Of a stretch of 33,488 bases of DNA, positions 1 through 33,488 are shown piece after piece; the first letter of the stretch is position 1; every line of letters begins with the position of its first letter. The position numbers were made by a program, and so were the translations under genes. Source of the DNA: Reclinomonas americana ATCC 50394 (taxonomy: Eukaryota). Below the pieces are notes generated by a model. That model saw nothing but the letters and a program-made list of their open reading frames with translations, did not search any database and was not told the DNA's origin. The DNA is taken from positions 1 through 33,488 of the forward strand of contig AFZH01020499.1 of NCBI GenBank assembly GCA_048213135.1, given 5' to 3'.

Positions 1-192
1 GATAGAGTGGTTGCCGGCTGTGCCGACGTTCAGGCACCACACATGCTCGCCACTGGCCAGTGACCACATCCACACTGTTCCATCGTGATCCGCACCGACA
101 ATGTGCTTGCCATCAGCGGAGGCAACGACATTAAGCAGTGCTCCCTCGGGCCCGCGCAAGGTCTTGCGCAAGATAAGCGGAACAGATGTCAT
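1..192 (-). CDS. WD40-repeat protein, 5' part (copy A of the tandem array; runs off the window)
   Basis: Not in the ORF track. My translation from ATG at 192 is MTSVPLILRKTLRGPEGALLNVVASADGKHIVGADHDGTVWMWSLASGEHVWCLNV..., open to base 1. The N-terminus (MTSVPL) and the WSLASGE motif match neighbouring copy B (MTSIPL). Confidence 0.8.
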   Translation of the reverse strand, partial: MTSVPLILRKTLRGPEGALLNVVASADGKHIVGADHDGTVWMWSLASGEHVWCLNVGTAGNHSI

Positions 193-292
193 GGGTTGGA
201 GGTGAAGAGTGTGTGTGCGTGTGTCACGACGGAGATACGTAGAAGAAGGGGGGGACAGGACTGTCCTCGGTGATCCGTCGTTGCCTTTGCTC

Positions 293-298
293 TTTATT
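293..298 (-). promoter_or_regulatory. Possible polyadenylation signal AATAAA of WD40 copy B
   Basis: tttatt on + reads AATAAA on -, about 35 nt downstream of the stop at 334. Confidence 0.35.
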
Positions 299-333
299 AA
301 CACGACGTCCCTCCGGTGAGTACTGGTAGTGGC

Positions 334-1419
334 TCACCAGGGATCCTCTTCGCAGCGAAACAGCACGACTTCGGCATCTTCGACAATGAAGCAGCGCAAT
401 ACCAACTCGACCAGACAACGCCGCGACTCTCCCCGCGCATGCTGCATCTCCTGCACAGCTTGCAGCGCCAGTCGAGCATCGCGGAGCTCCCACCGGATGA
501 GTCCACTCGGCGTGGACCAGGCACGCACGGTGTTGTCTTCACCGCCACTGACGATGTGCTGCCCGTCGGCGGTGACGGCCACACAGTTCACCCAGCCAGT
601 GTGACCCTCCAGCAGCTGCACTCGTCGTGGGCCGCTCGCCAGCGTCCACACGCGCACCGTCTTATCCCAACTTCCGCTCACTACGTACCGTCCGCACGGC
701 GTAAAGGCCACCGACGACACCGCATCGGTGTGCATGACCAGCCGTCGTAGCTTCTGGCCAGTGACCGCAGACCACACACCTACGGTGGTATCCAAGCTGC
801 CACTGGCGACCAGCTCGCCATCCCGCGTGACGGCCACCGACAACACCCAGTCCGTGTGCCCCTCCAACTTTAACAACTCTGCACCACTTGCCACACACCA
901 GATGCGCACCGTGCGATCTGCGCTGCCGCTCACCAGTCGCTGTCCGTCGACCGTGAACGCGACACACGACACAACATCCGTGTGGCCCTCAAAGCACCGA
1001 CTGTCGCTGCTGTCGTCGTCTGCGGTCAACGAGCACATACGCACAACATGCTCGTCACACCGCACAACGTGCTGACTGTCGCGAGTGGCGGCAAGAGCAA
1101 ACGTGGAGCCGACAGAGTCCTTCAAGCGACGCACTTGCTCGCCACTCGCCAGTGACCACACGCGCACCGACAAGTCACCGCACACAGCCACCAGCAGCTG
1201 AGCATCGGGGGTCACGCACATGCACATTACCCTGCTGATGTGGTCTCCCAGCAGCTGCACTGGTGCCTGTGACTCCTCACTTGCTGCTGACCACGGCAAC
1301 TGCTGCTCGTTGCTGGCACTCACAATGCGCTCCCCACCCGGAGTGATGACAGCGATGGACGACACGGGTCCAGAGACACGACGAACAGTGCTGCTGAGGA
1401 GCAAAGGAATGGATGTCAT
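334..1419 (-). CDS. Intronless WD40-repeat protein (copy B) with a conserved C-terminal tail
   Basis: ORF 334..1482 contains repeated EGHT..V..VA.T.DG..VSGS.D.TVRVW units. The probable ATG is at 1419 (MTSIPLLL), by analogy with copy A. Confidence 0.9.
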   Translation of the reverse strand: MTSIPLLLSSTVRRVSGPVSSIAVITPGGERIVSASNEQQLPWSAASEESQAPVQLLGDHISRVMCMCVTPDAQLLVAVCGDLSVRVWSLASGEQVRRLKDSVGSTFALAATRDSQHVVRCDEHVVRMCSLTADDDSSDSRCFEGHTDVVSCVAFTVDGQRLVSGSADRTVRIWCVASGAELLKLEGHTDWVLSVAVTRDGELVASGSLDTTVGVWSAVTGQKLRRLVMHTDAVSSVAFTPCGRYVVSGSWDKTVRVWTLASGPRRVQLLEGHTGWVNCVAVTADGQHIVSGGEDNTVRAWSTPSGLIRWELRDARLALQAVQEMQHARGESRRCLVELVLRCFIVEDAEVVLFRCEEDPW

Positions 1420-1488
1420 GCGCGGTCGAGGATATAGAGAAGGATGCAATGGGGACAACTGACGAAGGACGACTCTTTTCACTCTCTC

Positions 1489-2625
1489 TCACCAACGATC
1501 CGCGGCACACCGATGCAGACACACCTCTGCCTCCTCCACTATGAAGCAGCGTAACACCACCTCCGCCAAGCAGCGCGAAACGTCCCGACCCGCCACTTCC
1601 GCTTCATGCTGCATCTCCTGCACGGCCAGTGTGGCCTGCCGGGCGCAGTCGAGCTCCCATCGCGCGAGGCCACATGGAGTGGACCAGACACGCACCACGG
1701 TCTCCCAACTGCACGCGCTCACAATGTGCTGGCAGTCGGGCGAGACGGCGACCGACGCCAGCTGTCGAGCCTGAGCATCGACTGCCTCCACCTCGTCGCC
1801 ACTTGCCAGAGACCACACTCGCATGAGCGTGTCGCGGCCTCCACTGACAATGTGCCGGCCATCTGGGGTGACAGCCACACAGAGCACCTCGCGAGCGTCG
1901 CCGTCGAGCTGCAGCACTTGCAGACCGGTGGCCAGCGACCACACTCGAATTGTTCCGTCCTTGCCACCACTAACGAGATGCTGCACGTCGGGAGTGACCG
2001 CGATCGAGTGCACCCAGCCCACGTGTCCGCGCAGCTGCAGCAACTCCTCTCCACTGGCCAGCGCCCACACACTGATGGTGGCATCGGCACTGCCGCTCAC
2101 CACAAAGAGGCCATCGGGCGTGACGGCGACCGCATACACCAGTGCCGTGTGTCCCTCCAGTCGTCGCTCCTGCGTGCCACTGGCCAGAGACCACACGCGC
2201 ACAGTCTTATCCCAGCTGCCACTCACAGCGCGCTGACCGTCGGGAGTGACGGCCACCGAGGTCACCTCGCCCGTGTGGCCCTCGAGTTGCAGAACCTCGT
2301 CTCCGCTCACCACAAACCACACTCGCACCGTCCTGTCTGCGCTTCCGCTCACCACGTATTGACTGTCGGGTGTCACTGCCAGTGACGACACGCCCATGGT
2401 GTGTCCCTCCAGGCGGCACACCTCGTGGCCACTTGCCAGCGACCAGACGCGCACAGTTCTGTCTGCGCTCGCGCTCACTGCGTGCTGTCCGTCTGGAGTG
2501 ACGGCGACAGCGTGAAGAAAGGCGGTGTGGCCACGCAGGCGTTTGCAGAGGAGGGAGGAGGTGATGACATTGCTTGTGCTCTCGGACTTGCAAGAAAATG
2601 ACAGCTTGGAGATATCGAACACCAT
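1489..2625 (-). CDS. Intronless WD40-repeat protein (copy C), about 7 regular repeats plus C-terminal tail
   Basis: 378-aa ORF with highly regular GHT..V.SVAVTPDG..VSGS.D.TVRVW repeats. The tail RWEL..AR.A..AVQEMQH...RCL.E.VLRCFIVE.AEV.L.RC..D.W is shared with copy B. Confidence 0.92.
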   Translation of the reverse strand: MVFDISKLSFSCKSESTSNVITSSLLCKRLRGHTAFLHAVAVTPDGQHAVSASADRTVRVWSLASGHEVCRLEGHTMGVSSLAVTPDSQYVVSGSADRTVRVWFVVSGDEVLQLEGHTGEVTSVAVTPDGQRAVSGSWDKTVRVWSLASGTQERRLEGHTALVYAVAVTPDGLFVVSGSADATISVWALASGEELLQLRGHVGWVHSIAVTPDVQHLVSGGKDGTIRVWSLATGLQVLQLDGDAREVLCVAVTPDGRHIVSGGRDTLMRVWSLASGDEVEAVDAQARQLASVAVSPDCQHIVSACSWETVVRVWSTPCGLARWELDCARQATLAVQEMQHEAEVAGRDVSRCLAEVVLRCFIVEEAEVCLHRCAADRW

Positions 2626-3134
2626 TGTCGGAAATCAAAGACTGGACAACAACGCGACAACTTTACCCGCTTCTGTCGGTTGCACAACTGCACGAATGCA
2701 CGTGGGAGAGATCGCGGAGAGATCAACTGGAGGCGACTTCGAATTCGAACACAATGCAGACGTCGACGTCGCGGTCGATATCGGAGGTCAATGCACGCAA
2801 GTCGAGTCCACAGAAGCGAGGAACGTTGGAGGGGCGACAAGTATGCATCCTTCTCTGCAATACAAGTCATGTGCTGGCCGGGTGCGGATCAGAAAGCGCA
2901 GCGAATGATTGCGACGTTGCATATATATGCATTTGACACCTTGCACTCTGTGTGTAAGAGCGTACTCGTCGAGCACAAGTGCTGTTAACTACATGTATGT
3001 CAGACCTCTGCACCACTCGGCATGCAGGCAAGATGCACTTGGACCTTCGCATGTATGCAAACTTGTCCTGCTCGTTTCTCTCGATTGCTTCTTCCCCTTG
3101 TTCACTGTGCGCCTTCCTCGTGGCATTATAAGAG

Positions 3135-3253
3135 ATGTCTGGTCGCAACGTGCAGGAGGGTCGCGCAGGTGTGCAATATGGTCTGATCCTCTTCAACAAG
3201 GGCGGGAAGAGTGGTCCTTCGGCGAGTGCGCCTCCAAAGAAGCCGAGCGCGAG

Positions 3254-3297
<44 letters not shown>

Positions 3298-5361
3298 AGA
3301 GAGGGAGGAATGCATGTGCGATTCAATGCATGCAAGTCAGTCACATATTCTCTCTCTCTCTCACACACTCACTCTGTGTATGTTCACTCAGACCTTAGTG
3401 GAGGCTGCACCCCTTGCATTCTCACCCCTTTTCTCTCTCAGACAATCCTCTCTCCCTCTCTCTGTCTGTCTGTTTGTCTGTCTCAGACACTCACTCGCTT
3501 CCTTCGTCCGTGCACCCTCTGTACCTCGCTTGTATTCTCACTCCCTTTTCTCACTCTCACTCTCTCACTCACAACCACTCTTTCATTGTATGTTGATGCA
3601 GGTACAAGTGGGAGGAGCTGCACATTTTAGTTCTCACCTCCATACTTTCTCAGGCACTCACTTCCTTCATCCGTCAGTGGTGCTGCACCTTCCATGCCTC
3701 GCTGGCATTCTCACCTGCTCTCTCCCTCGCTCTTCTCCTCTCTCAATCCACTCTATTCTGTCTCTCTCTCCCTCCTCTCCCTCTCCCACCCTTTCTCTCC
3801 CTTCTCCCTCTCCCACCCTTTCTCCCCCACTCTTCTCCACTCTCCCTCACTCTTCTCCTCGTTGACCCCTCGCAGTGGCGCCCTGAGCGTCGACTCAGTC
3901 TTTGGCAACCTCGGCGACGATGATGACGATGGCGGAGCCCCGGCAGCACCCACGGTCTCTCTCCCTCTCCCCCTCACTCGTTGCCTCTTTCTATTTCTCT
4001 CTCTCACACACGCACATCTCTCAGATCACCAAAGGCAAGGCCGCGGTGGCCAGTTCGCGCGCCACTCTCATGGCCGAGGCCTACCAGCGACAGCTCACCA
4101 AGAAGCAGCAGGATGACATGGCGGCGGCGTTGGCAGCCGACCCCACCGCCTTTGACTATGACTCGCACTTTGACGATATCCACAAGTTGCGAACACGCAC
4201 ATACACGCACGCCTTCTCCTCCTCCTCTCACCACTCTACAGGCAACGCGATCAGAACCGCCAAGAGGTGCTGGCGCGGGCGGCCGACAAGCGACCGAAAT
4301 ACATGGACCTGTTCATGAAGACGGCGGAGGAGCGGAAGCGTGAATTCGAGCGGCAGTACGAGAAGAAGAACCTGCGGGAGCGCCTAAAAGACGACCATCT
4401 GTTCGAGGACAAGGAGAAGTTCATCACCTCGGCGTACAAGCAGAAACTCAAGGAGGACAAGCTGTGGGAGATTGAGGAGGCGCGCCGCGAGGAGGAGAAC
4501 AAGAAGCTCGATGTGCGTTCAAAGACGGGTCTGGAAGACTTTTACCGCCACATGCTCAACACGGGTGGCGCCAGTCGCTCGTCGTCGGCTGTCGACGGCG
4601 AGGACGAGAAGATGATGGAGAAGGAGCGAAAGAGGCTGGCGCAGGAGGAAGTCATTTCGGCGCGAATTCGCGAGCAGTTTGAGCGCGACTGGGAGGCACG
4701 CGAACGGGCGGCTCGGCGAGGAGAGGGTGCGGGCGAGGAGGCGGCAGCTGCTGGAGAGAGTGCTGGCGACGGAGATGGAAATGATCGACCGCTCAGTATG
4801 CTGGAGAAAGCCAAACTGCAGCGCGAGCGTGTGGCTGCTGCATTGGCTGCATTGGCTGCTGCCGCTGCTGCTTCCTCTGCGGAGGGTGCCTCGGAATCAC
4901 CACCGCCTTCGTCATCGTCATTGACGACGCGTCGCCGGAGTGCTGAGCACACGACCCGGTCGGGAAGTGACGGCGATGGCCACGATGCAGAGCCGCCGCG
5001 GAAACGCGCCAGACACGGATCGCCGCCAGCCGCCGGCGCCACGGCAGCTGTGGATGCCACGACACCCACGTCGCCGACGGCGGTGGCAGCAACGTCTCCG
5101 GCGGCGGAAAGTGCTGCGCCGATGCTGGATCCCGTCGAGGAACTGCGTCTGCGACGGGAACGGGAGGCCAAGGAGGAGGCCGAGCGTTTGGCGCGACTGC
5201 GAGAGGAGTACAAGAAGCACGCGGTTGACGAGAGCGCCATTAGCAGCGCACGGCAGAGGGCACTGGAGCGCCGCCAGCAACGTCAACAGCAACAGCAGCA
5301 GCAGCAACAACACGCACAACATCACCACGGTCACCACCACCACCAGCATCACGCCACATGA
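3135..5361 (+). CDS. NSRP1: Nuclear speckle splicing regulatory protein 1 / CCDC55-like (DUF2040); exons 3135-3253, 3876-3954, 4025-4185, 4242-5361
   Basis: The spliced model keeps frame with GT-AG introns. Family-typical motifs are QYGLIL, ALAADPTAFDYD, PKYMDL, ER.YEK...ER, F.DKEKFITSAYK.KL, FYR.ML and a C-terminal SARQRALER. Confidence 0.85.
3254..3875 (+). repeat. Microsatellite and pyrimidine-rich expanded intron: (GT)n(GA)n then CT-rich tracts
   Basis: gtgtgt...gagaga at 3254-3298 followed by long ctctct/ctccc tracts. Confidence 0.85.
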
Positions 5362-5436
5362 GACTCAATGCACCACGGAACATGGTGTGGTGGTGTTCAC
5401 ATACGAATGTTTTTTTCACTGAATAGTTAATCTGCG

Positions 5437-8400
5437 CTATAGTTTTCGGATTAGTAGGTAGGCCTTGGTGAGGCCTTTGCCCTTTAGCATCACTTCCCTC
5501 TCCTCGAAGAGGTAGTGGTCGAATGCGATTTCGTAGCACCGCCGACTGACCTGCACGATGACACAAACGAAAAAAAAGTCGTCAATAATCTCTTTTCTTT
5601 GCATCGACGAGACACACAAACACACACCTGGATCCTCATCGGTTCGCTGCTGCTTTCCAGTCGCGAAGCCACGTTAACATTGTCGCCCCACAGGTCGTAC
5701 TGGAATCTCTTTTGCCCAATGACGCCGGCGGTGACGGAGCCCATGTTGATGCCGATGCGGATCTGAATGCCGTTCTGCCGTGCAATTTCCAAGAACGAGA
5801 GTGCACACTCAATCATGCTAAGCGTGGCCTTGGCTACAGCTCGCGGATCCGTGGCACCCAAGCCCGACACGGCCATGTAAGAGTCTGTGGCATTACTCAG
5901 GTAAGTGCCCGACACCTTTCTCGACTTCTGTGCTTCACCCCACTCATGCCTGGCACCTTTCTCTCCTTCTCTCCTTCTCCCGCTGCCCTCCCCCCCTTCT
6001 CCCCCCTCCTTCCCACTCACCACCAATAGTCTTGATCTTGGTGACGCCGTGCTTCTCTGCCGCCTCATCCATTTGCGTGAATAATCTGTCGAGCAGCTCC
6101 ACGAGTTCGATGGACGAGATGTTGGAGGCCATGGAGGTAAACGACACAATGTCGCTGAAGAGGATCGTCGCAAACTCGTGCGACTCGGCAATTGGCCGCT
6201 CGCCGTTCTGCAGGCGCACGGCGACATGCGGCGGCAGAATGTTGAGCAGCAGCTCGCTGCTCTTCTTCTTCTCCACCGCGAGCAGGCGTTTCTGGTTTTG
6301 CCGCAGAGTGACGTCGCGGAAGAAGCACGTGAAGACGCTGGTGTTGCCGATGGTACCAAAATTCAGCGAGACCTGTGCCACAAATATACAAAGTGTGAGC
6401 GTCAAAGGGAGGGGAAGTGAAAGAAACACAAGCAAGAGCTCTCTCACCTGCGCGGGGAACACGTCGGCAATGTGCATGCCGACCACCTCCGACGCCTGCA
6501 CCGATTCGCCATCGTGTTCGCTCGTGGAGCGGTTGGGTGAGGCGTGGCTGCCGCCGTTGGTATTCGGCTCACCGGGCACAGGCACGGGCACGGTAAGTGT
6601 GCTGGCTTTGCGATTCGCCTGATTGCCAGACTGGCGACTGCCGTGGGCGGTGACCGACGATCCGCGACGTGCCGGCGTCCCTTGTGCACCCGCGTGGCCG
6701 CCACCAATGACACCCGGAGTAGCCGGTGACAGTACTCGCGACGGAGTGCGACCGGCATGCAAGCGTGCGGGGCGAGTCGGCGATGCCACGTCCTCCCTGG
6801 TCGTACCACGGTCGGGAGAACCGTCGCTTGAAGACGACGAGCTGGCATCGAAATGCTGCTCAAGCACCTCTTGGGCCAGCGGCGCGCCCACATTCGGGGC
6901 GTAGCGAATGCACTTGTACTGCGCAGAGAGTTGAGGGTACGAATAAGAGGCAAAGAGGAAAAGCTAAAAAAGTGGATGGCATGAGAGAGCTCACCAGTCG
7001 CTCAAAGGTTCGTCCACCGGCCTGCTTGCCGGCAACGTGGCTCTGCACTTCGCGAAGGATCGACTCGAAACTGACTGGATCGAAAACAACCGACAGCTGC
7101 ACGCGCATCATACAGACAATGAGTGGGAGGTGGCGAGGCAGAAAAGGAGAGCAGAAAAGGACGAAACATTGCGGCCGACGACCAACGAGCTCTGCAAGCC
7201 AAACATTTGCTCGGCTGACTTGTTGACATTGATGATCACGCCGTTGCTGTCGAACTCCATGAAACCGTCGGCAGCCGTCTCGAGAATGCGATGCATGCGC
7301 ACTTCGCTCTCATCCACCACCTAGCAAACAAGTAGGTGTGAGTTGTGTGCTGTGGTGGAGCCGCCACTTCCTGTCACACCTTGTCGATTTCTCTCTCGTC
7401 AATCTTCTTGCCGTCGATGAGGAAGGATCGGATGGGGTTGACTTCGGCAATCACTGACGGCGGCAGCATCAGCAGCAGCTTGATGGTGCGCTTGTTCTGT
7501 TTCGATGCAGCAGTGAGTGACCATGTCTTCGGTGATGATCACACACGCACTCGCACAAACCTCGTCGTCCAGATGGCGGATGAACTGGCGCAGACCAAAG
7601 AGGTACAGCGAAGGGATGATGAAGAAGGACAGGCTGAAAATCACGTCCATGGCGGTCTGGTAAGCGTTGACTCGCGGCGAGTAGGCGCGACGCACAGCAC
7701 TCATCAGATTCGAGTACTTGGTCTGCAGCGCACCCGCAGCGATGGTCACTGCGAATCACCAAATCGTGTCAACTTGTGCGTTCCGTAGACGATGTTTGTC
7801 GCAAGCGACGCAACTGAGTACGGCAGTGTCGACCAGTTTGTCCGTCTGGTTGTTGTAGACGGCCGAGGCGGTGGAGCTGACTTGTCGCAAAATGACGTCG
7901 GTGGAGTAGCAGTCGACAGAGGTTACCAATTCGCACGAGGCCTGGAACACCGCCTGCACACCACCAACAAGAAAGAATGAGCTCTGACTGACTGCAGTGT
8001 GCTGCATGCGGGCACACATGCAGCGACACGCAACATCAGTCAACGCGGACTCCGCCACCAGTGCCGGAATGTTCTGGTCCGCGTCTCCATAGGCCGTGTC
8101 TTGCCATAACTCATCGAATTTTTGATACGCCGTGTATAAACTCGCTCTGCAGTGTGCGTTGCGCGCAGAGCGAGTGAGAAGAAATGTCTGCATGTGTGTG
8201 CTGGGAAGAGAAGATTCCGAGTCAGTACCTGGCCACGGTCAGTTCCGAGGGACTGGTGGTAAAGGCCACGCGCAGTGTCTGGTACGCCGTCCGCCACGCC
8301 GAGATGCCCACACTCTGTGCATTTTCCATAAGCACCCAGCAAGGGAAAAATACAGACGGACCACACAGCATGGCACGCACCGCCGCCGAGTAGATGCTGT

Positions 8401-11400
8401 TGATGGTGGGATCGTCTTGATTGGAGCTGGTAATCATGATGCTCGTCATGGCGAAAATGATGCTGGTGACCACAATAAGCACGATGGAGTAGGCGATAAT
8501 CAGCTTGGTCAGGCCCGAGTTGTTTGTCGACACGCTGCTAGCTGCTCGACCAGAGAGAGTCAATCACAAATACACTCCGTGTTCTGCTCGCTGAAGTAAA
8601 GTACGTACCAACACGTGCGCTTCCGAGACGACTGGCCGTATTGTCGTTGCCGTTCAGCATGCGCGAGCACTCGGCCAGCAAGTTGTTCAGATGGCGATAA
8701 ATGCGCGTGATGACGTACTTTGGAATGAGCTGGAAGAGCGACAATGTTCTGCACCGCAAAAAGGGTCTTGAGATTCGAGGAGACACTCACTGCCCCCAGT
8801 GCGCACAATGCTCACCGCTTTCGCTCGTTCACGGCCGACAAGAACGACGGAACGCTGAAAAGGCCGGCGAACAGGAGGATCGAGGCGCACGAGATTGCTG
8901 AGATGACAATCATGGCGCGGTGCGAGTATGACACGTTACTCCGCACCGCCTGCGTCACACGAAAAACAATGTCAGCACCCGGTATAAGAGAGCAATGTTG
9001 ATGTAACACTCAGCAACGCACCGCCAGACTGGCCACCACCACGCGACCAATGGCATCGGCAAACGCATCACCAATGTTGCCAAAGATGAAGCGATAGGCC
9101 TGCTGGCACACGGCGGCTGTCGGTGTCTTGGTGCACTGTGGTGGAAAACAGACACGAACATCAGCAATCGACATCACACAAACACACATCGAGTGCACTC
9201 AACTGTGGCGCTCGACAAGATGCCCAGTTGTGTGAGCATCTCGTGACTCGCATCCAGCAGCGGCAGGCTGGTGGTGCTTTCGCTCAGGCTGCCATTGGTG
9301 CCGACAATCAGCGTGCGATAGGTCGTCAGCGAAGTGGTCGCCTGGATGGTGATTGCCGACTGAGTGAACGTGGTGATTTGCTGCAGTAGCGATTGATACT
9401 GTGTCGCGAGGGTGAATCGGTGTCAGACATCTTCAGAGACGATAGCAGCAGACATGTGCCGAGCAAACCTGCGTGACCAATGTCGCTAAACCGCTGGCAA
9501 TGGTGGCATCGGTGGGTTTCGCAGCCGACAGTAGCAGTTGATTACCGAGCCGTTCCACTGTGACTGCGAAGTCTACCACCAACAGCAGACAGTCGGCGGG
9601 ATCCGCGCCCGTCTGCTTCGGCGACAGCATGTGCGACATGGAGTCCGACATTAGCATGCGCGACGTGACAAACATGACAATGATGATGGCAGCGGAGAGC
9701 AGCAACACCAGCCACTGTGTGCACCAAAGTGAGGACGAATGCAGTCGACCTTCTGTTCATCTGCGAAAGCACAACAACGCACCACTTGCATGCGCACACG
9801 CCACGCCACCGACGACTTCTTGTCATCCAAACGCCTCCGAATCTCGTGGTACTCCTGGTCGACGCCGCGGAATGTCACGCGAGTCATTTCCGTGGGAGCA
9901 CCGGCGTCGGATCCCGCACGGGTTCGTGCCTGCAGACGAGAGCAATCAGCGAGCTGCACACAACAAGGTCTTCGTATTGAACATACACACCATGGCGGGT
10001 GCCGCGCTCTGTACTGCCGCGCCCTCCAGGGCAGTACGGTCCAGCCGACGAGCAGGAGTAGGGCGTATGCGTGATGTCAAGGCCTCGTCGTAGTGTGACA
10101 TGTCGGGGGCGGCAAGCTGATTTGCCGCTTGCTCATGGACCATGAATGATGTCATTTCTGCGCGCGCGTGTGTGGTCAGTGAATGGTTCTTGGGTAGTTG
10201 ACGGGGGTGAGAGAAGTCGTCGGCAGAGTCACTAACCAATGTTTGTGCGCTGGTCCTGTTGCCTGTGGCTGCTCTGCGGCGTGCCATACACGGGAGGCGG
10301 AGTGAGTTGTCCACCAATGGCTCCGGCGCCATTCATGCCCGTGCTCGAGGGCGGGGCAATGGCAGGTGGACTATGCTCAACGACAAGTGAGTGACGATGT
10401 ACAAGGAAGAAGGCACAGCGCTTGCTAACGCACCCCGTCATCATGCGAGCCGTGTTGGGCGGCACTGGACTCGTGACACCGTTGCCGCCACCGCCGAGGC
10501 TATTCGGGAGGCTGCCGCCGGGATTGCCGGTAGTGGCCGCGAACCCGGATGCCGGCTGCTGGAATGCCGCCCACATGTCTTGTCCCATGGGTTGTTCCTC
10601 GAATTGGTCAGCGGCTTCGAGCAGGTCAGCGGCACGCAGTGGACTGTCGACGAATTAGTGAGTGAGCAAAAGGAAGGAAGGCGCGACTATGCACAGCACT
10701 CGTCATCACGAAACTCGTTATCAATGTCGTGGATCCAGCGAGCGTACGCGCGCAACAGGCTGGTGCTGTTGGGAAATTCGCGAAGCAGGCGCGCGTACAA
10801 CACAGCACCTTCCTCTTCGCCGCGAGCTGCACGCACAACGATGGAGTCTGTGAGAGGCGATATTCGAGCCAATACTGTTTCAACAATGACAACAAACCAA
10901 TGCTCCAGATGGTGGCCGCCGTGCTCGACAAGTCCGTGTCGGAGCGCATAAAGTTGTGCCAGAAATGACTCATGTGAGTCAACACATCCTGCCGCCGCAT
11001 CTCCAACTTGTGCAGTGCGCGCGTCAGGTGCTTGTTCTCTGCCCCAGGAGTGGTGCCTTGCACGTCGTCGACAATGAGCTGCATGATACGCAGCGTCATC
11101 ACCAAGTCCGGCATGTTGGCGTTCTTGCGCGACCGCAGCAACTGCAGTGGAGTAGGTAAGCTCGTTGGTATGAGGAAGGCGGTGGAGAGAATGAATCACA
11201 AACACAAACCTTGCACAACGTGGGAATAATCGCAAATGCCGATTGCTCGGGTGTGTTGAGCAGGTAGATGGCGTAGGCGAGACGCAAGGAGAGCGACTTG
11301 GGGAACTTTTTCTGTCCCGCCATGAACACCTCCTCGGCGAGTGACTTGTCCAAGGCCCCGAGTCGCACCGCTTGCTCCACCTCGTGAGGAGAGTCGCACG

Positions 11401-12709
11401 ACTCGAGCAGTGCGTCCACAAACAGCTCTTCCGCAGTCGGCATGTCCTCCCGTGTCGAGTCGTCGGCTGTCCGCGTCTCGATCGGATCGGTCAGCAGGTT
11501 TGGATCGGTGACCGCATAGGCGGCGCTTCGTGCCTGCGCGCACCACTTTGTCAGCAGCCATTGCAGACACCCACCATCCACACATAGTCGTACCTTGTTC
11601 ATCGCCGCTGCACGGAGATTCTTGACCGTGTGCTGGAGGGCCCACACTCGCAGATACACCGTGGCGAAGCCAAGGAGAGCCGAGCCACCGACCGATGCCG
11701 CCAGCGCAAGACGCCACTGCTGCGTTTGCAACCAGACGCCCGAGAAGAAGGCGAAGGTGTAGAGCGAGAACATGGTGGCGTTGGAGCTGACCGAGAGGTG
11801 TGGCAGGTATTTCAGCGTGTACCACGCTCCAATAACGCCACCGGAAATCAGGCAGGCGACCTGATAGCACATAATTGAAAAAAGTCAGAAATGGTCACAC
11901 AAGCCACAATCGTTGAAGTACACGCAACAGTCAGCGTGGTCGGCATCAATTCGAGGGAGCAGATAATGACAGCAATCTGGTACACGTGCGTGTAGAACCA
12001 GATGCGACCGTTGACCGAGCAGGTGCACATGTTGACGTCCTCCTGGCTGTGCTGAATGAACGTCAAGTAGTACAGCGGCACAATGCAGAGGACCAGCGGC
12101 ACAGTTCCTGTTTTCCCACATGAGTGAGTGCTCACGTGAACACCCGGAAGCGCGCAAGGAAACCACTCACCGACAAGGAGCACGACAAAGCTGACGGCCA
12201 CCGTGCTGTCACCGAGCGACGAGGGGTAGTCGCTGATCATCGACACAATAGTAATCATAAAGGCCGGGGCCGTACATGTGGACAGCGGCAGGAGCCACAC
12301 CACACCCGACAGGGCGTAGCCGCTCTGCAGCGAGCGCGAACTGCGTCGGGATGCGCTAACCGAGTGCTGCCAGATGACCACCACCAGACACAGTGCCAGC
12401 AGCGCCATGTTGCCAATGGCCGTATACGAAATCACCGAGTGTACCAGAGTGCCCCACGGCGGCAGCACCGCGCTGCGCTGCCAACCCCACAATCCAAACA
12501 CCGCGGCACAAAGAGTCACGCGGAGCCAAAACAACAGATCCCATAACGCGGGTGGCACACTCGAGTGCACCTGCACATGATTGGTGAGTCATGTGCTCTC
12601 ATCTCAACACAAGGCACTCGTGGCGGTCAAACGTACCTCGAGGCGCAGAGCATGGATCAGCGACGCGTGCTCTTCGTACCAGCGTTCTCCGTTGACATTT
12701 ACACCACTC
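5437..12709 (-). CDS. Multi-exon membrane adenylyl cyclase AC-1: N-terminal TM cluster, TmcB/TmcC-like helical region, further TMs, PAS, class III cyclase (true 5' end uncertain)
   Basis: Cyclase motifs [54 protein letters not shown] and KGKG (stop at 5437). PAS segment [30 protein letters not shown]...FTCFFRDVT. Helical region KKFPKS..LRLAYAIYL and LYARLLREFPNSTSLLRAYARWI, resembling Dictyostelium TmcB/C-type proteins. Hydrophobic exons at 11600-12570, about 9700, 8400-8900 and 7600. Confidence 0.88.
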
Positions 12710-13595
12710 CTGCAGCGTGATAAGAATTGTGAGTGATCATTGGACTCATATCTTCAGTGCGTGGGAGATGTGCGAAGAAGTGTGGGTGACCAAGTCTGGC
12801 ACATGAAACTTTGATAGTGAAACAACACGAACTCTTCTGCTGGAGGTGTGTACGCACGTGTGTGTATGTGTGAGTGTGTGAGAGGCAGAGAGGATGGGAG
12901 GAAGAGAGAGAGAGAGAGAGAGTGAGAGTGAGAGAGATCGACTGTGCGCCCGCCAGTCGTCTGTCGCTCCCTTGCCATCGTGTGCATACACAGCGTCACA
13001 CTCGCTTACGTGTGTATACAGCGCCCCCTTGTGTGAGCGTCTGCGTGTGCTTCTTGAATGTGACGAGTGCGTCGTCGCGACATACCACAATAAAGAACAC
13101 CCATTCTCAGATTGCTGTTTCGCACCCCGGGCTCATACACACACACACACACATACATACACGCACACAGATTAACAGTGGCACTCACCCCAAGCCCAAC
13201 AGCTCATCGTCAGAGGTCGATGTGTCCACCGCCGACCGCGACGACATTCACCTCTCTCACTCTTACTCACACAGCAAGACAACACTGTGTTCTCCTCTCG
13301 CAAGCCAGAGAGAAGAAGCGTCGAGGGAGGGAGGGAGACACTCACACTCACACACTCACACACACGTACACAGGTAGACACACTGAGTGCAACGTTCTCT
13401 CGCTCTGACTTTTCTCCAACAAAAACGGAACTGCAATCTCAACGGTCGAAGGCATTTTCGTCGCGTCGGAGGAGAAATTGCATTTCACGCTTTCGCTCCC
13501 CTCGCCACGCACCAAGGGTGTGCATGCGCGCGTGTGTGTGTGTGCGTGTGTGCAAGTGATAGAGAAACCGTCTCCGGAGAGCGAAGAAGGCGGCA
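12710..13595. promoter_or_regulatory. Putative bidirectional promoter and 5' UTR region between the two cyclase paralogs, rich in (GA)n/(CA)n
   Basis: The two genes diverge from this interval of about 0.9 kb. Dinucleotide repeats lie at about 12905-12937, 13136-13168 and 13530-13552. Confidence 0.5.
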
Positions 13596-16500
13596 ATGGA
13601 AGGTATTCGGCATGTAACGTCTACACGTCTGTTTCGCCCACTTGGGCGTTACGCCCTCCTTCTCTCCCTCCCTCCCTCCCACAAATACGCAAAGCGATGC
13701 GCACACACACATCCGCTCTCTCCATCTCACCCTTACTTTGCGACTCTCCCACTCAACGCAGGCGTGAATCCGAACCAATCAGCCACGGGTGCGCACACCA
13801 CTGGCACTCGAACTGAACACGCCTCCACCTCCCATCATCATCGTCATCGCACGCACCACCATGCCACTGCGGGAGCCTTGAGCATTGCCACCTCGTCTCT
13901 GGGTTCCGCCGAGGCCATTCACCGCACACTGCATGGCTCACTGGCATACAACCTCATGCAGCTGATATGGTCGCTGAGCAGGTAACATTGATATTAAATG
14001 TCACCCTCGCGATGTGTGATGCTCACCATATATGTGTGCAGGGAGGTGGAGTCGTTGCGGCCGCGATGGACAGTGTCGGCTGCCACTCTGGCGCACTTTG
14101 TGCTGGCCTGTATGCTCTCCGCCACGTGGCCGGTGGTGCAGCGAGAGGGCGCTCCGTATGTGGTGTGGCTCATGAAGCATCAGGGCGGTGGCGTCGTGCA
14201 TGCGCTGTGCACGGCGGTGCTGTCAGTGGCGGCAGTGGTGTGCACGCTGGCGGTGCTGTACGTGGTGTTGGCGGCGCTGGCGGTGTACCGATCGTGCCGA
14301 CAACACGGTGCCTTCAATGACCGCACCCTGCACCGCTTGCTGGCCTGGTGGCTGGTGTCGGCCTTTGGCCTGTGGCCAGCCGCACTGGCCTTCCTCCAGC
14401 TCATCCAGGTGGCCATTGACACGCGCCGAGCACTGCTCATGCCCACGGCCTTGTGGCAGACGTCGCTGGCGCTCATGTCGATTGGCATGATCACCTTGCT
14501 GCTCACCGCCGTGCCGCTGTACGCCACGTTCATGCAACGGCGCAGCGTGCTGCCAAACACTCTGTTTACCGTCAGCGTGCACAGCCGCAGCCTGCTGTGG
14601 TTGCTCATGGTGGAGCTAGCAATTTTCGCGTGCGGCCTCGCACCCTTGCCCATTGCTCTATCGGTTCGCCTCCTTCCTTTGCCAGTCTGCCTCGCCCTTG
14701 CCTCTTGCCTCTCCTCAAGCACTGCATGCGCCCCTCCCTTTTGTGTCTTGTGGAACTGGTCCACAGGTGTCGTGCCAGATCGTCTGCGGCTTCATCGGCT
14801 GCCTCTACGCTCGAAAGACGTTGCCGTTTGCCTTTTCCATCTCCAACATGATCATGGTGGCGGTGTTTTCCTTCTCGGTTGTCTCTGGTATAGCGCTGGC
14901 TCTCGACTCGCTGATTGCCTTGGCGTGCGCGCTGCCGGTCGCGATGTTGGTGAGCGTGCACATGTTCATGATCAGTCCTTCCTGCCCTCATGTTCTCATC
15001 GTCGCACGAAGGTGGGCTTTGTGGCCGTCCGCACCCGTGAGCGCGCTGTACTCTGCAAGCTCACCACTCTGGCGGTGCGCGCGAAGCAAAGAGTTGCGCA
15101 TCGCCATCTTGTCCGCAGTGTCCCCCGTCCTCCCTGACCCAGTCTGTCGTTGCGCAGGCGGAGGTGTACCGCACCGACACCAATGGCGCGCCCAGCGCTC
15201 AACAACTGCCCGACGAGACCGGCGAGGCGACTGCCAATCCGGCCGATGACGCCGCGCATGAGGCGCAGCTACTGGAGGACCGCGAATTCTGTCGCACGAT
15301 TGTGGACAAGAGCGCATCGGAGGCCGAGCTGTTGCTGTGCATTCGCTTTGTGCTGAACGGTCTGCAAGCGCAAAGTGGCGAGGAACTGTTTGCCATGGCG
15401 CACGAAGCCATGCCCACAAGCGTGCGTCTGCACTTGCTGCATGCCATGTTCCTCGATGAGCTGGTCGGACGCGAGATGAGCCATCGTGTCGCGCCTCGTG
15501 TTTCGCGGGTTTGTGAGAGCATTCCTCTTCCTCTCTCCGTCTCATACCTACCCAGTGTGTCTCATTCTGAATCGCCCGCAGACGCTCGAGGGCTTTGAGA
15601 GCGCTTCAGCACCGGATCTGCGCTTCTTCGTCATGTGCTTTCACTTTGCGCATATGGAGAACGTGGCCACGGGCTCGCCGACCAACAAGAGTGTGTACTG
15701 GCGTGTCCGGCTGGCGGCTCAGCTGCATCAGCGTCTGCTTGGGCTGGTGGGAGAGTTTTGGCGTGCCTTCCTGTCGCCTGTGCCGTGCGAGAAGGCGCTG
15801 TCGAAGATTGTGTCGGAGCTCGGTGAGTGATACGGATCGGCATCGACTGCGGCAGGTTAGCTGACTGTGCGTTGTGCAGCGGTGAACAATGATCGAGTCC
15901 GCGGCATCTTTCACGGCCTCATTCAGGAGGCACCGCGGGATCCGGCAGTGGTACGAGCCTACGCTCATTACGGTGCGCTGGACCATTCATCTGTTCTGTT
16001 TTTTTGTTTGCATTTCTGTGGCTCATTGCGTGCGCGGCAACAACAGTGGAAGACATGGAGAATGAGTTGCGTCACGCTTTGGCATCGTCTCACAACAATC
16101 AGCTCCTCATTGGTGTGTCACACAGCGAGGTGACCTCCAAGCTGCTGAGGCGCCGTGCCGACGTACTCGAGGATGACGCGTCCAGTGTGCGCCGAGGTCG
16201 CCGACGGAAACGTCCAGCCGCATTCCTTCGTGCTCAGTTGCGTGTGCCGACCGTGTCTCCTCTCCACACACTTGTACTTTGCACTCAATCCGTCTTTCCT
16301 GCGACACAGAACTGCTGTGGGCGCCGACGCGGAGCCACAACTCCCGCCGCCAAATGGGATCGCCAGAGGGGCGCCGCTGGCGCTCTCGCCCATCAGCTGC
16401 AAATCGTCTGTTGGCTCGAGCTCACCGGTTCTCATGCACTCGCCTTGCACGCCCCTCCACATGCCGTCGTTCGTGCCGTCGCCGTTGGCGGACGCCGACG

Positions 16501-19500
16501 GTGCGGCTGTCGTGCGTCGGCGGTCCACTGCGCCCATTGGTCCGTGGAAGGCAGCGCCGGGCCTCAATGAGTCGGCAGGTCTCATTCGCCCGCTGCCTCG
16601 AGAGTCTCGCTCGGCCTCGTTGTCGGGGGCGGCGGTGGCAGCGACCGTGGCCATGGGACTCGGCTCGGCAAGGCGAGACTCGGTGCGCGCACATGCGCAG
16701 GGTGCATCGCACGCCCAGATGAATGCGAAAGCGAGTCCGCTCGGCTCTCCGACATCCTCGGCGCAGCAGGAGCAGCAGCGACTGCGCGAACTGCCACCAG
16801 TGCAGCTTCATAAGCCCTTCAATGCCGACTCCGCCTGGCGACCCAACGTGCCCGTACCGCCGCAGTCACGCAGAACTTCGGTGGCTTCTGCGGCGGCCCC
16901 GAGCTGCGCCGTCCCCGGAGCGGTGGACTTGGCGAAGGCTCTGCAAGACGCGGCCGACATGGAGGCGCTGGAGGAGTCCAACACCTCGTGGCTGTCGCAC
17001 CACTTGCAGCAGCTGCCGTCGATGGGTGCCAATGGTGTCGCCGTCAGCGATGACTTGGACTCGGACGACGACATGGCGGCGCGCGAGGTGGCCGGCCGCA
17101 TGTCGACTCCGCTGATGGCTGCTCCCAATGGCATACTGAGTCCGGTACAGGCGGCAATCTCAACAGCATCTTCGGCTGCCACCAGTGCAGCCACTTCGCA
17201 GTCTCCCAAGCTCACGGGCTTTGTGCGGCCGGCGTCGCATTACGGCCTGCTTGCCGGAAGTGCGAACGGTGCGGCGGACGACTTGAACGGCACCGACAGT
17301 TCCCTTCGTCGTCCGTCTGCGTCGATGGAGGCAGCGACTGCGGGTCTCGGCGTCGCCGCGCTTTCCGATGATGTGCCGACTGCCGAGCTTGTGCCGCGGG
17401 TGGTTGGTGCTCGGCGAGGAGGCAGGTGGTGGGGTGGCAGACACGCTGGTGGCGCCGGAAGGCGAACACAATCATCGGTACCTGCCGTAGAGTCGCTGGA
17501 CCGCGAGAGCCGACGTTCGAGTGTCGCTCAACCGCTGCCGTCACTGCGTCTCCCCGTGGGCGGAGACAGCGAGAGCGCGGCAGTCGGTGCCAGTGACGTC
17601 GCAGGCCGCCGTGTGTCGGCCAGTTACGCCGCCATGGCTCGAGCCAACGAGGACGCCATGTCGATCAGTGGTGGCGGTGGTGACATGGTGGGAGCACACC
17701 CGCTCATTGGCCGTCTGGTGCGCACCGGCAGCGGCGGTCGTCGTGTGACGGAGAACTTGGGTAGAGGGCTTGACGACAGCGATGCCAACAATGGTGGCGA
17801 CAGCGATGTGGAGGATGGCGAGTTTGTGCTTCGACAGAGCCGCGGAATGCGCCACAATCAGCAACGCAGCAGGTATCCGGCTCATGCGCGCTCGGCGACG
17901 ATGCCTGGTGTTCCGTCGTCACGTGACCTTGCTCTCGACTTTATGGACTCGCCGACTGGCAGGGGTGTCGGTGTTGGCGAAATGGGTGGCGCAGGAGTCG
18001 CTGCTGGTGGTGGTGCTGGTGGAGTCGGCGGCGGTGGGACGCCCGTCACATTTGGCAACGATACGCAGACCAGCGGCGGCGGCGGTGGCGGATTGCGCGG
18101 GCTGGCGCCGCCGGTAAGCATCGACCTGACACCCTCCACCGCCACTGCTATTCCGTTGTCGCCAAACGAGCAAGACGATGTGGACGATGATGGTCGTCAC
18201 GTTGCAGATCCCGAGGCCGAAGACACGCAGGTTTGTGGCTGCGCCGGCATAGTGAGTGGCCCGTGGTGCCTTCCTTTGCTCAATATTGTGTGCCATATCA
18301 GAATGCTGACATGCCACCACGGCTGCAAAGCAAAATGGCCGCGAAGCGTGAGCAGCTGCAGCTGATGACCATCAGATCGCGGCTGCAGTCGCGCAAGTCC
18401 ACTGCCGTGTTCCGGCTTACCACACAGGCGGTGAGTTGGACGGCGTGACACGTGCGGTGGACCACCAACTGATTTCGTTTTTGTGTCACACAGTGGGTCA
18501 TTGTTCTCGGATTTCTCGCGCTGGCACTGGCGCTCTTTGTGGTGAATCAAAGGGTCATTCAGCAGCAGACGGCGGGAACTGAGCTGCTGCGTTCGCCACC
18601 CGCGCCAGGCGGTGATCTGGCACCGTTTGCAGCCTGGGCGGCTTTCTTGGTGACAAATTCGCGAGCCGGTGCGTGTACTCTGTTTGTTCTGCGTTGCGTG
18701 TGCACGCTTCCTATTCCGCTCACACCTCATCATTCTACGTGTGTAGCTCTCGCCATCTCCGACATGTACACGGACTTGCTAGCCACCGCCACAATTCAAC
18801 CATCGGGCCTCTCTCAGTTTGCCACCACAGCCGCAGCACAGGTTTGTTCACTTTTCTTTTTTCTTACCAGCAACTCAATCTCTCACTTTCGGCGGCCCAA
18901 TGCAGGTGCAATCCGCGTATCGTTCCCTGCACGCGCTCAGTCTGTCAAGTGAGGCCACGGAAGCACTGGAAAGTACGGTATCCACTGTGGTTGCGCCTGC
19001 TGGCACCGCCACCAGCCCGTCGTACGTAAGGACAACGCAACAGCTGTCCATGCTGGAATTCGAGGTTGTGATGGCCACACAAACGGCGGCAACGGTGCGG
19101 GGGGAGCGTCGAAGCGTCAGCACTGTTGCTCTTCTAGATCTTGCTCATCTGTCCGTTTGTCATGCAGTGTCTGGCCACTGGCAGTGCCGGTGCACTGAGC
19201 GACCCGGGGTGCGATGCGGCCGCTCGTCGCGTTTTCTACAATGGCAACGAATCGCTGCAGGCGCAGTTGCACGAAGCCACCGACGAAATTGGCGACGTGA
19301 GTTGATGTGTTTGGCCAGGAACTGAACTTGTGGTCGTTAACACGTGCTGAGGAAATGCAGGCTCTTGTGACATCGAGTCGGTCGGCCTTTTTGTTCAAAT
19401 CATTGGCGGCGACCGGCTCCTCTCTGTTGGTACTCATTGGCATCACGCTGATCACCATTCCGTCATTCCGCAGTGCCATGCGTGAGCGACTCAAGTTTCG

Positions 19501-22500
19501 TTCCTGCATCCTTAATCCCGTGCCACACTCTCATCGACTCATCCGTTCTGTGCTGTGGCGGCAGTGTTATTGCGCTCTTCAAGCTGGTCCCCAAGACGGT
19601 GGTTCGACACGTTTACAAGCGTATCCGTCGCAAGCAGATTTTCTTGGCGTCGACCGCCACTCGGTCTTCGTCGGACCACAATCAGTGCGGGGCGGCAGGC
19701 AGCGTGGCCAATGGTGTGAGGGCGGAGTCCAGTCGTCGACCGTGATCCACACACGGGCACTCACTCATTCTTTCCCCTCTTCGGCGCAGGTCACACTGCC
19801 AGTCTCCGCAAGCTGCTGATTGTGTTTGCCGTGTGCGTGACAATTTTTTTGACGCTCACCATGGCGTTCACCATCATACACTCGGTGTTTGACAAGGTGC
19901 ACTGCGACGTGGTCAATCAGCTGTCGGTGATGTCGGTGAGTGCAACCGGCATGGTGATAAACAGACTGTGTACTGACATGGTGTAAACAGCGCTTCGATT
20001 CGTCGCTGTATGCGGCCGCCAACTCGGTGGTACAGCAAGCAAGCGGGCAGACGATGGATGAGAGCACGGCCAGGTGAGAGAGAGCTGAACGCCATCAGTG
20101 TTCGCATGCAGGAAGCTCACTCGGGAGTCTCGTCACAGAGCCAATACTGCAGCACGCTTGAGCACTGCTCGCGAGTTGTGGGACTACGTGGTGTTTGGTG
20201 CCGGGGCCGACAGCGAGTACTCGCAGGCTGGCCTCCTGGGCATCACCGACGCTCTCACGCAGGCCCTCACTGGCCCTCAATGCGACGACGTTTCGCTGAG
20301 CGCCTGCAAGTCCACTGACGCGCTCGTCCGTCGCCTCTTCTCACTCCTCGGACGGCTCTCTGCCGACTCGACCTCACTGCGTGGCGTCAAACTGGACTCG
20401 GTCGCCGACTGGAACGAAATCGGTGCGTACATGCCGCTAGGTGGTGTCCGTGTGCTCTCCCCCCACATGTGCTTACTGTGAATTTGCGCGCTGTGCAGTC
20501 GATATTCTCACGAATTCTGCGCTGTACACGAGTCGCTTCGCGCAAGTGCAGAATGCGTGGTACCAGATGTACTCACCCATCATTGTCAACCTCAGCGCCG
20601 CCAACAGTGCCCTAATCGCCGTGTGCTTTATCGTGTTCCCGCTGTTGTACACGATCCTGCTGCAACCGCTGATTGCGCATATCGCGAGTGAGGTGCGTGG
20701 TGGAGAGAGAGGGGGATGGGAAGGGAGGAAGCAGTGCAGTTGCTTATATGAGGACATGACTGAGCAGCACAAGCAAACGATGCAAATGCTTCTCATGTTG
20801 CCGCTGCCGGTGATGGATGCGATCGCGCCGATCCACACGTTTGTGATGGGAGGCGATGGCTCACTCGGCTCCAACGAGAGTCACCACCTCGTGCAGCAAC
20901 GGCAACAGAAAATGCACAAGGTTCTGGAGACGGCCGCCGACGGTTTTATGGAGTTTGACGAGAGCGGGTGTGTGAGGCAGTTGAACAAGTCGGCGGAGCT
21001 CATGATTGGGTTGCCAGCGACGCGACTGCTGGGTGATGGGGTGAGTGCGGAGGGATGCATAGGAGCGTTTGCGCTGTTGCTCACTCCTTGTTGATGTGCA
21101 GATGAAGCAAGTGTTTGATCCGCGTGGCGTGAATCAAATCCGACTCGAGGTGCAGGACTACATCAAGGGTCGGCAAGAGACGCGCATGTTTGAGCGAGAG
21201 GTGAGTCGGAGGTGTGATGCAGGTGGGAGCGGGATGGGGAGTGCGTGCGCTGGAACTGACGTGCTATCGGTGCCATAGATGAACTGCATTCGCTGGGACA
21301 CGTTCCTGGGTGAGGGCGATGTGCCGGTGAACGACGAAGGCATGATTGGCGACGAGATGCTGACGGACGACGACGACATGCACGTGCAGCTGTTGCACGC
21401 CAAGTCGAGTCTGTTCCCCGTGTGGGTGAGTTCGAAGTAGCGTCGCGCTGCAAGTGAGGGAGACTGCATCTCATGGTGTGCCTCGCAGGTCTCGTTCCAT
21501 TTTAGTCGCGTCGGCGAGAACCACATCTTTACGTGTTTCTTCCGCGACTTGACGCAAGAGAAACGACGACAGCTGCACCTTGTGGAGGAAAAACTGCGAA
21601 GTCACAATCTACTCCTCAACATTCTGCCGAGTCGTGTTGCGTCTCGAATACAGAACAAAGACTGGCCCATTGCCGACTTGTACGACCGAGCCTCCATTCT
21701 GTTCCTCGATGTTGTCGGTGCGTGACCGCGCTCTCCTCGCTCGTGCATGAGCATGAAGAGTGATGTGTGCGTGTGCATGTGTGGTGTAGGATTCACGGCG
21801 CTTGCCGCCACCATCTCGTCCATCGAGCTGGTGGAGATGCTGGACGACCTCTTCACCAAGTTTGACGAGATCTCCGAGGAATTCAACGTGACGAAGATCA
21901 AGACGATTGGTGACTCGTACATGGCGTGCACGGGTCTGGAGGCGCACGATGAGGCGGCTGCCGCCCGCGCTGCGGTGTCACTGATCGAAGCCGGCCTGAA
22001 TTACATTGAGACGGCGGCTTTGATGGGACTGGCGGTGCGTGTACCAGCGCAATAATGCCGCGACGCTGATGTGCAGAAAACATAAGAATCGCTTATATTG
22101 TTTCATCGCACAGATTCGAGTCGGTGTTCACACTGGCCCGGTGACGGCGGGCGTCATTGGTCGCAAGCGCTTCCAGTGGGATTTGTGGGGAGGTCAGCTG
22201 CATGTCCTTTCTCTCTTTCTCTCCCTCTTTCTGTTGTGTGGGCACGTATCCTGACACAGGCGCTGTGTGGCAGACACGGTCAATGTGGCCTCCCGCATGG
22301 AGTCCACCGGTATCCCAATGCACGTGCAAGTCAGCGAAAAGACGGCCAGCATGACACGAGACGCGTACATTTACGAGGAGCGTGAGGTGGACGTGAAGGG
22401 CAAGGGCCTCATCACCGCCTTCTTGTTGGTGGATCGACCGGAGGCGCAGGCACTCGAGCAGCTGATGTTTGACGAGCAAATGATGATGATGCAGCAGCAG

Positions 22501-22536
22501 CAGCTGGCCACGGAGGGGAGCTCGCAGTTGCTGTAG
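13596..22536 (+). CDS. Multi-exon membrane adenylyl cyclase AC-2, paralog of AC-1 with the same architecture
   Basis: Cyclase motifs [54 protein letters not shown] and KGKG (stop at 22536). PAS segment [16 protein letters not shown]...[10 protein letters not shown]...[11 protein letters not shown] exons at 14042-15090 and 18490-20690. A large disordered exon spans about 16310-18230. The start at 13596 (ME|GVNP) is tentative. Confidence 0.88.
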
Positions 22537-23120
22537 GGGTGGGGGGAAGGAGGGCCGGGGAAAATCAATGGGAAATAATTGTTTATGGAGTGAATTGTAC
22601 AATGGAGGTTGTTGACTCACGGGTAAGGGGAAGGAGGGCACGTGATGCCAACTGGGAGGCCAAGGTCAAATCCATGCTCATCATGAACCGTCGCATTAGC
22701 CATCTCGACTTTTCTCGTTTTTATCCGCGGTGTCTGAGTTTCTGGTGCTTACTCAAGATGGTGATCGTCATGCAGCTGTGTTGCTGTTTGGATTAGTACA
22801 ACAACAACATCTTTACTAATCAAACAGCAACAGCTGCTTGATGATCACCATCTTGAGTGATCACCAGAAACAAAGTTTATCCACTGTTCAACCCCACTTT
22901 TAGATCTTGACTTGTTCGATGTTCCGAGAGTGAATTCCGAACACAGCACAGAAAATCCCCTGCCGTACGCGTTGCCGGTGTTTGTGCTCATGTTGTGGGT
23001 ATGGTTGGAGTTGCTAAGCACAACAGCTGCTTTGCTGGCTGGTTGGCTAAGAAGTTGCATACACCAATTGCGATTGATTTTCGCGCCAAAACACGATTTT
23101 CTTGCAGAGAGAGAGAGAAG

Positions 23121-25826
23121 ATGAGTCTCTCCTCATACTCATCCATCTCCGACAGCAGCAGTGGCACACAATCAACCACCGTCTCCTCCATTCCCGCCAA
23201 CGCCATGGGCGCCAGTGCATACTCAGGTTTCCCTTCCTCTTCTCATCCTCCATTGTTTTTCGCGCGCGCTCTCACTCTCTGTGTTTCCCGCGCGCGCGCA
23301 AGACGCCACTGTGAACCTCTCCGATGCCACAGCACCTCCGCGTCACTCTTTCCTCTCAGGCGACTCGCCTCCATCGTACGCGCCTCTGGTCAATCCACTC
23401 ACCGGGCAAGTCATCAGTCCACTGACTGCGACCTCGGCCTCGTTCTCCACTCCTCCTCGGCCTTCCTCTCAACACCACCACCACCACCACCAGCAAAGAC
23501 CTTCAATGGACTCCACGAGTGATCACATGCTGAGCGAGGACGATGATGATGATGATGACGGCGAAGAGCAACAGCCTCCTGCGCAACTCGAGTACTCGAT
23601 TGACACATTGTCGCGAGTTGCGTCTCTTTCTTGTGTTGGTGAGTGGAATTATGTGTTAATGGGTGGATGTGGAGCAGGTGATCCCGGAGGAGTTCTCGTT
23701 TGATCAGCAGACGGCGCGGGAACAGCTGTTTTTGTTGCAGGAGAGGCGCATGGCGAGCTTGGAGGATATGGTGAGGGATCCGTCCAAGCTGGTGACGCCG
23801 CCGGAGGGGATGAGGGGGGAGAGAGTGGTGGTGAGTGGGGGAAGGGGGAGAAGGGGAAGGGGGAGGGGAAGGGGGAAAGGGAGTGGAGCTGCTGAAAGAC
23901 TGAGAGATAGATGCTCTGGGGGGTGAGTGCAGCAGCAGCAGAGGAGAAGGGGAGCAGCAGCAGAGCAGACAGGGAGGCTGTGTTGGATGAGGGGCGGAGG
24001 AATGACTGAGGAGAGGAAAGACTCTTGGGGAACAAAGAGAGACTCTTGAAGTCACGAGTGCAGCATAGGGGGACAGCGCCCAGTAAGGTTGCCATCGTGT
24101 TGACTTCACGCTGCCGCACAGCTATGGCGCGACTCAGATGCCGGTGCCTCGTCCAACGGCGAGGATCGAAGCGGCAGTGCTGGACGATCGGTGTCGCGGC
24201 AACGCGATGGCAGTGATTCAGGATCGGTGTGTGGCTGCCGATTGTTGTTTACTGTCGGCGACGACTGCAGTGCTGACGAGTATTTGTGTGCGTGCAGTTG
24301 TCATCGCGGAGCACTCTAGAGGCTGGCGTGCAGACAGACATTTCCGTGTCGCCGGTGGTGAGTCTGTCATTGTGAAACTCCACTGTTCCGCCGGCTGCTC
24401 TGACAATGTGCTCATTGCTGCAGGCGGTTGCTCCGCTGCCTCCCGCCGTCGGCTCTCCCTCTATGGCGTTCACACCGCCGGCCGATAATAGTCGTGCGCC
24501 GCCGTTCTCCGACCTGCCTAACTTGTCGCCCATTCGAAGGTGGGATGCGACTCTTGCATCGTGAATCGAGTGTGTCGCTGATCGTCTCTTGTTTATCGCC
24601 CGGGCAGCGACGGAAGCTCGCCAATTGTGCGTGTACGAACACCGATCTCATCCCCGTGGAATCGCCTGCCGCCTCGTAGTCCCGCACGATGTTGCGTACA
24701 AGAAGCAGTTGTGATGGCACTGCGCCGGCTCTTACGATGCATCTTCGTCACAGCTGCTTCTGTCTCGAAACAACTGCGGTTCCAGCTTCCCGACGATCAC
24801 TCACATACACCACGTTGCGTCCCCGCACCTCCCCACACTCTCCCCTCTGTGTGTGACCTGACTCGTGCGTGACTTGCAGCATCTCCAAATACGCCCTCGC
24901 CCGGACCAGCACTGGAGTACGGCGGCATGGACGATCGGTCACCTCCAAAGCCGTCGCTGAGCCCCGTGGGCGACCCTTTCGGTCTCTCGTCCATGCGTCA
25001 AGTGCAGCAACCGCAGCCGCCGCCGCCGTCACAGTCGCTCTCTGCTTCTGCTGCTCGTCAGTCCACCCTGTGTTCGTGGGACGTATCGTCTTTGCAGTCA
25101 ATGTCGGTGTCACACGTTCCGCAACCTGGTGTGGACTCGACTTCCATGCATCAGTCGCCTCCGCCACTGCCACCGCGACAGCAACAGCCGGCGCCCCCCG
25201 TACGCCAAACACAACCACCGCCACCGCATCATCATCATCATCATCATCACCAGCGTCGATCGAGTCGTGCCCCACCACCCGAAGCCGCGCATCTGTACCG
25301 CTCATTGTCGTCAGCAATGTCGGACGACTACACGGAGGAGCACTATGACGAGGTGATCATGCCTCTTCCCCTTTTCCTTCCCCTTCCCCCACCCCCTTCC
25401 CCCATGTCGCTCATCTGTCTCATGCAGGCCTCTCCCGCTCGAACCGGCTGGCCTCAATTCTCGGTCGATTCGTCGTCGTATGGCACGGCGGATTGGAGTC
25501 GTCGGTCGTCAACATCGGCCAACGGGACGTTCAACAATGGCGTTGCGCTGCAGTATGCCGCCTCTCCACAGAAGGCACATGCAGTGCCGCAGTCGGATTA
25601 CAGCTGGCACGAGCAGCAGCAGCGAAGGCACATGGCGGCGTTGGTGGCCGCGCAGCGCAAGGCTGAAGCTGCCATGGTGGCCCATCGCCGTCGGTTACTG
25701 CAAGCCGCCGAGGCTGCAGAGATTGCCAACGACCGCGATGCACTGACGCAACGGACGCCGCTCAGTCCGGCCGGGTACGCTTTCCTGCGCGACCGCTTGG
25801 TGAACAGTTTGAGGGGCAACTCATGA
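23121..25826 (+). CDS. Ser/Pro/His-rich low-complexity protein of unknown function; exons 23121-23226, 23303-23616, 23678-23770, 24122-24226, 24298-24357, 24424-24539, 24608-24690, 24754-24813, 24880-25826 (probably one more in-frame intron after 25352)
   Basis: Eight consecutive GT-AG junctions keep one open frame into the 24927..25826 ORF. No recognisable domain. An upstream exon is possible. Confidence 0.6.
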
Positions 25827-25932
25827 ATATAGTCGACAAATAATGATGGGGCTGGATAACAGCTGCAGAGTACACTTGAGATTGAGCAAAGGGGCGTGGG
25901 AGGGTCGGCGGCAGGCCACCGTGTGCACTCTC

Positions 25933-27658
25933 TTATTCGTGGTCGGCGGTCGAAACGCAGCCGGGTGAGGTCTGAATCATGCGCTTGCAGCACGACCACT
26001 GTGCATGAGAGATGGTGAGTAGGCGACAGCACAAGAGCGCACTGGAAGCAAGGAATACGACGCACTCGCTGCAGGGGAGGGAGTGAGTTGCAACGACAAA
26101 TGCATGAGAATGCAGTTTGGAAAAAAACGCAACATACTGCAGTCGGCATCCAACGAGACGGAACGCAAGAGGGGAAAGGGAAGTGAGTTAATGACCGAGG
26201 AACGCGGGCAAGCAACAGACGCACATTCTGCGATGAGGGCGAGCGATGAGTGGAAAGCGCAGATAAGGAAAGGATGAATGCAAGCGTGCACGATACCTTC
26301 CATTCGCCCGTGTGTCGCACGCACGCTGGATTGGAACGTTCCTGGCCACAGCGCGAGCACTACACGTCGCACACGCATCGCGATGTCAGCATGATACACC
26401 ATGTGTGCGAGATGGCCAGCGAGCGACAAACCGTGCCCGTCGCCGCGCTGCCTCCTGCTGCTGCCGACGATGCTGCAGATGATGACGAGGACGATGTTGC
26501 CACAGCGGTCACGGTCGGGGGTGCCACTGGCGGGAATGGCTGGTGCGGAGTCAAGAGGGGGGCGGGACTCACGGCCGGTCGTCCCTGATGTGCACACAAA
26601 CAAGCGCAGAATGTCAACCGCATGTGGAAAAGGAAAACAGTCGCACTAGTCTCTTTTGGCACACTCACCAACAACAGTCTCTCCAGCTGATCGGCGGCGC
26701 CGGTCGGCGGCTCAGCCACCTTTTCGGGGTTGAGAGTGACGGTCAATTGGCTGTCGTCGAGAGTGAGGATCATCGGAGCCTGCAGCACTCCATGAGCGAC
26801 CCATGAGTGCACGATGTTGACGATGGCAGACGCAACTTCGGCCTCCAAATCAGGCTGCACGCAGATCGGTCGGTCGCCAAGTCGGCCCTGGAATCGCGGC
26901 ACCGACAGCACGCGGCAAATGCTGTGGGATAGTCAGCACTAGGTCTGGGTTGCCCTCTTTCTCCTCACTCCACGCAACTCGGCGACGACGCGATGCACAG
27001 TCGGATACAAAATGTCGCCGAGGTGAGGCACGAGAGAGGCCGGCGACAGTGTGGCAAATGACACCGTGTCGACGACCAGCTGGCCACCAATGCCGGCCGC
27101 CTGCATCTCTTGCCGTGCACGCACCAGACTGGACACGTGAGCGGCCAGCGACGGACGCGCCAGCACCAAATGCTCCTTGTCGCCCTGAATCAGCTGGCTG
27201 GCCGGTCCGCGACCAATGTCGTCGCGCAGACTGTTAATGGCGTCGGCCTGCATGATGGAGAGGAATGAGTGGAGAGGCGGGGGGAGGTGAGAAAAGGGCA
27301 AGTGGGCGCACCCATTGTTGCGATTCGGCGGCGGTTCGACCTGCGGGGAACAAGAGAGCGCGGGTTGGTGAAAGAGGGGGGGAGGAGAGGGGACACACAC
27401 ACACACCATGCACGTAGTAGGTGCGATCGCCAGTGACCAGGTGCAGCACAAAGGCGCACCCCGGCAGAGTGTCGGACACCTGCGGTCCGTCGACTTGCAC
27501 GAGGTCGGTGACTGGGATGCTTCGGCGGGGTTTCGACTGGGGAGAGATGGGGAAGGGTTGGATGAGTGAAGGGGAAAGAAGGGAGAGGAGGAGGAGGAGG
27601 AGGAGAAGGAGGAGGAGGAGGAAAGGAGGAGGAGGAGGAGAAGAAGAAGAAGAAGAAG

Positions 27659-27693
<35 letters not shown>

Positions 27694-28312
27694 GGAGGAG
27701 GAGGAGGAGGAGGAGAGAGAGAGGAGGAGGAGAGGAGGAGGAGGAGGAGTAAGATGATGATGAAGAAGAATAAGGAGAAGAAGAAGAAGAAGAAGAAAAG
27801 AAGAAGAGGAAGAAGCAGACAAAGAGTGCAAGGAGGAGAAGAGAAACAACACTGAGAGGGAGAAGGAGGAGGGGAACGGGGAGAAGCAGTGGACATCAAA
27901 GACAGAGGGCGGACAAGGGCAGCATCTGAGGACTCAACATCCGACTCGCTCTTGAAGTACGACAGATGCGTCGCAGTCAGCACAAAGAAGCGCTCTTTCC
28001 ACGAGTGAACCACGCGACCTGTGTGAGCGAGAGGGAGAGTGAGAAGAAATAAGGGAGAAATGCAATAATTAGTCACTGTGAGTGAGTGAGTGAGTGAGTG
28101 AGTGAGTGGGTGCGTGTGTGAGGGAAGTGAGAGCGTGGCCGAGTGAGTGAGGGAAGGGAGACGAGGAGTGAGTTTGTGTGCGTGAGTGAATGAGCGAGTG
28201 AATGTGAGTGTGAATCACTTATTGAAGCACTGTGTTCCATACCTCGTTTGGTGAGGTTTCCACTCTTGATGGGCTCTTGTTTGCCCTTGAGCGCGCTTCC
28301 CTGTGAGCCCAT
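25933..28312 (-). CDS. PH-domain protein with possible N-myristoylation and a C-terminal Btk/CHORD-like zinc finger; exons 28312-28243, 28018-27939, 27536-27407, 27340-27312, 27247-26979, 26921-26669, 26584-26432, 26359-26297, 26227-26225, 26136-26134, 26068-26066, 25998-25933
   Basis: The N-terminus is MGSQGS (MGxxxS). PH signature IKSGNLTKRG|RVVHSWKERFFVL...LSYFKSESD|SKPRRSIPV...RTYYVHG|RTAAESQQW|ADAI. The C-terminus reads CSRC...CVRHTGEWK|N|Y|R|WSCCKRMIQTSPGCVSTADHE*. Confidence 0.85.
27537..27938. repeat. Intron filled with triplet microsatellites (AGG)n, (AAG)n, (AAC)n
   Basis: Directly visible, e.g. the (caa)n run at 27661-27693. It lies between PH exons 2 and 3. Confidence 0.9.
28076..28215. 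repeat. (GTGA)n tetranucleotide repeat in PH-gene intron 1
   Basis: gtgagtgagtga... run at 28078-28108, with degenerate copies to about 28215. Confidence 0.85.
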
Positions 28313-28904
28313 TCCTTCGACTCGTTGCCTTTTCGGTCCTTTTCCGCACAACAAAAAACACAAGACAATGCATTGGTCCCACAATCCTTTTAGTATTTAT
28401 GCAGCACTGATGCTGCGCAACCGCCCACCAGCAAGTCCTCTGGTGAGAAGAAAAGAAGAAGAAGAAAAAATAGGAAAAAACATGCAGCTGCCCATCGTCG
28501 ACGTCGTCGACGTCGACGAAACAAAACACTTCATTCACCACATTCCAAGAATGTGACAAACGCCCACAAATCCCTTGCCGACAATGACCAAGGCACAAAC
28601 TACCATTTTCTTCTCCAAACAGTCATCTTCCCTTTCAGGAGGCAAAGCCAAGCAATCAAGTGCTGCAGCTGGCTGGTGAATACAAATAAAATGCATGTTG
28701 TGTGTCCTTCGTTTAAAAGTTGCCGACTCACATTCAGTGGCGTTCCTACAAGGGATGTACGAGTAAACTCTCGTAATGCCTGTCCTCCATGTGCGCGCGC
28801 TGCGCTCAAATGACGTCGACGTCGCGATATCGATCGCGGCAATATCGACGTCTCGTCCACATGGCTGCATTCTCCCTTGACCCTTGACCCTTGACCCTTA
28901 AGCC

Positions 28905-30429
28905 ATGAATACTTCTTTTCCGCCGCCACGCGTGCGGAAGTTGCATTCTATGCAACTGATCGTGCTTGTGCGCAAACAGGGCCGCTGTCATCGCGAATGG
29001 CCGCTGTTGTACGCTACCGAAACGCTGCTTAACCAGGTTGGTTTGCGCACATGAGCAGTTTTGATTTGTTGTGGATTGTGATCGTGGTACGCAGTGCCAT
29101 CCGTCAACTGTGGACTGGTTTGGTCTGTATCGCAATCAGGTGAACGGGGATCGTTGCCATACACGTAGTTCTTGTATGATGATGGCATTCACATGACAAC
29201 TGCACGCAGTACGTTGTGCGCAACGGCCGCTTGCCGTTTATGGTCTTCGACATTGGCGGCGACACGACCAAGGGAGCGACCATTTTGCTACACAAGAAGG
29301 TGGTGCGCACGCACAAAATTCGCTCGGTCGTTGCTCAGGTACCAATTTGTGTTCGACGATCGTTCTTTGCTGCTTTTCTCCCTGGCTCTCTGAGATCTGT
29401 GGTGCGTTGAATCAATATAGGTTCCGGGCATCTTCGATCTGCACATGCGGCGGGGACCGTTTGACCGCAGTCTGGTTGGCGATGCTGCCCTTGAGATCCA
29501 CAGTGGGTATGCGACACCAGTGTCGATCAACGGTGCGCGCGTCATCACACATGATCAGTGCGCAAGCATGTTGATGTTGCTCATCGTTTAACGCAGCTCA
29601 AGTCAACATGGCGATCCTGCCGGAGCTGCTCGCTCACTTCTTGTTTGCTTCGTTGGTCCGAAAGCGCAGCGCTCGGCGCTCGACACTGCAGCCACTTATC
29701 TTCGCCGTGCCTGCTGTTGGCTGGTCGGCACACTTCCAGGCGGCTTTTGTCACACATATTCGTGCGATCACGAACCGTGCCATGATCCTCGTCCCCGCCC
29801 CTGTCTTGTCAACGATTCATATGGGCCTCACGGACTCTGTGGTATGCTCTGTCGGACATCACATGGCAACAGTTGCGTGTGTCGTCGACGGTGTCTTGGC
29901 CGGTCAGCCAAGAGCGGTGCGCGAGGCGGAGTGTGCAACTGCAAGGGAAATGGCGCAGGCGACTGCTCTGATTGTCTCCTCTGTCCCACCCTCTGTGAAG
30001 CATGTCGTGCTGACAGGTGGTCGCACGGCACCTGCCGAGTTCCGCACAGAATTCGAGCGTGAGCTATTCTCGTATGAGGGTTTGAGCTCGAGACTCAAGC
30101 TCGTGTGCCCGGAAGACCCGACACTAGATGTTGTTCTGGGCGGTGTGGGGATGTCGGAGAGTGTGCGCGCTTCTGGCGCTGCCAGCACTCACTATCGTCC
30201 CACCACTGGAGAGGTTTGGCTCAAGGAACCTGTCAACTCGCACTCTTTCTACGCCGCTGTGTTTAGGTTGCGTTTGGCAGTGGTGGTGGTGGTGGAGACT
30301 ATGCTGCTGCTGCTGCCAGTCATACTCATGGAATCGCTCAGGAGTTATTGGATGTACCACGAGTATGCGGAGCCAGAGGGCGAGCTTTCAGAGCGACAGC
30401 TGGCAAGCGTGGCCGCCAAGCTTCTCTAA
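28905..30429 (+). CDS. Highly divergent actin-related protein; exons about 28905-29036, 29095-29139, 29210-29338, 29421-29532, 29597-30266, 30342-30429 (5' end tentative)
   Basis: Actin-fold motifs appear in the correct order: MVFDIGGDTTKG (phosphate-1), LVGDAAL, MILVPAPVLSTIHMGLTDSVVCSVGHHMATVACVVDG (actin [37 protein letters not shown]), VVLTGG...FEREL, LKLVCPEDP..DVVLGG and YWMYHEYAE. Confidence 0.75.
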
Positions 30430-30855
30430 CACCAACTCCATTGTTGTTGAATGAATGTTTTGTGCTTTCCTTCGGTCTCCTGTCCTCTGACAGGCGCTCT
30501 TGAACCAGTACCGCAGCGTGAACTTCCGTTTGTGACCGACCGTACAATGCGACTGGCAGTCCGCTGGCGACGGTGACATCTAGTGCATGGTAATCATCAT
30601 GCAGCAGCTGTGTTGCCGTATTCAACCAACTTTTTCACCCTTGCATCCATGACCCTTGATCTCGGCCAATGGGGAGGTTCGAGCTGCTCAACAACCCCCG
30701 CTCTGCACTTCCTGCAAAAGGGGCTGTGGCTTCTCTCTTCCATCTCACAATGCAGCATGTTGAATGAGATTGGTGTCCAACTGTAAACCTTTTCTCCTTC
30801 ACGTTCATTTTTTCTTGATCCCGCCCGCACCATCAGCGGCTCTTCTGCGCTCCTC

Positions 30856-32919
30856 TCACTCGTTGTTGGTGTTGGGTGAGTATGTTGGGGAAGATGGGGA
30901 GTAGGCCGGACTACGAAGAGCAATTCGATGAGCGACACGAAGCGAGAAGGAAGGGGGAGAAGAGTGCGTGCAAACCTCGACGGTGAGTACGCCGGGCTCG
31001 ACGGGCTGTAGCGAGGTGACGATGGCGAGTAGGCTGGACTCGACGGACTGTAGCGCGGCGATGACGGCCTGTGGAGAAGAGTTAGTCGACTGCGATAAGC
31101 GACGCGCGAATGCAATTTGTGTGAGTGCACGCAACGAGTATTGCGGACTCGACGGCGAGTATTGCGGGCTGCAAGGGAAAAGAGGCGTGTTAGCAACAAC
31201 CGAACACATGCCGTTCTCAGATACGGAGAAGAAGTCACTGCAAGATGAAGAGAGACAAAGCCACCCGCCCCTCTATTTCCCTCCCCACGTACTCACCTCG
31301 ACGGCGAGTACTGTGGTGACGCCGGCGAGTACTGCGGCGACGCTGGCGAGTACTGCGGTGAGGCTGGCGAGTACTGCGGCGAGGCCGGTGAATACTGGGG
31401 CGACGCCGGCGAGTATTGCGGAGACGAGGGTCCGTGGACCGGCGACGCGGGGGAATACTGAGGCGAGGCCGGACTGCGACCAATCACCATCGTAAGAGTG
31501 TGAGAGAGGGTTGATTTGAACAGGGTAAAGCAGCGCTTCAAACCTGTACTGTGGACTGGCCGGCGAGTACCGCGGCGACGACGGCGAGTAGCGCGGTGAT
31601 GCGGCACCACCGCCAGAGTGATACGGCGAGTACGCAGGACTGCCTGGCATGTAGCCCGGCGACGACGGCGCACTGCACAGAGAGTGAGTTGAGTGGATTC
31701 ACGAAAAAACAACCAGAATCACAGTCACGCACTGATTCGGTGACGACATGTACGGGCTGGAGGCTCCGGCTCCGTAGGGGCTCTGTGGGGCCGGCGAGAA
31801 CATGGGAGCGTACGGCGAACCGGCGCCGGGCGTGAACATGACATTGTACGGCGTGCCGCCCGGCGTCTCGGAGCCAATGTACGGAGTCACACCGCCCGGC
31901 GAGCGACCCGGCGTGCCCGGCGACATGGGGTAGTCGTACACATTCGAGCCCGACTCGCGCAGCATCATCTCCTCCGGCGGCAGCTCACCCTCGATGGCGT
32001 GGCGCATCTTGTCGAGGTCGAGCAGCAATTCGAAGGCACCCGTGCCTGCACGACAACAAAAATGTCAATTACCATGTCCCCATTTTCGCCCATTCCTTCA
32101 TCCTCTGCACTCACCAATCGGAGCCGTCTTGCCCAGCATGACATTGGCCGACACACCCTTCAGCAAATCCACCTCGGCATACGCGGCGGCCTTCATGAGA
32201 ATTTCCACACTCTCCTCGAATGTGGCCTTCATGAGGGGGCCAACGTTGCGCCGGTTGATTCCGTGACGCGTAATGGGCATGTAGCGGCCGGAGCTGGTCA
32301 TCGTGTCGCACAGCACGGCCAAGTGGCGGTAGTTGACGTAGAGACCGTAGTTGCTGAGCACAGAGCGAATCTCATTCAGCAGCGAACGGCGCGCCGCCTC
32401 AATGCCCAGCACCGTAAACATTTGCACAATGTCGTTGCAAATGGTGCGCTTGTGATCCACCATGCGGTGGCTCATGACCTTGAGCATGTTGACGCCCTCC
32501 GTGTCCAGCACGAACTCCTTGTACTTTTGCTTGACGCCCTTGTCGTCAAACACCTCGCGGTCGGCCTTGCGCATAAACACCTTGCGAATGCCGTCAACGC
32601 CCTTGAGGTACAGGTTGTGGAGCAGGCGCGTTTCGATGCGCTTCAGCATCTTCAGAGTCGGGTCGCCCATCGAGCTCTCCATCTCATCCATGTCGGCACC
32701 GGCGCCCTTCTCCGCCGCACCCGTGTCGTTGATACGGATGCGGAGCACCTGATGGTCGTCGGCGCCCGGGTTCCTCGGGTACACAATGTTCAGCGCACTG
32801 CCCCATTCGTTGTTGATGCGCGTCGCCACCAAATCAATGTCCATGCCGCGGCCGTACAGCGTTTGGCCCTTGATGACCATGCGCAGCACCCATGGAGACA
32901 AGTTGGCCATTGATTCGTC
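30856..32919 (-). CDS. RPB1: RNA polymerase II largest subunit, 3' part including the CTD; exons 32919-32115, 32045-31733, 31672-31544, 31473-31297, 31168-31136, 31068-30976, 30910-30856
   Basis: Conserved motifs [57 protein letters not shown], followed by YSPxSPx heptads. Stop TGA at 30856. Confidence 0.97.
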
Positions 32920-33335
32920 CTGGGTGGGGGGAGGAGAGGGGTTGGGGAAAGGGAGAGTGAGAGGGGGAGGGTGGGGAAAGGGAGAAAGGGGGAAGGTGGA
33001 GGGCGGGGAAAGGGAGAGTGAGGGGGGGGAGGGTGGGAGAAGAGAGAGAGGGAATGAGGGAGAAAGAGAGAGGGAAAGAGGGAGAGAGAGAGCGAGAGAG
33101 AGGGAAAGGGAGAGTGAGGGAGAGAGAGAGAGAGTAAGGGCAGAGAGAGAGGGGTAGAGAAGTAGTGAAATGGAGAAAGAGGTCAGAGAGAGCGCAGAGA
33201 AGACGAAAAGCAGAGGAGAAAGGCACGAATGTGAGAATGGGGACGGGAGGACAGTGCATGCACGGAGGAGTGAAAGCAGAAAATATTGAGAGCACATGCA
33301 CACAGAGCAAGACTGACGAGAGAAAAACAGAGGAG

Positions 33336-33393
<58 letters not shown>

Positions 33394-33402
33394 AGAAGAA
33401 GA
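32920..33402. repeat. Purine-rich / (GA)n expanded intron of RPB1
   Basis: Long G/A tracts and a (GA)n run at about 33342-33390, upstream of the acceptor at 32920. Confidence 0.8.
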
Positions 33403-33488
33403 ACGGACGTACGGTAGTAGAGTCGACTAGCGACGACGGGAGGTAGGCGGACGAAGTACGACGTAGTACGTATAGTTACGAGACACTA

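Follow-up and report, generated by a model that had tools for sequence, protein, structure and literature searches.

The window analyzed here is a stretch of 33,488 nt of DNA from Reclinomonas americana, and the gene that concerns us runs along its minus strand from position 28312 to position 25933. The gene model was built by hand, guided by our own crude gene finder; neither this model nor the set of reference introns described below drew on transcripts. The model names 12 exons, with the three candidate microexons included in that number, and reads for 373 codons with no internal stop and with GT-AG boundaries at all 11 introns. Exon 1 (28243-28312; 70 nt) supplies the ATG start and reads MGSQGS..., a beginning that resembles an N-myristoylation signal. 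Exon 2 (27939-28018; 80 nt) opens a PH-like domain; its 26-residue piece alone was aligned with the Pfam PH family at an E value of 1.6e-4 and 22.6 bits, under the cut-off of 25.1, and was also weakly matched by PH_20 and PH_8. The PH-like domain continues in exon 3 (27407-27536; 130 nt), which follows a 402-nt intron rich in trinucleotide repeats and which gave no Pfam match when searched alone. Exon 4 (27312-27340) is 29 nt long. The middle region begins to be covered by exon 5 (26979-27247; 269 nt), for which the 3' end was our choice, namely, the donor GTTGCG followed by a 57-nt intron, with an alternative donor at 26968 and a 114-nt intron. Exon 6 (26669-26921; 253 nt) ends at the donor GTGAGT, and exon 7 (26432-26584; 153 nt), which encodes a Pro/Ser/Ala-rich linker, ends at the donor GTTTGT. 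Exons 5 to 7 make up the roughly 225 residues between the PH-like exons and a zinc module, and neither a Pfam family nor a protein relative was found for them.

The two exons that encode the zinc module close the gene. Exon 8 (E8; 26297-26359; 63 nt) carries a first C3H set, C-x2-C-x8-C-x2-H; it is translated as CSRCGQERSNPACVRHTGEWK, with HTGEWK at its end, and its donor, GTATCG, begins at 26296. The last exon (E9; 25933-25998; 66 nt, including the TAA stop codon at 25935-25933) carries a second set, CC-x9-C-x5-H; it is preceded directly by gcacag and is translated as WSCCKRMIQTSPGCVSTADHE, with WSCCKR at its start, followed by the stop. The predicted protein, of about 373 residues, would have its PH-like domain at the N-terminus and the zinc module, about 45 residues long, at the C-terminus, separated by a middle region that belongs to no known family. 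The automatic gene finder did not reach this end; it closed the gene early, at 26569, and this early stop hinges on an odd donor, GTTGGT, located 4 nt before a perfect GTGAGT. The preliminary description of this DNA had anticipated that gene predictors would stumble on the gene, and our own finder did so. The other long introns of the gene, of 224 and 402 nt, are swollen by (GTGA)n and trinucleotide arrays. These first and second introns also contain internal YAG decoys, at 167 nt and 87 nt, respectively, which must be skipped, indicating that unused internal sites exist in R. americana. Given these two introns, a 298-nt intron would not by itself be abnormal for the gene, but both of the two carry microsatellites.

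On the minus strand, E8 (26359-26297) and E9 (25998-25933) are separated by 298 nt, and this interval is an exact series of GT..AG units of 69, 88, 65 and 67 nt with the triplets AAT, TAT and CGA between them. The first unit, iA (26228-26296; 69 nt), reads gtatcg...cgcag and has CTCAT 19 nt from its 3' end; it is followed by candidate microexon 1 (26225-26227), which is AAT (Asn). The second unit, iB (26137-26224; 88 nt), reads gtgcgt...tgcag and has no branch-like motif closer to its 3' end than a CTCAC at 47 nt; candidate microexon 2 (26134-26136) is TAT (Tyr). The third unit, iC (26069-26133; 65 nt), reads gttgcg...tgcag, has CTCAC 15 nt from its 3' end and precedes candidate microexon 3 (26066-26068), which is CGA (Arg). 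The last unit, iD (25999-26065; 67 nt), reads gtgcgt...cacag, with CTCAC 17 nt from its 3' end. There is no internal AG in iA, iB or iC. The whole interval has only six AG dinucleotides, four of which are accounted for by the three proposed acceptors and the final one, and just four AG-NNN-GT sites, of which three are the proposed microexons and the fourth overlaps the third of these. AG and GT are separated by three bases at each of the three microexon sites, and the interval is free of tandem repeats and microsatellites. When the sequence was read again, all of the coordinates and letters given in the preliminary description (those of E8, E9, the donor, the three codons and the four intron lengths) proved to be correct.

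The other introns of the window were used as a yardstick for these units. Our finder predicted 82 introns in the window, 62 of which were shorter than 100 nt. Of these, introns were kept if their strand was that of a clearly coding region and their pyrimidine share was at least 0.30; three were then dropped by hand and two were added from the hand model of the same gene, leaving a curated set of 51 that rests on the crude finder and hand curation and to which the tested 298-nt interval contributed none. The 51 curated introns were 55 to 87 nt long. Their donors included GTGAGT (9 introns), GTTTGT (7 introns) and GTTGCG, GTGCGT, GTGCGC and GTGTGT (4 introns each); compared with all GT sites, GTGCGT was enriched 6.5-fold and GTTGCG 10.4-fold. 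The three commonest acceptor classes were TGCAG (18 introns), CGCAG (10 introns) and CACAG (5 introns), and a branch-like YTNAY motif occurred 8 to 44 nt from the 3' end in 44 of the 51. The internal donors of the interval are GTGCGT, twice, and GTTGCG, once, and its acceptors are CGCAG, TGCAG, TGCAG and CACAG. The four lengths had been described as normal for the window, and this holds for 69, 65 and 67 nt, but the 88 nt of iB is 1 nt beyond the longest curated intron. With its branch-like motif 47 nt off as well, iB is the weakest of the four units and a marginal, atypical one.

Other features of the sites are less distinctive. The E8 donor, GTATCG, occurs at none of the 51 curated introns, and it is needed under every reading of the interval. 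The last exon base is G at 41 of the 51 curated donors and T, T and A in the three microexons, and AAT and TAT are the rarer of their synonymous codons (4 versus 22 and 4 versus 15, respectively). In position-weight matrices, the six internal sites fell in the lower quarter of the curated true sites, and decoys inside introns often reached the same scores (103 of 210 decoys scored at least as high as the donor after TAT). Since the matrices cannot separate the internal sites from decoys, the case rests on the donor and acceptor classes, the unit lengths and the tiling statistic.

The interval was shuffled 20,000 times with dinucleotide composition preserved. None of the shuffled sequences could be tiled into GT..YAG units of 53 to 90 nt separated by 3-nt exons, and the count was again 0 of 20,000 when the separating exons were allowed to be 1 to 15 nt long. 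With the interval or the interiors of introns modeled to first order, the expected number of chance tilings was 1e-7 to 1.6e-7 when the donor hexamers of the organism were required and 5e-5 to 9e-5 when any GT was accepted. The preliminary description had suggested a search for yag-NNN-gt patterns; when the window was scanned on both strands (2 × 33,488 nt), the E8-E9 interval was the sole chain of at least three units. Four further chains of two units were found. In three of these (plus strand 18348-18493, minus strand 10836-10687 and minus strand 8034-7877), one "intron" of each was an open, coding-looking frame, and they were rejected; the fourth, on the plus strand at 9232-9386, lies opposite a minus-strand gene. 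The tiling pattern of the interval is non-random and very unlikely to be accidental. An origin of the units as introners or by tandem duplication was considered and rejected, since the units are not alike: their best blastn matches were 17 to 30 nt long with E values of 0.003 or worse, and in an alignment of all four, column identity was 56% and just 10 columns were invariant.

Splice paths through the interval were then enumerated, with canonical boundaries, in frame and free of stops from the codon for the His to those for CC; a path could contain as many as five introns, none shorter than 40 nt, and no exon longer than 60 nt. This yielded 129 paths with free ends, and fixing E8 and E9 gave 59 in-frame paths. 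When scored by models of donor, acceptor and length, the top path in both sets was the one that adds N-Y-R, at 11.3 bits. Next came N-R (7.0 bits) and, among the 129, a 10-residue insert (6.4 bits); Y-R reached 4.2 bits, R 3.8 bits, N 1.8 bits and the single intron -1.4 bits. These scores contain no prior against microexons. The His and the CC pair are separated by exactly 10 residues in only 4 of the 129 paths, one of which is the N-Y-R path.

The number of residues at this position bears on the protein, because E8 and E9 together provide eight potential zinc ligands in the arrangement C-x2-C-x8-C-x2-H-(x10 or x7)-CC-x9-C-x5-H. In BTK, the zinc ligands are described as His143, Cys154, Cys155 and Cys165 (PMC3836457). 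The claim that all three codons together give BTK ligand spacing was borne out: with them the module reads H-x10-CC-x9-C, which is the BTK spacing, and without them the loop from His to CC has 7 residues. Independently of E8, E9 alone was aligned with the Pfam BTK family (PF00779) at an E value of 0.0015 and 18.8 bits, below the cut-off of 24. Residues 1 to 17 of E9 cover positions 12 to 28 of the 30-position profile, and the Cys residues fall on positions 14, 15 and 25, so that a His would be expected at position 3, nine residues ahead of the initial W of E9; the His of E8 reaches this position only with three added residues. E8 alone gave no Pfam BTK match, and neither E8 nor E9 matched Pfam CHORD (PF04968) at E values of up to 10. 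The fit to the ligand spacing is seen in the sequence itself; zinc binding by the module is inferred. The name "Btk-type zinc finger" given in the preliminary description stands only in part: the ligand spacing and the E9 match agree with it, but the module has two C3H sets and lies about 250 residues past the PH-like exons instead of adjoining a PH domain. It is a two-C3H, CHORD/Btk-like module, of a compact CHORD-like kind, and not a plain Btk motif.

How strictly loop length is kept in such modules was judged from sequences found elsewhere. A degenerate DNA pattern for W-S-C-C-K-R-x6-G-C detected 62 loci in metagenome contigs; by our reading, 32 of these are one out-of-frame stretch of an unrelated conserved gene, 13 are chance matches and 17 are real WSCC..GC..H sequences. 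Five of the 17 were run against Pfam, and three exceeded the BTK cut-off (34.6, 33.1 and 28.6 bits), with alignments that extend only from profile position 11 or 12 to position 26 and with a His about 20 residues before the CC pair. One of these three can be weakly aligned with a CHORD chain of solved structure, whose His and CC pair are separated by 14 residues. Because the loop length varies among the relatives (10, 14 and about 20), the spacing suggests the N-Y-R reading and does not prove it, and we give the argument from spacing for inclusion of N-Y-R moderate weight. A loop of 7 residues would be the shortest among these comparators but may occur.

The searches for relatives of the gene itself returned neither an orthologue nor a paralogue from proteins or metagenome contigs. 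Exon 5 had no relative among longer proteins or in metagenome contigs. A 40-residue frame ending in E9 likewise had no relative among longer proteins, where one candidate shared words with it. A 30-residue frame ending in E9 yielded a single match (P0001) among 1.84 billion representatives, which we rejected as spurious, since it is an ankyrin-repeat protein without the WSCC motif. E8 and E9 returned nothing in a PDB sequence search at E values of up to 10. The 17 WSCC loci lack the first half of the gene and are therefore not orthologues. An RPB1 fragment elsewhere in the window had as its best match in the protein collection a jakobid RPB1 with 54% identity, and Andalucia godoyi is characterized as intron-poor (PMC7050145).

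Three other explanations of the interval have to be weighed. Removal of all 298 nt in a single step, with the AG-NNN-GT sites as unused decoys and with a 7-residue loop in the protein, strikes us as unlikely, although several features would fit it. A direct join of E8 to E9 stays in frame, the 224- and 402-nt introns of the gene already carry YAG decoys that are skipped, the internal sites do not stand out by matrix score, and the exon-side bases and codon choice look unselected. Moreover, loop length is variable in this class of domain, and the prior expectation for three successive 3-nt exons is very low. Such an intron would nevertheless contain a tiling into four units of typical length, with typical donor and acceptor classes, whose chance expectation per interval is just 1e-7 to 9e-5 and which was absent from 20,000 shuffles, and it would be long without any microsatellite, unlike the other long introns of the gene. 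A good 3' site at the preferred distance of 69 nt would have to be ignored, and it would have to be coincidence that the path best supported by splice signals restores the BTK spacing.

Partial or alternative use of the codons, in which the main mRNA holds one or two of them (for example, N-R with TAT skipped) or in which isoforms with 0 to 3 of the residues are mixed, would require introns of 156 to 228 nt, outside the range of 55 to 87 nt. The full path also outscores the best partial one by 4 bits, and BTK spacing results from the full codon set only. We regard partial use as quite unlikely on these grounds, even though every combination of the codons is in frame, the paths N-R, Y-R, R and N rank at 7.0, 4.2, 3.8 and 1.8 bits, respectively, and iB, the longest unit and the one with the distant branch-like motif (47 nt), might be poorly used; in addition, the animal 3-nt exons presented in two accounts of microexons are alternative (PMC4674806; PMC8042270). 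It is very improbable that the gene has a decaying or mis-modeled 3' end, with E9 outside the mRNA or with the locus a pseudogene, and that the pattern is functionless. The end of the automatic gene at 26569 and the failure to find homologues beyond the PH-like exon and E9 would fit this explanation, but the 373 codons are free of stops, canonical signals are present at all 11 introns, E8 and E9 complete two C3H sets, and E9 matches Pfam BTK. The automatic early stop, for its part, relies on the odd GTTGGT donor placed 4 nt before a perfect GTGAGT.

We therefore favor, with a probability of about 0.7, the reading in which all three codons, AAT, TAT and CGA, are spliced into the mRNA and the 298 nt are four short spliceosomal introns. 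The predicted best path by splice signals and the spacing at the protein level are two independent lines, and both point to N-Y-R. On this reading, N-Y-R would lie in the loop that links the first set, from its His, to the CC pair with which the second set opens, giving a 10-residue loop with BTK spacing. The tight clustering of introns at 55 to 87 nt suggests that recognition occurs across the intron, and each unit of 65 to 88 nt would then be picked up on its own. Because a 3-nt exon leaves no room for splice-site complexes on its adjacent 3' and 5' sites, the units would probably be removed one after another, with each microexon being joined first to a larger neighbor before its other side was used. 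This order of removal, like the use of the splice sites themselves, is something that we infer from the arrangement of the signals. The proposals of the preliminary description that splicing is ordered and that the loop could be tuned one residue at a time remain speculation.

A stronger, combined claim would bring together four introns in 9 coding nucleotides, an obligatory order of recursive splicing that leaves one codon per step, repeated intron gain in one zinc-finger hairpin loop, and combinatorial use of the codons in up to eight in-frame isoforms with loops of 7 to 10 residues. That all of these parts hold at once we consider doubtful. Four introns within 9 nt of coding sequence would, to our knowledge, be the densest packing of introns.

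If the three microexons are confirmed, the interval would provide a natural test case for minimal exon size and for the closest packing of introns under intron definition. The limits on exon size would then be bypassed three times in succession, and the gene would offer a simple substrate for the study of splicing order. Since such genes are missed or truncated by gene finders, short motifs, zinc fingers among them, may be under-annotated in intron-rich protists. If, instead, the interval is a single long intron, it would serve as a warning that chains of splice signals that look perfect can be silent.

The zinc module has two kinds of counterpart. In Tec kinases, the Btk motif directly follows the PH domain. 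The module of R. americana resembles that motif (PF00779) in that, with the three codons, its H-x10-CC-x9-C arrangement is identical and E9 aligns to profile positions 12 to 28; it differs in standing apart from the PH-like domain, in having an extra C-x2-C...C in front and C-x5-H behind, and in the score of E9, which is below the cut-off. The CHORD domain is described as two C3H motifs, each of which binds one zinc (PMC12129344). Our module likewise has two C3H sets and has A-C-x-x-H-x-G and W-S-C-C-K-R in common with a solved CHORD chain. Unlike CHORD, all of its spacers are shorter (10 or 7 versus 14 from His to CC), neither of its exons has a Pfam CHORD match, and it is single and not in tandem.

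At a recursive ratchet point, AG and GT are juxtaposed, and nothing is left in the mRNA. Recursive splicing at such points is reported for long introns of Drosophila (PMC6110457), and the removal proposed here would be similar to what that report describes in that a long interval is taken out in successive steps; unlike at ratchet points, 3 nt would stay in the mRNA at each step. A change of a loop by one extra codon is exemplified by the 3-nt microexon of cytohesin-1, a lipid-binding signaling protein (PMC6314551). There, as that source presents it, the exon is a regulated alternative one in the PH domain of an animal protein, whereas here the codons would fall in a zinc module.

Our literature search, which covered articles without their supplementary files, returned no report of three consecutive single-codon exons. 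Among single ultra-short exons, a constitutive 1-nt exon is described for Arabidopsis APC11 (PMC4674806), and 3-nt exons are described for mouse Ncam and Drosophila troponin T (PMC8042270). The microexons proposed here are like these, as they are portrayed in the two papers, in their size class (1 to 3 nt), their canonical GT-AG flanks, the keeping of the frame and their having been missed by annotation. By the same accounts, the known exons occur singly, those of 3 nt are alternative, and cDNA has established all of them; the exons of R. americana, as predicted from the sequence, would form a run of three and would most likely be constitutive. Runs of microexons are also on record. Plant Peptidase M1 genes are reported to have adjacent microexons of 5 nt and 12 nt, which arose via stepwise intron gain in a conserved coding stretch (PMC8831610; PMC11096116), and human RPS24 is reported to have three consecutive microexons of 3, 18 and 22 bp (PMC12207440; PMC11162997). 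The R. americana interval is comparable to both, as they are outlined in those reports, in presenting a run of two or three microexons, and it differs from both in consisting of single codons only, with four introns within 9 coding nucleotides. Single ultra-short exons are thus already known, and three one-codon exons in a row would be a record-dense microexon cluster.

Across the window, on both strands, the donor sites of our own gene models fell into separate classes (GTGAGT, GTTTGT, GTGCGY, GTTGCG, and GTGTGT) and were not described by a single GTAAGT-like consensus. From its sequence, the GTTGCG donor looks like GTGCG displaced by one T. Intron lengths, likewise on both strands, formed a tight cluster of 55 to 87 nt, and branch-like motifs (CTCAY or CTGAC) lay 14 to 29 nt before the intron 3' end. 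The donor classes, intron lengths, and branch-like motifs were all derived from these predicted gene models.

The minus-strand gene encoding the PH-like domain and the zinc module contains two long introns, of 402 nt (27537-27938) and 224 nt (28019-28242), which are enlarged by a trinucleotide repeat array and a (GTGA)n array, respectively. A YAG accompanied by a good pyrimidine tract lies inside each of them, 87 nt from the donor in the 402-nt intron and 167 nt from the donor in the 224-nt intron; both YAGs must be skipped, because the PH-like domain would otherwise be broken. At the junction of exons 5 and 6 of the same gene (26922-26978, minus strand), two solutions were found, both in frame: a 57-nt intron with donor GTTGCG and a 114-nt intron with donor GTGAGG. 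The resulting proteins differ by 22 residues. Downstream, a convergent plus-strand gene (24873-25826) ends so close to the PH/zinc-module gene, approximately 105 nt from its stop codon, that the 3' UTRs of the two genes must either be very short or overlap.

Elsewhere in the window, the minus strand encodes the C-terminal part of the RNA polymerase II subunit RPB1 (30597-33488), whose tail, at about 31299-31481, is built of non-canonical heptads (YSPASPQ). The closest RPB1 in the protein collection was that of a jakobid, at only 54% identity, indicating that no close relative of the organism is represented in that collection. Two neighboring long open frames at 334-2634, also on the minus strand, carry near-identical arrays of WD40 repeats (GHT..V.SVAVTPDG...VSGS.D.TVRVWS) and have similar C-terminal tails, which suggests a tandem pair of genes.

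Among the metagenome loci matched by the zinc-module DNA pattern, one motif recurred: C-x-F-H-x-G-x-Y, about 14 residues, and then G-W-S-C-C-K-S-K-D-x-x-A-P-G-C-x5-H. It was found in L004, L011, L012, L016, L018, L029, L035, L051, and L061, and also in L003, L013, L014, L052, and L057 and in L019 and L040. Stop-laden sequence immediately upstream of the motif in some copies suggests that these are interrupted by introns and, therefore, that they are eukaryotic in origin. The Pfam test took in three loci of this group (L004, L012, and L035), all of which passed the BTK cut-off, over the CC..GC core only. The recurrent motif is similar to the CHORD domain but has a longer loop.
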